DNA of 64,000 nucleotides. It comes from Candidatus Micrarchaeota archaeon. GTDB lineage: Archaea; Iainarchaeota; Iainarchaeia; Iainarchaeales; JAGVWC01. The notes beneath the pieces are model-generated. The model searched no databases and was not told where the DNA came from. It saw only the letters and a list, made by a program, of their open reading frames with translations. The DNA lies in the NCBI GenBank assembly GCA_043803815.1, contig JAZDJR010000018.1, forward strand, positions 67,659-131,658, in the 5' to 3' direction. This document shows positions 1-64,000 of the stretch, one piece after another (position 1 is the first letter of the stretch; the number at the start of each line of letters is the position of its first letter). Made by a program: the position numbers and the translations under genes.

Positions 1-118
1 GCCAACAGCGGGTTTAAAACCGTTTTTGTGGAGTTATGGTAGTATCAGGCAAGTGGATAACGGAAAATTTTTCCGCTTGGCCTCTGTTTTGGAGTTGGGG
101 AAAGTGAACAAAAAGGCG

Positions 119-382
119 ATGGATGAGCTCAAAGGCGTTGCGGATTTGATGCGCAATGTGGGAAAGGATTCGACCGTTCCGCGCAATATCCGTTCGACGG
201 TTTTGATGGCTTCAGACAAAATAGGAAAGGGGGAGTGCGACATCGAAGTCGAAATCGGCTCCGCGATTTATTCGATGGAAGACATTGCCAACGACATCAA
301 TATGCCGTCGCATACGCGCACCGAACTGTGGAACATTATCAGTTCCCTTGAGCGCATCAAAGAAACCCTCAACAAAAAATAA
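119..382 (+). CDS. UPF0147 family protein
   Basis: D-x-TVPRNIR and NDINMPSHTRTELWNIISSLE match the archaeal UPF0147 pattern; ATG at 119 preferred over ORF-track start 26. Confidence 0.8.
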   Translation: MDELKGVADLMRNVGKDSTVPRNIRSTVLMASDKIGKGECDIEVEIGSAIYSMEDIANDINMPSHTRTELWNIISSLERIKETLNKK

Positions 383-388
383 GGCCGC

Positions 389-1948
389 TTGCCCTTCAGG
401 AAAAAAGGGTTTTGGAATTTGGAAGAAACACAGGCGATTTCGGATAACCGCGAATTCATTGTTGGTCAGGCGCAGGCCAAAAATCTGGTGCTAAGCCCGG
501 ATGCGCTTGACTTATTGGAAAAAGCGACCAAAATTGAAATCGAAAAAACATTGGACAGCCTGTCCGAACAAAACCTGTTTATTATCAAGGGCTGCGATGT
601 CGAGTCCAAATTGCTGCGCACCAAAATCGCGCCCGCGGAAGTCGAAGTCAAGTCCCGCACGGCTTGGACTCCGATTGCCAAAGAATATTCGGCTAATTTT
701 CGGGTCCGAAGCGACCTGCAGGTTCCGCAGGATTCGATTTGCGAGGGAACCGTCAATGATTACGTGCAGATGTTCCAAAGCCGGTTTGAATTTTTGTCGG
801 CTTTGCTCAAAAACCGTTCGGGTTTTTCTCCGCGCCCCATCGGAAAACTGGGGGAAAACGCGGCAAAGCGCGACGTCGATTTTATCGGAATGGTTACGGA
901 CAAATGGGTCACCAAAAAGGGGCATCTGGCTTTTCGTTTCGAGGATTTGGAAAACCAGTGCATTGCCTTGGCGTTAAAAGACAAGCCTGAAATCGTCGAA
1001 AAATGCCAGCGCATTGCCTTGGACGAAGTGGTCGGGTTGCGGGGCTCCAAAGGATTCGGCGATTTGATTATTATCAAGGAAGTTTTGCAGCCCGATTTGC
1101 CCATCATGCCCCCCAAAACCATTTCCGAACCCTTGTCCGTCTGCGTGATTTCGGATATTCATGCGGGTTCCAAATTGTTTTTGGAAAAAGAATTCAAGCG
1201 GTTTTTGTCCTGGATTAACGGCAAAGTCGGCGGAGAAAGCGAACGCGAAGCCGCGGGCAAAATCAAATACCTGTATATTTGCGGGGACAACGTGGACGGA
1301 ATCGGGGTTTATCCAAACCAGGAAAAGGGCCTTTTGATTCCGACCATTGCCGGGCAATACGAAGAGCTAGAAGAATTATTGCTGCAAATTCCCGAGTACA
1401 TTGAAATTGCGATGATTCCCGGCCAGCACGATGCCGTGCGCTGGGCCGACCCCCAGCCCGCTATTTCCAAAAAATATGTTCCGCGTTTGCATGCCTTGTC
1501 CAATTTTCACCTGATGCCGTCTCCCGGCTGGACCCAGATGGAAGACATGGCGGTTGTGCAGTATCACGGCGCGTCTTTGCACGAATTGTACGGCGTGGTC
1601 AAGAACCTGAGCATGACCAAACCCGAACTGGCCATGGTGGAAATTTTAAAGCGCCGGAGCTTTTTGACGAATTTCGGAAGCAAGCAGCCCTATGCGCCTG
1701 AAAAAAAAGATTATTCCGTAATGCGCGAAGCACCCGACTTTTATCTTGGCGGCGACATGCATCATTACGGCACGAGCCAGTACCGCGGCTGCACGGTCAT
1801 TAACGGCGCGTGCTTTCAGTCGCAAACCGACTTTGAAGTGCGCATGGGACACGTCCCGACTCCGGGAATCGTTGCCGTAATCGACCTGCAAAACCGCCAG
1901 GTCAAAACCAAAAACATGACGGATGACACCTGGGAGACGATGCCGTGA
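389..1948 (+). CDS. polB: DNA polymerase D small subunit DP1 (proofreading exonuclease)
   Basis: OB-fold region followed by calcineurin-like motifs SDIHAGS, GDNVDG, PGQHDA, YHG, GDMH and C-terminal FQSQTDF..PTPG; lies upstream of DP2; exact start uncertain. Confidence 0.93.
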   Translation: MPFRKKGFWNLEETQAISDNREFIVGQAQAKNLVLSPDALDLLEKATKIEIEKTLDSLSEQNLFIIKGCDVESKLLRTKIAPAEVEVKSRTAWTPIAKEYSANFRVRSDLQVPQDSICEGTVNDYVQMFQSRFEFLSALLKNRSGFSPRPIGKLGENAAKRDVDFIGMVTDKWVTKKGHLAFRFEDLENQCIALALKDKPEIVEKCQRIALDEVVGLRGSKGFGDLIIIKEVLQPDLPIMPPKTISEPLSVCVISDIHAGSKLFLEKEFKRFLSWINGKVGGESEREAAGKIKYLYICGDNVDGIGVYPNQEKGLLIPTIAGQYEELEELLLQIPEYIEIAMIPGQHDAVRWADPQPAISKKYVPRLHALSNFHLMPSPGWTQMEDMAVVQYHGASLHELYGVVKNLSMTKPELAMVEILKRRSFLTNFGSKQPYAPEKKDYSVMREAPDFYLGGDMHHYGTSQYRGCTVINGACFQSQTDFEVRMGHVPTPGIVAVIDLQNRQVKTKNMTDDTWETMP

Positions 1949-2039
1949 GCCAAAAACAATTCGATTGGCAGAACCGCGGCATCCTGCTCAAGGACTTCTG
2001 CAACAAAAGAAAATGGATAGAGCACAACGAGGAATAAAA

Positions 2040-2768
2040 ATGGCGCATCTAAGCAGTTCAAGAAGAGGGCCGAGAAAAGAACCTCGACGTGGAGACAATA
2101 TTTTGAATGTATTGGAACAGACACGTTGGGTTGGATGTAAGGGAACTACGCGGCGCGTCTATACCCACAATCGTGGACGTGGCTATATTGCTGACGTTGG
2201 CAATAAGACCAAGCAAGTTACTGACCTGATTTTACACCTTCAAAGAAAGGGAATTTTTGTTCCACGCATTACTAAAGTATACTCTGAAAATCATTTTGTG
2301 GAATTTGAAAAAGGGGGAAAAACATTCGCAAATTTTCTTGCAAAACTTTCCTCCGAATCAGAACGCGTGAAAAAAATGCCGGCCGCGGTCCGTCTAAGGC
2401 GGCTGCAACAGCAAAAACGAGCGAACTATCAAATATTAACAAAGATTTTCCGCATGATGGGAAGGGTGCATTCATTAGGCATCCGTCACGGTCATCCGCA
2501 CCCTGGAAATATTGTTCTTCAAGGAAATCGGGTCGGCTTGATTGATTTCAAATTTGCCCATTGGGTTTCAAAGGAATGCTGGAAATCCCATAATTCCCTC
2601 TTTTTGGGATTTTGGGATGACTATATGTGGTTGGGCAAAATCCTCAGTCGGTTAGCAATCCAACCCAAAAAAAGGACTGCTTTGTGGCGGGGACTCGTTA
2701 GTCGATATCCCTGTTCTGAAGAAATCAAACAACAATTAATGAAACGAATAGAACAATGGTCAGGATAA
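2040..2768 (+). CDS. Protein kinase-like (Bud32/RIO/Kdo-like fold) protein, probable pseudokinase
   Basis: VPRI..EFEKGG, VHSLGIRHGHPHPGNIV and LIDFK motifs; catalytic Asp position is His; codon usage visibly AT-richer than flanks. Confidence 0.7.
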   Translation: MAHLSSSRRGPRKEPRRGDNILNVLEQTRWVGCKGTTRRVYTHNRGRGYIADVGNKTKQVTDLILHLQRKGIFVPRITKVYSENHFVEFEKGGKTFANFLAKLSSESERVKKMPAAVRLRRLQQQKRANYQILTKIFRMMGRVHSLGIRHGHPHPGNIVLQGNRVGLIDFKFAHWVSKECWKSHNSLFLGFWDDYMWLGKILSRLAIQPKKRTALWRGLVSRYPCSEEIKQQLMKRIEQWSG

Positions 2769-2788
2769 CAAAAAAAGAAGTGAAAAAA

Positions 2789-5700
2789 ATGCCGCAAAAA
2801 CAATTCGATTTGAGATTAAAGCTGATTTGCCATCCTCCTGTGCAGAAATATTACGAACGGCTGATGGCCAAGGCCACAAAAGAAATCGCTTTGGCGCAGT
2901 TGGCGCGCAAATCGGGAGTCGACTTGGAATCCGACATCGAGACTTTGCCGGCCTTGGACTTGGCGGACCGCTGCGAAAGCATCATCGGTCCCGCGGGAAT
3001 CGCGAAGCGTTACCGCGAAGAATTTGTGAAAACCAACGACCGGATTAAAACGATTTTTTTGCTGTTCCGCGAAATGATGGAGCAAACCGGATGGTACCGC
3101 GAGGCCGACCCGCAAAAACGCCTGGACCAGTCGATTCGAACCGCCTTGGTGCTGGTAACCGAAGGCGCGGTTGTTGCTCCGCTGGACGGCGTTCCGCGGA
3201 TATTGATTTCAAAGAATCCGGACGGTTCGCAGTACGTGGATATTTATTTTGCGGGGCCGATTCGCGCGGCCGGCGGAACCGCGACCGTGTTTCCCCTGAT
3301 TTTGGGGGATTTTGCGCGCAAACTGCTGAATCTGGACCGATACAAGCCCACCGACGACGAGGTGGAGCGGTATGTGGAAGAAACCGCGATTTATGACGAA
3401 ATCGTTTCGCGGCAATACAAATTAAAGGAAGACGAAGTGCGGAAAATTATCCGCAATTGCACGGTGTGCATTAACGGAGAGCCGACCGAAGACCGCGAAG
3501 TGTCCGTGCACCGCGACTTGGACCGCGTCCTTTCCAATCAGGTTCGCGGCGGCGCGTGCCTGGTCATCAGCGAAGGAGTCGCGTTAAAGGCGCGGAAAAT
3601 CATTTCGTATGCCAAGCAGCTTGAACTGGACTGGAACTGGCTTGAACAAATAATTAAAGTCGAAAAAAGCGACGGTTCGAAAAAAGGATTGAGCGTTAAT
3701 GACAATTTTTTGGAGCGCATGGCCGCCGGACGTCCCATTTTTTCCTATCCCTTGCGAATCGGCGGTTTTCGCCTGCGCTACGGAAGAGGCCGCAATACCG
3801 CGGCCATGGGAAAAGCGATTCATCCGGCTACCATGTATGTTTTGGACGAATTTATCGCGGTTGGAACGCAGTTAAAAGTCGAGCGCCCGGGAAAAGCCGC
3901 GGAAGTGTTTCCCTGCGATTCGATTGAAGGGCCGATTGTGCGGTTGTTCAACGGCACGGTTTTGCAAATCGATTCGGTTGCCATGGCTAATCAGTATCGC
4001 ACCCAAATCGAACGGATACTGTTTTTGGGGGACCTGCTCGCAACGGTAGGGGACTTCCGGAAAAGCGGCCATCCCTTGGTTCCGGTCGGATACTGCGAGG
4101 AATGGTGGCTTTGCGAACTTTCAAAAGCGCTAAGCGAAGGAAAAAAAACAGAGGTATCGCTTGAAGCGATTCTAAAAAAACCCAAAATAGTTTCGATTAA
4201 GCAATCCCTGCAATTAAACAGCGATTTGGGGGTGCCCTTGCATTCCAATTTTGTTTATTATTATAAGGCATTGGATTCCAAATTATTCATCGAATTGTAC
4301 AACGGGTTGTATGGCGCAAGGCAGCTGCAAGGCGAAAACGGAATCGGGTTGGAACTTTCAAACGAAGCCGATGTCAAAAGCGCCTTTGAAAAAATCGGGG
4401 TTCCGCATTCGCTTGAAAACGACGCCAAAACCATCCGAATCGGCGAGCAAACCGGCTTGGCTTTGCTGAAAACATTCGGCGTTTTGGACAACCGGACCAT
4501 TGACCCGACCCAAATCACCAACGACAATATTTTGGAAGTATTGAACCTGACAAGCGGCTTAATCATCCGCGACAAATGCGGCACTTTTATCGGCTGCCGC
4601 ATGGGCCGACCCGAAGCAAGCCATCCGCGCAAAATGATTGGAAATCCCCACACTTTGTTTCCCATCGGAACGTTTGGCGGCCCCACGCGCTCGATTAACA
4701 AAGCCGCGGTCACGAACGAAAAAAGCATTTCGCAAAAAAACGAAATCGAAGTCGAAATCGCCTTGTTTGAATGCCCCGAGTGCCGCCAAATTTCGTCTTT
4801 TCCGCAATGCGGCCATTGCCGAGCCAAAACCATTCCGCGGTACTGGTGCAAAAAATGCGAAGCCCCCGCCGCTCCCGACCGTTGCCCGAAGTGCGCGGGA
4901 AAAACGAACCGGTATAGCTTGCGCAAAATTGAGCTGAACGAAATCGTCAGCCAGGCCGCCAAAAACGTGGGAATCAAAATGCCGCCTTTGGTCAAAGGGG
5001 TCAGGGGATTAATCAACGAAACCAAGGAAGTCGAGCCATTGGAAAAAGGGATTTTGCGCGCGAATTACGACTTGCACGTGTTTCGCGACGCGACAATTCG
5101 CTATGAAATGCTTAATGCGGCCATCACGCATTTTAAGCCGGTTGAAATTCAGACTCCGGTTAGCCGGCTTCGCGAACTCGGATACGAATTTGACATGGAT
5201 GGAAAACCGCTGGAGACCGAAGACCAAATGGTGGAATTGTTTCCGCAGGATGTCATCATTAACGAGGAAGCGGGGGATTTTTTTGTAAAAGTCGCCAAGT
5301 TTTTGGACGACGAGCTTTCGCGCCTGTACGGAGTGACGGAATATTTCAAAAAAAACAAGCGCGACGAAATGGTCGGCGAACTCGTACTCGGCCTTGCGCC
5401 GCACACTTCCGCAGCGGTGGTCGGAAGAATCATCGGCTACACCAAATCGCGCCTCGGCTGGGGGCACCCGTATTTTCACCTGGCCAAGCGGCGCAACATC
5501 GACGGCGACCAGGATTCCATGATGCTTTTGATGGATGCCCTGCTGAATTTTTCGAATCATTACCTGCCGTCCAGCCGCGGCGGAAGAATGGACGCGCCTT
5601 TGGTGTTCACGATTGCGCTTACGCCAAACGAAGTGGACGACGAAGTGTACGATATGGATACCGGAACAAGCTATCCGCTGGAATTGTATGAAAAAGCGCA

Positions 5701-6244
5701 GGAATTTGCCAAAGCCGAAAGCGTTTCCATCGATATTATCCTAAAACGGCTTGGAAAACCCGAACAATATTCCGGAATCAAGTTTTCGCATTCCACCGGC
5801 CGCTTTGACGAAGGACCGCACACCACGCGCTACGTGCAATTGCAAAGCATGGAAGACAAGTTAAACGCGCAAATCCGGCTGCAGAAAAAAATCGCGGCTG
5901 TTGACCTCAAGAATTCCTTGGAACTGGTGCTGCAGTCCCATTTTTTGCCGGATATTGTCGGAAACATCCGCAGTTTTTCAAAGCAGCAGATGCGCTGCAC
6001 CAAATGCAACGCCAAATACCGGCGCGTTCCGCTTAAAGGCCTTTGCACCAAATGCGGCGGCCATATTATCCTGACGATTGCGCAGGGTTCGGTACGCAAA
6101 TATTTGGAACTGGCCAAAAACGTGGTGCACCAAAACAACCTGTCCAATTATCTAGCCCAGCGCCTGGACCTGATTGAAGACGAAATTAATTCCGTGTTCA
6201 AACCCGAAAAGACGACGCAAAAATCCTTGTTCGAATTCGCGTGA
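2789..6244 (+). CDS. polC: DNA polymerase D large subunit DP2
   Basis: YFAGPIRAAGGT, GGFRLRYGR, RMGRPE, CxxC zinc fingers, catalytic RRNIDGDQD, RGGRMDAP; no intein; GAAGTGA upstream of ATG 2789. Confidence 0.97.
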   Translation: MPQKQFDLRLKLICHPPVQKYYERLMAKATKEIALAQLARKSGVDLESDIETLPALDLADRCESIIGPAGIAKRYREEFVKTNDRIKTIFLLFREMMEQTGWYREADPQKRLDQSIRTALVLVTEGAVVAPLDGVPRILISKNPDGSQYVDIYFAGPIRAAGGTATVFPLILGDFARKLLNLDRYKPTDDEVERYVEETAIYDEIVSRQYKLKEDEVRKIIRNCTVCINGEPTEDREVSVHRDLDRVLSNQVRGGACLVISEGVALKARKIISYAKQLELDWNWLEQIIKVEKSDGSKKGLSVNDNFLERMAAGRPIFSYPLRIGGFRLRYGRGRNTAAMGKAIHPATMYVLDEFIAVGTQLKVERPGKAAEVFPCDSIEGPIVRLFNGTVLQIDSVAMANQYRTQIERILFLGDLLATVGDFRKSGHPLVPVGYCEEWWLCELSKALSEGKKTEVSLEAILKKPKIVSIKQSLQLNSDLGVPLHSNFVYYYKALDSKLFIELYNGLYGARQLQGENGIGLELSNEADVKSAFEKIGVPHSLENDAKTIRIGEQTGLALLKTFGVLDNRTIDPTQITNDNILEVLNLTSGLIIRDKCGTFIGCRMGRPEASHPRKMIGNPHTLFPIGTFGGPTRSINKAAVTNEKSISQKNEIEVEIALFECPECRQISSFPQCGHCRAKTIPRYWCKKCEAPAAPDRCPKCAGKTNRYSLRKIELNEIVSQAAKNVGIKMPPLVKGVRGLINETKEVEPLEKGILRANYDLHVFRDATIRYEMLNAAITHFKPVEIQTPVSRLRELGYEFDMDGKPLETEDQMVELFPQDVIINEEAGDFFVKVAKFLDDELSRLYGVTEYFKKNKRDEMVGELVLGLAPHTSAAVVGRIIGYTKSRLGWGHPYFHLAKRRNIDGDQDSMMLLMDALLNFSNHYLPSSRGGRMDAPLVFTIALTPNEVDDEVYDMDTGTSYPLELYEKAQEFAKAESVSIDIILKRLGKPEQYSGIKFSHSTGRFDEGPHTTRYVQLQSMEDKLNAQIRLQKKIAAVDLKNSLELVLQSHFLPDIVGNIRSFSKQQMRCTKCNAKYRRVPLKGLCTKCGGHIILTIAQGSVRKYLELAKNVVHQNNLSNYLAQRLDLIEDEINSVFKPEKTTQKSLFEFA

Positions 6245-6299
6245 ACGGCGATTGACGGAAAAAAACGCACAGATAAGTATTCTGAACCAAACAACAGTA

Positions 6300-6644
6300 A
6301 TGGCAGCCAAACAGGATAAGCAAGAAAACAAATTCTTGTATTTTCTTGATGATGAAGAACAAAACTATATTTTTGTCCGCATTCGCATTATGAATGACGG
6401 CGTTACTTTGGAGTCATTTGCCATGATGCAAGTTTCAATCATCAACCAAAAAAAACACGAAATCACGCGATATGATTCAAGCATCCGCGAAGCCATTAAT
6501 GTCCATAAGTGGTACTGCAAAGGAAACCCAAAAGAGTTTATCCAAAAACCGTTAACCTGGGAAACCTTAATCGGGTTTGAAGAAGAAATCTGGCAAAAAT
6601 GGCGGCAGTATTTGTTTTTATACAAGGAAAAGAAAGGTTTATAA
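6300..6644 (+). CDS. Putative toxin, DUF6516/DUF7718 (TumE-like) family
   Basis: EITRYDS..VH motif, small size, directly upstream of an HTH gene. Confidence 0.55.
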   Translation: MAAKQDKQENKFLYFLDDEEQNYIFVRIRIMNDGVTLESFAMMQVSIINQKKHEITRYDSSIREAINVHKWYCKGNPKEFIQKPLTWETLIGFEEEIWQKWRQYLFLYKEKKGL

Positions 6645-6660
6645 CGACAAAAGTTATAAA
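6638..6660. promoter_or_regulatory. Perfect 8-bp inverted repeat TTTATAAC-N7-GTTATAAA, candidate operator overlapping a TATA box
   Basis: Seen in sequence 15 bp upstream of the HTH gene start. Confidence 0.5.
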
Positions 6661-6674
6661 TAGTTTGTGGGAAC

Positions 6675-7037
6675 ATGAAAAAACTGGTATTTAAAATCGG
6701 CGGCACTTTTCGCCAGGATGCCGTGGCGTTTGCCAAAGGTTCAAAGAAACCCGAATCGGGAACCACTACGGTTTATTTGAGAGATTTCAAGCACCTTCGC
6801 GAAATGCTGACCCCGAAAAAATTGGCTTTGCTGGATGCCATGATTTCTTTTGCCGATGCAAAGCAAAACGTTTCCCAAATTGCCAAAAAACTGAAGCGAA
6901 AACAGGAAGCGGTCAGCCGCGACCTGGCGGTTCTGGAAAAAAACGGGTTAATACACAAAACCAAGCACAAACAGCATGTACATCCTGCTCTTTCGTTTTC
7001 CATTATTCAAATCGAGCTGGGTAAAGCAATCGCATAG
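6675..7037 (+). CDS. HVO_A0114-like / ArsR-type wHTH protein, putative antitoxin
   Basis: LTPKKLALL..NVSQIAKKLKRKQEAVSRDLAVLEKNGLI helix-turn-helix. Confidence 0.7.
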   Translation: MKKLVFKIGGTFRQDAVAFAKGSKKPESGTTTVYLRDFKHLREMLTPKKLALLDAMISFADAKQNVSQIAKKLKRKQEAVSRDLAVLEKNGLIHKTKHKQHVHPALSFSIIQIELGKAIA

Positions 7038-7055
7038 TTTACTTTAAATCTTGTT

Positions 7056-7868
7056 TTAGGATTGCGGCGTCCATTTTACCGGCGTCAGATAGGGAATGTG
7101 CAAAACGCCAGCCTGGGCAAGAATAAGGATTAAAACAATCAGCCCCAAAACCGCGATTCGAAAACGGTTGTCGGTGCCGAGTTTTTCCCGAAACCATTTT
7201 GAAGCCGGATTGTCCCACAAAAATCCGAGAATGCCTTTGATGATGTCGACTAAATAGCGAATCCAGTTGCCGGGGTTTCGCAAGTCGGAAACGGTTTCCC
7301 CGACCAGTTCATGCCCTGTTTTGGAGCGGTAGGGAACGTCGGTTTCGGAAACCAGTTCGCTGTTTACGGCACTGAATTGGAATTCCAATTGCCGACCTTC
7401 GATTGAAGCGTCGCAAAGCCAGACCGGAACGTAAAGTGGCCGAAGGCCGGAAATGACAATGCTTTCTTTTCCCAAATTGTATTTGGCCGCGATTTTTAAC
7501 TGGGACAATCGTTCGGCTTCTCTTCCGTTGATTCGAAAACGCACCACTTTGGTGTGGCTTTCGTCGGGACGAAGGACCAATTGGCTTTCGAATTCATCAA
7601 GCAAAGGCCCCAGTTCGTCCTCGATTTCCGCGGTCTGGCCGTTCATCGCGGTAACGCCGGTTTCCCCTTCGCTCGTGGAAACCGCTCCGCTTTCGTCCGC
7701 GGTTTCGACAAACGAGTGGTAGCCGAAAAACCAGTAGGGAAAAAACCATAATTCGGGGTGGTTTATTTCATAATCGTCCCATTCTTTTTCTTCCAACAGT
7801 TCCTTGACTTGGGCTATGACTTCTTCTGAAGTCATGACAATGGGAAACGTCGAGTGGTTGAGGCGCAT
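7056..7868 (-). CDS. Hypothetical protein with C-terminal transmembrane helix
   Basis: Long acidic ORF with duplicated L(W/Y)xPxW motif and C-terminal IAVLGLIVLILILA. Confidence 0.65.
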   Translation of the reverse strand: MRLNHSTFPIVMTSEEVIAQVKELLEEKEWDDYEINHPELWFFPYWFFGYHSFVETADESGAVSTSEGETGVTAMNGQTAEIEDELGPLLDEFESQLVLRPDESHTKVVRFRINGREAERLSQLKIAAKYNLGKESIVISGLRPLYVPVWLCDASIEGRQLEFQFSAVNSELVSETDVPYRSKTGHELVGETVSDLRNPGNWIRYLVDIIKGILGFLWDNPASKWFREKLGTDNRFRIAVLGLIVLILILAQAGVLHIPYLTPVKWTPQS

Positions 7869-7990
7869 GCTAAACAAAAGAGTCCAAGAGGAATATTTAA
7901 TCTTATTGAAAAAAACGAATTTTGGGGATTAAAAAAAGTAAAAAAAGGGGAGTCCCCGAAAGCTGGGGATTGTCCGAAAATTGCAAAAAT

Positions 7991-8356
7991 TTATGCCTTG
8001 CGCTTGACGATTTTAATCATGCTGGGCGTAACGAGCACTTTTTCGTTGGATACCATGGCCAAGTCGCCTTTCATGCCTTCGACCTGCATTCGCAGGCTTC
8101 CGACGAGTTCGCGAAGCCGGACAACGTTGCGTTTTTTCATTTCACCGATGTTCAAAAGGATAAAGTTCCCCATTTGGAGTTCTTTAACCGCGTTTTCCAC
8201 GTCTTTTTCCGTGGTGAGTTCGACCGGTTTGACGAGCGCTTTGGCGTCCGCGTACTGGTCTTCTTCGGTTTCGGTGTCCATGTTGTTAAGAAATTCATCC
8301 ATGTCTACATCGTCTTGTCGACGAAAAACTTTTTCCAAAAAAGTCATTGTTTTCAC
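7991..8356 (-). CDS. sepF: Cell division protein SepF (archaeal DUF552 type)
   Basis: ELQMGNFILLNI..GDLAMV..VLVTPSMIKI; GGGAGTGA ribosome site upstream. Confidence 0.85.
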   Translation of the reverse strand: MKTMTFLEKVFRRQDDVDMDEFLNNMDTETEEDQYADAKALVKPVELTTEKDVENAVKELQMGNFILLNIGEMKKRNVVRLRELVGSLRMQVEGMKGDLAMVSNEKVLVTPSMIKIVKRKA

Positions 8357-8565
8357 TCCCCTATAAAAAAAACTATTCTATTTTACTATGCAAAGTATAT
8401 TTTAAACTATTTGTTAATCAAACCGCCAAAAGAAGCCCGAAAATAGCAGAGTCTACATAAAAAAAATGTAAAAAAGATAGTTCGAAAAACCAACCTGCAT
8501 TATCGGAAGTGGTTTTGTTCCACAACTCCAAGTTGTTTTTAATTGTTTGAATCATCAAACACTGG

Positions 8566-9795
8566 ATGACTTTTACTTCGGATTCTCCCAATTTGTTTGA
8601 CCGCCTGTACAAGGACCAAAAAACGGTTTTTTTGGACAAAAACGCGATTTCGCCGCATTTTGTTCCCAGCCATCTGCCGTTTCGCGAGAACCAATTAAAC
8701 GAAATTTCGCAGATTTTTTCCGTTGCGTTAAGCGGAAAAAAACCCGGCAATCTTTTTTTGTACGGCAAGCCAGGCGCGGGAAAAACCGCGGTATGCAAGC
8801 GCGTTTTATCCCAATTATTGGAGTTTGGCAGGAACAAATCGCTTTCGGTAAGCGGAACCTACATCAATTGCCGGACGCACAATTCCAAGTACCGCGTGCT
8901 TTCCAAAATCGTCAAGGACCTGTTTTCCGAAGAAAGCTTTTTGGGCTATTCGGCGTCGTTTATGTACGACAAAATGCTGGACGGCATTTCCAAAAACAAA
9001 TTTTCATACATTGTTATTTTGGATGAAATCGACAAAATCAAGGACTTAGACGAGCTTGTTTATTCGCTTACGCGCTCAAACGACGAGCTTTCCGCGGGCA
9101 GCGTCGCGATTACGGGAATTTCAAACAATGTTTTTTTCAAGGACCGATTGGACCCGCGAAGCAAGTCAAGCCTGTGCGAGCACGAAATGGTTTTCAGCCC
9201 GTATAACGCCGAAGAGCTTCGCCAAATTTTAAACGAGCGCGTCAATGTCGCGTTCAAGCCCGATTGCATCGAGGAAAGCGCGGTTAATCTGGCCGCGGCA
9301 ATGGCGGCCGGCGAAAGCGGCGATGCGCGCCAAGCCGTCATGCTTTTGCAAAAAGCCGGCGAACTGTGCGATGCCAAAAAGCTTGCTAAAATAACGGATG
9401 TTGAAGTGCAGGCCGCGAAAAAAAAAGTCGAGGAAGAAATTATTTTGAACATGATTGCGACTTTGCCCAAGCATCAGCAATTATTGCTTTTGGCGATTGC
9501 CAATTTGTCCGTGCAAAAGCGTTCGCAGCAGCGCATCGCGGGGGATAGCCGGGAACAGCCCTTGTTTTCGGGGGAAGTATACGAGGAATACGCGAAAACC
9601 GCGAAAAGCCTTCGGGAATCGCCGGTGTCTTCGCGCTGGTACCGCCAGTACGTTTCCGAACTGGAAATGTTCGGCTTGTTGATTACCGCGGCGTCAGGCC
9701 AGGGCATCCGCGGAAACACGCGGCTGATTAAATTGAGCTTTGACCCCAAAAAAATAATGGACGCCGTGCAAAAAGAAATCGCGGCGAACAATTAG
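8566..9795 (+). CDS. cdc6: Orc1/Cdc6 replication initiator
   Basis: Walker A GKPGAGKT, YINC, Walker B ILDEID, GDARQA sensor 2, C-terminal wHTH ELEMFGLL..GIRGNT. Confidence 0.95.
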   Translation: MTFTSDSPNLFDRLYKDQKTVFLDKNAISPHFVPSHLPFRENQLNEISQIFSVALSGKKPGNLFLYGKPGAGKTAVCKRVLSQLLEFGRNKSLSVSGTYINCRTHNSKYRVLSKIVKDLFSEESFLGYSASFMYDKMLDGISKNKFSYIVILDEIDKIKDLDELVYSLTRSNDELSAGSVAITGISNNVFFKDRLDPRSKSSLCEHEMVFSPYNAEELRQILNERVNVAFKPDCIEESAVNLAAAMAAGESGDARQAVMLLQKAGELCDAKKLAKITDVEVQAAKKKVEEEIILNMIATLPKHQQLLLLAIANLSVQKRSQQRIAGDSREQPLFSGEVYEEYAKTAKSLRESPVSSRWYRQYVSELEMFGLLITAASGQGIRGNTRLIKLSFDPKKIMDAVQKEIAANN

Positions 9796-9815
9796 GAAAA
9801 GGATGTGATAAGAAA

Positions 9816-10127
9816 ATGGAAAAATTCTGCCAGGTTTTAATCAGCGCCACAAGCAAAAAAGAAGCCGACCGGATTTCGGACAATTTGGTCCAAAAACGGC
9901 TGGTGGCGGGTTCTTTGATTCTTAAAGGTCCTTCGCGTTACTGGTGGGAAGGAAAAATCGTTGAAAAGGAATATTTCAATGTGCAGGCGTTTTCGGTTTT
10001 CAAAAACAAGGACAAAATTATTTCTGAAGCAAAAAAAGGCCACAGCGACGAGTGCCCCATCATCGCTTTTTTTGCCATGGACGGGAACGCGGATTTCCTG
10101 AAATGGATTCGAGAATCGGTCGAATAA
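9816..10127 (+). CDS. cutA: Divalent-cation tolerance protein CutA
   Basis: LVQKRLVAG, SRYWWEGKI, HSDECPII, FLKWI. Confidence 0.88.
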   Translation: MEKFCQVLISATSKKEADRISDNLVQKRLVAGSLILKGPSRYWWEGKIVEKEYFNVQAFSVFKNKDKIISEAKKGHSDECPIIAFFAMDGNADFLKWIRESVE

Positions 10128-10167
10128 CTTCGGTTTTTCAGGTCCCGATTCGGTTCGGATAAGTGGT

Positions 10168-12315
10168 TTAGCCGTACCGCGAACCGCGACTTTCGCGCTT
10201 TTTTTGTCCCAGATTCTGCTTGATTTGTTCCGCGATTTTTTCTCCGCCCAAAAGGCGTCCCAGGTCCGCAACGTCGATTTTTTGCAGGTCCAAGACCGTT
10301 CGCACGTTGTTTTGGAACAGGCGCCTGGCGCGTGACCGCCCGATGCCGCGCACTTCGCATAGCATCAAGAGTTCTTCTCGCACGCCGAACTGCAATCGCT
10401 TTCGCAGTTTGGCCAGTTTTTCGGGATGATTTTCCAGTTTTAGCAGCTGGCAGAGTTCAAAAGCCGCGTATCCCAGCCAGTCGCAAACCAATAGTTTGGA
10501 GCGCAAAATGCCCGGCGCCACGTTAAACTCGTCCGCAAGGCGGCTGTCGGGGGTTTCGTTTATCCATTGCTCGAAAACTTTTGCTGTGAAAAACTTTTTG
10601 GCCAGATTCGGGTCGGCATAGAGTTCGACGTTGATGTTAACGGGAATTTCGTCCTGCGAGTTGACAAGTTCTTCCAAAAGCCGCGGTTCCATTTTTTTAG
10701 GGTAATTCAGCAAAGGCGAAAGTTCGCCGGTATTGGAAAACAAAAACAGGTAAGTCATCGCGGAAAACGGCCTTTTTTGCTTTAGCGCGGCAATCAGACC
10801 GGCCGCGGAAAGCGGGTCGAGGTACAGTTCGGATACGCGTTTTCCAAGTTCGGTGGCTTCGAATCTTTTTTCGCTGGATTTTACGAATCCGAGTTCTTCC
10901 AGTTCAACCAGTATCCCGCTTAGTTTGGACAAAAGTTCTGTGGTTTGCTTGAACTGGAACGCGTAAAATGTCTTGGAAAAAAAATCTTCCAAAGACTGCA
11001 AATCAAACACGAAATTGGTCGCAATCGCGGCCAGCAAGTGGGTTCGCAGCACGGGTTCAATCGACAGGCGCGACTCGACTTCTTCGATTTCGCCGCGGAC
11101 ATAATTTTCCATTAAATCGTCGATTTCGGATTCGCTGGACGCCAAAATCACGGCTTCGCCGGCAACGTCAAACTTGGGCCTTCCCGCGCGACCCGCCATT
11201 TGCTTGTACTCGGAAACCGAAATGCGCGTGGAACCGCCCCAGGAGCCGTCGTAGCGGTGCAGAGAGGGAATAATTACGCGAAACGCGGGTACGTTAATTC
11301 CGGCGGCCAAAGTAGGCGTTGAACTGATTAGTTTAATCCTGTTTTTTTTAAACGCGGATTCGACGATGCGACGCTGTTTTTCAACGAGTCCCGCGTGGTG
11401 AAACGCCGCGCCGCGGAAAACCAACTGCGCGAGTTTTCGGCACTGGTCGGTCGGCTGTTCCAGCGCATTGAGAATGGCAACGGACGCTTTTTGGAGAATT
11501 TCGCGGTCCTGTTCCGAAAGTTTTTTTTCTGTAATCGCGGATAATTTTTCTGCGAAACTTTCGCTTTTTGGCCGGCTGTTGGCAAACACGAGGCATTGCT
11601 TGTTTTTTTGGTTTAATGTGTCTGCAACGATTTTGGCCACGCTTTCTTTTTCAGATGCGGCAATTTTTTCGACGCGATTTTCAAATTTTATTTTGCCGTC
11701 AAAATAAACGCCTTCGTCAAGTGTGACGGGGCGATAATCGCTTTGCACCAAATCCGCGGACAGCCAGTCCGCAATCTGGCTGGAATTGGGAATAGTCGCG
11801 CTTAATGCCAATACGCGAAGCTGCGGATTGATTAGGCGCAGTTTGGTAATTGCCATTTCGACTGCGGGGCCGCGGTCGCTGCCCATGATATGCACTTCGT
11901 CCACAACCAGCAATCCGACTTGCGAAAGCCAGTCGGCTTTGTGGCGAAGCAAGGATTCCAGCTTTTCGGTCGTGGAAAAAATCAAATCGTAGTTTTTCAG
12001 GTACTGACTGCTGGAATCAAAGTCTCCGGTGGAAATCGCCATGCGGATTTTGAGTTGGCCAAACTTGGTTTTCCAGTCGGAATAATGCTCGCTGGCCAAT
12101 GCTCGAAGCGGGCAGGTGTAAACGACTTTTTGTTTTTTGTTCAAAATCGAGTCAAGCGCGCAGAGTTCGGCAACCACGGTTTTGCCCGAAGCTGTGGGCG
12201 CGGCTACGACTACGCTTTGGTCAAACAGGCGGCTGGAAAGCGCCTTTTCCTGCATGGGATTAAACTTTTCAAAGCCGTTGGCTTGGCGAACCAACTCGGG
12301 AATGTCAAAGGTCAT
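10168..12315 (-). CDS. hel308: Ski2-like helicase Hel308
   Basis: APTASGKT, DEVH, LSATIPN, TPTLAAGIN, QMAGRAGRP, C-terminal HhH GIGRSRAR; start ATG 12315 (MTFDIPEL). Confidence 0.92.
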   Translation of the reverse strand: MTFDIPELVRQANGFEKFNPMQEKALSSRLFDQSVVVAAPTASGKTVVAELCALDSILNKKQKVVYTCPLRALASEHYSDWKTKFGQLKIRMAISTGDFDSSSQYLKNYDLIFSTTEKLESLLRHKADWLSQVGLLVVDEVHIMGSDRGPAVEMAITKLRLINPQLRVLALSATIPNSSQIADWLSADLVQSDYRPVTLDEGVYFDGKIKFENRVEKIAASEKESVAKIVADTLNQKNKQCLVFANSRPKSESFAEKLSAITEKKLSEQDREILQKASVAILNALEQPTDQCRKLAQLVFRGAAFHHAGLVEKQRRIVESAFKKNRIKLISSTPTLAAGINVPAFRVIIPSLHRYDGSWGGSTRISVSEYKQMAGRAGRPKFDVAGEAVILASSESEIDDLMENYVRGEIEEVESRLSIEPVLRTHLLAAIATNFVFDLQSLEDFFSKTFYAFQFKQTTELLSKLSGILVELEELGFVKSSEKRFEATELGKRVSELYLDPLSAAGLIAALKQKRPFSAMTYLFLFSNTGELSPLLNYPKKMEPRLLEELVNSQDEIPVNINVELYADPNLAKKFFTAKVFEQWINETPDSRLADEFNVAPGILRSKLLVCDWLGYAAFELCQLLKLENHPEKLAKLRKRLQFGVREELLMLCEVRGIGRSRARRLFQNNVRTVLDLQKIDVADLGRLLGGEKIAEQIKQNLGQKKRESRGSRYG

Positions 12316-12388
12316 ACTATTATGGTTGACCGTTGCTTTTTTTGGGGGTTGGTCAAGCACCTGAATTTGGGAGTTTTGGGGCAAGGGA

Positions 12389-12634
12389 TTACAACTCGCT
12401 TTGGGTTTCGCTTGTGTTTTGAAGCATGACGAACTCGTAGGCTTTTTGCAGGGCAAGGACTGCTTTGGGCAGGTCTGCGGGTTTGAAGGAAGAGCTGGAT
12501 TTCCATTCCCCGCTTTCGGTTTTGTATCGCTTTTCAATCGAAACCGAAAAATACGGCTTTCCTTCTTTGCCCGCGTTTTCCCAAATCGCGGCGGTTATGC
12601 CGGCCACCGAGATTTTTTGGATTGGGGCAGTCAT
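12389..12634 (-). CDS. Small conserved protein, PC4/whirly-like putative ssDNA-binding protein
   Basis: Strong GGAGGTGA ribosome site; ITAAIWEN..SVSIEKRYK..GEWKSSSSF..DLPKA beta-rich pattern. Confidence 0.6.
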   Translation of the reverse strand: MTAPIQKISVAGITAAIWENAGKEGKPYFSVSIEKRYKTESGEWKSSSSFKPADLPKAVLALQKAYEFVMLQNTSETQSEL

Positions 12635-12665
12635 TTTTTCACCTCCTTTTAAAAAATAAAAAAAA

Positions 12666-12866
12666 TTAGGCGGTGATCCTAATCAATCGCCCCAGCCGGC
12701 CTGTTTTTTGGAAGGGTTCGGTTTGGATGCTTTGCAGCAGGCGAAACACGTTAAAGTCCAGGTTTAATTCTTCGATAGTATTTTTCATTACATCACCGGA
12801 AACTAGTTCGCTTGGCTTGCTTTTAAATCGGCGGAGGCGGGTCATTGCCGGTGAAAACCGGTGCAT
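12666..12866 (-). CDS. Possible small hypothetical protein
   Basis: Short ORF filling the gap co-directional with the downstream gene; no motif. Confidence 0.25.
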   Translation of the reverse strand: MHRFSPAMTRLRRFKSKPSELVSGDVMKNTIEELNLDFNVFRLLQSIQTEPFQKTGRLGRLIRITA

Positions 12867-13119
12867 TGGCAGGGTTTGCCGTGCAATGAATTCAGCGGCA
12901 ATGACGCCCCAAAAAAGCTAAGAATCCAGGCATACAATAGTGGACTAAGAAATAGCCGAACCAATCGGACAAAGCGGCTATTAACCGGAAATCGGAAGCC
13001 GCCAAAAAACGTTCTTCAAAACCCCCTTTAAATATATATGCCTTAAACATATATGTGCGCTTTTCGGAGCGCTTGTAAGGGGTGATGGATAGTGACTAAA
13101 ACGACAAGGGTTTTTGACA

Positions 13120-13434
13120 ATGAAAGCAAGACAAGTACTCAACGAGGTGTTCACCCCGAGCAAAAACTTCGCCTGCCGATTGCTGGCTTGGGAGGTTCGC
13201 GGTGACAAAAGATTTTCCGAAAACTTCAAGTACGCTTTTGTGCTGCTCCACGAAAACGAAAGGGTGCTTGCCTACGACAATTGCGAGGGAAAAGGCCACC
13301 ACAGGCATTATGGCAAACAACAGGGACCAAACACCGGCACGCCCGAAATAAAATCGAAAAAAGACATTGAAAAACTCGCAAGAACTTTCATGACCGAAGT
13401 GACCGCAATAATAAAAAAAACCAAAAACGAATAA
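13120..13434 (+). CDS. DUF6516 (TumE-like) putative toxin
   Basis: FKYAFVLL..RVLAYDNCEGKGHHRHY motif. Confidence 0.75.
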   Translation: MKARQVLNEVFTPSKNFACRLLAWEVRGDKRFSENFKYAFVLLHENERVLAYDNCEGKGHHRHYGKQQGPNTGTPEIKSKKDIEKLARTFMTEVTAIIKKTKNE

Positions 13435-13475
13435 AAAAAATGAAGCCAAAAAAGAAATTATAATAAAACTCTATA

Positions 13476-13925
13476 ATGATGATTATGAAAGAAGAAATGA
13501 AATTCAATAAGGTCTTAATCCGAATAGCGTCTTTTGAACAAGTAATGCAAGAGACCGTTGAAACCCTGTGGAATGTCAAAAAAGGAAAAAAGGCCAAGGC
13601 CGCGCGGAAAACCCTCACTTTTCCGGACCTTGAAACCCTGCGGGAAATCCTTACGGATGAACGAATCCGCCTGCTCCAAACCCTGCACACCCAAAAACCC
13701 AAAAGCGTCTATGAACTCGCCAAAAAACTGGGCCGCAAATATCCCAACGTGTTCAACGACGTAAAAAAACTCGAGAACCTGGGACTCGTCACGCTAAACC
13801 TAGAAAAAAACAAGTCGGAACCCACGGCAACCTACAAAAGCCTCAAAATCGAAATACCCCTGACAATTCCCATACTAAATCGCTTCAAGGTTCAACAAGC
13901 CAAACACAATCGCGTCATTCCTTGA
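13476..13925 (+). CDS. HVO_A0114-like wHTH putative antitoxin
   Basis: ILTDERIRLL..PKSVYELAKKLGRKYPNVFNDVKKLENLGLV. Confidence 0.78.
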   Translation: MMIMKEEMKFNKVLIRIASFEQVMQETVETLWNVKKGKKAKAARKTLTFPDLETLREILTDERIRLLQTLHTQKPKSVYELAKKLGRKYPNVFNDVKKLENLGLVTLNLEKNKSEPTATYKSLKIEIPLTIPILNRFKVQQAKHNRVIP

Positions 13926-14442
13926 TGCCATAATGGGCCAAAAGCTGTCCCGTATGCCAAGCCTTGGCGTCGGCTTTGGAAAAACCCAGTTTGGAAAATG
14001 TTACGAACAATTGTTTTTCGCTCGTGGCTTCGATTTCCAAAAATAAAGGGATTTTTTTGAAGGCACCTAAGAATTTGTCCAGTTCGATTCGGTTTTTTCC
14101 AAGGCGGTACGATTCGCGTTTTTTGGAATACGACAAAACCGGCCTGAATCCAAGGCGCCGGATAAATCTTTGGCAGTCGCTCCAGTCGGATACTTCAAAT
14201 TCGATTTCTTCGGACGAAACCGACTTTTGGGTCGGCAGGCGCGTTTTGAACGTCAAAAAAGTTTTGGCGGTAGTTTGGCGCAGGCGCAGCACCTGGCCGT
14301 TTTTGGACAAGTGGCGGCCGGGAAAATCGAAATAAATCGTTTTTAGGACTCCTGAAAAAATCTTTTTGGCTTTGAGCTTTTTCAGGCGAGCCAAAACCTG
14401 CATTTTGTTTATTTCCAAAACCTTAACTTCGATTTCGTTCAT
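13915..14442 (-). CDS. cyaB: CYTH-domain protein (class IV adenylate cyclase-like)
   Basis: N-terminal EIEVK (ExExK), YFD, LRLR, LTFK, EIEF, FLEIEA; start ATG 14442. Confidence 0.85.
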   Translation of the reverse strand: MNEIEVKVLEINKMQVLARLKKLKAKKIFSGVLKTIYFDFPGRHLSKNGQVLRLRQTTAKTFLTFKTRLPTQKSVSSEEIEFEVSDWSDCQRFIRRLGFRPVLSYSKKRESYRLGKNRIELDKFLGAFKKIPLFLEIEATSEKQLFVTFSKLGFSKADAKAWHTGQLLAHYGIKE

Positions 14443-14623
14443 CTGAAAACCAGAAAATGCTTTGTCAAAAAATAATTTCGCGAAGCGAATTTTCTTTTTT
14501 CCCGAAGGGCTTTTTTCGCAAACATTTTCCCAAAAGGTTTTCCGAGGTTCCCGTTTTTGCCAAAGGCAAAAAGGGCCCATTCAAGCGCGCTTGAATCGGG
14601 TTTCTTTTGCGAAAAGAAAAAAC

Positions 14624-15289
14624 TCACTTTTTGCTCCAGTTTTCTATTTCGCGCAGCATGGCGATTTCGTTTTTGGATTCTTCGAGCTGTTTTTGCAGGC
14701 TGGTCACGTTTTTTTGGCTTTGTTCGAGGCGGAATTTTTTTTGTTCGTCCGCGAGCTTTGCAACGCGCGGGTTGTCCTTGTAAACAATGCTGGTGGAAAC
14801 GGTTTCGGTCAATTGTTTTCGGTATTCCAAGTCGTTGACAAAAGTATTAATCATGGGATGGTATTTGGGGTGCGAAACGAGGTGCACGGGAAGTTTTACC
14901 GCGTCGGCGTCTTTGCGGTAATCGGGATCGGTGAGGTATTTTTGGGTGTGCTGCCAGTATAATTTGTCGCCGAATTTTTTGACGTTGTTGGTGACATCCG
15001 ACAGCTGCGCGGTGCGGTGCTGGCCTTTCCAGTCGTTGACGCGGCGTTCAATGTCGGTTTTTTGCTTTTCCAGTTTTTGGATTTCTTTGCGAAGCTTTAG
15101 CTTGGTGGGATAAATTACTTCGGGCCAGGCTCCGTTGGTTGGAATGCCTGCCAAGGAAATCACACCGCCGCGCTCAAAATAGCGCTTTATATGCTGTACA
15201 CGATTGGAATCCTTGTTTTTTTCAACGAGTTCGCCGAATTTGGCGCTAAAGGATTCAAAGGAAGAAAAAACGAGTTCTTTGTTTTGCAT
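14624..15289 (-). CDS. Hypothetical coiled-coil protein
   Basis: 221-aa ORF with host-like codon usage and two coiled-coil segments. Confidence 0.7.
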   Translation of the reverse strand: MQNKELVFSSFESFSAKFGELVEKNKDSNRVQHIKRYFERGGVISLAGIPTNGAWPEVIYPTKLKLRKEIQKLEKQKTDIERRVNDWKGQHRTAQLSDVTNNVKKFGDKLYWQHTQKYLTDPDYRKDADAVKLPVHLVSHPKYHPMINTFVNDLEYRKQLTETVSTSIVYKDNPRVAKLADEQKKFRLEQSQKNVTSLQKQLEESKNEIAMLREIENWSKK

Positions 15290-15381
15290 ACCATACAGTA
15301 ACGCATTGGCGTTAAAAAAAACAACGGTTGGTCATGGCGATTAAAAAGCTGGTTTGCCTCGGAAAAACTCGTTTTTTGGGG

Positions 15382-17349
15382 TCATGGTTTTTGGCAGTAT
15401 GCCAAAGCCGGGTGGTCCGCGCAGACGATTTGGGTCAAGGCATTGATTTGGGCTTGTTGTTGCTTGACCAGTTCGATGGTGTAAAAAGGCAGTTTGTCAG
15501 CGGCATATCCTTTGGTGGTGCCGTCGTCTCGGTAGAGTTCGGGCAATACCTGTTGGAGGTCTTCCGCAATATAACCAAAGTCCTTTTGGCCGTTGGCTTT
15601 CCAAGTGAACGATTTGGGCTGAAGCAAAAGAATGCGTTTTGAATCCAATTGAACGGGTTGAATGTTGGTCTTGTAGTCGCGCGAGGAAGGATTGGTATTT
15701 GTCAGGACGCCGGCATTTGAATAAACCGGACCGTTGGTTGTCAGATTGAATATTTTCACGCCGCCACCGGCTTGTAACCTCATTCTTTCGGTTCCTCCAG
15801 CACTGGGATTTCTATCCTCATAGAAAATCAGCGCGCCTGTGCCATCAGAAACCCCGAATCCCCAATCCTTTGAACCGGCATCGGTTAGTTGAATAAAAGC
15901 CCCGCCAGCATTGGCGATGCGAAGGCCGATTTGATTACGCGTGACGGGGGCCAGAATATCAAGGGGTACGGAAGGACTTGTGGCACCGATTCCCACGTTG
16001 CCGCCATAGGATTGCAGTACCAGCGATCCTGCCAAAGTTCCATCATTGACGTCAATGTCCGCGTAGCGCTGAGCAGGGTCGGAACTGGTTTTGAGACCCA
16101 TGCGAAGTACCATCGCATCGCCAGCCAGGGGCTCACTGGTCGCCAAATAAAGAAGGTGCATGAGTGGGCTATTTTGGGTTTTGAGAGTACTGGTTCGGAT
16201 ATCCAAGTTTACACCCGGATTGTTGGTATTGATTCCGACGCCGCCCCATTGCGCAAAGGTCATAATGGGAGTAGGGGTTTCGCCCGCGTTCGCATTTCCA
16301 TTATAAACCCGCAATCCCCCCATGGTCGCAGGGATGGCTTTGGTGGTGATGTAAAAGTTGCTGGTTGGAGTAACACTGCTTCCGATTTGGATTTCTTTTG
16401 AAACTTCTAGGAACGTGTGGGGTGTCGTTGTTCCAATGCCCACGTTGCCACCTGCTGCTATTCTCATAACTTCTGTTCCTGCTGCGCCAGAAGCTCTATT
16501 TTCAACAAAAGTTAATGCGTTTGAGCCGTCAGCTACACCTAACGCCCAATCTTTGGTTCCACCATCAACTAATTGGATAAATGCACCGGCCGTATTTGCA
16601 ATTCTAAGCCCTATTTGATTTGACCCAATTGGAGAAACAATATCAAGAGGAACAGTTGGTCCCGCCGTCCCAATTCCGACTTTGCCGGTTTGTGTTATTC
16701 TAACCGCATCATCAATGTTGCCCGCCCGAACACTAACAGCACCAGCTCCAGGATCATAAAATCCGGCGGAACGGGCATTGTTTAAGAAAATCCCCTGCCC
16801 AGTAATTGCTCCCGCTACTTCTAATTTATTACCGCTTAGCGGACTCGCCGTCCCAATTCCGACATTTCCGTTTCCAACAATGGTTAATCTGTTACCTGCC
16901 GCAGTATTATCTCTTATACTGAAGTTCCCGTCAGGAGCCACGCGCAACTGCCAGCTTCTCAAAGTATTGTCGATATCAATATGCGGAACAGCATTTGTAG
17001 AAGAGCTGACTCTCAACTTAGTATTGCCCGAGCTTGCCACTTCCAACACTCCGACAGGACTCGTGGTTCCAATGCCGACGTTGCCGTCGTTATAATACAG
17101 GTTTTTGTCGGGTGTCTGAATCCAATAACCGCTTCCACCGCTTCCGCCCAAGTTTTGAAAAATATAGTTGATGGTTTCTTGAAGCGTGTGAGTCGCATTG
17201 GGAGACGGATTCGGCAGTATGCTCATGCTGGAAGGAGTCAATACGTTGACTTGGATTCCGATGTGCCCCGGATTGGGTGCGGTTTGAGCGGCAACTAAAA
17301 CGGTTAAAAGAACCGCAAAAAAAACAATTAAAAATACTGAGTTTCGCAT
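15382..17349 (-). CDS. Secreted tail-fibre-like protein with GNVGIGT repeats and C-terminal peptidase S74 (intramolecular chaperone) domain
   Basis: Sec signal peptide; six G(N/K/G)VGI(G/N) repeats; SSRDYKTNI, GYIAEDLQQVLPEL and terminal coiled coil. Confidence 0.8.
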   Translation of the reverse strand: MRNSVFLIVFFAVLLTVLVAAQTAPNPGHIGIQVNVLTPSSMSILPNPSPNATHTLQETINYIFQNLGGSGGSGYWIQTPDKNLYYNDGNVGIGTTSPVGVLEVASSGNTKLRVSSSTNAVPHIDIDNTLRSWQLRVAPDGNFSIRDNTAAGNRLTIVGNGNVGIGTASPLSGNKLEVAGAITGQGIFLNNARSAGFYDPGAGAVSVRAGNIDDAVRITQTGKVGIGTAGPTVPLDIVSPIGSNQIGLRIANTAGAFIQLVDGGTKDWALGVADGSNALTFVENRASGAAGTEVMRIAAGGNVGIGTTTPHTFLEVSKEIQIGSSVTPTSNFYITTKAIPATMGGLRVYNGNANAGETPTPIMTFAQWGGVGINTNNPGVNLDIRTSTLKTQNSPLMHLLYLATSEPLAGDAMVLRMGLKTSSDPAQRYADIDVNDGTLAGSLVLQSYGGNVGIGATSPSVPLDILAPVTRNQIGLRIANAGGAFIQLTDAGSKDWGFGVSDGTGALIFYEDRNPSAGGTERMRLQAGGGVKIFNLTTNGPVYSNAGVLTNTNPSSRDYKTNIQPVQLDSKRILLLQPKSFTWKANGQKDFGYIAEDLQQVLPELYRDDGTTKGYAADKLPFYTIELVKQQQAQINALTQIVCADHPALAYCQKP

Positions 17350-17402
17350 GGTTTCGCTTTAACAAACGGGATTTTGGTATTTATTCGTTTCTATGCAATT
17401 AA

Positions 17403-17753
17403 ATGACCCTGAAACCGATTGAAACCGGCCAAAAATGGATTTTGGCAATCGTCATTTTGGCACTGGTATTGCTGGCGGTTGGCTGGTTTGGTTTTGACCA
17501 GTACTCCAAAAACCAGGCTTTGCAGGCCGAAGCGGAATTGCAAAACATGTACCGACAAGGCGTTGTAGACGGACAAAACCTGGCGTTGCAAGCGGTGCAA
17601 GAACGCATTTTGAGTTCATTGCAGCAAAACGGTTATTTGGATGTTTCGTTTACGGACGACCAAAACCAAACGCGCTCGGAACGGTTATGGTCCCAATCCG
17701 TGATTCAAAACCAGCTAAACGACCAACGCGCGGATGCCAATTCGAAATCGTGA
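17403..17753 (+). CDS. Hypothetical single-pass membrane protein
   Basis: N-terminal hydrophobic helix WILAIVILALVLLAVGW. Confidence 0.65.
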   Translation: MTLKPIETGQKWILAIVILALVLLAVGWFGFDQYSKNQALQAEAELQNMYRQGVVDGQNLALQAVQERILSSLQQNGYLDVSFTDDQNQTRSERLWSQSVIQNQLNDQRADANSKS

Positions 17754-17803
17754 CCAAAGCCAAAATTTTAATAGTCAAAACGCGCAAATCTTATGGCGAA
17801 CAA

Positions 17804-18952
17804 ATGGAAAAACATTGTTTAATTCCGCTTTTTTTATTGGGCTTTTTTTTGGCTTCGGTTCACGCGCAAACCCCGAATACGCTGCAGTGTTATACGGGCA
17901 TGATAAGTTCGTGCAATCCGGGTTTTACGCCCGTCATTTTTATTTCCGGCCAAGACAACGCGCACGCATCCGAAACCGCGGACCAAGGTTATGTTCCGGT
18001 GTGCTGCAAAAACATGGCGGGTTCTTTAAGCGTTTCAACCAATTCCACCAATCCCGCGTGCGCAACTCCGGACAACAACGTTTTTTTGGGATTGTATTCA
18101 ACCAATTCAAGCACGCCGGCAACGAATTCCCACGGAGAATTCAACGCGGAAGCGGACGGTTCGTACGATTGGGCCAATTCCGCCAACGCGAACCGGCAAT
18201 TGTGCTTGAATGCGGGCAGCCAACCGATGTCATGCTGGCGAAGCAGCCAAGAATGCGATTTGCAAAACTCGGCCTGCGTGCTGGCCATTGCCAATGTTTC
18301 CGGCGGGGAAAGTGGGCATGTGGCGGCCTGCGAAACGTACGCTATTCCCGGAGCATATGATTATGTTTGTTGTTCCACCAGTCCACTGATGCCCACACAG
18401 CCGGGCATTCATTTAGTTATTGATTCGCTTTCATTGATTCAGCAGCCCGCGGGCGGCGGGCCGAGTGTTGAAGTGCCTTTGGCTTCCATTCCGGCAATTT
18501 CGGTTCAGCAAACCCCCATTGCCGGAATCAAAGCACGGATAAAAAATTTGGGAATGGCGACTTGCCCGAACGCCACGCTGCGTTTTTGGTTTGCCAACGA
18601 CGACGGCCAAACCATTTTGCCCACTACGGCAACGGGTGCAACTGATTATACTGAAATCACGCCAGTTTCAATTAGTGCGGGCGATTCGGTACTGCTAACA
18701 CTGTTGGATAATCAAAATCCAGTCCAGTTCGCACCAGAAAACGATTTGGCCATGAATTCGCAGAACTTGGCTCCCAATGTCTACTTGCTGAGCGTGGACG
18801 CGTATTGCGATACGGTGCGCCATAATTCCAAACGCGCGTTTTTTTCCGTGTTTAACACATTTTCAATTCCCGTTCCCGAACTTCCATTTTGGTTGGTTTT
18901 ATTGATTGCACTGGCTTTTGCAGGAGTGCTGACCGCCAAAAACCAAAAATAA
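17804..18952 (+). CDS. Secreted Cys-rich surface protein with PEF-CTERM-like C-terminal sorting signal
   Basis: Signal peptide from ATG 17804, Cys-rich N-terminal half, Ig/CARDB-like segment, VPELP + TM helix + basic tail. Confidence 0.68.
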   Translation: MEKHCLIPLFLLGFFLASVHAQTPNTLQCYTGMISSCNPGFTPVIFISGQDNAHASETADQGYVPVCCKNMAGSLSVSTNSTNPACATPDNNVFLGLYSTNSSTPATNSHGEFNAEADGSYDWANSANANRQLCLNAGSQPMSCWRSSQECDLQNSACVLAIANVSGGESGHVAACETYAIPGAYDYVCCSTSPLMPTQPGIHLVIDSLSLIQQPAGGGPSVEVPLASIPAISVQQTPIAGIKARIKNLGMATCPNATLRFWFANDDGQTILPTTATGATDYTEITPVSISAGDSVLLTLLDNQNPVQFAPENDLAMNSQNLAPNVYLLSVDAYCDTVRHNSKRAFFSVFNTFSIPVPELPFWLVLLIALAFAGVLTAKNQK

Positions 18953-18980
18953 TACCATTAAAAAATGGTTGAATGGCAAG

Positions 18981-19319
18981 ATGGATATGGCTTCGTTGAC
19001 ATATGAAAAACCAAACGAAAGAAAAACGCTTTTGCTTGGTATCGCCTTGATTATTTTAATTGCATTTATCACAGCTGGATTTCCTTTGATTGGACAGGCA
19101 CTGTCCAAAACAACGCAAGCCGCACTATCCGAACGCACCGCTTGTTATTCGCAAAACTGCGCCATCGGACTGGAAAACTGCCTGAACAATTCCGCGGCTA
19201 TATTTAGCGCTTGCCAAAACCGGCACCAAACCAGCTGTTTTAACGCGCAGCAAAACGCCGATGCCGCGTGCGAGCAACAATTCCGGCAATGCATTCAAAA
19301 CTGCAAAAACGGCTCATGA
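18981..19319 (+). CDS. Small membrane-anchored Cys-rich protein
   Basis: N-terminal TM helix followed by eight Cys in a helical, Gln/Asn-rich domain. Confidence 0.6.
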   Translation: MDMASLTYEKPNERKTLLLGIALIILIAFITAGFPLIGQALSKTTQAALSERTACYSQNCAIGLENCLNNSAAIFSACQNRHQTSCFNAQQNADAACEQQFRQCIQNCKNGS

Positions 19320-19374
19320 AAACTTTACAACCCAATTTTAAGCCTTGTGCAAATAAAATTATAGCGGTGAATTT

Positions 19375-19707
19375 ATGTTTCCCGGCATGGGCAATCCTGC
19401 CCAAATGAAGCAGATGTTAAAGCAGTTCGGAATCAAGACCGACGAGCTCAAAGTCAAGCGCGTGGTTTTTGAAACCGATGCCAAAAAAATCGTTTTTGAC
19501 AGCCCGCAGGTTACGGTTATGGATACGCGGGGCCAAAAAATTTATTCTGTCATCGGCGAGAGCCGCGAGGAAAACGCGGGGGTTTCGCAGGAAGACGCCG
19601 AACTCGTGGCAAGCCAAGCCAAGGTAAGCAGCGCGGTTGCCAAAAAAGCATTGGAAGAAAGCGACGGCGACATCGCGCAGGCCATAGTCAAACTCAAAAA
19701 AGAATAA
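19375..19707 (+). CDS. nac: Nascent polypeptide-associated complex protein
   Basis: MFPGMGNPAQMKQMLKQFGI and UBA-like AKKALEESDGDIAQAI. Confidence 0.93.
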   Translation: MFPGMGNPAQMKQMLKQFGIKTDELKVKRVVFETDAKKIVFDSPQVTVMDTRGQKIYSVIGESREENAGVSQEDAELVASQAKVSSAVAKKALEESDGDIAQAIVKLKKE

Positions 19708-19735
19708 ACAAGAAAAAAGAATTTGAAAAACTTTT

Positions 19736-20218
19736 TTATTGGACCAAATCGCCGATGTAAAACCGGTTAAGCATTCCGGACGGCGGTACTTGAGAATTGG
19801 TTCCGCCGGTTGGCAGGTTGTCGAACACGGTGGTCGCGTCGGTTCCGCAGCTTGGAACCATTGATTGTCCGTTGGGAATAAACGAGACAAAACGCGCCAT
19901 GGAATAGACTTTGCCGTGAATAATCATCCAGCAATCCGAAGCCGAATGGTGGACGGCAACTTCGGCAGCGGTTCGGTTTTGAGGCGGCCCGAAATTTAAG
20001 TCTTCGAATCCGCCTGGCGGTCCGCGAACCGTTCCGTTGCGGTCTCTTCCGAATCCGCGGTTTTGGTCAAAGCCGCGGTTAAAGTCGCGGTTGCCGCGAA
20101 AGCGGTTTTGGTCCGCGGAATTGTTGGGGTTGGTGGACGAACTTGGAGCGGTGCAGCCCGCCAATACCAAAACTGTTGCAAGCGCCAACGCCAAAAAAAT
20201 TTTTTGTTTTACTCGCAA
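19736..20218 (-). CDS. Lipoprotein with cytochrome b5-like heme/steroid-binding domain
   Basis: Lipobox LAGC; EVAVHH..DCWMIIHGKVY, CGTDAT..F, FYIGDL; HPGG motif absent. Confidence 0.78.
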   Translation of the reverse strand: MRVKQKIFLALALATVLVLAGCTAPSSSTNPNNSADQNRFRGNRDFNRGFDQNRGFGRDRNGTVRGPPGGFEDLNFGPPQNRTAAEVAVHHSASDCWMIIHGKVYSMARFVSFIPNGQSMVPSCGTDATTVFDNLPTGGTNSQVPPSGMLNRFYIGDLVQ

Positions 20219-20268
20219 TTTGGTTTTCGCCTTTATTTTTTATTTTTTTTCTTTATTTTTTGTTTTTT

Positions 20269-21564
20269 TTATTCGTAGCGCAAAGCGTCGATGGGTTTGA
20301 GCCTGGACGCGGTTCGCGCGGGAACGATTCCGGCCAAGACTCCGATGACTGTGGACAATACAATGGCTTCAACCAACAGGATTGGCGTGACGAGAGTGGT
20401 GATACCGCCGCCTCCTGCGATTCCGCCGGCAATGCGAAGCCCCGCTTCGGTCAGGCCGTAAGAAATTAATGTTCCCAAAATTGCGCCGATTACTCCGCCG
20501 ACCAGGCCGAATAAGGCGGATTCAATGACAAAGAGGCGCAATACTTCATAGTTGGATGCACCCAAGGCTTTCAGGATTCCGATTTCGTGCGTTTTTTCAA
20601 GAACCGAAGTAAACATGCTGTTGGCAACTCCGATGGCGCCCACCAATAGGGAAACCGCGGCGATTGCGCCCAAAAACAGGGTTAGGGTATCGGTAACGCT
20701 GCTGACTTGCTGCTGAATCGCCTGCGCGGAAGTAATCGTAAAGTCCTGGTTTTGGCTGGTTACTTTTCGCGAAATCAATAAAGACTGGGTCAATTGCGAA
20801 ACCGTGTTGTCCGCTTGGCTTACGTCCGCCACTTTTAATTGGATGGAAGAATAGGTATCCTTGTTGATGTCCGTGAGAACATTCCAGGCCGAAGTGTAAG
20901 GGATATAAACGCTGTTGTCCCCGCCTCCGCCGCCGAATCCGCCTCCGCTGGAAGCAAGTATTCCGACAACTGTGAAAGGCTTGTCGTTTAAGATAATTGG
21001 GCGACCCAAGGTAATGGGCAATTTGAAAGTGGAATTGGCTACGCGGCTTCCGATAACAACCGCCTGCGAATCGCTCGGGGTCAAAAATCGGCCGCTGGCC
21101 AAAGTAAGGTTGGTCATTTGTTTCCAGGGCAAGGGGTCGATTCCCTGTACGCTGACGTCGGCTTTTTCGGAAAGGAAAACCAGGTCGCTTCGGCCCGAAA
21201 CAATTCTATTTAGTAGCAGCACCTGCGGGTTTTGCTGGATAACCTGAAAATCTTTTTTGGTCAGTTCGGGAGTCGTGCTGTTGGAAGTGGAAGTCGCAGT
21301 CCTGCCGCCACTTGTGCCTTCTCCGCCGCCGCGAACGTTTCCAAAAAATCCGCCCGCGCGGTTAAATCCGGGAGAAATCGTGACTTGGTCCGCGCCGAAT
21401 CCGGATAACCGCGCACTGATGCTTGCTTGCGCGCCTTCGCCGATGGAAATAATGGATACTACCGCGGCTACACCGATAATGATTCCGAGTAACGTCAGCC
21501 AGGCGCGCAGCCTGCGATGCAGAATGCTGTTGACGGACAGCTCGAACGAGTCGGCGAATCGCAC
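20269..21564 (-). CDS. ABC transporter permease, MacB/FtsX family
   Basis: LTLLGIIIGVAAV, IGVANSMFTSVLEKTHEIGILKALGA, PARTASRLKPIDALRYE. Confidence 0.92.
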   Translation of the reverse strand: MRFADSFELSVNSILHRRLRAWLTLLGIIIGVAAVVSIISIGEGAQASISARLSGFGADQVTISPGFNRAGGFFGNVRGGGEGTSGGRTATSTSNSTTPELTKKDFQVIQQNPQVLLLNRIVSGRSDLVFLSEKADVSVQGIDPLPWKQMTNLTLASGRFLTPSDSQAVVIGSRVANSTFKLPITLGRPIILNDKPFTVVGILASSGGGFGGGGGDNSVYIPYTSAWNVLTDINKDTYSSIQLKVADVSQADNTVSQLTQSLLISRKVTSQNQDFTITSAQAIQQQVSSVTDTLTLFLGAIAAVSLLVGAIGVANSMFTSVLEKTHEIGILKALGASNYEVLRLFVIESALFGLVGGVIGAILGTLISYGLTEAGLRIAGGIAGGGGITTLVTPILLVEAIVLSTVIGVLAGIVPARTASRLKPIDALRYE

Positions 21565-21567
21565 GAT

Positions 21568-23031
21568 CTATCCTCCGTTCTGCTTTCGCTTGAAAAACCA
21601 AATGAGAATTCCAAAGGACAGGATTCCAGCGACTGCCGCGCTGATAAGGCTTGCAGCGAACAGGTAAACGCTGGCTAAAAACAGCGCGATGACTATGATG
21701 AGAAACAGGCCGAACTTTTTCCAGTCTTTTTTGGAACGAAAATAGTTATAGGCGATTCCTCCAAGGCCGATGACAGCCAACAAGGCCCAGGGCAGCCAGG
21801 ACAAATTGTTTCGCTGCTGGAACTGGGTTGCGGCAATGTTTGCGTTTCCAGTGGTCGCATTTAACGCGACTTCTTTGACTACGCTTTGGCGCTGGCCGGT
21901 CGTATCCGTATAATCGATGGTTACTTTTAAGGTCTGCGAAGCTGGTGAAAATCCTGTTCCGCCTGTGCCTGTTCCACCGGTTCCGCTGGTGCCGCCGGTT
22001 CCAGTAGTTCCACCGGCTCTGCGTCCTGCACCAAAACCGCTTCCTTGGTTCTGGTCGATGCTAACGGTCGGCACTTGAAAATTGGCGAGCGTAAAATCGC
22101 CTTTGTTCAGGTTTCCCAAAATGGCCACGTTGCTTCCGACTATTCGGATGCCGTCTTGGGGAAGAATTTTGACGACTACGGCTCCGGCGTTGTTGGAGCC
22201 GATATTGGCAATGCTGACGGATAATTGCCCCGAGGTCTGGTTATCGATGCTGGCTTCAAAATCGGTAGTTCCGCCTACGACAAGCCCCACTTGCGAAGTT
22301 TGGATTTGGGTTCCGTTGTTGTCGACAAAGGAAACCGTGACATCCAGCGAATACACTCCGGTTGCTATGTTAGGGTCGGCTACAACCGTGTATGAAACGG
22401 GAACGTTTGAGTCGGCTTCCAATTGGTCGATGTAGCGCTTGTTGTCGGTTCCCAAGGGCAGCACCAAATTGTTTTTTTCCTGCCAGGAAAGCGAAATATT
22501 GGAAATGGAAGTTTCGCTCAGGTTTTGAAGCGAAAAAACAATCGTGGTCGGCGATGACGGACTGATGACGTTGGGCGAAACCGAAACATCGATGTTTTTT
22601 TGGGTTTTGAAAACAGGAATCGCGAGCGTTTCTTTTTGGCTGACCGGCTGATTGTCCCGCAAATAAATAAGGTTTACAAAAAGAGGATAATATCCCGCGA
22701 TGGTTCCTGGCTTGACCCGAAACGAAAACACCAAAGTTTTGGTTGAATCGGGAGAAATAAGCGAAATAAAATCGCTTGGCTTTACGGGTTCAAACTGGTT
22801 TCCCAGCTCCAGCTGGGCGTTCAAATCGATTACCGGCAAAAGCGTGGCACGGTTATGAACAGCCAAGGCCAGGCTGACCGTATCGCCCGAACGAATCGAT
22901 GCGGGTAAATAGGTGGTTTGGGAAATTTCAATCAGGTTGGAATACTCCGCGGTCGCGGCGTGCACAAACGGAATAATTGCCGCCAATGCAAAAACGAGGC
23001 TTATCGCCAGTGCGAATTTTTTTTCGTTCAT
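21568..23031 (-). CDS. COG1361 S-layer-like Ig-repeat membrane protein
   Basis: Signal peptide, repeated Ig-like domains (ANIGSNNA), Gly/Thr linker, C-terminal TM helices; located in the ABC operon. Confidence 0.75.
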   Translation of the reverse strand: MNEKKFALAISLVFALAAIIPFVHAATAEYSNLIEISQTTYLPASIRSGDTVSLALAVHNRATLLPVIDLNAQLELGNQFEPVKPSDFISLISPDSTKTLVFSFRVKPGTIAGYYPLFVNLIYLRDNQPVSQKETLAIPVFKTQKNIDVSVSPNVISPSSPTTIVFSLQNLSETSISNISLSWQEKNNLVLPLGTDNKRYIDQLEADSNVPVSYTVVADPNIATGVYSLDVTVSFVDNNGTQIQTSQVGLVVGGTTDFEASIDNQTSGQLSVSIANIGSNNAGAVVVKILPQDGIRIVGSNVAILGNLNKGDFTLANFQVPTVSIDQNQGSGFGAGRRAGGTTGTGGTSGTGGTGTGGTGFSPASQTLKVTIDYTDTTGQRQSVVKEVALNATTGNANIAATQFQQRNNLSWLPWALLAVIGLGGIAYNYFRSKKDWKKFGLFLIIVIALFLASVYLFAASLISAAVAGILSFGILIWFFKRKQNGG

Positions 23032-23738
23032 TTTCTTTTCTCCTTTTTTTTGTTTTTTACATCGGAAACGATTTTGCCGTCCCGCATCGTGACAATCCGG
23101 TCGGCGACTGCGGCAATATCGTTTTCGTGGGTAACCAGCACGATTGTTTTGGATTCTTTTTTGTTCAGGTTCTCAAACAAAGACATTATTTCCACACTTG
23201 TTTTGGTGTCCAGATTTCCCGTGGGTTCGTCCGCCAGCATCAGTGAAGGCGTTGTGGACAATGCGCGCGCAACGGCGATGCGCTGGCGCTCCCCGCCGGA
23301 CAGCTGTCCGGGCAGGTGGTTTTTCCGGTTTTCCAGCCCCACAAGCCGAACCAGCTCGTTTACTTTTTTCGTGATTTCAGCGGGATTAAACTCGTGGATT
23401 TTCATGGGGAGCGCGATGTTTTCCGACACGTTTAAGGTGGGATACAAATTAAAATTCTGGAAAACAAAACCGATTTTTTTTCCGCGAATCCTGGCCACTT
23501 GGTTTTCGGACAGGCTCGTAATATCGGTTCCGTCAATCAATACCTTTCCGCCGGTCGGCGAGTCCAAGGCGCCAATCAGGTTTAACATTGTCGATTTTCC
23601 GGAGCCAGACGCTCCCATAATCGCCACAAACTCGCCATCGTAAATTTTCAGGTCAATGTTGCGAACCGCGGTGACTTCCACCAAATCCAAATGATACACT
23701 TTGGAGACATTCTGCAGTTCCAAAACGAGTTTAGCCAT
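23028..23738 (-). CDS. ABC transporter ATP-binding protein, LolD/MacB family
   Basis: GASGSGKST, LSGGERQR, LADEPTGNLD, VTHE. Confidence 0.95.
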   Translation of the reverse strand: MAKLVLELQNVSKVYHLDLVEVTAVRNIDLKIYDGEFVAIMGASGSGKSTMLNLIGALDSPTGGKVLIDGTDITSLSENQVARIRGKKIGFVFQNFNLYPTLNVSENIALPMKIHEFNPAEITKKVNELVRLVGLENRKNHLPGQLSGGERQRIAVARALSTTPSLMLADEPTGNLDTKTSVEIMSLFENLNKKESKTIVLVTHENDIAAVADRIVTMRDGKIVSDVKNKKKEKRK

Positions 23739-23891
23739 ATAAAACCATTTCCTTGTCCTTTTGCCGGCTTTTTCGTTCGCCCTTAAAAGGGCTCGGGATT
23801 TGCCCCTGTTTTAAATGGGATTGTACGCGTTAATAATACGAAGTGAAATCACCTGAAACGCAACGTTAACCCTTTTGAAAAAGGTTGAAAT

Positions 23892-24485
23892 ATGAAACAA
23901 GCCGAAACGGGATTTAAAACCAAGAAAAAATATGTTTTGATAATGGTGCTGTGCTTTTTGTACGGCGGTTTTGCGCTTTTTTTGTTTGCAACCGAAGCAT
24001 ACACTGCCTATTGGAGAGCCGACATTTTGAACACTTCGCGCTTTGGCCCTCCCGATGATTTTAACCGGGGCCAGCCTCCCGATTTTAACCGGCTGGCGGA
24101 TAACAATCAAAACTCGGTTGCCGGCCGCTTTCCCCGCGACCCCGTTGCCGCCTTGACTTCTCCCGCGGCACTGATTGAACTTTTTGGCGGAATTATATCT
24201 TTATTGGCGGGACTTGGAATTTGGAACCTGATTCGCGAAAAAGAAATCAAAAAAATAAAGGAAGAAACCGCCAACCATTTGCTTTTGCCTGAAGAACGCG
24301 CCATTATCGAAGCCGTCAAAAAATCCGGGCTGGAATCCACCCAAGCAAGGCTTGCCAAGGAAACTGGGCTTTCGCGCGTGCAGATTCACCGCACCCTTAA
24401 CCGCCTGGAAGCCAAAGGGCTTTTGGAAAAGCACAAGTACGGCTTGACCAATAAAATTATTTTGAAAAAAGAAATATTTGAATAA
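23892..24485 (+). CDS. Membrane-anchored wHTH transcriptional regulator
   Basis: Two TM helices, then LLPEERAII..TQARLAKETGLSRVQIHRTLNRLEAKGLL; divergent from the ABC operon. Confidence 0.8.
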   Translation: MKQAETGFKTKKKYVLIMVLCFLYGGFALFLFATEAYTAYWRADILNTSRFGPPDDFNRGQPPDFNRLADNNQNSVAGRFPRDPVAALTSPAALIELFGGIISLLAGLGIWNLIREKEIKKIKEETANHLLLPEERAIIEAVKKSGLESTQARLAKETGLSRVQIHRTLNRLEAKGLLEKHKYGLTNKIILKKEIFE

Positions 24486-24554
24486 ATAATTGCTCAACAA
24501 AAAAGCCAATCGTTTGGAATTAGGAATTTGCATTCAGAAAAAGTGCGGGACTTT

Positions 24555-25988
24555 TTATTGGTTGGGCGAAAGCACGGAATCCAGTTCGGTTTGGATTGCA
24601 ACCGCATCCGTTACCGCTGTTCTGCGCGTGGTAAACTGCACCACGACATGCACCGAATTGTTCACATCGGTTCCGGGAACCACGCGGCCGTCAATTGTTC
24701 CGCCGGGAACGCTGAACACGGCGTTGGAATCGGATAATTCGGTTGCGTTAAACGTTGCCTGCTGAAACACGGTCACGGTTTGCGCGTCGTGCCACAAAGC
24801 CGCTTTGAGTTGGTCTGCGGTTTGCTTTGAAACCAACGGCAAATCCGAATTCAGCTTGAGGGCGCCTTGGATTTGCACGCCGGGCAAAAATACCGCCTTG
24901 TCCAAAGCCACAGAAACGCTTTGCAAATAATCCAAGACTTTTTCCCGGTATGACAGCCATTCCGCCTTATTGGAGTGAACATCAATCGTGGCTTGGTAGG
25001 GCAACTGGTTTGTATACGCCTGCACGGGATTAGTTGGGTTAATCGTTGCCAAAAACGCGAGGAACGCGGGGACATCCAGCTGCGCGTTCACGGAAAAACG
25101 CAGATGCGAATCCGGCCGAACCGAAACGGGAAACAACTGAATTCCGGGAACCGTGCTGAGTTTTTCTTCCCAAAACGCGGCATTGGCGTCTTGGTTTGAA
25201 TCCGGCAAATAATCCGCCTGAATAATCAGTCCCAAGTTAGGGGCCAGTTCGGCAACAGCCAGATCAACGGAAGCCAAACGGCTCACGGATTTGGTGTTTT
25301 CGTTCGAGTTTTGAATTTCAAACGCCTGCACGGACTGCAGATTCGAACCGGTCAAGGAAACCTGCAATTGAACCTGCAAAGAATCGTTGGTCAGAGTCAA
25401 AAAATCCAGCTTGGCCGGAACCAGCTGGGTGTCAAACGTGTAATCCCTTGAAACATTAAGGTCCTGATTGGCCAGATTCACGGTTTTGGGAATCTCGACA
25501 AAACCGTTTTTTACAAACGAAAATGAACCCAATACTCCCGCAGTCTTTTCGGTTAATGCGGAAGTAAGCGCTTCAAAAGTGGTTTTTTTGCCGTCAAACG
25601 AAATCTCGGCATAATAAACAAAACCTTGTCCTTGCATCTGAACACGCGAGCTCAACTGGCGAATACCCGAAACCGCCGAAACCAAGGCATCAATTTTTTG
25701 GATGTCAACTTCGCTTGTTTGTGCAACCAAAGTAAACGACGGCAGCAGGCTTTTTACTTTCGCGGGCACTACCGCGGTATAGGTTAGCGGCGTTCCTTCG
25801 GTATTGGACAGCGGCGCAGTCGAACCGTTCGGATTCGAGGAGCCGTTATCGCTATTGGATAACAAAGCAAACGCAATCGTGGAACCCACCATAATGACGA
25901 CAATGGCCAGGGCGAAAATCTGGGTGCCGCTGAGTTTTTTGGACCAAACGGATTCCTTAGAATTTTTTTTGACTGTATTTTTGGCCAT
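24555..25988 (-). CDS. Hypothetical membrane-anchored extracellular protein
   Basis: N-terminal TM helix IFALAIVVIMVGSTIAFALL; long beta-rich ORF. Confidence 0.7.
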   Translation of the reverse strand: MAKNTVKKNSKESVWSKKLSGTQIFALAIVVIMVGSTIAFALLSNSDNGSSNPNGSTAPLSNTEGTPLTYTAVVPAKVKSLLPSFTLVAQTSEVDIQKIDALVSAVSGIRQLSSRVQMQGQGFVYYAEISFDGKKTTFEALTSALTEKTAGVLGSFSFVKNGFVEIPKTVNLANQDLNVSRDYTFDTQLVPAKLDFLTLTNDSLQVQLQVSLTGSNLQSVQAFEIQNSNENTKSVSRLASVDLAVAELAPNLGLIIQADYLPDSNQDANAAFWEEKLSTVPGIQLFPVSVRPDSHLRFSVNAQLDVPAFLAFLATINPTNPVQAYTNQLPYQATIDVHSNKAEWLSYREKVLDYLQSVSVALDKAVFLPGVQIQGALKLNSDLPLVSKQTADQLKAALWHDAQTVTVFQQATFNATELSDSNAVFSVPGGTIDGRVVPGTDVNNSVHVVVQFTTRRTAVTDAVAIQTELDSVLSPNQ

Positions 25989-26173
25989 AGAGCATCCCGA
26001 CAAAAATTGGCTTCCGAAAAAAAACTGATACCAAGTTCTTTTTACTTTAAACTATTGAAAACAAAATTGAATAAAAAAGGGTGGTTTTGGTTAGGACAAG
26101 GCCTTAAAAATGCTTTCGGACGAAAAGTGCATAATACGGTTTTTGAACTTATTAATCATTAAAGGACGTTAAA

Positions 26174-26941
26174 ATGACTTCCAGCGAATCCGACACCAAA
26201 CCAAGCCAAGCGACTGCCAAACCAAAAGTACTGCCCGTTGTTCTCGTGGATTACACTGGAACCGACCTGGTCAGCGGACAATTGTTTGAATCGACCAATG
26301 CCAAACACGCGCAGGAAGGAAATATTTTTAATCCGCGGATTACCTACAAACCCGTGCCGATTATTTTAGGCATGCACGAACTGATTCCGGCTTTGGAAAA
26401 AGAACTCGAACAGATGAACGAAGGCGAAACCAAAACCGTCCAATTGGAGCCCAAAGAGGGGTACGGCGAACGAAACCCGGACAAAATCCGGATTTTGTCC
26501 CTCAAGGATTTTCGCGAACAAAAAATGAATCCCGTACCTGGGCTCATCATCGAAGCCGACGGAATGCAGGGCAAAGTCCAGTCTGTTTCCGGCGGGCGCG
26601 TGCGATGCGATTTTAACCATCCGCTGGCAGGAAAAAAAATCCGGTACGAAATTACCATGAGAAAAAAAATAACCGAGCCGAAAGAAAAAGTCTCCATGCT
26701 ACTAGCCAAATTTTTTCCCACCACGCCGGTTGAAAACATAACGGTCAAGGATAACGAAGCCGTCATTGAACTGCCAAGCGAACTGGACTCAAAGCCAGAA
26801 GCCGAAATCCTAAAAAAAGTTTTTGAAAGAATGCTCAAAGAGCATGTCGGGTTTTCCAAAGTCGAATTCGCAAAACCCAAAACCGAAAAAAAGGACACGG
26901 CAGAAAAGGATTCCAAAGACGAAAAAACCGATTCGGAATAA
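26174..26941 (+). CDS. slyD: FKBP-type peptidyl-prolyl isomerase (long archaeal SlyD type)
   Basis: VDYTG..FEST, LIPALEKEL, PKEGYGER, DFNHPLAGK. Confidence 0.9.
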   Translation: MTSSESDTKPSQATAKPKVLPVVLVDYTGTDLVSGQLFESTNAKHAQEGNIFNPRITYKPVPIILGMHELIPALEKELEQMNEGETKTVQLEPKEGYGERNPDKIRILSLKDFREQKMNPVPGLIIEADGMQGKVQSVSGGRVRCDFNHPLAGKKIRYEITMRKKITEPKEKVSMLLAKFFPTTPVENITVKDNEAVIELPSELDSKPEAEILKKVFERMLKEHVGFSKVEFAKPKTEKKDTAEKDSKDEKTDSE

Positions 26942-27115
26942 TTCAGCGATTTTTTAACCGTTTTTTTGCAGGCGCCGAAAAATAAACTTTGGGTTTTTGA
27001 TTTCAAAAAAGCGATTTTTCGGCGACAGGCCGCTTTTGGCCCTTAAAAACAAGGCTTTTAAAAGGTTTGGGGTTTATTGGTTATTGAACTTTTACTGTTT
27101 TTACAGGTTTTTTTG

Positions 27116-27751
27116 ATGACAGCCAATACACCCGAACTCAAAACCGGCACCACTACGGTCGGCGTAATCGCAAACGACGCCGTGATTTTGGCCGCGGATA
27201 TGCGGGCTTCTTTGGGCCACATCGCCTATGACGAAGAAAACGACAAATTAAGCGAAATTACCAAGCATATCGGCCTGACCAACGCGGGAAGCGTCGGCGA
27301 CACCATGACCATTGTGCGGTTTTTGCGCTCGCACACCAAAATGTACGAATTGGAACGCGAACACGAAATCTCGCCCAAAGCCCTGGTCACTTACCTTGCT
27401 AATGTTTTAAGCAGCCGGTATTGGGAAGTCCAATATCTGGTCGGCGGATTCGGCGACAAGCCCCAATTGTTTGAAGTCGCGCCCGGCGGAGCCATTCTGG
27501 AAAGAAACAAATACGCGGTCTCGGGCTCGGGAACCGAATTTGCGCTTACCACCCTTGATGTCGGATACAAGGAAAATCTGTCCCGCGAAGACGCGATTAC
27601 CCTTGCCATCGCGGCGATTTCAAGCGGCAAAAGACGCGACATTTTTTCCGGCGGACAATCGGTCTCGGTCATGATTATCGACCAGAACGGCACCGCCCGC
27701 CTGCCCCAAAAACAGGTTGAAAAATACCTGAAAACCAGCAAAAATATATAA
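27116..27751 (+). CDS. psmB: Proteasome subunit beta
   Basis: Propeptide ..KTG/TTTVG, AADMRAS, SGSG, RDIFSG; directly upstream of aCPSF1 as in many archaea. Confidence 0.93.
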   Translation: MTANTPELKTGTTTVGVIANDAVILAADMRASLGHIAYDEENDKLSEITKHIGLTNAGSVGDTMTIVRFLRSHTKMYELEREHEISPKALVTYLANVLSSRYWEVQYLVGGFGDKPQLFEVAPGGAILERNKYAVSGSGTEFALTTLDVGYKENLSREDAITLAIAAISSGKRRDIFSGGQSVSVMIIDQNGTARLPQKQVEKYLKTSKNI

Positions 27752-27850
27752 CCCATTTTTGCGGCAGCTGAAAATTATTTTTTTGCCAATTGCCTTCCAC
27801 TTTTAAAATTATTAGAGAATAGACCGGCTTAAAAAAATTATTTTTGGTTT

Positions 27851-29791
27851 TTGCCGAACAAAAACCGAAACGAATCCGAAAACGGGAAATCGCTTATGGA
27901 TATCCAAAAAGAAGTCGAATCAATCGTCAATACGGTCCTGCCGCCGCAAACGCAGGTGTCCAAAGTCGAAATGGAAGGCCCCGAAGTCGCGATTTACACC
28001 AAAAATCCCGGCGCTTTTTTCGAAAACGAAAACCTGGTCGCGCGAATCGCGTTTGAACTCAAAAAACGGGTGAATATCCGGACCGACAAAAGCCTTTTGG
28101 CAGACCCCGAAGCCGCCAGGCAAAAAATACTGGAAATTGTTCCCAAAGACGCGGGCATTGTTGAAATCATGTTCAACACCCCGTTTTCCGAAGTCATGAT
28201 TGAAAGTGTGAAGCCCGGCCTGGTCATCGGAAAAGGCGGCGAAACTTCCAAGCGAATTATCATTGAAACCGGCTGGACGCCGAACATTATCCGCGCTCCG
28301 ACTTCTCCCAGCGAAATTCTGAAAGGAATCCGCCATCACCAGGTCAAAAACGCCACGGAACGCAAAAAAATCCTCCACGAAATCAGCCAAAAAATTTACC
28401 GGACCATTGAAAAAAAATCGGATTTCTGGGTGCGCTTGACCGCCCTTGGAAGCTTTCAGGAAATCGGGCGCTCGTGCATCCTGCTTGAAACCCCGCACTC
28501 CAAAATTTTGCTCGACTGCGGAATCAACGTCGCAGTAACCGATTCTCCCTATCCCTATCTTGATTCCGTAAATTTTCCCTTGTCCGAACTGGACGCGGTT
28601 GTAATCAGCCACGCGCACACCGACCACTCGGGATTTTTGCCTTACCTGTTCCGCATGGGCTACCACGGGCCGGTGTACTGCACCCTGCCCACGCGCGACC
28701 TGATGACCTTATTGCAGTTTGACGCCATCGACATCTGGAGCAAAGAAGGAAAAGAGCCGATTTTCAGCGAAAAAGACGTCAAGGAAATGCTCAAGTACTG
28801 CATTGTGCGCGATTACCGCGAAGTAACGGACATCGCACCCGACATCCGCATGACCTTTCACAACGCCGCCCACATTTTAGGCTCCGCGTCGGTTCACCTG
28901 CACATCGGCGAAGGCCAGCATAATTTGGTGTACTCCGCGGACATTAAAAACGGGTTTACCCGTTTATTCAACAATCTGGATTTGAATTATCCCCGGCTTG
29001 AAACGCTTTTAATCGAAGGAACCTACTGCGGCAAGGACGATGTCCAGCCCGACCGCATTTTGCAGGAACAGGAACTGGTCAGTGCCATCCGCGAAACCGC
29101 CAAAATCGGCGGCAATATTTTAATCCCGGTTTTTGCCGTCGGCCGCGCACAGGAAGTCATGCTCACCCTGGAAGAAGCGTATCGCCGCGGAGAACTGGAC
29201 GGAATCAAAGTGTACATCGACGGCATGACCAAGGAAGCCAGCGCAATCCACACGGCCTACCCCGAGTTTTTGCGCCGCGGCGTGCAGCGCAGGATTTTAA
29301 CCAACGATTCGCCGTTTACCAGCGACTTGTTCCAGATGGTGCAGCACGGCCAGCGCGAAGAAATCCTGAGCCAAAGCGGAGTCGTCATCATGGCTTCCAG
29401 CGGAATGCTCACCGGCGGCGCGTCACTTCATTATTTCAACAAAATGGCGGCGAATGAAAAAAACCTTTTGATTTTTGTAGGATACCAAGGGGAAGGCTCC
29501 TTGGGAAGAAAACTCCAAAACGGCGTTCAGGACATTCCGATTACCAACGACAAGGGAAAAACCGAAGCATTGCCGCTTCGCATTCGCCTGGAAAATTTGG
29601 ACGGGTTTTCGGGACACTCGGATAGAGTTCAACTCGTCAATTACCTGCGCAACTTAAAACCCAAACCCAAAATGGTTCTGGTGCATCACGGCAACAAAAA
29701 CAAGGTCAACCTGTTTGCCCAATTTATCACCCAAAAATTCCAAATCCAATCCAGCGCGCCGCACAACCTGGACTCGATTCGCCTGCGTTAG
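27851..29791 (+). CDS. fttA: Beta-CASP ribonuclease aCPSF1 (FttA) with N-terminal KH domains
   Basis: KPGLVIGKGG KH motif, SHAHTDH, AAHILGS, GRAQE, GFSGHSD. Confidence 0.95.
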   Translation: MPNKNRNESENGKSLMDIQKEVESIVNTVLPPQTQVSKVEMEGPEVAIYTKNPGAFFENENLVARIAFELKKRVNIRTDKSLLADPEAARQKILEIVPKDAGIVEIMFNTPFSEVMIESVKPGLVIGKGGETSKRIIIETGWTPNIIRAPTSPSEILKGIRHHQVKNATERKKILHEISQKIYRTIEKKSDFWVRLTALGSFQEIGRSCILLETPHSKILLDCGINVAVTDSPYPYLDSVNFPLSELDAVVISHAHTDHSGFLPYLFRMGYHGPVYCTLPTRDLMTLLQFDAIDIWSKEGKEPIFSEKDVKEMLKYCIVRDYREVTDIAPDIRMTFHNAAHILGSASVHLHIGEGQHNLVYSADIKNGFTRLFNNLDLNYPRLETLLIEGTYCGKDDVQPDRILQEQELVSAIRETAKIGGNILIPVFAVGRAQEVMLTLEEAYRRGELDGIKVYIDGMTKEASAIHTAYPEFLRRGVQRRILTNDSPFTSDLFQMVQHGQREEILSQSGVVIMASSGMLTGGASLHYFNKMAANEKNLLIFVGYQGEGSLGRKLQNGVQDIPITNDKGKTEALPLRIRLENLDGFSGHSDRVQLVNYLRNLKPKPKMVLVHHGNKNKVNLFAQFITQKFQIQSSAPHNLDSIRLR

Positions 29792-29828
29792 TTTTTGGTC
29801 AAGCTTTTGCTTGCAAAAGGTTGCCGTT

Positions 29829-29858
29829 CACAACCTGGACTCGATACGGCTACGCTAA
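29829..29858 (+). repeat. Duplicate of the last 30 nt of aCPSF1 (29762-29791); both encode HNLDSIRLR-stop
   Basis: 17 bp identical, then only third-position changes (ATT/ATA, CGC/CGG, CTG/CTA, CGT/CGC, TAG/TAA). Confidence 0.85.
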
Positions 29859-30285
29859 TTCTTGGCTTTGTTTTTTCCTAAAAAAAACAACCCACCGATT
29901 CAACAGGCAAAATTAAACGCATTTTTCAGCGGTAGTTTGCCGATTGCGACTGTTTTAAACCGCGTTCTTTTCAGGGAAAGAACTTGGAATTCGCGGAGTT
30001 TTAAGGTTCACTTTGTTACAGAACAAAAAAAACCGCGATAACTATTTAAGCGGGTTTTGCAATAAACCTATCGTCTTTTCGAGGCAAAAAAGTGACGGAC
30101 GAACACTCCTTTTCGGCAAATTTAGCACAGAACCACCGCATCATTCAATTATGCGAAGCCCTAAAAAAAGGCGGAACCAAATTGTCGGACCACGAACAAG
30201 CCTGCGGAAAACAGCCCTCGAATTCCTAAATTCTCTTTTTCTTTCCAACTTGGCTGCTTTTTAATTCCAAACGCCTGAATTGAAT

Positions 30286-30801
30286 ATGCGAATCGTAATA
30301 ACCGGAACTCCCGCAACCGGCAAAACAAAACTGGCCAAAGAACTCGGAAAAAAACTGAAACTGCCGGTAATCAACGAACTTGCGTTCTGCCAAAAAAACC
30401 ATGTCGGAAAACTGAATCCCAAGACAGGCGAACGCGAAATTCCGGTTCCCGCTTTAACCCGAAAATTGAACCGGCTGCTAAAAACAAAAACCCGCTGCAT
30501 TATCGAAGGCCACGTTGTTTGCGAGTGCAAATTACGGCCGATTGATGCGGTAATCGTCATTCAAAGCCCCCTAAAAAAACTGGAAAAACGCCTCAAAAAA
30601 CGCGGTTATTCGGACATCAAGATTTTGGACAATTTGTGGAGCGAAAAAAACGGGTACTGCCTGAAAAAAGCCCGCCAAAACTACCCGACGGCCTTGGTTT
30701 GGCCCCTGTCCGGTCGCAAAGCGTTTAAAACGATTTGCAAACTAATACTAGCAAAAATCAACCGATTAAAACAAAAAAGAGGAACCCTTCGTGCAAAGTA
30801 A
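30286..30801 (+). CDS. Adenylate kinase, AK6/Fap7-like
   Basis: ITGTPATGKT, IIEGH, LEKRLKKRGYS..KILDN. Confidence 0.82.
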   Translation: MRIVITGTPATGKTKLAKELGKKLKLPVINELAFCQKNHVGKLNPKTGEREIPVPALTRKLNRLLKTKTRCIIEGHVVCECKLRPIDAVIVIQSPLKKLEKRLKKRGYSDIKILDNLWSEKNGYCLKKARQNYPTALVWPLSGRKAFKTICKLILAKINRLKQKRGTLRAK

Positions 30802-32011
30802 ACAAGCGATTTTAATCAGCCTACTGATGGTACTGGTATTATCAGCGGCGCAGTCTAAAACCATTGCCGAACAAACATTTTCAGAACTTGGATTCGCCCA
30901 GTTTCAAAACGAAGCCGCTTTGACAACCGCTTGCAATGATTTCGCATTGATTTCCAACGCCAACCAGATTCAGCCGGGATTTTATTCCGTTCTGTCCCTG
31001 CACGTGCAGGCGCTTCCCTTGGCATCGGACGATTCCAGCATCGATGTTTTTTTGAATGATAACCAAACGGTTTTGGAAACCGCAAAAGCAACGGATTTCA
31101 AAAACGGCTGGTGGCGGTTATACCTGCCCAATGAAAAACTCCAGCAAAGCAATGCTGTTCGCGTCTGCCTGAACACGTCCGCAACGACGACGAAACTGGT
31201 TTTGCTTTCGGATTCTTTGTACGGCGTTTACCAACTGCCCGAATTCAAGTCGGGCGATTTTGTCAAAATCGTTTCCAATACAAACCCGTTAGTCGGACAG
31301 GAATTTGACAGCACCGTGACCCTGCACAATTCCGGTTCGGAAGGCGTAGACGTTAATGTATTGTACAAAAAGCCCGACGTCGAGTTTCGTTATCTTGCGT
31401 TTGTCCGCGGCCAAAGCGGATTCTTTGGAAGAATCGAACCCGACCAGACCATTTCGTTTGCGTATACCACCAAAGCAACCCAGCAGATTCCCGCAACCCT
31501 TCCCGCGGCGGTCCTGTTTTACACCAATGAGTGGGGCGAAACCGTGCAATTGGTTTCCAATTATCCCGTAATGCGGGTGGAAAACCCGCTAAGCCAAATC
31601 GACGCCATTGTGCTGAACAAAAGCAACCAAAAACAATTTGTGGAAAACCAATCGATTCCGTTTCAAATCGCGGTAACCAACACCGGAATCACGGACGTAT
31701 CCAATATTTCGATTGTTTTGGACAGCTCCCAAATCCTTAACGAGTGGACCGGCCAGCCATCCGAATTCAACGTGGAAATACTCAAAGCGGGAGAAACCAA
31801 ATACCTCGATTTTTCGGTTACTCCAAACCGCAACGGAAACTTTCAAATCGGCTGCTTGACGCGCTACTTAAGCGTTCCGATTGTCCAAACATCCTGCCAA
31901 TCCGCGGAACTTACCGTTGAACCCAAGCCGTTTCCGATCGAATTCATCGCAGGAATCGTTTTGGCCGTGCTTGCAGTGCTTATTTTTTTGTTTTACCAAT
32001 ACCGAAAGTGA
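30791..32011 (+). CDS. Secreted Ig-like (BatD/CARDB-like) membrane protein
   Basis: Signal peptide, TLHNSG and VTNTG Ig-like motifs, C-terminal TM helix + RK. Confidence 0.7.
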   Translation: MQSKQAILISLLMVLVLSAAQSKTIAEQTFSELGFAQFQNEAALTTACNDFALISNANQIQPGFYSVLSLHVQALPLASDDSSIDVFLNDNQTVLETAKATDFKNGWWRLYLPNEKLQQSNAVRVCLNTSATTTKLVLLSDSLYGVYQLPEFKSGDFVKIVSNTNPLVGQEFDSTVTLHNSGSEGVDVNVLYKKPDVEFRYLAFVRGQSGFFGRIEPDQTISFAYTTKATQQIPATLPAAVLFYTNEWGETVQLVSNYPVMRVENPLSQIDAIVLNKSNQKQFVENQSIPFQIAVTNTGITDVSNISIVLDSSQILNEWTGQPSEFNVEILKAGETKYLDFSVTPNRNGNFQIGCLTRYLSVPIVQTSCQSAELTVEPKPFPIEFIAGIVLAVLAVLIFLFYQYRK

Positions 32012-32015
32012 CTGC

Positions 32016-32657
32016 ATGGCCGACGACGACACCAGCCTGGAAAAAGCCAATCGAAAAGGAAAAGGATTTTCCGCAAACCAAATTATTATGGGGTTTCTTT
32101 TTATTGTCGGAGTATTGGCCGGCGGAGCGGCCGCGCATTATCTCATCGAGCCGTTTTTGAACAGCCAGTTATTGCAAAATTATTCCGCCTGCAACGCGAC
32201 CAACCAGCGGTTAAACGCGGAAATAAGCGAGTGCCTGCAACAGAACAATACGATTTCAAACCCGACCGGCATTTATCGTGTCATCCTAAGCAAATATGAA
32301 ACCGTTGCAGGAATCGAACTAGCCAGAAAAAATTACTATTCCCTTACGTTGTATTCGTCCGGCAGCATGCAATTGAAAATCTATGAAAATAATAGCATTC
32401 AAACGCGGGATAAGCCGTTATCAAACCAAACATTTTTGGGTCTTGCCGGCAAAATCAATGAAAACGGGTTTCTAAACGTGCCTTATCGAGTGGACAACGG
32501 CGAACCGATTTATGCAATCACAGTAGAAAATCAGAACGGTTCAAGCGAAAAAACCCTTGAATGCGGCACACCGATTGACTCCAATTGCCCAATGGCATTC
32601 ACCGAAATTCAAAACGAACTCCAAACAATCTGGGGCGAATCGCTTCCCACCGACTAA
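32016..32657 (+). CDS. Hypothetical membrane protein
   Basis: TM helix IIMGFLFIVGVLAGG; ATG 32016 follows the upstream stop. Confidence 0.65.
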   Translation: MADDDTSLEKANRKGKGFSANQIIMGFLFIVGVLAGGAAAHYLIEPFLNSQLLQNYSACNATNQRLNAEISECLQQNNTISNPTGIYRVILSKYETVAGIELARKNYYSLTLYSSGSMQLKIYENNSIQTRDKPLSNQTFLGLAGKINENGFLNVPYRVDNGEPIYAITVENQNGSSEKTLECGTPIDSNCPMAFTEIQNELQTIWGESLPTD

Positions 32658-32722
32658 AAAACGACTTCGCTTTTTGACGAAAATTTTCTGGATTATTACG
32701 ATTTTTGCGGCACTATCCGTTA

Positions 32723-35700
32723 ATGCTCCCGAAAAGCAAAAACGGGATTGAAACCTTTTTGATTCTGCTTTTGATTATTTTTTTCAGCGGCTGCCTGTTT
32801 TCTTCCGAAGACCAGATCCAGGCGCGGTTTGCCTGCCTTGGATTGTCCAGCCAGGCGTTTGCCTGGGTTCCGGACTGCGGCAATCAATTCCAGTGCTTTC
32901 AAAAAGCGCACGGCCAATTGTTCGATTTTGAGTATTCGGTTTTGTCTTTGGAAAGCCGCCAAGCCATTGACCGCTACCAAAATAGCCTCGCCAAAAGCTG
33001 GCTTTTTTTCAACAAAAGCCGGGACGATTTGAAAAAATTGCAGGAAGCCTGCGGCTCGTTAGAGGACTTTTCGCAGTGGCCTTCCTTGGTCAACCAAATC
33101 AACCAAGACCTTGCCAACGCGTTTTTGGCTTCCGACGAATCAGGCCAAAACGCGTTTGCCGTTGTTTTGGTTCTCAAAAACGAATTGCAGGAAGACCAAA
33201 TCGGCCAAATCAAGGAAGAAAAAATATTTGCCGACTGGATTGAACTGCAGGAAAACGCGAACGCGTTTCAGAGCCATTCCGCTTCCAACCCGCAGTCCTT
33301 GGCGGGAAGGCTTTTTTCAGCCCAGCAGCGCATGGCTAATATGACCGAACAATACGGCATCGGCCCAAAACTGGTTTCCTCGCAAAACCTGATGGGTGTT
33401 TTGCCCCAGCACAAAAAAGAGATTTTAGACCAATTGCCCAAGACAAACCCGTTTTTTCCCGTAATCGGAAGTATGGCAATCGACCTTGCCCGGACCATTT
33501 CGCAAGGACAATTGGCAGGCAACAGCATTGCTTCCCTGCAAACTTTTCCGGTTTACTCGTTTTTTGAAGTGTTTTCCGAAATCAACGGAACCGACCACTC
33601 GATTGCAAAGGAATTATCGGGAATGGTTTCAGATACCGTCCAAAACAAGTCCGAATTAATCGGCCAAAACCAAAAAACAAAAAACCGGATTGAAAAAGCC
33701 CTTGGCGAAACCGAACAACGGCTAAGCGAATTGCAGTCCCGGCAAAACGGGTTCGAATCCAAAACCGATTTTTTTGCCTTGCTAAAACAATTGCCCCTGC
33801 AAACCGGTTTTGCGCCACAAGGTTTTTCCGTTAACGATGTTTCCAACGCGATTCCAAAACTGTCGGAAAAACGGGGGGAACTGTACCGCGATTTTATCCG
33901 ATTGCAACTCGACGCCGCCACGGGCAAAATAACGCTTGGCCGGCAAACCAAAACCCTCAAAGAAATGGAGCAACGACAAGCGAGCCTTAACGACAACATC
34001 GATTTTATCCAAAACCGCCTTGGAAACGGACTTAGCGCGCTTTGCGCGGAGCGCTTGCAGGCGATTACCGCAAGCCTAAAAAAAATAAACCCGGATTCCG
34101 ACACCAAAATCGAACTGGTTGCCAAAACGCGTTTTTTTATCGGCGAATTCAAAAAAAGTACAGCCGTACTGGAGCAATTGTCCGACTGCAGTCAGGCAAT
34201 CAAATCGTTTAACAGCCTGCAGTTGTTTGACCAAAACCAGGCGGCGTTTGTTGCCAAGCAAAACAGCGAACTTGGGGGCTGCCGGTCTTTTTTGAAAACC
34301 GTTTTTGAAAAAAACCCGCCCGAACTTTCCGATTTGCAAATCCAATGGGACCAATTCGTTCAAAACCAAGCGAATATGTCAATCGAGGACGCACGGAACC
34401 GGTGCAATCAGCTTCAAAGCGCAACCGCTCAGCGGGTTATGCAAAGCCCCGATTTTGTGCAGTTGGTTCAGGCGTTCGGTTCCGCGAGGACGTATTATTC
34501 AGGAATCCAAAAACTCAATTTTTACCTGAAAACGCAGGTGCCAACCGCGGAAATCCAAAACCGGTTGGAAAAACTGTCCGAGTTTTTCCCGAACAACGTT
34601 GCCGCGGTTGAAAAAATCGCGGGAAACGAAACGGATATTCTACATAACGCCGACTTGTTTTTGAGCTTGTCCAAACAACGGTTTTCAGAAGCCTTAAGCG
34701 ACGCATTAGCCGAAACTGTTGAAATCCAATCCGCCAGCGAACAAGTTGTAATCGCCAACCAAGCCCAAAATACCCTGCACCAAATCGTATTTTTCAACCC
34801 GACCACAATAGCATGGAACGAACCAATACTGGTTGAAATTCCGGGAGAGTTTTTGAATTCCGTTTTGCTTGAAAAATCCCCGAACATCGAAGGGGTGCAA
34901 TCGCAGGACAAAAAATTGCGAATACGGTTTTCAGCCGTTCCGCCGGGAGTTTCGCAGGCAACAGTCCAATCCGAATTCTGGCCAACCACCACAGAAGAAG
35001 ACGAATTTTTCCGGCCGGCCGAATATTTTGTCTGGAGCCAAAAAAAGATTTTCATACAATTACCATCGCAAATCGGGCGCCTTCAAATCCAAACCAATCT
35101 TGGCCAACTGCCGGTCAATTCCGTTGTGGTACTGTTTCACAGGACCGAAATTCCGTTTGACCTGCAGGGACAATCTATCCGTTTTGAACTGCAAAATGTC
35201 TCGCCAAACGAATTTGCGACGGTTTTTTTTGGCGTCCAAAACCCGGTTTTGGTCCAGCTGGAAACAACCGCGGACGAGACAGGAATCCGCATGCGGGGAA
35301 CAGTCCAAAACCGGTTAGCGGCAAAACTTGAAAAAATCCAAATCAACATTCCGATGCCCGGCGGGTTTTTCGAGAACATAACAGCTGAACTGGACGGAAA
35401 AAAGATTTCCGTGCAGGACTTTTCCGGACAATCGCAAATCGAAATCCCCGCATTGGAACCCAAACAAACCGCAACGCTTCAGGTGGCCGCGGCAACCGAC
35501 AACGCGGCTTTGGCGGTGGAAGCGGTTTTTAACCAGACCAAACAAACACTTGAACAAATCGCACTCGACCCCAATCCCAAAATCAAAAACCAGGCAGAGG
35601 AATTGCTGGTTCAATTGCTGAAAATTTCGGATTTTTCAAATTCAACGGCGGCCAAAACGATTTTTGAAATCAGCCGCAAAACGCAGGATATGCTGGCTTT

Positions 35701-36901
35701 GCAAAAGCAAAACGGTTTCTCGTCCGACCAATACCTGCAGGCGGCCGAAAACGCGCAAAATCGCATCGGCGAACTGCAAAACCGGACGGTTTCGGAACTA
35801 AAAAAAGAAGGGTATGCCAATGCCGCCAAAATGATTGAAGCCCAAATCCGCGAAGCCCAAAGCTGGCTTGTCCAGGGAGAACTTGCGTTTGAAAGCCACA
35901 ATTACAATTCCGCCGTCGTATTAGCGCTCAAAGCGGTAAACGCGCTTAACACGGCAAACGCCAAAATATCCGCCGAATTTGACGCATCACTCAAAGAACT
36001 GCAAAAAAAAGCCGACCAAGCGCTGGTTCAATTACAAAAAAAACCAAGTGCGGAAACGGTCCAAACACAAAAAACGGTTTCCGATTCGTTAAGCCGCCTA
36101 AAGCTTGCGATGAACGCGGGCAATCCAAGTGAAATTTTAGCCGCATTAAACGAAACCAAACAAGCTATCGCAAATGCCGAACAGCAGGCAAGCGAACAAA
36201 TCGCCCTGCAAGTACAGGACCAAAAAAAACTCGCCGCAGATATTCTAAAACAATTGGACTCTGCTACTCTCCAAAACAGGATTCAAAAACTGGCCAAAGA
36301 AGCCGGGCAATTCGACTCGGCTGAGCTGGTCAAAACCGGAATCTGGCTGACTTTATCCAAAACCGAACTGGAAAAACTCCAAGCCGACCTTGAAAAACTT
36401 TTTTCGAAAAAAGACCAAAGCCAATTAAAACTTTTTTTGGATTCCAATAACCTCGACTCGAATACGAACAAAATAATCGAGGCATTCCAAGCCCAGTTTT
36501 CCAAAAAACTGGGGCAGTTCGGCCAAATCAAAAGCCAAATCGACGATTTCGAATCAAACCTAAAGCAAAACGCGGGAATCGAACTGGAAAAAGCCAAAGC
36601 CCTTGCCGAACAAAACGGATTGAACAGCAGCCAAACCAAGTCCCTGTTTGAAGCCGACCAGGCATTCCAAAACGAGGAATACCTGACCGGTTGGTATTAC
36701 GCCAAAAAAATCACGTTGGCAGGCAAAAACAACGCCACGGGCTTTTTCAGCCTTCCAGCCGGAATTCCCGCGGTGATATACCCAATTATCGGCGTTATCC
36801 TAATCGGCGGAATCCTAAAGCTCCGCAAAAAAAAGAATTCCGAAGAGGAAACCAAAAAGCCGGCCAAAATCAAAATCGAGCGCGTCAAAACGGATATCTG
36901 A
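32723..36901 (+). CDS. Large coiled-coil surface protein with N-terminal lipobox and C-terminal TM anchor
   Basis: LLIIFFSGC lipobox; helical Gln-rich body with a central beta-rich region; ATGFF then TM helix and lysine-rich tail. Confidence 0.75.
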   Translation: MLPKSKNGIETFLILLLIIFFSGCLFSSEDQIQARFACLGLSSQAFAWVPDCGNQFQCFQKAHGQLFDFEYSVLSLESRQAIDRYQNSLAKSWLFFNKSRDDLKKLQEACGSLEDFSQWPSLVNQINQDLANAFLASDESGQNAFAVVLVLKNELQEDQIGQIKEEKIFADWIELQENANAFQSHSASNPQSLAGRLFSAQQRMANMTEQYGIGPKLVSSQNLMGVLPQHKKEILDQLPKTNPFFPVIGSMAIDLARTISQGQLAGNSIASLQTFPVYSFFEVFSEINGTDHSIAKELSGMVSDTVQNKSELIGQNQKTKNRIEKALGETEQRLSELQSRQNGFESKTDFFALLKQLPLQTGFAPQGFSVNDVSNAIPKLSEKRGELYRDFIRLQLDAATGKITLGRQTKTLKEMEQRQASLNDNIDFIQNRLGNGLSALCAERLQAITASLKKINPDSDTKIELVAKTRFFIGEFKKSTAVLEQLSDCSQAIKSFNSLQLFDQNQAAFVAKQNSELGGCRSFLKTVFEKNPPELSDLQIQWDQFVQNQANMSIEDARNRCNQLQSATAQRVMQSPDFVQLVQAFGSARTYYSGIQKLNFYLKTQVPTAEIQNRLEKLSEFFPNNVAAVEKIAGNETDILHNADLFLSLSKQRFSEALSDALAETVEIQSASEQVVIANQAQNTLHQIVFFNPTTIAWNEPILVEIPGEFLNSVLLEKSPNIEGVQSQDKKLRIRFSAVPPGVSQATVQSEFWPTTTEEDEFFRPAEYFVWSQKKIFIQLPSQIGRLQIQTNLGQLPVNSVVVLFHRTEIPFDLQGQSIRFELQNVSPNEFATVFFGVQNPVLVQLETTADETGIRMRGTVQNRLAAKLEKIQINIPMPGGFFENITAELDGKKISVQDFSGQSQIEIPALEPKQTATLQVAAATDNAALAVEAVFNQTKQTLEQIALDPNPKIKNQAEELLVQLLKISDFSNSTAAKTIFEISRKTQDMLALQKQNGFSSDQYLQAAENAQNRIGELQNRTVSELKKEGYANAAKMIEAQIREAQSWLVQGELAFESHNYNSAVVLALKAVNALNTANAKISAEFDASLKELQKKADQALVQLQKKPSAETVQTQKTVSDSLSRLKLAMNAGNPSEILAALNETKQAIANAEQQASEQIALQVQDQKKLAADILKQLDSATLQNRIQKLAKEAGQFDSAELVKTGIWLTLSKTELEKLQADLEKLFSKKDQSQLKLFLDSNNLDSNTNKIIEAFQAQFSKKLGQFGQIKSQIDDFESNLKQNAGIELEKAKALAEQNGLNSSQTKSLFEADQAFQNEEYLTGWYYAKKITLAGKNNATGFFSLPAGIPAVIYPIIGVILIGGILKLRKKKNSEEETKKPAKIKIERVKTDI

Positions 36902-36962
36902 CGCCTATTTTTTCAAAACTGGACTGTAGTGAAAAAGTAGTGAAATTTAAAAGGGGTTTGAT

Positions 36963-37259
36963 ATGGAAATTGAATGGAAGTATCACGCCAGAACGCGGTT
37001 CTGGGAAAGAATCGCCTGTTTTGACATCGACAAAGCAGAAGCCGAATTTGAAATCAAAAAGCAAACGGTTCGTTTCATACAGCCCGAAACCAATACCATT
37101 AAAACAATCTTTGAAGTCAGGGGAAAGATTTTAACAGTTATCAAAAAAGAAACAAGAAATCGTATCGAAATTGTTTCCGTTTGGGAAGCCAACCCGGAGG
37201 AAGTGAAAATATGGACACAAAAACGAGGAAATGCATGTGCGGCGGAACCGCGGTGTTAA
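36963..37259 (+). CDS. Putative RelE/BrnT/DUF4258-like toxin
   Basis: WKYHARTRFWER and IEIVSVWEANPEE patterns; overlaps the downstream zinc-finger gene. Confidence 0.55.
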   Translation: MEIEWKYHARTRFWERIACFDIDKAEAEFEIKKQTVRFIQPETNTIKTIFEVRGKILTVIKKETRNRIEIVSVWEANPEEVKIWTQKRGNACAAEPRC

Positions 37260-37543
37260 AGTTCAATGATCTCAAACTGTTTGACGGGAAACTCGTTCTC
37301 AAGGACCAGCCATATTACCAATGTACCCGTTGCGGCGAAGAATATGTTACCTCGGAACAAATGGGAAAGCAAGAACCCAAGGTCCGCGCTTTTTTAGGGC
37401 TTGAACGAAAATTCATTTCCACCGGCGGTTCGGTCGGACTGACATTTCCGCCGCTTATCGCCAAGCAGCAGGGAATCAAAAAAGGCGGAAAATTCCGCCT
37501 CGTCATAGAAAGCCCGAAAAAAGTCGCCATCGTACTGGAGTGA
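37211..37543 (+). CDS. YgiT/MqsA-type zinc finger fused to AbrB/MazE DNA-binding domain, putative antitoxin
   Basis: CMCGG..CTRCGEEY, then TGGSVGLTFP..GIKKG. Confidence 0.75.
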   Translation: MDTKTRKCMCGGTAVLKFNDLKLFDGKLVLKDQPYYQCTRCGEEYVTSEQMGKQEPKVRAFLGLERKFISTGGSVGLTFPPLIAKQQGIKKGGKFRLVIESPKKVAIVLE

Positions 37544-37595
37544 AAGAAAAAGCTTTTCCCCCAACGCGAGGAACCTAATTGACCAAAAGTGCAAA

Positions 37596-37850
37596 TCAGG
37601 ATGGGGAATATCTTTGTTTTAAAGCGAGTATCATCCTAACGAGCGCTGTTTCATCAACATTTCGACGGCCGTGTGCAAATTTTTCTCTTAATGGTTCTAT
37701 TTTAGCATTCCAAACGCCTTCAGGTATTTCATGGAAGAAATCTTACCTCAGGCTACGATGCAATGCATATTGGTTGATTAAATGACGGACGCTTAGCCGT
37801 CTCGCGGAATCAGGAAACCTTCTTAGTGAGAGTGATATTCGCTTGCGCAT
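37596..37850 (-). pseudogene. Arg-rich orphan ORF (85 codons) with one in-frame TAA
   Basis: ATG 37850 reads MRKRISLSLRRFPDSARR..RSLR, TAA, then DFFHEIPEGVW..QRYSPS-TGA in the same frame; TTTTATAT box about 25 bp upstream. Confidence 0.35.
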
Positions 37851-37987
37851 ATCTCAAGTATGCCAACCCAAAATATAAAACTTCGCATTGACTTGAATGC
37901 CATGCATTCCATTGTAGACAAAAGGGGCTAATTGGCAACAACAAAGAAAAACAAAATCTTATGAATCTATCCAGCCAAAAATAGGGT

Positions 37988-38536
37988 ATGCCTTCACGCC
38001 CGCCATTTGGAAAAATGATTTCAAATCCGGCTTACGCTGGCCCGGACCGCCGGATTGGACGCCAAAGAAAAAAAGAACGGCGAGGACAAGGTTTTCGGAA
38101 ACGATGGCTAAACAGAGTTTGGGTTTTCCGGCCGGTTACCCCAAAGGATTTGGGACGAATGCAACCGATTGCAGCCCTTATGGACTGGCAAAGGCGACCC
38201 GCGTTTTTGGGGCTTGAACAGCATGTGCAGCAAGCCAAGGCGCTCTTTGAAAAAGACGTATGGAACAAAATGAAAGAATTCGGAATTCGCAGGGAACAAG
38301 CCATTCAACGGCTTGTCAAAGGGAAAGGATACTATTTTCACTATTTTTCATTGCCAACGGATTTGCCAATCACAAACCGGAGTTTGCTTGAGCCAAGCAT
38401 CACCCACTTTCTGCTGGCATACGAACCAAAAAAAGACCAATTCTTTTGGGCATCCAGCCGCCGGCAACCCACGGGAAGAGAACGCCGGAAACCCGCGGGC
38501 AAAATACTGGTTCGAAACCTTGCAAAACCCCACTGA
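37988..38536 (+). CDS. Hypothetical highly basic protein
   Basis: MP-start, Arg-rich N- and C-termini (DRRIGRQRKKERR; GRERRK). Confidence 0.6.
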   Translation: MPSRPPFGKMISNPAYAGPDRRIGRQRKKERRGQGFRKRWLNRVWVFRPVTPKDLGRMQPIAALMDWQRRPAFLGLEQHVQQAKALFEKDVWNKMKEFGIRREQAIQRLVKGKGYYFHYFSLPTDLPITNRSLLEPSITHFLLAYEPKKDQFFWASSRRQPTGRERRKPAGKILVRNLAKPH

Positions 38537-38541
38537 AGATT

Positions 38542-39690
38542 TTACTTTTCTTTTTTCGGCTTTTTTTGTTTTAGTTTTTCTTTTCGCGCGTTCCATTTCG
38601 CCATGTGTTTGTCCTGTTCGGCGTAAGCTGTGGGAAACAATTCGCGAAAAGGAATAATCGTAGATTTGTTTTTCCATTCGGGGGAAACCAACAGGCAAAC
38701 GAAGCTGTCCTTGTCTTCGGTTTTGTAAGTGTATCCCAAGTGTTCGGCGATTTGTTTGGCAAAGGTTTGCACTTCTTCAAAAGTCGGCATTGCGGTTTCA
38801 GGCAATCGGTACTGGGAAAACCCGACGTGGACATAGCCTTTGACTTCGACAAAATCGGGCTTTCCTTTGGCGATTAATTCGGCAAATTCTTCGGGGTGAT
38901 TCATATTTTTTCCCTTCACGCACGTAATTCGGATTACTTTTCGCGTTTTTATTTTGGGCAACAGTTCAATCGAGCGGTTTAACCGTTCCCACGAGTCCGC
39001 AAAGTCGGGCTTGTTCAATTCCAAATGCGATTCTTTTTTCGAGGTGTCAACGGAAAGGTAAAGCTGCGTTGGCGGGGATTGGATTAATTTTTCAATTGTC
39101 TCCGGATGCAGGCCGTTGGAAACGACAAACGTGGAAATTCCTTTGGAATGGTACTCAAAAATCAGTTCGGCAAGGAGCGGATACAGGGTAGGTTCTCCGG
39201 TTAGGGAAATGGCCACGTGCTTGGGCAGTTTGGACTGTTCGAGTTTGACTAAGTCGATGTTGGGAAAACCGCCGAATCCCGATAACTGGACGAGTTGACC
39301 GCGAATGCTTTCAGAAACGATTTCGTCCGGCTTGTCAAAGATTTCTTTGGAGGATAAACCGGGGGTTACTGTTCCTTTTTTGGAGCCGCTTTGAATCAAG
39401 CATTCCCCGTTGGGCTGGTTTTTGAGGGAATCCATTTTTGGAATAAAGGTATGCGTTGGGCGCCAGCAGTACACGCATTTTTGGTCGCAAAAAGTCGAGG
39501 CGGGACTCATTTGGATGCATTGGTGGCTTTGGATGCCGTAAAATTTCTGCTTGTAGCATACCTTTTGGCTGCGCAGGGCCTGTTTGGTGTAATGGCAGGT
39601 CTTGACACAGGAGTGGCCGAACAAAAAATAGCCCTGTTTTTTGAGCAATTCGATTGTCTTTTCCGGCACGAATTCTTCAACGGAATGCAT
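38542..39690 (-). CDS. taw1: 4-demethylwyosine synthase Taw1/TYW1 (radical SAM)
   Basis: HSCVKTCHY, CYKQKFYGIQSHQC, CDQKCVYC, AISLTGEP, FVEVKGY. Confidence 0.93.
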   Translation of the reverse strand: MHSVEEFVPEKTIELLKKQGYFLFGHSCVKTCHYTKQALRSQKVCYKQKFYGIQSHQCIQMSPASTFCDQKCVYCWRPTHTFIPKMDSLKNQPNGECLIQSGSKKGTVTPGLSSKEIFDKPDEIVSESIRGQLVQLSGFGGFPNIDLVKLEQSKLPKHVAISLTGEPTLYPLLAELIFEYHSKGISTFVVSNGLHPETIEKLIQSPPTQLYLSVDTSKKESHLELNKPDFADSWERLNRSIELLPKIKTRKVIRITCVKGKNMNHPEEFAELIAKGKPDFVEVKGYVHVGFSQYRLPETAMPTFEEVQTFAKQIAEHLGYTYKTEDKDSFVCLLVSPEWKNKSTIIPFRELFPTAYAEQDKHMAKWNARKEKLKQKKPKKEK

Positions 39691-39889
39691 GAAATAAGTC
39701 CCTTAAAAAGAGTTAAAAAATCGGTTCTCCCAAAACCCAAAAACAACGCCTTTGCTTTGTTATATAGAAGTGCTATTCAGGGACAAAATTAATTTTCCAA
39801 GGGGGTTTGGGATTTCTTCAGTTATGTAGGGTAGGCCAAGGAATAGGTTTAAATAGCCGTTTTGATGTTATTGAATCGGTGATTTTTTC

Positions 39890-40162
39890 ATGTACAAGTA
39901 TACGATTGCCCGACAGTTGGCTACCAAACGCGTTATAACAAACCGCGGAGACGAAGTAGGAAAACTCAGCGATTTGTTGGTGAACGAAGTTACCGGCGAA
40001 ATCGAGTCTTTGGTCGTTGAAATTGACCGCGAAAGCAAAGTCATTCGACGCATTAACCCCAAAGAACGCGTCATGCAGATTCCATATTCTGCCGTTACCG
40101 CCGTCAGCGACGTGTTCATTGTCGACGAACGCGAACTAGCCGCCGCCGCAGGCGTTGAGTAA
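39890..40162 (+). CDS. PRC-barrel protein (CdpB-like)
   Basis: KRVITNRGDEVGKLSDLLVNEVTGEI..IPYSAVTAVSDVFIV. Confidence 0.85.
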   Translation: MYKYTIARQLATKRVITNRGDEVGKLSDLLVNEVTGEIESLVVEIDRESKVIRRINPKERVMQIPYSAVTAVSDVFIVDERELAAAAGVE

Positions 40163-40174
40163 AAAAAAAATCGG

Positions 40175-41308
40175 TTATAATAATTCTACTACAAGCCGGT
40201 TTTTTTTAAAGTCAAGGCTTACGACTTTTTGAGCGCTGTTCGAACCCTGCTTAGCCGCACGGCTGAATTTTTCCATCGCGTCTTTTTCGGAAAAACCGTT
40301 TTGTTTGGCGGTTTTGGCCGCGGCCAAGATTTCTTTTACTTGCGCGTAATGCGAAAAAATCGCTTCTCCGATTTGGGTGTGTTCTGCTGCTTTTTGTTCG
40401 AGTTCACTTCTCGTTTTTTGCTGTTCAATCAGCGATTTTTCCAGCTGCAGGACGCGCTTGGAAACGGGTTTTGTTTCCGCTGGTTTTTCAAAGCGGCTGC
40501 AATAGTCGTCGTCAAGTGCCTTGGAAAACGACTCGACGGATTCAAATTCCGCTTTTTTTTCCGCGGCAATCAAAGGCAGTTCGAAGGGGAGCAGTACGTT
40601 GGGTTCGGTTTTGAGCAGTACGGGTTCGGCTTTCATTTTTTCCGAGAAAAAATTTTTTAGATTTTCCAATACACTTTTTATTTCGACTTGGCCAAGTTCT
40701 TTGGCGTTTTTTTCCTTGGGGACTTTGGATTGCAACACTGCTTCTTCGGCAAGCAGGGCATACACATTTAGTTTTTCAACTAATGCGGGAACGATTTTTT
40801 TTTCGGATTCGGAAAACAGTTTTTCCAGTTTTATTGCGGTTATTTCCTGCAAAACGCTTTGCGAGGAAGGCGGCTTGTAGGTTTCGCCTTTGGAAATTTT
40901 GCGGTCTTTCCATTCTTCCTTGGCAAGCGAGGTTTCGATTATGCCATCAGAGTTTACCAGAATAATATTTCCTTTGGCGAACATTTCGCAGACCACGGAA
41001 AAATGTTCGAATTGGATTTGCAATATGCGGTCAGAGTTGACCTGCTTTATGGTTGCTATTTTTTTTCCTTCGAGATGTTTTTTCAAAAACTCGACTAAAA
41101 ACTGGATGTCTTCGGTTGAGGGATAGCGATGGTTTGTGATAAAAACCGCAGCCGTAGAAACGACGAGTTCAGCAGAGCCGGAGTTGGTGAGCAGCTTGAA
41201 CTTGAGTTCCTGCGGACCGATGGCCTGTATTTTGGTTACTCTGGCACCTGCAATCGAGGCGTTGAGTTCGTCAACTAAAAACTTAAGGGTTACGTTGGGA
41301 ACTTGCAT
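40175..41308 (-). CDS. NFACT-N / Rqc2-FbpA N-terminal domain protein
   Basis: LKKHLEG, QVNSDRIL, EMFAKGNIIL, RKISKGETYKPP, coiled coil; no NFACT-R region. Confidence 0.8.
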   Translation of the reverse strand: MQVPNVTLKFLVDELNASIAGARVTKIQAIGPQELKFKLLTNSGSAELVVSTAAVFITNHRYPSTEDIQFLVEFLKKHLEGKKIATIKQVNSDRILQIQFEHFSVVCEMFAKGNIILVNSDGIIETSLAKEEWKDRKISKGETYKPPSSQSVLQEITAIKLEKLFSESEKKIVPALVEKLNVYALLAEEAVLQSKVPKEKNAKELGQVEIKSVLENLKNFFSEKMKAEPVLLKTEPNVLLPFELPLIAAEKKAEFESVESFSKALDDDYCSRFEKPAETKPVSKRVLQLEKSLIEQQKTRSELEQKAAEHTQIGEAIFSHYAQVKEILAAAKTAKQNGFSEKDAMEKFSRAAKQGSNSAQKVVSLDFKKNRLVVELL

Positions 41309-41359
41309 GCTAAAATAAGCGAATGAGCCCAATTAAATCCGACCCAACTGCTACATAAT

Positions 41360-41980
41360 TTAATCTTGGCTTTTGGGTTTATCCAAAAGCGCCTGAAAAA
41401 TTGTCAGAACCTGTTTTTTGGTTTGGCCGATGTCGCTGTCATTGTCCACTAAAAAATCCGCTTTTTCTTTTTTAAAACTCAGGGGCAGCTGGTTTTGGAT
41501 GCGCTGGTTGATTTCAATAGCGGATAAGTGGCGGTTTTTCCCGATTCGATTGAGCACGTTTTTTTCGGAAGCGGTCACCACGACGATTTTGTCAAAGTAT
41601 TTTTGCCAGTTTACTTCAAACAAAAGCGGAATATCCACCACGACTAAACCGTCAAAGTTTCTTTTGGCGGACTGAATTCTTTTTTGGGTTTCAACCAATA
41701 CTTCGGGGTGAACGCATTCGTTGAGTTTGTACAGGGCTGCTTTGTCCTTGAACACGAGCGCGGCAAGCTTTGAGCGGTTTAAGGAGCGGTCCGCGTTTAA
41801 GACGGTTTTTCCGAATTCCGCGACGATTTTTTGCCACGCCGGCTGGCCTGGCTCTTCCAGTTCGTAAACGATTTCGTCAACGTCGATTACTTTGACCCCG
41901 CAATCGGCCAATAAGTGGGACACCGTTGTTTTGCCGGTTCCGAATCCGCCGGTTACTGCAATCACAGGCATAGCAATCAT
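41360..41980 (-). CDS. coaE: Dephospho-CoA kinase, bacterial CoaE type
   Basis: IAVTGGFGTGKTT, LNRSKLAALVF, LNECVHP, DIPLLFE, RIQNQL. Confidence 0.9.
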   Translation of the reverse strand: MIAMPVIAVTGGFGTGKTTVSHLLADCGVKVIDVDEIVYELEEPGQPAWQKIVAEFGKTVLNADRSLNRSKLAALVFKDKAALYKLNECVHPEVLVETQKRIQSAKRNFDGLVVVDIPLLFEVNWQKYFDKIVVVTASEKNVLNRIGKNRHLSAIEINQRIQNQLPLSFKKEKADFLVDNDSDIGQTKKQVLTIFQALLDKPKSQD

Positions 41981-42024
41981 TTACCAAAAAAACCCCATAT
42001 TAATCTTTGGTCTTCAAAAAAGGG

Positions 42025-42274
42025 TTATTTTCGAATCGGTTCCAAAACCCCGGGTTTTTTTTTCGCCCGGTTCTTTGGAATCGGCTTTTAGATTCAACCG
42101 AAGCGGAGTTCGGTGTTGGAGAGGCCACGTTAAACCGCCAGTCCGCAAATTCAAGGAGATGTCGTCGGTCCAGTCCTTTTGCTTGGCGGTTTTTTTGCAG
42201 TATTATTCGAGTTGTTTTGGGTATATTCCGCGAATGCCATGGGCTTTGAGAATGGAGGAATCGATTTTGAGCAT
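42025..42274 (-). pseudogene. Phosphomannomutase/phosphoglucomutase relic with large internal deletion
   Basis: N-terminus SSILKAHGIRGIYPKQL (cf. FKAYDIRG) joined to frameshifted C-terminus DDIS-EFADWRFNV-SNTE-LRLNLKADS. Confidence 0.75.
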
Positions 42275-42394
42275 TAAAATAACGCTTTTTTTGGGGAAGT
42301 AAAGAATTGCGGTGGAATGCCGTTATTTTTTTCGGGAAAAAGCCAAAACAAACCTTTAAAATACTAAATTTCGATTTAATAAGGGTGAATCAGT

Positions 42395-42814
42395 TTGGTG
42401 GAAGATAAAATTCAGGTTCAGGAACCAATCGACGATGTTTCGTCGATGTGGACAAAAATGGTTGCTTTTTTCAGGGATTTATTCAAGGACCGCAGCCACC
42501 GCGATTTGAAGCGGACATACGGCTCGGAGTGCGCGCGCGTAATGCTTCGCGAAGTGAATCATCCCGATTTGTATTTTCAGCTCAAAAACGGCGTGGTGCT
42601 GAAAAGCCTGTGCGATTTAAGCGATACCCTGCCTCACGTGGACAATGAAACGTTTTTGTATCACATGCGCGAAAAGCAAAACGATTTTTCGGTCTGGGTG
42701 CGCGATGTAATCGGCGACGCGACTCTGGCCAACAAGCTGGAATTGCTGGACGACAGGGAAGACATGGGCCGCGCTGTCGGTGTCCGCGTGGACTGGTTTA
42801 AGCGGCGCTTGTAA
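42395..42814 (+). CDS. DUF5752-like protein
   Basis: FQLKNG..LKSL..L..TFLYH..NDFSVWVRDVIGDATLA. Confidence 0.65.
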   Translation: MVEDKIQVQEPIDDVSSMWTKMVAFFRDLFKDRSHRDLKRTYGSECARVMLREVNHPDLYFQLKNGVVLKSLCDLSDTLPHVDNETFLYHMREKQNDFSVWVRDVIGDATLANKLELLDDREDMGRAVGVRVDWFKRRL

Positions 42815-42840
42815 AAAAAGAATTTTTTTTGGTTTAACCT

Positions 42841-43167
42841 ATGTCGCAAAAACTTACGGCTCTTCAGGAAATGGTGCTCGTTCATCTTGTGGGCGGCGCC
42901 AAGACCATCGAAGAGTTGCGCGGGGTAACCAACGCGAATTATGCGGACCTGGTTTCGTGCATGCGTTCCTTGGTGATTGAAAAAGTTTTGGACAAAAAAA
43001 AAGGGTTTCCGACCAAATACCGCATCGCTGAAGATTCCCTGTTTTTGGCCAAAAAACTGCGCGCAAAACTGGACATGAGCGATTTATTGACCGACCCGTG
43101 TTCGGTTCAGGGAGCGCCTTTGGTGATGACCAAAACCGCGGCGAATTCCAGGGCATATTCGAAATAA
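42841..43167 (+). CDS. Small wHTH protein (TrmB-like)
   Basis: KTIEELRGVT..LVSCMRSLV..KKGFPTKY. Confidence 0.55.
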   Translation: MSQKLTALQEMVLVHLVGGAKTIEELRGVTNANYADLVSCMRSLVIEKVLDKKKGFPTKYRIAEDSLFLAKKLRAKLDMSDLLTDPCSVQGAPLVMTKTAANSRAYSK

Positions 43168-43303
43168 AAACCAAAATTTGCACCCTGTTTTAGTTTTCAA
43201 TTTTTTGAATTCAAATTTTGCCTTTTTGATTCGATTAAGACTGTTTTTACCCGCTTTTGGCAATGCCAAAAGTTAATAAAAAAGACTTTTCTTATTCTTG
43301 TGG

Positions 43304-46300
43304 ATGAATTCAAACCGCGGCTTTGCCATTGCGCTCGACGCGCTCATGGCCATCATTTTAGTCACAACCATTATCGTTTTTTTAAGCAGCCAGCCATTGA
43401 CGGTTTTTCCAACCATTGACAACAGCCAGCGGTTAAGCCAGACGCTTTCCTCTACTTTTACCGCCTTGGACAATGCGGGCGTTTTAAACGAAACGCTGAT
43501 TGACCAAACTTTTAACCAGGATTCCGTTGACTCGCTGTATTTGCAAGCCAAAAAACTGCTTCCCTCCAACACCGGCCTGGCAATATCCGTCACAGCTTTT
43601 GACACCGCGGAAGACTACCAAAATTGCCGGCAAAACCCGTCCTTTTCAAATTGCTTTCCAACCAACGGAAACTGGTTTGTATCCTCCGACCAGGACACGC
43701 AAAACTGCACAGACACCTTGGACGAATGCATCACACAACACGCAGTCCGAAACGACCGGGACGTCATTTACGGAAAAAAAATAATTGTTAACCGCCAAGC
43801 CACCGGCGAAACAACCGGCGGAGAAACAACCTGCGAAGTCGCCGGCATTGAACTAAAAAACAAACCCAAACCACGCCCAACAATCGCCATGCTGGACGAA
43901 AACGGCCCCCCAATACTTGAATTTGAAACCCTGGCCGAAGGAACCAATCCAGCCAACACCATGATTTGCACGGACGACGAAAACACAGACCCGCCCCCAG
44001 AAAACACAGTTTCAACCATTACATTGCACACGCGCAATCGGACACGCTCACCAATCGACGTCGTACTAGTCCTTGACAAAAGCGGAAGCATGAGCAAATT
44101 GGACATGAACCTTCAAAATCCGAACAGCGGACAATTCAACGAAGGAAAATGCTTGGATAATGCATATGCCTCTGCAGACTGCAATGCCGACACAACGATT
44201 CCAAGCAATTGCGGAAATTATTCCATTCCCGGCATTGAAACTTGGATTCCAGTGGGAAGCTTTGATTTGAATCAGGATACCTACGGCCGATTAATAGCAG
44301 GCGGCCCCTATGCAAACAACATTGCTTTTTGGAACCAGTATACTTCAATTCAACCAGGTTCCACGTACCAGTGCTCAAACGCCAAAATACGGATAAAACA
44401 GCCCGGAACCGGAACCTATTTGTATTCACAGGGAAATCCAAGCATGGATTTTGCTTACATTGCCGCTTGGGTGAACCCATACCCTGCAATGATTGGTTTC
44501 TGGGACGTGGAACTATGGGCTGACCAGCCAACCCAAATTACAAGGCCGCTTTCGGTTTCCATGTGGAAAGGCTCTCGGCCCGCAGACATAATTAATGATG
44601 GGGCTGTACCGGGAGTTCCAAAAGACTCCAGCTGCACACCCAATGAATCGGACTGGCATCCAGTAGGAACCATTTCAATAACCGATTCGGGTTTTCATAC
44701 CTTAAGCGCAGCCGTGATTCATAATTATAATTATCCGGAAGGAATTTGCGGAGTGGGAGTGCGATTAAGAGACCCAAATGGCGCAATTGTCGGAACATAC
44801 GGCCCAAGCAAAGGCTCCCCAGTAACCACTACCTGTGGCACCAATTGGGATGACCCATTAAGTAGCACAAGCCCCTACGACCCCATTGTATCTCCCACGG
44901 GAAACTATACCGTTGAAGCTTGGGCGGACAGAGACGTAACCGTAAGCAGCATTATATACCAGCACAAAGTGTTTGTTTCCAAAATAGAGCCCATTACACT
45001 AATAGGGCCCACTGGAATGGGGAAAACGTATCCGCCGGAACGTTACCCCACAGTTCCGTATAATGCTGGGCTGTGTTCAAGCCCGCCTGCAACCTGCTAT
45101 GCCAGCAGTGTCACTCAGGGAACCTGCACCTGGCGCGGACCGGATTATACTGCCACTATGAAGGATTTGAGTTCGCACCCGATTTCGGCATCGCCGCGCG
45201 GAATGCGCGCAGACATAACCAATTATAATTATTCAGGGGTTTGTGCAAACCAGGTTTTTAGAATTATCAATCCATCCGACGCCGTAGTCAATAGCGTAGC
45301 AGGAGCCAAGCCAACCGGCAACACCTGCATGACCATTAATCGGAACAGTGTGTATGACAACGGCGTTACTTGGCCTGGCTCGGGCGCCTGCACCGATGCA
45401 ACAGGCGCGCTTAGTCTGGGCACCTGGAAAGTCCAGGGCTGGAGCGATGTTCAAAGCCATTTTACCGTGACTTGGAAACAGGAACGTATTGACGCCGCAC
45501 AGCAGGCTGCCGGCAATTTTATCGACAATTCGCATTGGAGCGAACTTGACAACATCGGAATCGTCTCCTACTCGACAACAGCCTCATCCGACACGGGCTT
45601 ATTGGAAGCCAGCCCAGCCAATAAAGCGATATTAAAATCCTCAATGAACAACCTGACTCCCAACGGCGAAACATGGACCGAAGGCGGAATACTGGCAGCC
45701 ACAGAATTACTGACCGCTACTTCCGAAAACAACAAATACATTATTCTGCTAAGCGACGGACTATCCAACCTTCCGGCAGGAACCGGACCAGAAGCTGCAC
45801 GAGTTGCGGCGCAAAGTGCTCACGAACACGCGGGAATAACCGTGTTTACCATCGCATTCGGAAACGACGCATTACAACCCGACGGCTCCTGCAGCATCGA
45901 CTTGCAAAACATCGCCCTCGCAGGCAACGGACAATGCTACCCCGCATCCGACCCAAACCAACTAAGACAAATCTACGAACTAATCGCAGCCCAAATCCAA
46001 CAAAGCCTCGGAAACACCAACCTCATCATGCCACTACCCGCAGGAACCTCGATTAAAAACCCGCAATGCATGGATACCGACGGAAATCAGTCAGCCGCAG
46101 AATGCCTGAACGGAATCTTTTTACGAACCGACAATAACAGTTCAAGTTACACCGAAACCGAATGGCCAACCGGCTGGCACCGCATAAACTCCACCAACGA
46201 ATCAATAGTATTCAAAGGAATCGCCATCAACAAAAACCTTTTAGACGAATGGTGGACCGCAACATTCAAACTCGCCGTGCCCTGCAACTCCTCCTTCTGC

Positions 46301-46873
46301 ATCGAAAACCTCACCCTGCCACCCACATCCACCTACATAGAAGAAACCCGCTGGAGAATCCCATGGCCACCCGACGACGACAACGGCACCAAAGAACAAC
46401 AAACAATCACAATTCAAAAAAAAGACCTCCGATTCAAATTCCTAAACGGAACCATCACCGACAACAACGTTGACTTGACAATGGAAATCAAAAACACGGG
46501 AAACTACCCAATCGACTTTACCGGTATTTCCCAAGAAGACGGACAAACAGACCCTAATCCCTGCGACCAAGGAACCATTGTTCAGATTTACCGAAACATC
46601 TCTGAACCACCCGTGTTCAACACAACCACTACTCCGACCGCCAACTGGATTAAAAGCGCCTGCATCCAACCCGACAGCCCGATGGATATCAACGCCAGCA
46701 CCACCCAAATCATCAGCATCCCAAACGAAGCAGAAGCCAGCGAAGGATACCTATACGGAATCATCCAACCCAACTTTCCCGAATGCCGACAAAACAACTG
46801 GGACAAAATCCTATGCTTCTCCAACCCAAAAACAAGATTTTTTTTGGTAGAATACTGGGGATGGATAAAATAA
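43304..46873 (+). CDS. Pilin-like vWA-domain adhesin (class III-like signal peptide)
   Basis: MNSNRG/FAIALDALMAIIL; MIDAS DVVLVLDKSGSM; vWA resumes at RIDAAQQA..GIVSYS..GETWT..ILLSDG..VFTIAFG; C-terminal CARDB-like EIKNTG. Confidence 0.8.
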   Translation: MNSNRGFAIALDALMAIILVTTIIVFLSSQPLTVFPTIDNSQRLSQTLSSTFTALDNAGVLNETLIDQTFNQDSVDSLYLQAKKLLPSNTGLAISVTAFDTAEDYQNCRQNPSFSNCFPTNGNWFVSSDQDTQNCTDTLDECITQHAVRNDRDVIYGKKIIVNRQATGETTGGETTCEVAGIELKNKPKPRPTIAMLDENGPPILEFETLAEGTNPANTMICTDDENTDPPPENTVSTITLHTRNRTRSPIDVVLVLDKSGSMSKLDMNLQNPNSGQFNEGKCLDNAYASADCNADTTIPSNCGNYSIPGIETWIPVGSFDLNQDTYGRLIAGGPYANNIAFWNQYTSIQPGSTYQCSNAKIRIKQPGTGTYLYSQGNPSMDFAYIAAWVNPYPAMIGFWDVELWADQPTQITRPLSVSMWKGSRPADIINDGAVPGVPKDSSCTPNESDWHPVGTISITDSGFHTLSAAVIHNYNYPEGICGVGVRLRDPNGAIVGTYGPSKGSPVTTTCGTNWDDPLSSTSPYDPIVSPTGNYTVEAWADRDVTVSSIIYQHKVFVSKIEPITLIGPTGMGKTYPPERYPTVPYNAGLCSSPPATCYASSVTQGTCTWRGPDYTATMKDLSSHPISASPRGMRADITNYNYSGVCANQVFRIINPSDAVVNSVAGAKPTGNTCMTINRNSVYDNGVTWPGSGACTDATGALSLGTWKVQGWSDVQSHFTVTWKQERIDAAQQAAGNFIDNSHWSELDNIGIVSYSTTASSDTGLLEASPANKAILKSSMNNLTPNGETWTEGGILAATELLTATSENNKYIILLSDGLSNLPAGTGPEAARVAAQSAHEHAGITVFTIAFGNDALQPDGSCSIDLQNIALAGNGQCYPASDPNQLRQIYELIAAQIQQSLGNTNLIMPLPAGTSIKNPQCMDTDGNQSAAECLNGIFLRTDNNSSSYTETEWPTGWHRINSTNESIVFKGIAINKNLLDEWWTATFKLAVPCNSSFCIENLTLPPTSTYIEETRWRIPWPPDDDNGTKEQQTITIQKKDLRFKFLNGTITDNNVDLTMEIKNTGNYPIDFTGISQEDGQTDPNPCDQGTIVQIYRNISEPPVFNTTTTPTANWIKSACIQPDSPMDINASTTQIISIPNEAEASEGYLYGIIQPNFPECRQNNWDKILCFSNPKTRFFLVEYWGWIK

Positions 46874-46906
46874 ACCGAAAAAAAAGCAGGCGATTTTTGA
46901 TTTGGT

Positions 46907-47512
46907 TTACAGGAATTGTTCGTATTCGGAACGGTTGAATTTGTACAAAAACCGCTTGAGGCGGGCGCCGTTGTAATCGTATTTGGCCAAGGCGTCGGAC
47001 CGGTTTCCTGAAAAATCAAAAAAATCGTGGCGTCGTGAAGGGTCGAGCAAAAAAAACAGGTTTTGAAACTCGGTAATGACAAACGCGTGGGTGTTTAAGT
47101 CGTCCATTTCCGCGATAACGACCTGGGCGTTGGAATCCCCAAAAGCGGCCATTAGCGAGCACAAAAAAACAGCCTGATCTTCGTCGTCCGCGACTTTGTT
47201 TTCCAGAATTTCTTTTGGAGCAAGCCAGTAGCTTAAGCGAATGTCGCTTTTGGCAAACAGGATTTCGTCCTTGACAAAGCCGAACGCTTTTTGGCAGGCC
47301 TGCAGATAATCGGCTTCAAAAACAAACCCCTCTTTTTTAAAACCGGCAACCAGGGACTGAATAGTCAAATCGCCGGGATTAATCAGCGCTTTTACTTCGC
47401 CAATCGTGCGTTTTTCCTTTTCGTTGATGACATCGGCATATTTCAAAAGCAGCAAGCGATACAGCCGGTACAGTACTTCGTGCGAATCGGGTTTTGGTTC
47501 GGATTCCGCCAT
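46907..47512 (-). CDS. Transglutaminase-like fold protein, catalytic Cys absent
   Basis: YWLAPKEIL..ADDEDQAVFLCSL, THAFV, LLDP; start ATG 47512. Confidence 0.7.
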   Translation of the reverse strand: MAESEPKPDSHEVLYRLYRLLLLKYADVINEKEKRTIGEVKALINPGDLTIQSLVAGFKKEGFVFEADYLQACQKAFGFVKDEILFAKSDIRLSYWLAPKEILENKVADDEDQAVFLCSLMAAFGDSNAQVVIAEMDDLNTHAFVITEFQNLFFLLDPSRRHDFFDFSGNRSDALAKYDYNGARLKRFLYKFNRSEYEQFL

Positions 47513-47707
47513 AATTGGTATATCTATAATCAAGGGCAAAAAACTTAAAATCACCGAAAACCCGCCAAAGGGCTCCAAATCGAAAAAAATCGATAAATTC
47601 ACGAAAAACCAGGATTTTTCGGTTTTAAACCGGTTTTATCCGCCGCTTTAAATTGTCCGCGACTGGAACAAAAAAGCTTTATTAAAACCAATTTCCTTTT
47701 TATAGCA

Positions 47708-48259
47708 ATGAATTCCAAAGGCCAGTCCGCAGTCGAGTACCTGATTATCACGAGTTTTTTGCTGGTGATTACGGGAATTATTTTCGCGTATTCCCTGTTT
47801 ATCTACACGGACAGCGTTTCTTCAAGCACAGCCAATAACGCGGTCAACAGCATTGTCAACACCGTCGACCAGGTGTATGCGTTGGGCCCGGGTTCCAGCC
47901 TGTTTGTAAACGTGGATATTCCGCAGAACATTTCCGACTTGCAGCTTCTGCAATTGCCCGAAGGCGGAGCAGGCTGTTATACGCCACCCGACACTCCGCA
48001 GGAAAATCAGGTGCTCTGCCAAAAAACCGCGCTTGTATTCAAGCTTTCGACCAGCGCCGGAATTTCGGATGTCGCCAAAAGCGCCAAAGGATTATTCGAA
48101 TTTTTCAGGGATACGCCGGGAAATCCGGGAAAAACTTCCCTTGCGTTGAAAAGGCAGGGGCGTTATTCGCTTAAAGTTTCGTGGGAATCGTTTGGCGGAA
48201 CCCAGCAGACCGTGATTAATGTGTGCCTGTACAACGAAGATGGAACATGCCAGTCGTGA
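47708..48259 (+). CDS. Type IV pilin-like protein (class III signal peptide)
   Basis: MNSKG/QSAVEYLII; VYALGPGS..VDIP. Confidence 0.88.
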   Translation: MNSKGQSAVEYLIITSFLLVITGIIFAYSLFIYTDSVSSSTANNAVNSIVNTVDQVYALGPGSSLFVNVDIPQNISDLQLLQLPEGGAGCYTPPDTPQENQVLCQKTALVFKLSTSAGISDVAKSAKGLFEFFRDTPGNPGKTSLALKRQGRYSLKVSWESFGGTQQTVINVCLYNEDGTCQS

Positions 48260-48286
48260 TTCATGCAACCGCCAACGAGGATAACC

Positions 48287-49375
48287 ATGCCGATAAAAAA
48301 AAATAAATGGCGGGGACAAACTGGGGTGGAAACCCTGATGGCGGTCATATTGATTACGGGTTTATTGCTGGTTGTTTCGGTTGTCAGCCTTCAGCAAAAT
48401 CTCGAATCCAATCGGGTTACCGAACTCAAGGAAAATTCCGCGATTTGCGACCATGTAACGACTTTAATCGATTCCATCGGCCGTTTTTCCGGACAATCCG
48501 AAGTGCTGATAGTACTGCCCAAGCCGATTTGGATTCAAAAAGGGCCCGAAAACGCCAATGATTTTATTTTATTTAATGCGGAGTTAACGGGTTATTTTTG
48601 CCGACTGCAAACCCGCTTGTCGTTTGGGGAACAAGAAACGCTCTCCATCAACGCGGGAGTGGTTTACATTTACAAAAATGCGGACAACGAAGTTGTCATC
48701 AGCAATTCCCCGCCGCTAAACAGCTCTTTGTATCACGGCCCGGGAGACCCGACTTGCGTTCCTAATACCTGTACAGGACTCGGGGCCAATTGCGGAACGC
48801 CGTCCAACGGCTGCGGCGGTTTTCTTTCATGCGGAAGCTGCGGCGCTCAAATTTGCAATTCCGTTTTTCAATGCGAAGAATGTACTTCGCAAACCTGCCC
48901 AGGACTGGGTTTCCAATGCGGAACGGCGGACAACGGCTGCGGAGTGCCGTTGAATTGCGGAGATTGCGCAAGCCAAGGAACGCTTGCCGAGTGCATAAAC
49001 CATTCCTGCGTGTGCACCCCAAACACTTGTTCGGATATTAACGGCGGAATAATCGGAACAGGAGAACCTTGCACGAATCTGGATAACGGATGCGCCGGCC
49101 AGATTTCGTGCCGGGATAATTGTTATCATCCAGCCAACAGAGTCGGCATTTGCAACATCAACGGCCTTTGCGAGGTTTCAACCTGCACCAATGATTGTCC
49201 TTCTATAGGATATCAGGAATGCGTTTCTTCAACAACCTATCGCACCTGCGGAAATTACGACACAGACCCGTGTTATGAATGGGGAACACTATTGTCTCGC
49301 TGTCTAAATGGCCAGACCTGCAGTAATGGCTACTGCCTCGGAGTCATTATCAAAGACGGGGGAACCACCGGATAG
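48287..49375 (+). CDS. Minor pilin-like protein with Cys-rich C-terminal repeats
   Basis: WRG/QTGVETLMAVIL; repeated CxxxTC..CG..NGCG..L.CG.C units. Confidence 0.8.
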   Translation: MPIKKNKWRGQTGVETLMAVILITGLLLVVSVVSLQQNLESNRVTELKENSAICDHVTTLIDSIGRFSGQSEVLIVLPKPIWIQKGPENANDFILFNAELTGYFCRLQTRLSFGEQETLSINAGVVYIYKNADNEVVISNSPPLNSSLYHGPGDPTCVPNTCTGLGANCGTPSNGCGGFLSCGSCGAQICNSVFQCEECTSQTCPGLGFQCGTADNGCGVPLNCGDCASQGTLAECINHSCVCTPNTCSDINGGIIGTGEPCTNLDNGCAGQISCRDNCYHPANRVGICNINGLCEVSTCTNDCPSIGYQECVSSTTYRTCGNYDTDPCYEWGTLLSRCLNGQTCSNGYCLGVIIKDGGTTG

Positions 49376-49386
49376 GTGAATGGACC

Positions 49387-50076
49387 ATGTCGAATCTTCG
49401 CGGCCAGACCGCCATGCTGGAATTGATGATTGGCACGGTCTTGGTGCTGATTTTACTGGTAGCCATTACGTCTTCTTTTGCGGCTACGTACACCAGCGGT
49501 GAAACCGGACGACAGGTTTCCGCGCTTTCACAGGCCGCGAACCTTGCTTTGGACGGATTAATGAGAAATCCGGGTTCTTTGGGCTGGGAAAACCAAACCG
49601 ATTTAACCGGGATTTCTTCCATCGGCATTGCCAAACAGCCGTTTGTTTTAAGCGAAAGCAAAATAAAAAAATTAAAGGAATTTTCCTGTTTTTATGACGG
49701 AACGCACCGGCCCGACGGCTGTCCGGACGGCGGTTCAAACGACAATTATTATCGCGTCAAGCAGCTGACGGGCCTGGACCTGTATGATTTTTTTTTGAGG
49801 ATTACGATTCGCGATCCCTGCGCCGAAACTGTTCCGCCACAGTTCACCGATTTTTCGGTTAAATCGACCGACGGCAGCGTAGTGTTTGACAACATCGGAA
49901 GAGACCCGAGCACTGATGCGGTCAAAGATTCAAGCATTGTGGTTATTTCGCGTGCCGCGATTTTGGATTCCGGAACAGCCGACACGGCACCGACCTGCCC
50001 GAATCATCCGACCGGCAAATTGGTGAACGCGCCGGTGGTTGTCGAACTAAGGGTGTTTGCCAAAAAAGGTGTCTGA
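49387..50076 (+). CDS. Minor pilin-like protein
   Basis: LRG/QTAMLELMI; L.RNPG..W; Y..K..GL..YDF. Confidence 0.78.
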   Translation: MSNLRGQTAMLELMIGTVLVLILLVAITSSFAATYTSGETGRQVSALSQAANLALDGLMRNPGSLGWENQTDLTGISSIGIAKQPFVLSESKIKKLKEFSCFYDGTHRPDGCPDGGSNDNYYRVKQLTGLDLYDFFLRITIRDPCAETVPPQFTDFSVKSTDGSVVFDNIGRDPSTDAVKDSSIVVISRAAILDSGTADTAPTCPNHPTGKLVNAPVVVELRVFAKKGV

Positions 50077-51111
50077 ATGAATCAAAAAGGGGTTTTTTTG
50101 ACTTTGATGGTTTTTTTGGTGGCGATTGTAGCGGTATCGCTTGCGGTTTCCAATTATAATCTGGAAAAACAGCGCGAGGTGTTTACGGCCGAACAGACCG
50201 CGTTTCAAAAAGTCAACGAGCAGTTTGAAAAAGTGGATTCGGAGTTCAAAAACCTTGCCGCGTTAAGCAAAAATGCGCGTTATCACAGCCGCTTGTTGCC
50301 GTTTGACTATAATTTTTCATCCGACGAAAAAACCCTGCGGATTTCCCAAAAGCTTCCGACCGCTCCATCCGAATTTTCGTCGTTTTACGATCTGCTGAAC
50401 ACCTATACTGTTTTGTGGTCCAATCCGCGCCTTAACACCGGAATCAAAACCGATTTTAATTTCGGCGATTTGAACAATTTGGACTGGGGCGGTTCCATAG
50501 AATTTCCGGATATCAATTACCGGATTTTGCCCGGCTGCGTTGTGTATTCGCTGGATTACAACAAGGAATCCCGCCAAAAAATCATGCGCTTCAAAAAAGG
50601 AACCGACGGAAAAGACCATTGTTCGTTTAGCTGGGCTCCGATAAAAAAAATTTCCGTCAAAGTAATCAGCCCGCTAAATCCCAGTATGGAAACGGGTGGC
50701 ATCTTGTGCGAAGGGGATTTTGATTTCGGCGCTGGCGCCTGCAGGACAACCCAGTTTACCGAAAACCCGGACAATCCGCCGTTTGTCGAATTCTCGTATC
50801 AGGGGCCGGCAAGTTCCAAATATGTTTCCGCGTTTTTGACCGGAACAACCCCGCCCGACACTCCTCCGCTAAGTTCGGTTTCGTTTTGGCCTGACGGAAT
50901 AAGCAGCGGAGACCGCTTGGTGTTTAGCGTCAATTCGGGAAGCGACGACTTATTAAAATTGAATCTGGGCCCCCAAACCGGTTCAAGCACATTTTTTGGA
51001 ATTGTTGAAATAACCTTTGACCGGCCGGTGGATTCGTTTGAACTGCAGGGGTATGGTTTTTCAGTTCAAAATCCGATTTTTGCGGTGTCGCGCCAAGCCT
51101 CCGAACGATAA
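50077..51111 (+). CDS. Minor pilin-like protein
   Basis: MNQKG/VFLTLMVFLV; ATG directly follows the upstream TGA. Confidence 0.75.
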   Translation: MNQKGVFLTLMVFLVAIVAVSLAVSNYNLEKQREVFTAEQTAFQKVNEQFEKVDSEFKNLAALSKNARYHSRLLPFDYNFSSDEKTLRISQKLPTAPSEFSSFYDLLNTYTVLWSNPRLNTGIKTDFNFGDLNNLDWGGSIEFPDINYRILPGCVVYSLDYNKESRQKIMRFKKGTDGKDHCSFSWAPIKKISVKVISPLNPSMETGGILCEGDFDFGAGACRTTQFTENPDNPPFVEFSYQGPASSKYVSAFLTGTTPPDTPPLSSVSFWPDGISSGDRLVFSVNSGSDDLLKLNLGPQTGSSTFFGIVEITFDRPVDSFELQGYGFSVQNPIFAVSRQASER

Positions 51112-51236
51112 ACATACCCAATCGCTTCAAGAGGGAATAGCGATAGCAGAGGGGAATAGGTTCCCAAAAGGGTTCTTTTTTGGTTTTTTCACCCCAAAGG
51201 ATTATTAAAAAAAACCCCCTAACTGTTACGAAAATC

Positions 51237-53336
51237 ATGGATTCCAAAGAAAAAAACGGCTTTTTAAGGCGTTTAATGCAAAAACTGGAACGCATTTGGC
51301 GGCCCAAAAAACCGAAAACCGAAAATCAGCCCGCTCCCGATTTGGCCTTTTCAGCCGACTCCAAAAGCGATTCGGTTTCTTCAGTAAACCAGCCCAATAC
51401 CGGCCAAAGCGAAAAAACAAAAGTTTTTTCCGATGCAAAAACACAACAAGCGGGCCATCTGCCAAAATCGTCCGTTCAACTCGAAGAATTTGTTCCAACG
51501 GAAAGCCCCGTAATTAAAGCCGCGTTTGCAAAAACCGAAGCGGCGGAACCAAAATTTTCGGCTGGAAACACCGAACCAAAACTCGGGCCCGCCAAATCGT
51601 CCGAAATTTTTGTTACTGCGCCGGTTTATGTCCAAGAGACTGAAAAGCCGGCCGAAAAAACGCCCGGCATTCAATCGTTGCCTCCCTACACCAAATTGGA
51701 CTGGACAAAGCCAGAAACCAAAAAAGATTCCGCTGAATCCGGCCGTGGTTTTTCCAAAATTTTGCTACGCAAAGAAAAAATCCGGCGAAAAAAGCGGAGA
51801 AAACACGCACACCCCACCGGTGATTTGTTGGCTGGAAAGGGAATTCCGCCGCTGGCCAAAATAAAAAAAACCAAATACAAAAAAAGAAAACTGTTCAAAA
51901 AAATAAAAGAAGAACTGGCCAAAAAAACCCGAGCCAAAAAAGTGGAACTTGGAAAAGCCGTTCGCCGGGCGGTTGCCGGCGCGGTGGTCCGCAGCCTAAA
52001 AAACCAAATCGAAAAAAATTTCAAACAAATAAAAATCAAGGCTTCCCGGATTCAAATGAACGCCAAAAACGTTTCGCAAACCAAAGGAATTGAAAAAGAA
52101 TCCGCCAAAACCCGGTCTTATTCGGCAGAAAAAACGCCGCAAAAAAAAGCCGAAAACGAATCGTTTTTCCGGCAAGAACAGGAAGAAAAAACAGCGCCGG
52201 AACCGCGGACCAAAAAAGGAAGCTTTCGCGACTTGCTTGAAAAAGAGCTGAATGAGCAGCTGCCAAAAACAAAACCGAAAGCAACGGAAGAAACCAAAAA
52301 TATTACGGAAAATATCACGAGAAACATCCGAACGGCGGAAACAATCGTTCCGATAAAAAAAGCCGAGCGGGGGCTTGGCGCACAAACCGCGGACCGAAAG
52401 CAGGAAAGGGAAACCAAAACGAATAATGATTCCCGGCCCGATTTTGATGCTGCATCAGAATTTTCCGCCAAGAAAAATGTAAATTGGAAAACCGGCGAAA
52501 TGGAGGAAACCGGCGATTTAAAGCGGCAGATTTTGCGGGAACTGCAAAAACAAAAAACCAAAAGCGGGTTTAACGAACCGTATGAAAACCGGCCGATGCC
52601 ACCACCCGAAACCAAAATTGTTTATGTGCCGCAACCCCAAGCCGCGCCAGCAACCGCATCTTCGGAAAAAAACACGCCCGGCCAATCCGGACCGTTTGTT
52701 TGGCCCCAAGCCGCCGCTACGGCTCCAAGGGCCGCACCCAATACCGCAGAAGTTCAGTCGGTTCTGAAGGAATTGCGCGGCGCCCTGCAAAAAAAAGCCG
52801 AAGAAGGCAATGCCTCAATTTCAAGCGAACAATTAAACGAGTTTGAAGGGCGAATCAGCAAGCTTTTGGGGGAACGGACGGTATCCAAACAAAATGTAAT
52901 GGAAGGAATCGCGGCAATCGATTCCAACCGCGTTATCGAGGGATTTACGCGTTTATCCGAAATTCTGGAGCGTGAATTGCACAAAGACCGGATTATCAGC
53001 GCGGAAGACGAACAGCTCAGGCTGGCGGACTTGATTACCAATAAAAAAGACAAAAAGCGCCTCGTGGGAACCGAAAAAACGCTTGAAAAGAAAGAATTAA
53101 TTACCGATTTTGACAAAATATTGGAGATTGTCCGCCAAAAAGGACAGGTAAAGCTCAGCGAACTGACCGTTCTCCTTAAAATGGACAAAATCGCAGTTAA
53201 GGAAGCGTGCGACATTTTGGAGGAAAACAACCTGGTGCGAATCGATTTTCCGCCGATTGGCGAACCGCGCGTGGTCGACGTGAACTTTGAAAAGCAAAAA
53301 AACAAAAAAACCGGAAAAGAGAAAGGAACATGGTAA
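51237..53336 (+). CDS. Large low-complexity charged protein with C-terminal wHTH
   Basis: Lys/Arg-rich and Pro/Ala-rich disordered regions; TDFDKILEIV..G.V.LSEL..ILEENNLVRIDFP; overlaps the ATPase start. Confidence 0.7.
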   Translation: MDSKEKNGFLRRLMQKLERIWRPKKPKTENQPAPDLAFSADSKSDSVSSVNQPNTGQSEKTKVFSDAKTQQAGHLPKSSVQLEEFVPTESPVIKAAFAKTEAAEPKFSAGNTEPKLGPAKSSEIFVTAPVYVQETEKPAEKTPGIQSLPPYTKLDWTKPETKKDSAESGRGFSKILLRKEKIRRKKRRKHAHPTGDLLAGKGIPPLAKIKKTKYKKRKLFKKIKEELAKKTRAKKVELGKAVRRAVAGAVVRSLKNQIEKNFKQIKIKASRIQMNAKNVSQTKGIEKESAKTRSYSAEKTPQKKAENESFFRQEQEEKTAPEPRTKKGSFRDLLEKELNEQLPKTKPKATEETKNITENITRNIRTAETIVPIKKAERGLGAQTADRKQERETKTNNDSRPDFDAASEFSAKKNVNWKTGEMEETGDLKRQILRELQKQKTKSGFNEPYENRPMPPPETKIVYVPQPQAAPATASSEKNTPGQSGPFVWPQAAATAPRAAPNTAEVQSVLKELRGALQKKAEEGNASISSEQLNEFEGRISKLLGERTVSKQNVMEGIAAIDSNRVIEGFTRLSEILERELHKDRIISAEDEQLRLADLITNKKDKKRLVGTEKTLEKKELITDFDKILEIVRQKGQVKLSELTVLLKMDKIAVKEACDILEENNLVRIDFPPIGEPRVVDVNFEKQKNKKTGKEKGTW

Positions 53337-56300
53337 ACGAAACCGAAAACGTGAACGCCATTGAAATTATCCGCAAAATGATTGCGGCCGGAGCCGACGA
53401 CGCGGCTATTCTGCGCAACCTGCACGATTTGGGAATAACGGACGAAACCGCGAACCAAATGCTCAAAGCAAGCCGAACCAAAGAAACCGGTTCGGTTAGG
53501 ACGGTTCTCAGCAAGCCTGAAATCGTGATTGAAACGTATCAGCTCAAAAGCGAAGGTATGAATGTTGAAATCAACATTATCCAAAGCACCCACGGTTTTG
53601 TCCTGGAATACGCGCTCAATCTTCCCGAATACGGCAGCGGAACACGCGCCCTGCTGAACAACCTCAAAAACTCGATTATCAGCGACGCGTCCATCCGGAC
53701 CGAAAAAATGCTCGACCCCAAATTCATCGCCGATTTAAAGGAAAAATTCGGAAGCCGCGCACGCCAGATTCTGGACCACGAACTGCCCCACGCGGAAAAC
53801 GAAACCAAAAACATGCTCGTGCACGTGCTATTGCAGGAAATGCTCGGCCTTGGCAAAATCGAATTTTTGCTCGCCGATTCCAACCTCGAAGAAATCGTGA
53901 TTAATTCCGCCGCCGAACCCATCTGGGTGTACAGCAAAAAATACGGATGGCTCAAAACCAATATTTTTTTGGGAAGCGAAGAGGACATCCAAAACTTTTC
54001 AAGCATTATCGCGCGCCGCGTCGGAAAACAAATCACCACCTTAAACCCTATCTTGGACGCGCACCTGATTACGGGGGACCGCGCCAACGCGACCCTGTTT
54101 CCGATTTCCAGCCGCGGAAACACGATTACGATCCGCCGCTTTCGAAGAGACCCCTGGACAGTAACCGATTTCATCAATTCAAAAACCGTAAACGCGGAAA
54201 TCATGGCCTTGGTCTGGCTGGCAATGCAATACGAAATGAACGTCATCGTAAGCGGCGGGACGGCGAGCGGAAAAACTTCGATGATGAATGTCATGCTGCC
54301 GTTTATCCAGCCGAATCACCGCATCCTGACCATTGAAGACAGTGTTTCGGGAGAAAGCGAAATCGTTTTTGAACAAGACGGCAAAACAATCAAAACAACC
54401 GTTGGAGAATTAATTGGCGGTTTAATCGGCAATAATTTCATTAATGATTGTTCAATTCCAAATAAACACGGCATTCAAATATTATCCGTAAGAAAAGATG
54501 GTGTTGTAGAATGGAAAAAACCAAGCCGTTTTATTCGACATTGGGTAAAAAAAGACTTGATTGAAATAACAACGCAAAACGGCTGCAAAATCAAAGTAAC
54601 GCCCGATCATTCCATTTTTACGAAAAATTCCAACGGAAAACTCGTTGCAATTAATGCGAAGGAATTCAAAATCGGAACTCCAATTGCGATTCTTGAACCC
54701 AGCAACACGGGTGCTTTTGTAAATCAAAAAATGAATAAAAACCAAAGCACGGTTTTATTGCAACATCAGAAAACAAGGATACTATTTGATTTTATTCAAA
54801 AAATAAACCGAAAACCGTTCGAAGGATTTGTATACGATTTTAGCGTTCCTCAAAACGAAAGTTTTGTGGCTAATAATGTGGTTTGCCATAACACGCGCGA
54901 ATTGCAATTGCCCGAATTTCTGCACTGGGTGCCGTTGACCACGCGCGAACCCAACGCCGAGGGAAAAGGCGGGGTTTGTCTATATCCAGGAAATTGGTTT
55001 TTGCTTGGAAATGGAGAACTGCGACAAATTGACGAGTACGCTAAAGAATCTCTTCAAAGTAGGCCTTTTGAATATGTTGAAAGTAACGTGCTATCCTGTT
55101 CGGGAAACCAAGATACGGTAGTAGCCGGAGACCCTACTTGCTTTACTTATCAAACAGAGCCCATTTCAATTGTTTCAAAAGTTACCGAGCGTAAATTCAT
55201 TTGCACGGTCCATTGCGAAAATGGAGAAACGGTATCACTGACCGAAAATACCAAACTACCGGTAATCGGGGAAAACGGAAAAATCGAACTTCTTGTTCCA
55301 GCCGATATCCAAAAAGGAAAATATTACTTGCCCGCTTTCAAAAAAATCGGCTTGGAATTGCCGATTCAATCTGTTGACCTGGGTGAAATCTTTAATCAAC
55401 CAAAATTCTATGCTGTCGGGGTAAAGAAAATTTTACTGGCGCTTTTGGCGGAAGCAAAAGAAAGAGGCCAAACAAAAAAAGAAATAACAAAAAAAATGGG
55501 GTATAAACACCAGGTTCTTCAATGGTATTTAAAACGAGACATTGTTCCGGTTCCATTATTGCTGCAATTGGCCGAACAGAGCCAAATTCTTGGCAAATCG
55601 CAAATTAGCGGTCAAATCGTAAAAATCAAGGCTGCCGGCCGCTCCTCTCCAGTTGTTTTTATTCCAAGCGTGATAGATGACGAATTGGCCTATTTGGCCG
55701 GTTTTTTGCTGGCAGAAAAATGCGTGCGGCCTAACGGCGTTTTTTTCAGCCAAAAAGAAGAATTGCCATACGTAAAAAAAATTATAAAGGAAAAATTCGG
55801 ACTAGACACATACCACAGCATATTCAAAACCCAATATGGGAAATACAATAATTATGGCATCCTATCAAAACCCGTTACGCATTTTTTGCAGAGCGTTTTT
55901 GGCCTTCCAAAATCCAAACAAGTTCGGGTCCCCAAAATAATTATGCGAAGTCCCGACTCGGTAATTGCCGCGTTTTTGGCGGGTTTTATTGATGGCGATG
56001 GAAGCGTCGGAAAAGGACGAATATCGCTGGCTGCTCCCACCCAGGAAGCAGCGATAGAATTCAAATACCTTCTAACACGTTTAGGAATTTGGAGCAAAAT
56101 AGCCAAGGGTTCAAAAGTATTTAATGTAACTGTGGCGCGGCGGGAAAGTCTTCAAGAGGCCGCCAAATCAATTCCGTTTAAACGACCAAAAAACAAGGCA
56201 GACGCTGAAACAATTCTGAAAACGCCATATAATCACGCTACCAAAGAAGGGCTCATTCCCGCTTTATTGCTGCGAAACCATTTGCAGCACCTGCAAAAAA

Positions 56301-57202
56301 TTTCTACAAAAGAAAAATTTCGGCATTACTATCATTCGCTGTACAACCAAACCGCCATGCCCAAAAAATACCTCCAGGAACAACTGGGACTGGCAAAAAT
56401 TAATGAAGAAGATTTAAAAGCCGCCGAATTATTGCTGCGTGAAGATTTGGAATTTGTCAAAATTACCGGTGTTGAAATTAAACCCAATACCGAAAATATT
56501 CCAACTTATGATGTGACTCCGGCCAAATCGACTTATTTTATTGCCGGAACCCATAATTTGACCTTGGTAATGGATACGATGCTTGATTTATTGGTCAACA
56601 GCCTGCGCATGCGCCCCGACCGAATCATTGTCGGTGAAACGCGCCGCCAGGCCGAAGCCGAAGTCATGTTTGAAGGAATGCACACCGGCCACTCGGTTTA
56701 TTCCACGTTCCATGCCAACACCGCGGACGAAACCATCCGCCGGTTCATCAACGCGCCCATCAATATTTCTCCGACCATGCTGGATGCCGTGCACCTGAAT
56801 TTGGTGATGTTCCGGAACCGGCGGCTTGGGGTGCGGCGCATGCTGCAAATCGCCGAATTTATTCCAGAAAAGCGGGGCGGGGAAGAAGTCATTCATGCCA
56901 ATGTTTTGTACCGCTGGCGCGCGAGTTCGGATGAAATCGTCCGCAATTCCGAAAGCATCCGCTTTGCCGACGAACTGACCCTGCATACGGGAATGAGCGG
57001 ACAGGAAATCAGCGAAGACCTGCAAAACAAGCAAAAAATACTGGAATGGATGGTCAAAAAAAACATTCACGACGTTCAGGACGTGGGCCACGCGATGGCG
57101 GAATATTATCTTGACGAAAGCACAGTGTTGGACTGGGTAGCCAAGGACCAATTGCCCGAGTTTTTGCAGGGCAAGCGAATTTCCAAAGAGGAAAACCAAT
57201 GA
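53330..57202 (+). CDS. Type IV pilus/type II secretion ATPase (TadA/CpaF/FlaI family) containing two inteins
   Basis: EEIVIN, GDRANAT, Walker A GGTASGKT, IED/TREL, LRMRPDRIIVGE, TGH..STFHA; predicted spliced product 573 aa. Confidence 0.93.
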   Translation: MVNETENVNAIEIIRKMIAAGADDAAILRNLHDLGITDETANQMLKASRTKETGSVRTVLSKPEIVIETYQLKSEGMNVEINIIQSTHGFVLEYALNLPEYGSGTRALLNNLKNSIISDASIRTEKMLDPKFIADLKEKFGSRARQILDHELPHAENETKNMLVHVLLQEMLGLGKIEFLLADSNLEEIVINSAAEPIWVYSKKYGWLKTNIFLGSEEDIQNFSSIIARRVGKQITTLNPILDAHLITGDRANATLFPISSRGNTITIRRFRRDPWTVTDFINSKTVNAEIMALVWLAMQYEMNVIVSGGTASGKTSMMNVMLPFIQPNHRILTIEDSVSGESEIVFEQDGKTIKTTVGELIGGLIGNNFINDCSIPNKHGIQILSVRKDGVVEWKKPSRFIRHWVKKDLIEITTQNGCKIKVTPDHSIFTKNSNGKLVAINAKEFKIGTPIAILEPSNTGAFVNQKMNKNQSTVLLQHQKTRILFDFIQKINRKPFEGFVYDFSVPQNESFVANNVVCHNTRELQLPEFLHWVPLTTREPNAEGKGGVCLYPGNWFLLGNGELRQIDEYAKESLQSRPFEYVESNVLSCSGNQDTVVAGDPTCFTYQTEPISIVSKVTERKFICTVHCENGETVSLTENTKLPVIGENGKIELLVPADIQKGKYYLPAFKKIGLELPIQSVDLGEIFNQPKFYAVGVKKILLALLAEAKERGQTKKEITKKMGYKHQVLQWYLKRDIVPVPLLLQLAEQSQILGKSQISGQIVKIKAAGRSSPVVFIPSVIDDELAYLAGFLLAEKCVRPNGVFFSQKEELPYVKKIIKEKFGLDTYHSIFKTQYGKYNNYGILSKPVTHFLQSVFGLPKSKQVRVPKIIMRSPDSVIAAFLAGFIDGDGSVGKGRISLAAPTQEAAIEFKYLLTRLGIWSKIAKGSKVFNVTVARRESLQEAAKSIPFKRPKNKADAETILKTPYNHATKEGLIPALLLRNHLQHLQKISTKEKFRHYYHSLYNQTAMPKKYLQEQLGLAKINEEDLKAAELLLREDLEFVKITGVEIKPNTENIPTYDVTPAKSTYFIAGTHNLTLVMDTMLDLLVNSLRMRPDRIIVGETRRQAEAEVMFEGMHTGHSVYSTFHANTADETIRRFINAPINISPTMLDAVHLNLVMFRNRRLGVRRMLQIAEFIPEKRGGEEVIHANVLYRWRASSDEIVRNSESIRFADELTLHTGMSGQEISEDLQNKQKILEWMVKKNIHDVQDVGHAMAEYYLDESTVLDWVAKDQLPEFLQGKRISKEENQ
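54341..54892 (+). mobile_element. Mini-intein (184 aa, no endonuclease)
   Basis: IED|SVSGESEI start, block B VTPDH, block F VYDFSV, end VVCHN|T; AT-richer DNA. Confidence 0.9.
54977..56575 (+). mobile_element. Intein with LAGLIDADG endonuclease (533 aa) and atypical C-terminal Asp
   Basis: GKGGV|CLYPG start; LAYLAGFLLAE and FLAGFIDGDG; TYDVTP block F; end LVMD|TMLDLL; removal restores GKGGVTMLDLLVNSLRMRPD. Confidence 0.85.
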
Positions 57203-58128
57203 GCCCGGAATTCCAATTGATGCGAAAACGGGTGCACAAAAAAACCGTGATTCCGCTAAGCCCGTTTCCCGTCAACATGCTCAAGGGCATTATCCCTTTT
57301 TTTATCGGTTTTGGCGCGGGCTTGGCCAAGGCCATGCCCAACCTGAAAACCGAACTGGAACAGGCCGAAATCGAACTGGACGCGGAAGAATACTCGGCTA
57401 TTATGCTGTTTTTGGCCTTGTTTTATTTTGCCGCGTTTACGATTTTGGGGGTTTTGTTCGGATTAAAGCTTTTTCCGGACACGATGTGGACAACCGCCCC
57501 GATTATCGGTTTTTTTGCCGCCTTAATGGTGCTGATTCAAATCATTGCTTATCCGCATGTTTTAATCAAAAAAAAAATACGGGATTTGGAGCAAAACCTT
57601 ATTTTTGGGCTGCGCACGATTACGGTGCAAATCCGCTCCGGCGTCAGCCTGTTTGACGGATTGTCCCTGATTGCGGACGGCAATTACGGCCAGTTAAGCA
57701 CAGAATTTCAAAAAATCGTGGACGAAATCAATACCGGGATACGGGACGAAGATGCCTTGCAGCGCTCGGCCCTGCGAAATCCCTCTTTGTTTTATCGCCG
57801 CGCAATCTGGCAAATCGTCAACGGCATGAAAGCCGGCGCGGACATTACCGCGGTGCTAAGCGAACTCGTGCATTCCATGACCAAAGAACAGGTCATTCAA
57901 ATCAAAAAATACGGGGCATCGCTCAAAATGCTTTCTCTGGTGTACATGATGCTGGGAGTCATTATTCCCGCCTTGGGACTGACGTTTATCATCGTTTTGT
58001 CCACGTTTCCCCAAATTCCGATTTCCCAAATGCTGCTATGGGGGTTTTTGGGTTTTTTGATTCTGGCGCAGTTCATGTTTGTCGGATTGTTAAAAAGCAG
58101 GCGGCCGTCCCTGTTGGCCAGCGACTGA
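57199..58128 (+). CDS. Type II secretion F-domain membrane platform protein (TadB/TadC-like)
   Basis: IRSGVSL..YGQLSTEF..IWQIVNGMKAG; multiple TM helices. Confidence 0.88.
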   Translation: MSPEFQLMRKRVHKKTVIPLSPFPVNMLKGIIPFFIGFGAGLAKAMPNLKTELEQAEIELDAEEYSAIMLFLALFYFAAFTILGVLFGLKLFPDTMWTTAPIIGFFAALMVLIQIIAYPHVLIKKKIRDLEQNLIFGLRTITVQIRSGVSLFDGLSLIADGNYGQLSTEFQKIVDEINTGIRDEDALQRSALRNPSLFYRRAIWQIVNGMKAGADITAVLSELVHSMTKEQVIQIKKYGASLKMLSLVYMMLGVIIPALGLTFIIVLSTFPQIPISQMLLWGFLGFLILAQFMFVGLLKSRRPSLLASD

Positions 58129-58139
58129 AGGAAAGCAAA

Positions 58140-59144
58140 ATGGTATACCAAAGAATCGCAGCATTTGTTCCCAAGGGTTTTGCCGACAACATCCGCGGCT
58201 CGCTTAGCTACTTAAACATCAATATCGACGAGCGAAAATTTTTGGGGTTTTTGGTTGCCTACGGCTTTGCCATGGGAATCGCCGTTGCCTTATTGCTCAT
58301 GGTTTTTTTGGAACTGCCGTTTTTAATCGGATTTTTTGGCGCGTTTATCGTTTTTGTCGGCGGAGTTTACGTTTACCTTGGAATGGCCGCGGAAAGCAAA
58401 GGCCGAATCGTTGAAAAAGTTTTGCCCGACGCCCTGCAATTGATTGCATCCAACATCAAAAGCGGACTGACCACGGAGCGCGCCTTGTTCACTTCCGCGC
58501 GCCCCGAATTCGGGCCTTTGGAATTCGAATTAAAGCGCGCTTCCAAAGAAATCGTCGCCGGTTCAAGCGTGGACAAAGCATTGCTTGCCATGGGCGGACG
58601 AATCAAATCAACCACGTTTGAACGAACCGTCTGGCTCATTGCCAAAGGAATCCGTTCCGGCGGGCAAATCTCCGACTTATTAATCCAGTTATCCGATGAC
58701 CTGCGCGAACAACAGGCGGTTCAAGGAGAAAACCAGGCCGAAACCAGCATGTATATCATGCTTATTTTCATTGCCGCGGCCTTCGGAGCCCCGATTTTAT
58801 TCGGAGTATCCAGTTTTATTGTCAGCATTTTAACCAAGCAGCTCGCCAACCTGCCGACCATTGAAGTGCCCTCCGGCGCGGCTCTTCCAAGCCAATTAAA
58901 CCCCTTAATGCAAATGGCCCAAAAACGCGAAATCGTGATAACCCCCGAATTTGTGCTCGTCTTTTCGATTGCCGCCATGTTTGTAACCGCGTTTTTTGCC
59001 GCCATGACCATCGGCGTAATCAACACCGGCAAAGCCAAGCAAGGCTGGAAATTCATGCCATTGATTTTCATCATCGGCCTGTTCTTATTTTACGCCATCC
59101 GATTCGGGCTGCAAAGCGTGTTCGGCGGACTGCTGGGCACCTAA
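58140..59144 (+). CDS. Second type II secretion F-domain protein (TadC-like)
   Basis: LPDALQLIASNIKSGLT, ARPEFGPL, SGGQISDLL. Confidence 0.88.
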   Translation: MVYQRIAAFVPKGFADNIRGSLSYLNINIDERKFLGFLVAYGFAMGIAVALLLMVFLELPFLIGFFGAFIVFVGGVYVYLGMAAESKGRIVEKVLPDALQLIASNIKSGLTTERALFTSARPEFGPLEFELKRASKEIVAGSSVDKALLAMGGRIKSTTFERTVWLIAKGIRSGGQISDLLIQLSDDLREQQAVQGENQAETSMYIMLIFIAAAFGAPILFGVSSFIVSILTKQLANLPTIEVPSGAALPSQLNPLMQMAQKREIVITPEFVLVFSIAAMFVTAFFAAMTIGVINTGKAKQGWKFMPLIFIIGLFLFYAIRFGLQSVFGGLLGT

Positions 59145-59174
59145 AACTGCCAAAAGAATTCCCAAAAAAACAGG

Positions 59175-59360
59175 TTATTGTTTGGCTTTTGTTTTTCCAA
59201 AATACTTGGCGTGCTGTTTGGCCCAAACCGCATTAGGGGTTTTTTTGAGCCAGTTGGCATATTGGTCAACGAATTGCAGGCGCTGCCTGCGATTGGATTC
59301 CATTTCTTCTTTTAACTCTTTTAAATCTTTTTTGGTCATTTTCAATACGGTTTTTTCCAT
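59175..59360 (-). CDS. Small basic hypothetical protein coupled to the nucleotidyltransferase
   Basis: Overlaps the 3' end of the upstream gene; RLQFVDQYANWLK..WAKQH. Confidence 0.6.
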   Translation of the reverse strand: MEKTVLKMTKKDLKELKEEMESNRRQRLQFVDQYANWLKKTPNAVWAKQHAKYFGKTKAKQ

Positions 59361-59956
59361 AAAATCCGCTCCGCCTGTTTTTCAACCCGCAATTCCGAAA
59401 TATGGCTTTTTAACAAATCCATATTCAAATAGTCTTTAAAAACATTAAAAAGGTGACGGCAATCCTCGAAATCCTTATCCGAACCCAAACTTAATTTGAA
59501 GGCGATTTGAAGCTCCAATTCGGAAACCATCAAAGGTTCCTTGTTCAATACGACTTCAATCTTGTTTTCCAATGAATATCGGTTATACTTGCTTTTAGGA
59601 AATTTCAGCTCGAAATTGGGTTCAAACGAGCCTTTTTCGGCGAACAGAATTGCGAGTTTTTCATTCAAATAATCTTCAAACGCTTCTTTGGCGTTTTCCG
59701 CATTAATGCATTCAAAACCAGATTCATTCAGCGCGTTCCAAAGCGATTCAAACTTTGCAAAATCAAGTTCTTCAATGAACAAGTCCACGTCTTCGGTGTT
59801 GCGGCTGCGTCCAAACAAAATCGCGACATACCCTGAAATAATGACGTATTCGACTTTTTGCTTTTCCAAAACCTTGACAAATTTTAAGACGAGTCGGTCC
59901 AATTCCGACAAGGGGCGATTAAACACGATTTTGCGTTTGGAAAACGTAAATTCCAT
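59342..59956 (-). CDS. Nucleotidyltransferase (DUF6036/AbiEii-like)
   Basis: YVIISGYVAILFGRSRNTEDVDL and FKLSLGSDKDFED. Confidence 0.75.
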   Translation of the reverse strand: MEFTFSKRKIVFNRPLSELDRLVLKFVKVLEKQKVEYVIISGYVAILFGRSRNTEDVDLFIEELDFAKFESLWNALNESGFECINAENAKEAFEDYLNEKLAILFAEKGSFEPNFELKFPKSKYNRYSLENKIEVVLNKEPLMVSELELQIAFKLSLGSDKDFEDCRHLFNVFKDYLNMDLLKSHISELRVEKQAERILWKKPY

Positions 59957-60115
59957 AGGTAAACCGGGCAAAAAGAGGATAAAAAAAGATGGGAGCCGCA
60001 TTGCCGGTCAAAAAGCGGGTCTTACGCTTGGCTTTGACAAAAAAGAAAAAAGCAATTCCAAACCGCAAACCTTAAAAATTACTTGGTATTACATAGTACT
60101 ACGATGGCGATTGGA

Positions 60116-60415
60116 ATGGAGAGCGTGAGTTTGAAATTGGAAACGGGTTTGGCCAAGCAAATCGAAAAGGATATCAGGGAGTTTCATTTTTCCACCAAAA
60201 CCGAGTTTATCCGCGAAGCGATTCGCGAGAAAGTAAAAACGAATGAAGAGGCGCGAAGAAAAAAAGAGTGGGACGCGCTGCTTGCGGCGCGGGGTGCGTT
60301 GAAAGGAACGGGAAAATTTAAGACCGAAAAAGAATGGCATGACTGGCGAACCGGTCCGGGAAGCCGTGAAATGCTTGAATATTACGAAAAAAAATTTGGG
60401 GTTACTCAAAAATAG
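60116..60415 (+). CDS. Ribbon-helix-helix (CopG-type) antitoxin
   Basis: ESVSLKL..IEK..FSTKTEFIREAIREK; GTATTAC-ATA-GTACTAC repeat upstream. Confidence 0.8.
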   Translation: MESVSLKLETGLAKQIEKDIREFHFSTKTEFIREAIREKVKTNEEARRKKEWDALLAARGALKGTGKFKTEKEWHDWRTGPGSREMLEYYEKKFGVTQK

Positions 60416-60821
60416 CTTCTTCCGGTTTTTTGAATTCGACAATATCGGTTAGTTCTGTAAAATGGTGGTCGCGGCTTACCAAAATAGCGCTATTATCGCG
60501 GGCAATAATGGCATGGAAAACGTCGTTAAATGGCAGGTTTCTTTTTTCAGCAATTTCTTTTGCTTGTAGGCGCTGGCTTTTGGTAACGTCAACAAAGAGT
60601 ATAACAGCCTGAAAAGAGGCAAACAGTTCACTTACTCGTTCGGAGGGAAAATCCTTTAACTCAAACAAAACGGGTTCAGCCACCAAAATCTGGCAGTTAT
60701 ACTTTCGACAATTTTTCAAGAATTCAAAAGCTAATTCGCCCAGCGGAATCCAACCCGCTTTTCGATCTTCCAAAAAATCCCGCCAAACCGAAGTATTCAC
60801 ATAAAACCGTTTTGGAGCCAT
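60402..60821 (-). CDS. vapC: PIN-domain (VapC-like) toxin
   Basis: FYVNTSVW, VLFEL, FNDVFHAIIA, LVSRDHHF. Confidence 0.82.
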   Translation of the reverse strand: MAPKRFYVNTSVWRDFLEDRKAGWIPLGELAFEFLKNCRKYNCQILVAEPVLFELKDFPSERVSELFASFQAVILFVDVTKSQRLQAKEIAEKRNLPFNDVFHAIIARDNSAILVSRDHHFTELTDIVEFKKPEEAIFE

Positions 60822-61018
60822 TCCAACACTTGCAGACCAAAGAAATAGGAACGTTTCCAAGCCTCGTTTCCGCTGAAAACCGGCCGAAAGAGCGCTTAAC
60901 CCGATTTTTTCGAATCACGCCGGTTATTTTGGCTGTTTGGCCTTATGTCCGGTTTGACAAAAAAGAAAAGATGCCGGAGATTTTTTGCCCAAAAAAACTC
61001 GGCAGGCGTAATCGGCAT

Positions 61019-61345
61019 TTAAACGATTCGGATTCCTGTTTTTGCGGCTTTTGCAATAATGCCGTAGAAATTGTCTTTTTTTTCCCTGAATTCTTTTTCG
61101 GTATAACACAAGAGTTCGAGGGGGTATTGCTCTTTCCATGCGGCGTACAATGCAATGGACCGCTTGTAAAAAGGTTTTTGTTCGAAGTCTTTGGAAACGA
61201 CAATCAAGTCGAAATCGCTGTCTTCCCTGAAATTGCCTTGGGCGCGGCTTCCAAAAAAAAGCATTTCTCGTATGTCCACTATTTTGGCGATTTTTTGCCT
61301 GAATTTTTTGACTATGGCCAGATTCAAATTTGTTTTTTGCACCAT
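61019..61345 (-). CDS. Minimal nucleotidyltransferase (MntA-type antitoxin)
   Basis: FFGSRAQG..DSDFDLIVVS..CYTEKEF. Confidence 0.87.
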   Translation of the reverse strand: MVQKTNLNLAIVKKFRQKIAKIVDIREMLFFGSRAQGNFREDSDFDLIVVSKDFEQKPFYKRSIALYAAWKEQYPLELLCYTEKEFREKKDNFYGIIAKAAKTGIRIV

Positions 61346-61395
61346 TCAAGCACCTCTTCTGGACCTTAAGCGCATCCAAGGTTGCCTGTTGCGGG
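61324..61395 (-). pseudogene. 3' remnant of a HEPN toxin gene
   Basis: ..ATLDALK / EEVLEWCKKQI-TGA overlapping the MNT start, as in HEPN-MNT operons. Confidence 0.55.
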
Positions 61396-61410
61396 GCATC
61401 CAAGGCAGTG

Positions 61411-61773
61411 CTATTCCAGGATTTGCCATCCCCTTTTCTTGAGTTTATCCAAATCAATGCTTTCTTCCGAGCGATGTTCTATCTCAAATTCCCGTTTATG
61501 GAGGAAATACAGGAGGAAAATGCTGTTAGAGATTTCGGGGAGTTGCCCAAGTTCGTCTATTACAGTGAACATTTTTGCGGTTGTTTTCGCGGAAAAGCTC
61601 TTGCTCTCTTCCGTTACCTCCAGGAGGTACTCAATGTCGTCCCTAATTTTATTGTATTTGTCAAAAAATCTATCCAAAGAGTCAAATGAGGAATAGAGCG
61701 AATCCTCATTCACGCTCCGCAGATAAAAGCCCAGTTTCAGTTTTGGAACCAAAAACACCCCGTACCAGCCCAT
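61411..61773 (-). CDS. Hypothetical protein
   Basis: 120-aa AT-rich ORF with GGGGTGG ribosome site; no recognised motif. Confidence 0.55.
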   Translation of the reverse strand: MGWYGVFLVPKLKLGFYLRSVNEDSLYSSFDSLDRFFDKYNKIRDDIEYLLEVTEESKSFSAKTTAKMFTVIDELGQLPEISNSIFLLYFLHKREFEIEHRSEESIDLDKLKKRGWQILE

Positions 61774-61807
61774 ATTGCCACCCCCAATTTGATAATTATT
61801 TGGACAA

Positions 61808-61838
61808 TAATCTTTAAATATTATTAAGTATTATTAAA
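61808..61838. promoter_or_regulatory. AT-rich divergent promoter region; a 10-mer (R)TATT(A/G)TTAA is repeated three times at about 61818-61847
   Basis: aatattattaagtattattaaatattgttaag lies between the divergent genes. Confidence 0.35.
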
Positions 61839-61864
61839 TATTGTTAAGCGGGGTTGGTGGTGGC

Positions 61865-63190
61865 ATGGTTGTTGAAAGCCAGGGTCTGGAACTCAAACGC
61901 ACGGTGGATAATTTCCGAGAAATCAGCAAAACCGCGTGCGCTTTTGCAAACGCATACGGTGGCAGGATTATAATTGGCGTTTCTGATGATGGCCTGGTGA
62001 TTGGGATTCCAAAACCGGAACTCGACTCCCTGCAGCAGCGGGTCGAGGGGGCGATTCAACAGGTTTCCCCCGCACCGTTTCACAAAATAACGGTTGAGGA
62101 AAAGGAAGGCAAACACACGGTTGCGATTGAAGTGTACCAAATCGGGCACGGCGCGTTCTGCACCTTCGGCGGGATTGTATATTACCGCGCCGGAAGCCAA
62201 AATACAAAACTAGAAGGCAGGACCTTGCAAGACTACTTGATTAACCGCCACATCCTGTCTTTTGACGAGTCAAAATCGCAGGCAAAAATCGATGACATAG
62301 ACCAACAAAAACTGATGCACTTCATCCAGCGAAGGTCTCCTGAAGCAAAAATCGGCAAAAAAGGCGTTTCTGAATTGCTTGTTAACCTCGGATTGGCCCA
62401 GCAAAACAACGAATTTTGGATAAAAAACACGGCTGTTTTGTTCTTCGCCAAAGAGCCCGCAAAGTTTATTCCGCAAAGCGAGGTAAAACTGGCCCGTTTC
62501 TCTGGAAACGAGGCAATAGACATAATCGATTCGAGGTTTGTAAACTCAACCATCATGGAAAACCTCAAAGAAGCGGAAGACTTCATAAAAAAGAACACCA
62601 AAACCGCCCTGAAAATTCAAGGGCGGCTTGAACGGCAGGAAATCCCGGAGTACCCGTATGAAGTAACGCGGGAAGCACTGGTCAATGCCATTACGCACCG
62701 GGATTATTTCAGCCGGGACGCGGTTCAAATCAACATTTTTGAAAACCGGCTGGAGATAATAAACCCGGGCACCCTGCCGCCTGGGCTTACCTTCAAAGTC
62801 CTGGGCAACTTGTCCGTTCAACGGAATTCGCTAACGTACCGCTTGATGAGAGACATTGGTTTTGTAGAGGGGCTTGCAACCGGAATCCCAAAAATGAGAT
62901 TCGCAATGAAAAGCGCGGGCTTGCCAGAACCGGTTTTTGAAGAGCTTGGAAACTTTTTCAGGGTCACGCTATACAACAAGAACGAAAAAGGAAAAGACGG
63001 AATCAGCCCGCGCCAGCAAAAAGCCCTTTCGTATCTCGAAAAAAACCCCGCGATTAACTCAAAAACATACGCCAAATTAAGCGGCGTATCCCATCCAATC
63101 GCTGTTAGCGACCTAAACCGCCTCGTAAAAAAAGGAATCATTAAAAAGATTGGAAAAACCCGGGGCACGTACTACGTCAAAAAAAGTTAG
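61865..63190 (+). CDS. AlbA_2 (Schlafen-like) + RecG-associated HATPase + HTH protein
   Basis: ESQGLELK, AFANAYGGRIIIGVSDDG, REALVNAITHRDY, NPG, GTYY wHTH. Confidence 0.88.
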   Translation: MVVESQGLELKRTVDNFREISKTACAFANAYGGRIIIGVSDDGLVIGIPKPELDSLQQRVEGAIQQVSPAPFHKITVEEKEGKHTVAIEVYQIGHGAFCTFGGIVYYRAGSQNTKLEGRTLQDYLINRHILSFDESKSQAKIDDIDQQKLMHFIQRRSPEAKIGKKGVSELLVNLGLAQQNNEFWIKNTAVLFFAKEPAKFIPQSEVKLARFSGNEAIDIIDSRFVNSTIMENLKEAEDFIKKNTKTALKIQGRLERQEIPEYPYEVTREALVNAITHRDYFSRDAVQINIFENRLEIINPGTLPPGLTFKVLGNLSVQRNSLTYRLMRDIGFVEGLATGIPKMRFAMKSAGLPEPVFEELGNFFRVTLYNKNEKGKDGISPRQQKALSYLEKNPAINSKTYAKLSGVSHPIAVSDLNRLVKKGIIKKIGKTRGTYYVKKS

Positions 63191-63285
63191 AATCCCCTGT
63201 TTTGCTGCTCAAAACCGTTTCGCCAACAAAGCCCAACAAGCCCAGGCTCTTCATTCAAAAAAAAAAGAAAAAGAAGGAAACTGAT

Positions 63286-63753
63286 TTATGCGGTTCCGCT
63301 GCACGACCACGTAACGGTTCGGTTAAAGTCGCCGTCATTCCAAGTCGCGTTAAAATCGGTTCGGTAACGGGTGCCTGCGCTAAAGGTAATACCACTAGTA
63401 CCTGTTATCGTAGTAGTGGATCCCGGAGCAATAATACTCGGATTCGTCGGAAAACTTAAATTTCCACCAGAACCATTTGTTACCCCTTGAATGTACAATG
63501 GTCCACCGCTTGTGGCTCCATTACCCATGGTTCTACCCGAAATATTACTCGCCTTCAAAGACCACCCAGTGGTAGTCAGTTCCTGGTTTGTAATGTTCAG
63601 ATTTGATCCCGGTCCTGAGCACGTGTCTCCTGCTTGCGCGGGATTTCCGACGAGAAGTACCAATGCGGCTACGACGACCACTATTACGACGAGGGCCCAA
63701 CCGTAGGTCATGAGGTATTCCAGGGCGGATTGTCCTTTGTTGTTTAGTTTCAA
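63286..63753 (-). CDS. Type IV pilin (probable major pilin)
   Basis: KG/QSALEYLMTYGWALVVIVVV; AGGAGG ribosome site, TTTAAATA box upstream, T-rich terminator downstream. Confidence 0.9.
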   Translation of the reverse strand: MKLNNKGQSALEYLMTYGWALVVIVVVVAALVLLVGNPAQAGDTCSGPGSNLNITNQELTTTGWSLKASNISGRTMGNGATSGGPLYIQGVTNGSGGNLSFPTNPSIIAPGSTTTITGTSGITFSAGTRYRTDFNATWNDGDFNRTVTWSCSGTA

Positions 63754-63876
63754 ATTGTATTCCTCCTGTTTTAGTTAAAACGTTTTAACTATTTGGAAAA
63801 TAGTTAATTCTGTTCTAATAACCGTTCCGCCCTATTTAAAGATATCGCAAACGCCGATTCGGGGGACTCCTGACAA

Positions 63877-63898
63877 TGGCGGTGGGTAACCACCGCCA
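63877..63898. other. Perfect 9-bp hairpin TGGCGGTGG-GTAA-CCACCGCCA
   Basis: Seen in sequence upstream of the pilin promoter; role unknown. Confidence 0.45.
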
Positions 63899-64000
63899 AA
63901 AAGAAAGGGTTTCTTGTAAGAGTTGGGCGAATCGTTGTTTGATGCTGGTTTTTGGCGGGTAATGAACGTAGCCGAGCCTAACGGCTGGGGGTTTGCGGCC

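Follow-up and report, generated by a model that had tools for sequence, protein, structure and literature searches.

Intein 2 of a FlaI/TadA/VirB11-like T2SSE ATPase precursor from a Candidatus Micrarchaeota archaeon is probably a functional mobile element that would splice by the ordinary class 1 route, with cyclization of a C-terminal aspartate and a first step independent of histidine. The gene was found in a 64,000-nucleotide stretch of contig JAZDJR010000018.1 that was analyzed as a whole (the window), and the best explanation of the element, based on comparison with its database relatives, is that it belongs to a small lineage residing in pilus/secretion ATPases of DPANN-type archaea. 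The features of the gene and its surroundings are as follows (slashes mark splice junctions; residue numbers above 533 are those of the precursor).

53330 to 57202, forward strand: host gene, a FlaI/TadA/VirB11-like T2SSE ATPase precursor with two inteins, in an unbroken open reading frame of 1,290 amino acids.
54344 to 54892, forward strand: intein 1, a canonical 183-amino-acid mini-intein (Ser1 ... TPDH ... CHN/T) in the IED/T Asp-box; Pfam Intein_splicing at residues 346 to 521, TIGR01445 at residues 339 to 431.
54977 to 56575, forward strand: intein 2, 533 amino acids from Cys1 to Asp533 with a nested LAGLIDADG endonuclease, read from the translation, covered over 100% by 11 homologues, its ends set by intein-less orthologues.
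54977 to 54979, forward strand: TGT codon of Cys1, the N-terminal nucleophile, preceded by Val (GTT) at -1; invariant in 12 of 12 members.
55241 to 55252, forward strand: block B, T-E-N-T (ACC GAA AAT ACC), with Thr B:7, Asn B:9, and Thr B:10 replacing His; T638, N640, and T641 invariant.
55685 to 55720, forward strand: first LAGLIDADG motif (LAYLAGFLLAEK), acidic residue Glu796; Y788, A790, G791, F792, A795, E796, and K797 invariant.
55973 to 56008, forward strand: second LAGLIDADG motif (FLAGFIDGDGSV); G885, D888, G889, D890, and G891 invariant.
56507 to 56548, forward strand: block F, Y-D(F:4)-V-T-P ... T(F:13)-Y-F-I-A-G, with Asp F:4 kept and the F:13 His absent; Y1060, D1061, T1063, P1064, Y1069, F1070, and G1073 invariant.
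56561 to 56578, forward strand: block G and junction, T-L-V-M-D/T, with Asp codon GAT at 56573 to 56575, a non-His penultimate residue, and Thr+1 (ACG); D1082 and T1078 invariant.
57199 to 59144 (57199 to 58128 and 58038 to 59144), forward strand: two overlapping genes for T2SSF/FlaJ/TadC-like membrane platform proteins; Pfam T2SSF E values, 4.4e-16 and 2.3e-16.

The host reading frame matched the Pfam T2SSE model (E value, 7.9e-27) and the NCBIfam FlaI model (E value, 4.4e-71; 240 bits, below the 550-bit cut-off), and the PDB ATPases 2OAP and 4II7 align with both extein halves, up to residue 338 and from residue 1084. Intein 2 is inserted 12 residues before RPDRIIVGE, which we take to be the Walker B-like motif of the ATPase. 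By position, the T2SSF-like gene pair downstream is part of the same operon. In the alignment, long endonuclease-bearing inteins occupy the intein 1 site of P0005, P0008, and P0010. The genome contains five T2SSE ATPase genes, the intein 2 host being one, so that an earlier note on this DNA overstated the case in calling the ATPase apparently needed.

Of 120 shorter orthologues listed, 92, all without the intein, matched a junction pattern in which exactly one residue separates G-K-G-G-V/I from M-L-D-L-L, leaving no room for an alternative intein end at ..THN/L. The element is thus inserted in frame at a single exact position of a conserved host protein that also occurs in an intein-free form. 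The frame and the extein junction are intact, as had been claimed: one open frame runs from 53330 to 57202, with the codons ATG GAT/ACG (M-D/T) at 56570 to 56578, and the spliced junction predicted earlier, GKGGV-TMLDLL, is carried exactly by 10 of the 92 matched orthologues. In these empty alleles the intervening residue is Ser in 41, Thr in 18, and another residue in 33, whereas at the 14 intein-bearing ends (12 full-length members and the fragments P0181 and P0199) it is Thr in 13 and Ser in 1. A +1 position that is free in empty alleles and always Thr or Ser in the presence of the intein argues for full splicing with ligation.

That the element is an intein, as first proposed from the window alone, is borne out by this insertion point, by homology to HINT domains, and by structural matches. 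Against Pfam Intein_splicing, intein 2 alone scored 15.4 bits (E value, 0.017; cut-off, 35.8), and the model is listed for one of eight single-intein family members, so that motif-based censuses probably undercount such DPANN inteins. Inteins passing Pfam PF14890 align with the family profile from one end to the other (positions 2 to 530 of 539), and the best structural matches of an AF2 model of intein 2 were archaeal endonuclease-bearing inteins (7qss, E value, 5e-18; 2cw7, E value, 4e-17), followed by the inteins 7qst and 1dq3; both results place it among recognized splicing domains of the HINT fold. The pLDDT of the model is below 50 at residues 1 to 7, 58 to 76, and 514 to 543, which take in the two splice junctions as well as blocks F and G and leave the C-terminal strands at low confidence, so that active-site geometry cannot be read from it. 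The nested endonuclease looks intact, its two motifs retaining invariant acidic residues (E796 and D888/D890); Pfam LAGLIDADG_3 (E value, 3.8e-12; residues 878 to 948) corresponds to the second motif, not the first. Among 215 genomes of the phylum, intein 2 was found in 6, which are distributed over five families; the three further genomes of the family to which the window belongs lack it. The endonuclease would explain this patchy distribution.

The three departures recognized earlier (a block B without His, a non-His penultimate residue, and an Asp end) are real and conserved in all 12 full-length members, which are 35 to 66% identical, and the absence of the block F histidine at F:13 can now be added to them. 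Cys1, T638, N640, T641, D1061, and D1082 do not vary; at -1, 11 members have Val and 1 has Ile, and at +1, 11 have Thr and 1 has Ser. In the family-profile alignment, TENT occupies the columns of TTNH, TPEH, and TKEH in related canonical inteins, which identifies its last Thr as B:10; B:11 is Lys or Arg, and B:13 is Pro. Position F:13 is Thr in 10 members and Lys in 2, and the penultimate residue is Met in 8, Gln in 2, Leu in 1, and Glu in 1. Within the splicing parts, no column has His in at least 3 of the 12 sequences, B:10, F:13, and G:6 all being non-His. The fragments P0181 and P0199 likewise end in MD/T, and the truncated P0019 keeps TENT. Compared with the class 1 pattern, the family has the nucleophiles expected at positions 1 and +1, Asp F:4 with an aromatic F:15 (D1061 and F1070, both invariant), and Thr B:7; it departs from the block B signature Thr(B:7)-x-x-His(B:10) in having Thr at B:10, and from Asn G:7 after His G:6 in having Asp at 14 of 14 ends.

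Across six genomes the Cys1 codon is TGT in three and TGC in three, the terminal Asp codon is GAT in four and GAC in two, Thr B:10 is encoded by ACC or ACT, and Thr+1 is encoded by ACG, ACA, or ACT. None of the 12 members and six genome loci has a stop or a broken frame, and the open frames span 1,029 to 1,583 amino acids. The Asp end and T-x-N-T are thus conserved among the homologues at this site while their codons vary synonymously, which indicates a variant catalytic set and neither a dead allele nor a sequencing error. The key codons of intein 2, judged by this comparison, are under selection. Such conservation reflects selection on residues and does not by itself separate splicing from another self-processing outcome.

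The nearest relatives of the family, by profile score (E values, 1e-58 to 1e-27) and in the tree, are about 60 inteins (group 1) at a G-P-T-F/T-I-R-K-F site of archaeal T2SSE ATPases, about 280 residues upstream of the intein 2 site in the host; the branch joining the two groups has an SH-aLRT value of 88 from a quick search, which is not strong support. Both groups have a T2SSE host, Cys1, a bulky residue at -1, Asp F:4, a non-His residue at F:13 and at the penultimate position, and a terminal Asp, which in group 1 is followed by Thr, Ser, or Cys. At B:10 and B:13, all 60 group 1 sequences have His (57 of 57 of those aligned), whereas all 12 members of the intein 2 family have Thr and Pro, respectively. 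In group 1, 59 of 60 inteins end in Asp and the 60th is truncated, so that Asp appears to have served this clade as a working terminus for a long time; the view that Asp-terminated inteins are rare does not hold for this host family. We found no description of group 1 in print.

A block B without His (T-x-N/E-T) was also found in related MCM inteins (group 2; 13 representatives, e.g., P0080, P0159, and P0093), full-length matches of the family profile at E values of 1e-40 to 1e-26 that share Cys1 and a nested LAGLIDADG endonuclease with intein 2. They differ in their host, in a canonical HN/T end, and in keeping the F:13 His. Their -1 residue is Leu. In the tree they fall with canonical inteins, away from the intein 2 family, so that His B:10 was probably lost independently in the two. 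From the host, the Leu at -1, and the missing His, group 2 is likely the set of orthologues of Tko CDC21-1. Intein 2 itself, with a T2SSE ATPase host and an Asp end, is not of the Tko CDC21-1 type, the His-less block B being the only defining feature of that type that it shares. Its invariant Cys1 sets it apart from class 2 (KlbA type, Ala1), and Leu/Ile/Val at B:12, Asp at F:4, and Val/Ile at G:5 set it apart from class 3, defined in passages of PMC2807308 by Trp B:12, Cys F:4, and Thr G:5 (WCT).

The Asp- and Gln-ended inteins that have been studied resemble intein 2 in having, in place of the C-terminal Asn, another residue still able to cyclize. The examples treated by Amitai, Dassa, and Pietrokovski in 2004 reportedly keep the block B His, unlike intein 2, and Chy RIR1 is said to be the Asp-ended example among them. 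Splicing is described as demonstrated for Asp/Gln-ended inteins (Pab and Mma PolII; CIV RNR) in parts of PMC4031507 and PMC2807308; according to the former, Asp, Gln, and Glu can cyclize in step 3 as Asn does. Sections of two reviews (PMC4031507 and PMC7664689) accept Asp, Gln, and Glu ends as variants, count many inteins without a penultimate His, and admit rare members with a His-less block B. The F:13 His is called "less conserved" in PMC4031507, which ranks His B:10 above all other intein residues in conservation, reports that the inteins tested required it, and in 2014 knew of one working lineage without it. In that lineage, the Tko CDC21-1 group, the -1 residue is Leu and Lys58 compensates for the missing His (PMC4031507 and PMC6333167); steric bulk at -1 can also compensate (PMC6333167). 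Inteins of the same broad ATPase host family are tabulated in PMC4760082, with 21 for archaeal VirB11 (COG0630) and 5 for CpaF. According to PMC4031507 and PMC2807308, the archaeal inteins of the KlbA type (KlbA/VirB11 family; class 2, Mja KlbA) have Ala1 as their first residue, depend on His B:10, and carry a terminal Asn, whereas intein 2 has Cys1, no His B:10, and an Asp end. Each departure thus has a published precedent, and "new biochemistry" was too strong a term; no description of the combination, His-less and Asp ended, was found in the literature searched.

In the proposed reaction, the N-S acyl shift of Cys1 at Val(-1)-Cys1 would proceed without histidine, with Thr B:7, Asn B:9, Thr B:10, Asp F:4, and the beta-branched Val or Ile at -1 as likely helpers and a conserved basic residue, either Lys/Arg B:11 or the family-specific invariant Arg72, as a further one. 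The thioester would then be handed to the hydroxyl of Thr+1, the Asp533 side chain would attack its own backbone carbonyl, releasing the intein with a cyclic anhydride where a succinimide is usual, and an O-N shift would give the spliced peptide. We infer all of these chemical steps, as well as the identity of the compensating residues. A more elaborate version is conceivable and on balance doubtful: a histidine-free center assisted by Arg72 and/or Lys/Arg B:11, Thr B:10, Asn B:9, and Asp F:4, release by way of the anhydride, and splicing tuned by protonation or redox state that gates maturation of the pilus ATPase, all of which would define a class 1 subclass separate from and independent of the MCM CDC21-1 inteins.

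Since Asp cyclization is expected on chemical grounds to favor a protonated carboxyl, lower pH could speed splicing, and the same chemistry might be slow or conditional, with pH or a Cys76/Cys80 disulfide that traps Cys1 gating the ATPase and pilus assembly. Cys76 (C625) is conserved in 12 of 12 members and Cys80 (C629) in 11 of 12, the precursor should be inactive because intein 2 interrupts the core of the ATPase immediately ahead of the Walker B-like motif, and natural Gln-ended PolII inteins splice slowly (a passage of PMC4031507). We regard such gating as unlikely: the two cysteines lie on alternate positions of a strand that is hydrophobic in group 1 (Val/Ala and Leu/Phe at these positions), so that they may be no more than buried residues; there is no genome-wide trend, since canonical termini were read in four other inteins of the genome; and a mobile element with a conserved endonuclease can persist without a host function. 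A different C-terminal chemistry is still less probable. Asp533 might act as a general base that hydrolyzes the scissile bond after branch formation, or Asn527, six residues upstream, might take part; "other mechanisms" are allowed for Asp, Gln, and Glu termini in parts of PMC4031507 and PMC2807308, and Asn527 (N1076) and T1078 are kept in 11 and 12 of 12 members, where group 1 has Pro and Asn. Cleavage at Asn527, however, would leave six extra residues that are absent from every intein-less orthologue, with Leu or Phe, not nucleophiles, at its +1 position, and nothing positive was found for hydrolysis by Asp533, while self-cleavage through an aspartic anhydride is already known from the FrpC self-processing module (PMC7846742).

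Three canonical catalytic residues are missing from intein 2, the other intein without His B:10 outside the CDC21-1 group was a pseudogene according to a passage of PMC3196547, and with four paralogous ATPases in the genome the loss of this one might be tolerated. These points would fit a relic or cleavage-only element that ligates no exteins, the ATPase being dispensable or working halved or with its insert. Such an outcome is very improbable, given the intact frames in 12 members and six loci, junction residues that are invariant despite synonymous variation of their codons, the constant +1 nucleophile, and exteins of intein-bearing alleles that are 45 to 69% identical overall with all ATPase motifs invariant; a 533-amino-acid insert so close to the Walker B-like motif is also unlikely to be tolerated. 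For the cleavage-only or piliation-controlling role suggested in the earlier note, the analysis yielded nothing in support.

Class 1 splicing with Asp cyclization thus remains the preferred reading, and under it intein 2 would represent a second, apparently independent lineage without His B:10, one that also lacks the F:13 and penultimate histidines, ends in Asp, and has been maintained by selection in genomes from several families. As the sister group indicates, it is common for ATPase inteins of these archaea to end in Asp. Intein 2 therefore offers a natural test case for activation of the N-S acyl shift without histidine, for the catalysis of Asp cyclization, and for how many of the "essential" intein residues are truly required. 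More speculatively, a histidine-free, Asp-ended intein could give protein engineering a different pH behavior for controlled cleavage.

The element under study, here called intein 2, interrupts a gene for a FlaI/TadA-like T2SSE ATPase that also carries a second intein and is followed by two T2SSF genes. The features of the locus are as follows, with splice junctions marked here and below by a slash.

53330 to 57202, plus strand: host ATPase precursor, a single open frame of 1290 codons.
54344 to 54892 (residues 339 to 521), plus strand: intein 1, a canonical 183-aa mini-intein with Ser1, TPDH, and a CHN/T end, inserted in the IED/T Asp-box.
54977 to 56575 (residues 550 to 1082, 533 aa), plus strand: intein 2, with a Cys start (TGT), block B L-T-E-N-T-K, two LAGLIDADG motifs, and the end T-L-V-M-D, then Thr.
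57199 to 58128: T2SSF (FlaJ/TadC-like) gene 1, 3' of the ATPase gene.
58038 to 59144: T2SSF (FlaJ/TadC-like) gene 2, 3' of the ATPase gene, overlapping gene 1 by ~90 bases in a different frame.

The 1290-codon frame contains the Pfam domains T2SSE, Intein_splicing, and LAGLIDADG_3. Its top NCBIfam models are FlaI, TadA, and VirB11; since the protein is broken up, none of them reaches its full-length cut-off. Two archaeal ATPases of solved structure, 2OAP and 4II7, can be aligned with residues 135/152 to 338 and then from residue 1084 on, and the host protein therefore bears two inserts. At the site of intein 1, three proteins from a large protein collection (P0005, P0008, and P0010) have a far longer, LAGLIDADG-bearing version, so the intein 1 of the window has lost its endonuclease. 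The locus encodes a module of type IV pilus-like or secretion type, in which the true start of the second T2SSF gene may lie further downstream, given the ~90-base overlap. Immediately upstream, a 718-aa Lys/Glu/Pro-rich open reading frame (ORF; 51180 to 53336) shares 7 bases with the start of the ATPase gene; no Pfam match was found for this ORF at E values up to 0.01, and it may encode a pilus-system accessory protein.

A query for shorter proteins carrying the C-extein established the boundaries of intein 2, recovering many orthologues of 500 to 572 aa at 60 to 73% identity. Among the 120 shorter orthologues listed, 92 match the junction pattern G-K-G-G-V/I, a single residue X, and M-L-D-L-L. 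In these intein-less orthologues (empty alleles), X is S in 41, T in 18, G in 10, N in 5, A in 4, E, K, and Q in 3 each, R and L in 2 each, and P in 1. With one residue at the empty junction, the intein must run from Cys550 to Asp1082, and an end at the upstream ..THN is excluded. That alternative end (..AGTHN/L) has its His in just 2 of the 12 full-length inteins at this site, would be followed by a nonnucleophilic Leu or Phe, and would require six extra residues that the empty alleles do not have.

Eleven further full-length members of the family (the inteins at this same site) were found in the protein collection (P0003 to P0013), with E values of 2e-234 to 1e-99, 35 to 66% identity, and 100% coverage; where named, their sources are Micrarchaeota, Diapherotrites, and Nanoarchaeota metagenome bins. 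One truncated member (P0019) and two C-terminal fragments (P0181 and P0199) were found besides. Aligned to the family profile, TENT shares columns with the TTNH, TPEH, and TKEH of related inteins, and Thr therefore occupies B:10, the block B histidine position. At the block F histidine position (F:13), 10 of the 12 full-length members have Thr and the other 2 have Lys, and the penultimate residue (G:6) is Met in 8, Gln in 2, Leu in 1, and Glu in 1. Within the splicing parts (intein residues 1 to 125 and 485 to 533), no column has His in three or more of the 12 sequences. Class 2 and class 3 mechanisms are ruled out by Cys1, by Asp at F:4 in block F, and by the lack of a WCT triplet.

The earlier note had described three simultaneous departures in an intein that starts with Cys1, with TENT for TxxH at block B and MD/T for HN at the end, and these are real: the boundaries follow from the empty alleles, TENT falls on the B:10 columns, and Thr at B:10, a non-His penultimate residue, and the terminal Asp are kept in 12 of 12 members. 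Invariant throughout are Cys1, T638, N640, T641, Y1060, D1061, T1078, and the terminal residue D1082 (intein residue 533, position G:7), and the residue after the intein (+1) is Thr in 11 members and Ser in 1. Both fragments end in MD/T, and P0019 reads TENT. Across six genomes the codons vary while the key residues are kept: the terminal Asp is GAT in four and GAC in two, Cys1 is TGT in three and TGC in three, the B:10 Thr codon is ACC or ACT, and the Thr+1 codon is ACG, ACA, or ACT. This conservation among same-site homologues, together with synonymous variation, disposes of the possibility, left open earlier, that the copy is dead or mis-sequenced.

In the groundwater metagenome run X1 (5% of sampled words), short pieces from relatives cover 54800 to 55201 and 56542 to 56742, with no usable sequence on the GAT codon at 56573. 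A contig of 216 nt that differs at 3 positions crosses the N-terminal junction (54965 to 55180). Another contig from this run, at a likeness of at least 80%, joins 54966 to 56609, skipping 1642 bases, and resembles an intein-less relative in the same groundwater data; neither contig is taken as evidence.

The relatives of the family were surveyed by running its profile over the best 150 matches of an exhaustive search with intein 2. Only 3 of these best 150 matches had E values below 1e-30, and the family is therefore small. A first related set, group 1, lies in the same kind of ATPase (Pfam T2SSE) at a different site (..G-P-T-F/C ... D/T-I-R-K-F..). A dedicated search brought it to 60 sequences (including P0024, P0021, P0036, and P0287 to P0338), with Pacearchaeota and Nanoarchaeota as named sources. 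The terminal residue is Asp in 59 of the 60, the remaining sequence being truncated; the aligned ends are IFD/T (24), VFD/T (16), MFD/T (10), LFD/T (5), and IFD/S, LHD/T, and IYD/C (1 each), and P0329, read separately, ends in VFD/T. In all 60, block B contains two histidines, at B:10 and B:13 (TxNHxFH). No description of this clade was found in the published literature. Within the family, 9 of the 12 members have Lys at B:11 and the other 3 have Arg; the residues that differ between the two sets are listed below.

Residues setting the family of intein 2 apart from group 1 (72, 76, and 80 are intein positions; 1063 to 1078 are precursor positions).
Position 72: family Arg; group 1 Pro.
Positions 76 and 80: family Cys and Cys (Cys80 in 11/12); group 1 Val/Ala and Leu/Phe.
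B:8: family Glu; group 1 variable.
B:13: family Pro; group 1 His.
Positions 1063 and 1064: family Thr and Pro; group 1 Glu and Leu.
Position 1076: family Asn (11/12); group 1 Pro.
Position 1078: family Thr; group 1 Asn.

The second related set, group 2, comprises 13 MCM representatives (P0147, P0161, P0080, P0048, P0159, P0115, P0138, P0028, P0162, P0032, P0107, P0093, and P0125) at the site ..S-G-A-G-L/C ... HN/T-A-A-V-V.., with block B T-x-N/E-T (no His at B:10), Leu at -1, and the end VHN/T. Group 2 probably corresponds to the published set of Tko CDC21-1 orthologues. A quick maximum-likelihood tree of 40 inteins pairs the family (SH-aLRT support, 100) with group 1 (100) at a support of 88 and places group 2 (96) among canonical inteins. 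In the simplest history, Asp at G:7 would be an old trait of the clade of ATPase inteins, as would the disappearance of His from F:13 and G:6; the family would then have moved to its new site, and the two histidines of its block B would have been lost separately from the loss in the MCM group.

Excerpts of the 2014 JBC review PMC4031507 describe His B:10 as the most conserved intein residue and mention two inteins without it, one a pseudogene and the other Tko CDC21-1, which activates its N-terminal junction via Lys58; Asp, Gln, and Glu termini are stated there to be capable of cyclisation, and His G:6 to be missing from many inteins. In Tko CDC21-1, loss of Lys58 abolishes the N-terminal reactions. 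Steric bulk at -1 is able to stand in for His B:10 during the N-S shift, according to PMC6333167, and PMC7664689 names no residues as omnipresent in class 1 inteins other than an N-terminal Ser/Cys and a C-terminal Asn/Gln/Asp. On these grounds, we propose ordinary four-step splicing for intein 2. Cys1 would form the thioester, the acyl group would pass to Thr+1, Asp533 would form an anhydride and release the intein, and an O-N shift would complete the peptide bond. Candidates for assisting the first step are Thr B:7, Asn B:9, Thr B:10, Asp F:4, a conserved basic residue (Lys/Arg B:11 or Arg72), and Val/Ile at -1. The last is a host feature (V in 73 and I in 19 of the 92 empty alleles). An AF2 model built on a 13-sequence alignment has an overall pLDDT of 76.9 and is good for the endonuclease, with archaeal endonuclease-bearing inteins as its best PDB matches; the pLDDT drops under 50 at the two junctions and in blocks F and G, so that the active-site geometry is unreadable. 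A deeper alignment would align exteins rather than inteins, since the sister group occupies another site.

The junction residues bear on whether ligation occurs at all. A nucleophile stands at +1 in all 14 intein-bearing ends, whereas 33 of the 92 empty alleles carry another residue; the chance of this is ~0.64^14 = 0.002 if draws are independent, a figure that relatedness weakens. A nucleophilic +1 and key residues kept under varying codons are the pattern that selection for ligation would predict. A relic or a cleavage-only element, the latter suggested earlier, would not need such conservation, and the conservation data contradict the relic reading; we regard a nonsplicing or cleavage-only element as very improbable. 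That Asp533 acts other than by cyclisation is slightly less improbable, and conditional splicing, though still unlikely, is the least doubtful of these three. No positive evidence was found for any of them or for an alternative boundary. Intein 2 is real and conserved, and it is probably a functional intein whose catalytic set is unusually reduced, which is the reading we prefer.

The two LAGLIDADG motifs do not vary across the family. A genome search placed intein 2 in 6 of the phylum's 215 genomes, the window's own included, spread over five taxonomic families of one order; the window's own taxonomic family has three other genomes, and all of them lack it. A related-locus search of genome contigs with the intein as query gave no confirmed relative. 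Weaker matches of the genome search (L007 to L012; E values of ~1e-24) were other inteins, and block B, readable in five of them, is a canonical TxxH. Intein 1 occurs without intein 2 in P0197 and P0280, and intein 2 without intein 1 in 8 of the 11 homologues (P0003, P0004, P0006, P0007, P0009, and P0011 to P0013). Such sporadic occurrence is what would be expected of a homing element.

The genome (36 contigs totalling 1.08 Mb, completeness 85.6%, 46.6% G+C) contains five T2SSE ATPase genes and, small as it is, is rich in inteins: the intein splicing model matches at least seven of its ORFs (on contigs C18, C16 with two ORFs, C15, C31, C25, and C9) with E values of 0.001 or lower, and four of these matches exceed the model cut-off. 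Four other readable intein ends of this genome have a canonical terminal residue (IHN/T, IHN/S, LHN/S, and VGN/S); the Asp end is therefore specific to intein 2 and no habit of the organism. A second T2SSE ATPase, on the minus strand of contig C31 (~3045 to 5120; a 1045-aa frame), has an intein that ends ..IVGN/S, with a penultimate Gly and the canonical terminal Asn, just before a T-V-H-A-N stretch. We take this stretch to resemble the ATPase His-box.

The suggestion of new biochemistry goes too far, as every departure is known singly; the combination of no conserved His with an Asp terminus, or an independent origin beside the MCM group, is not described in the literature searched, supplements aside. 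Nor was a description of the family itself found there, and supplements such as that of PMC4760082 could list ATPase inteins. Intein 2 is moderately interesting for intein biochemistry and, as far as host biology goes, ordinary.
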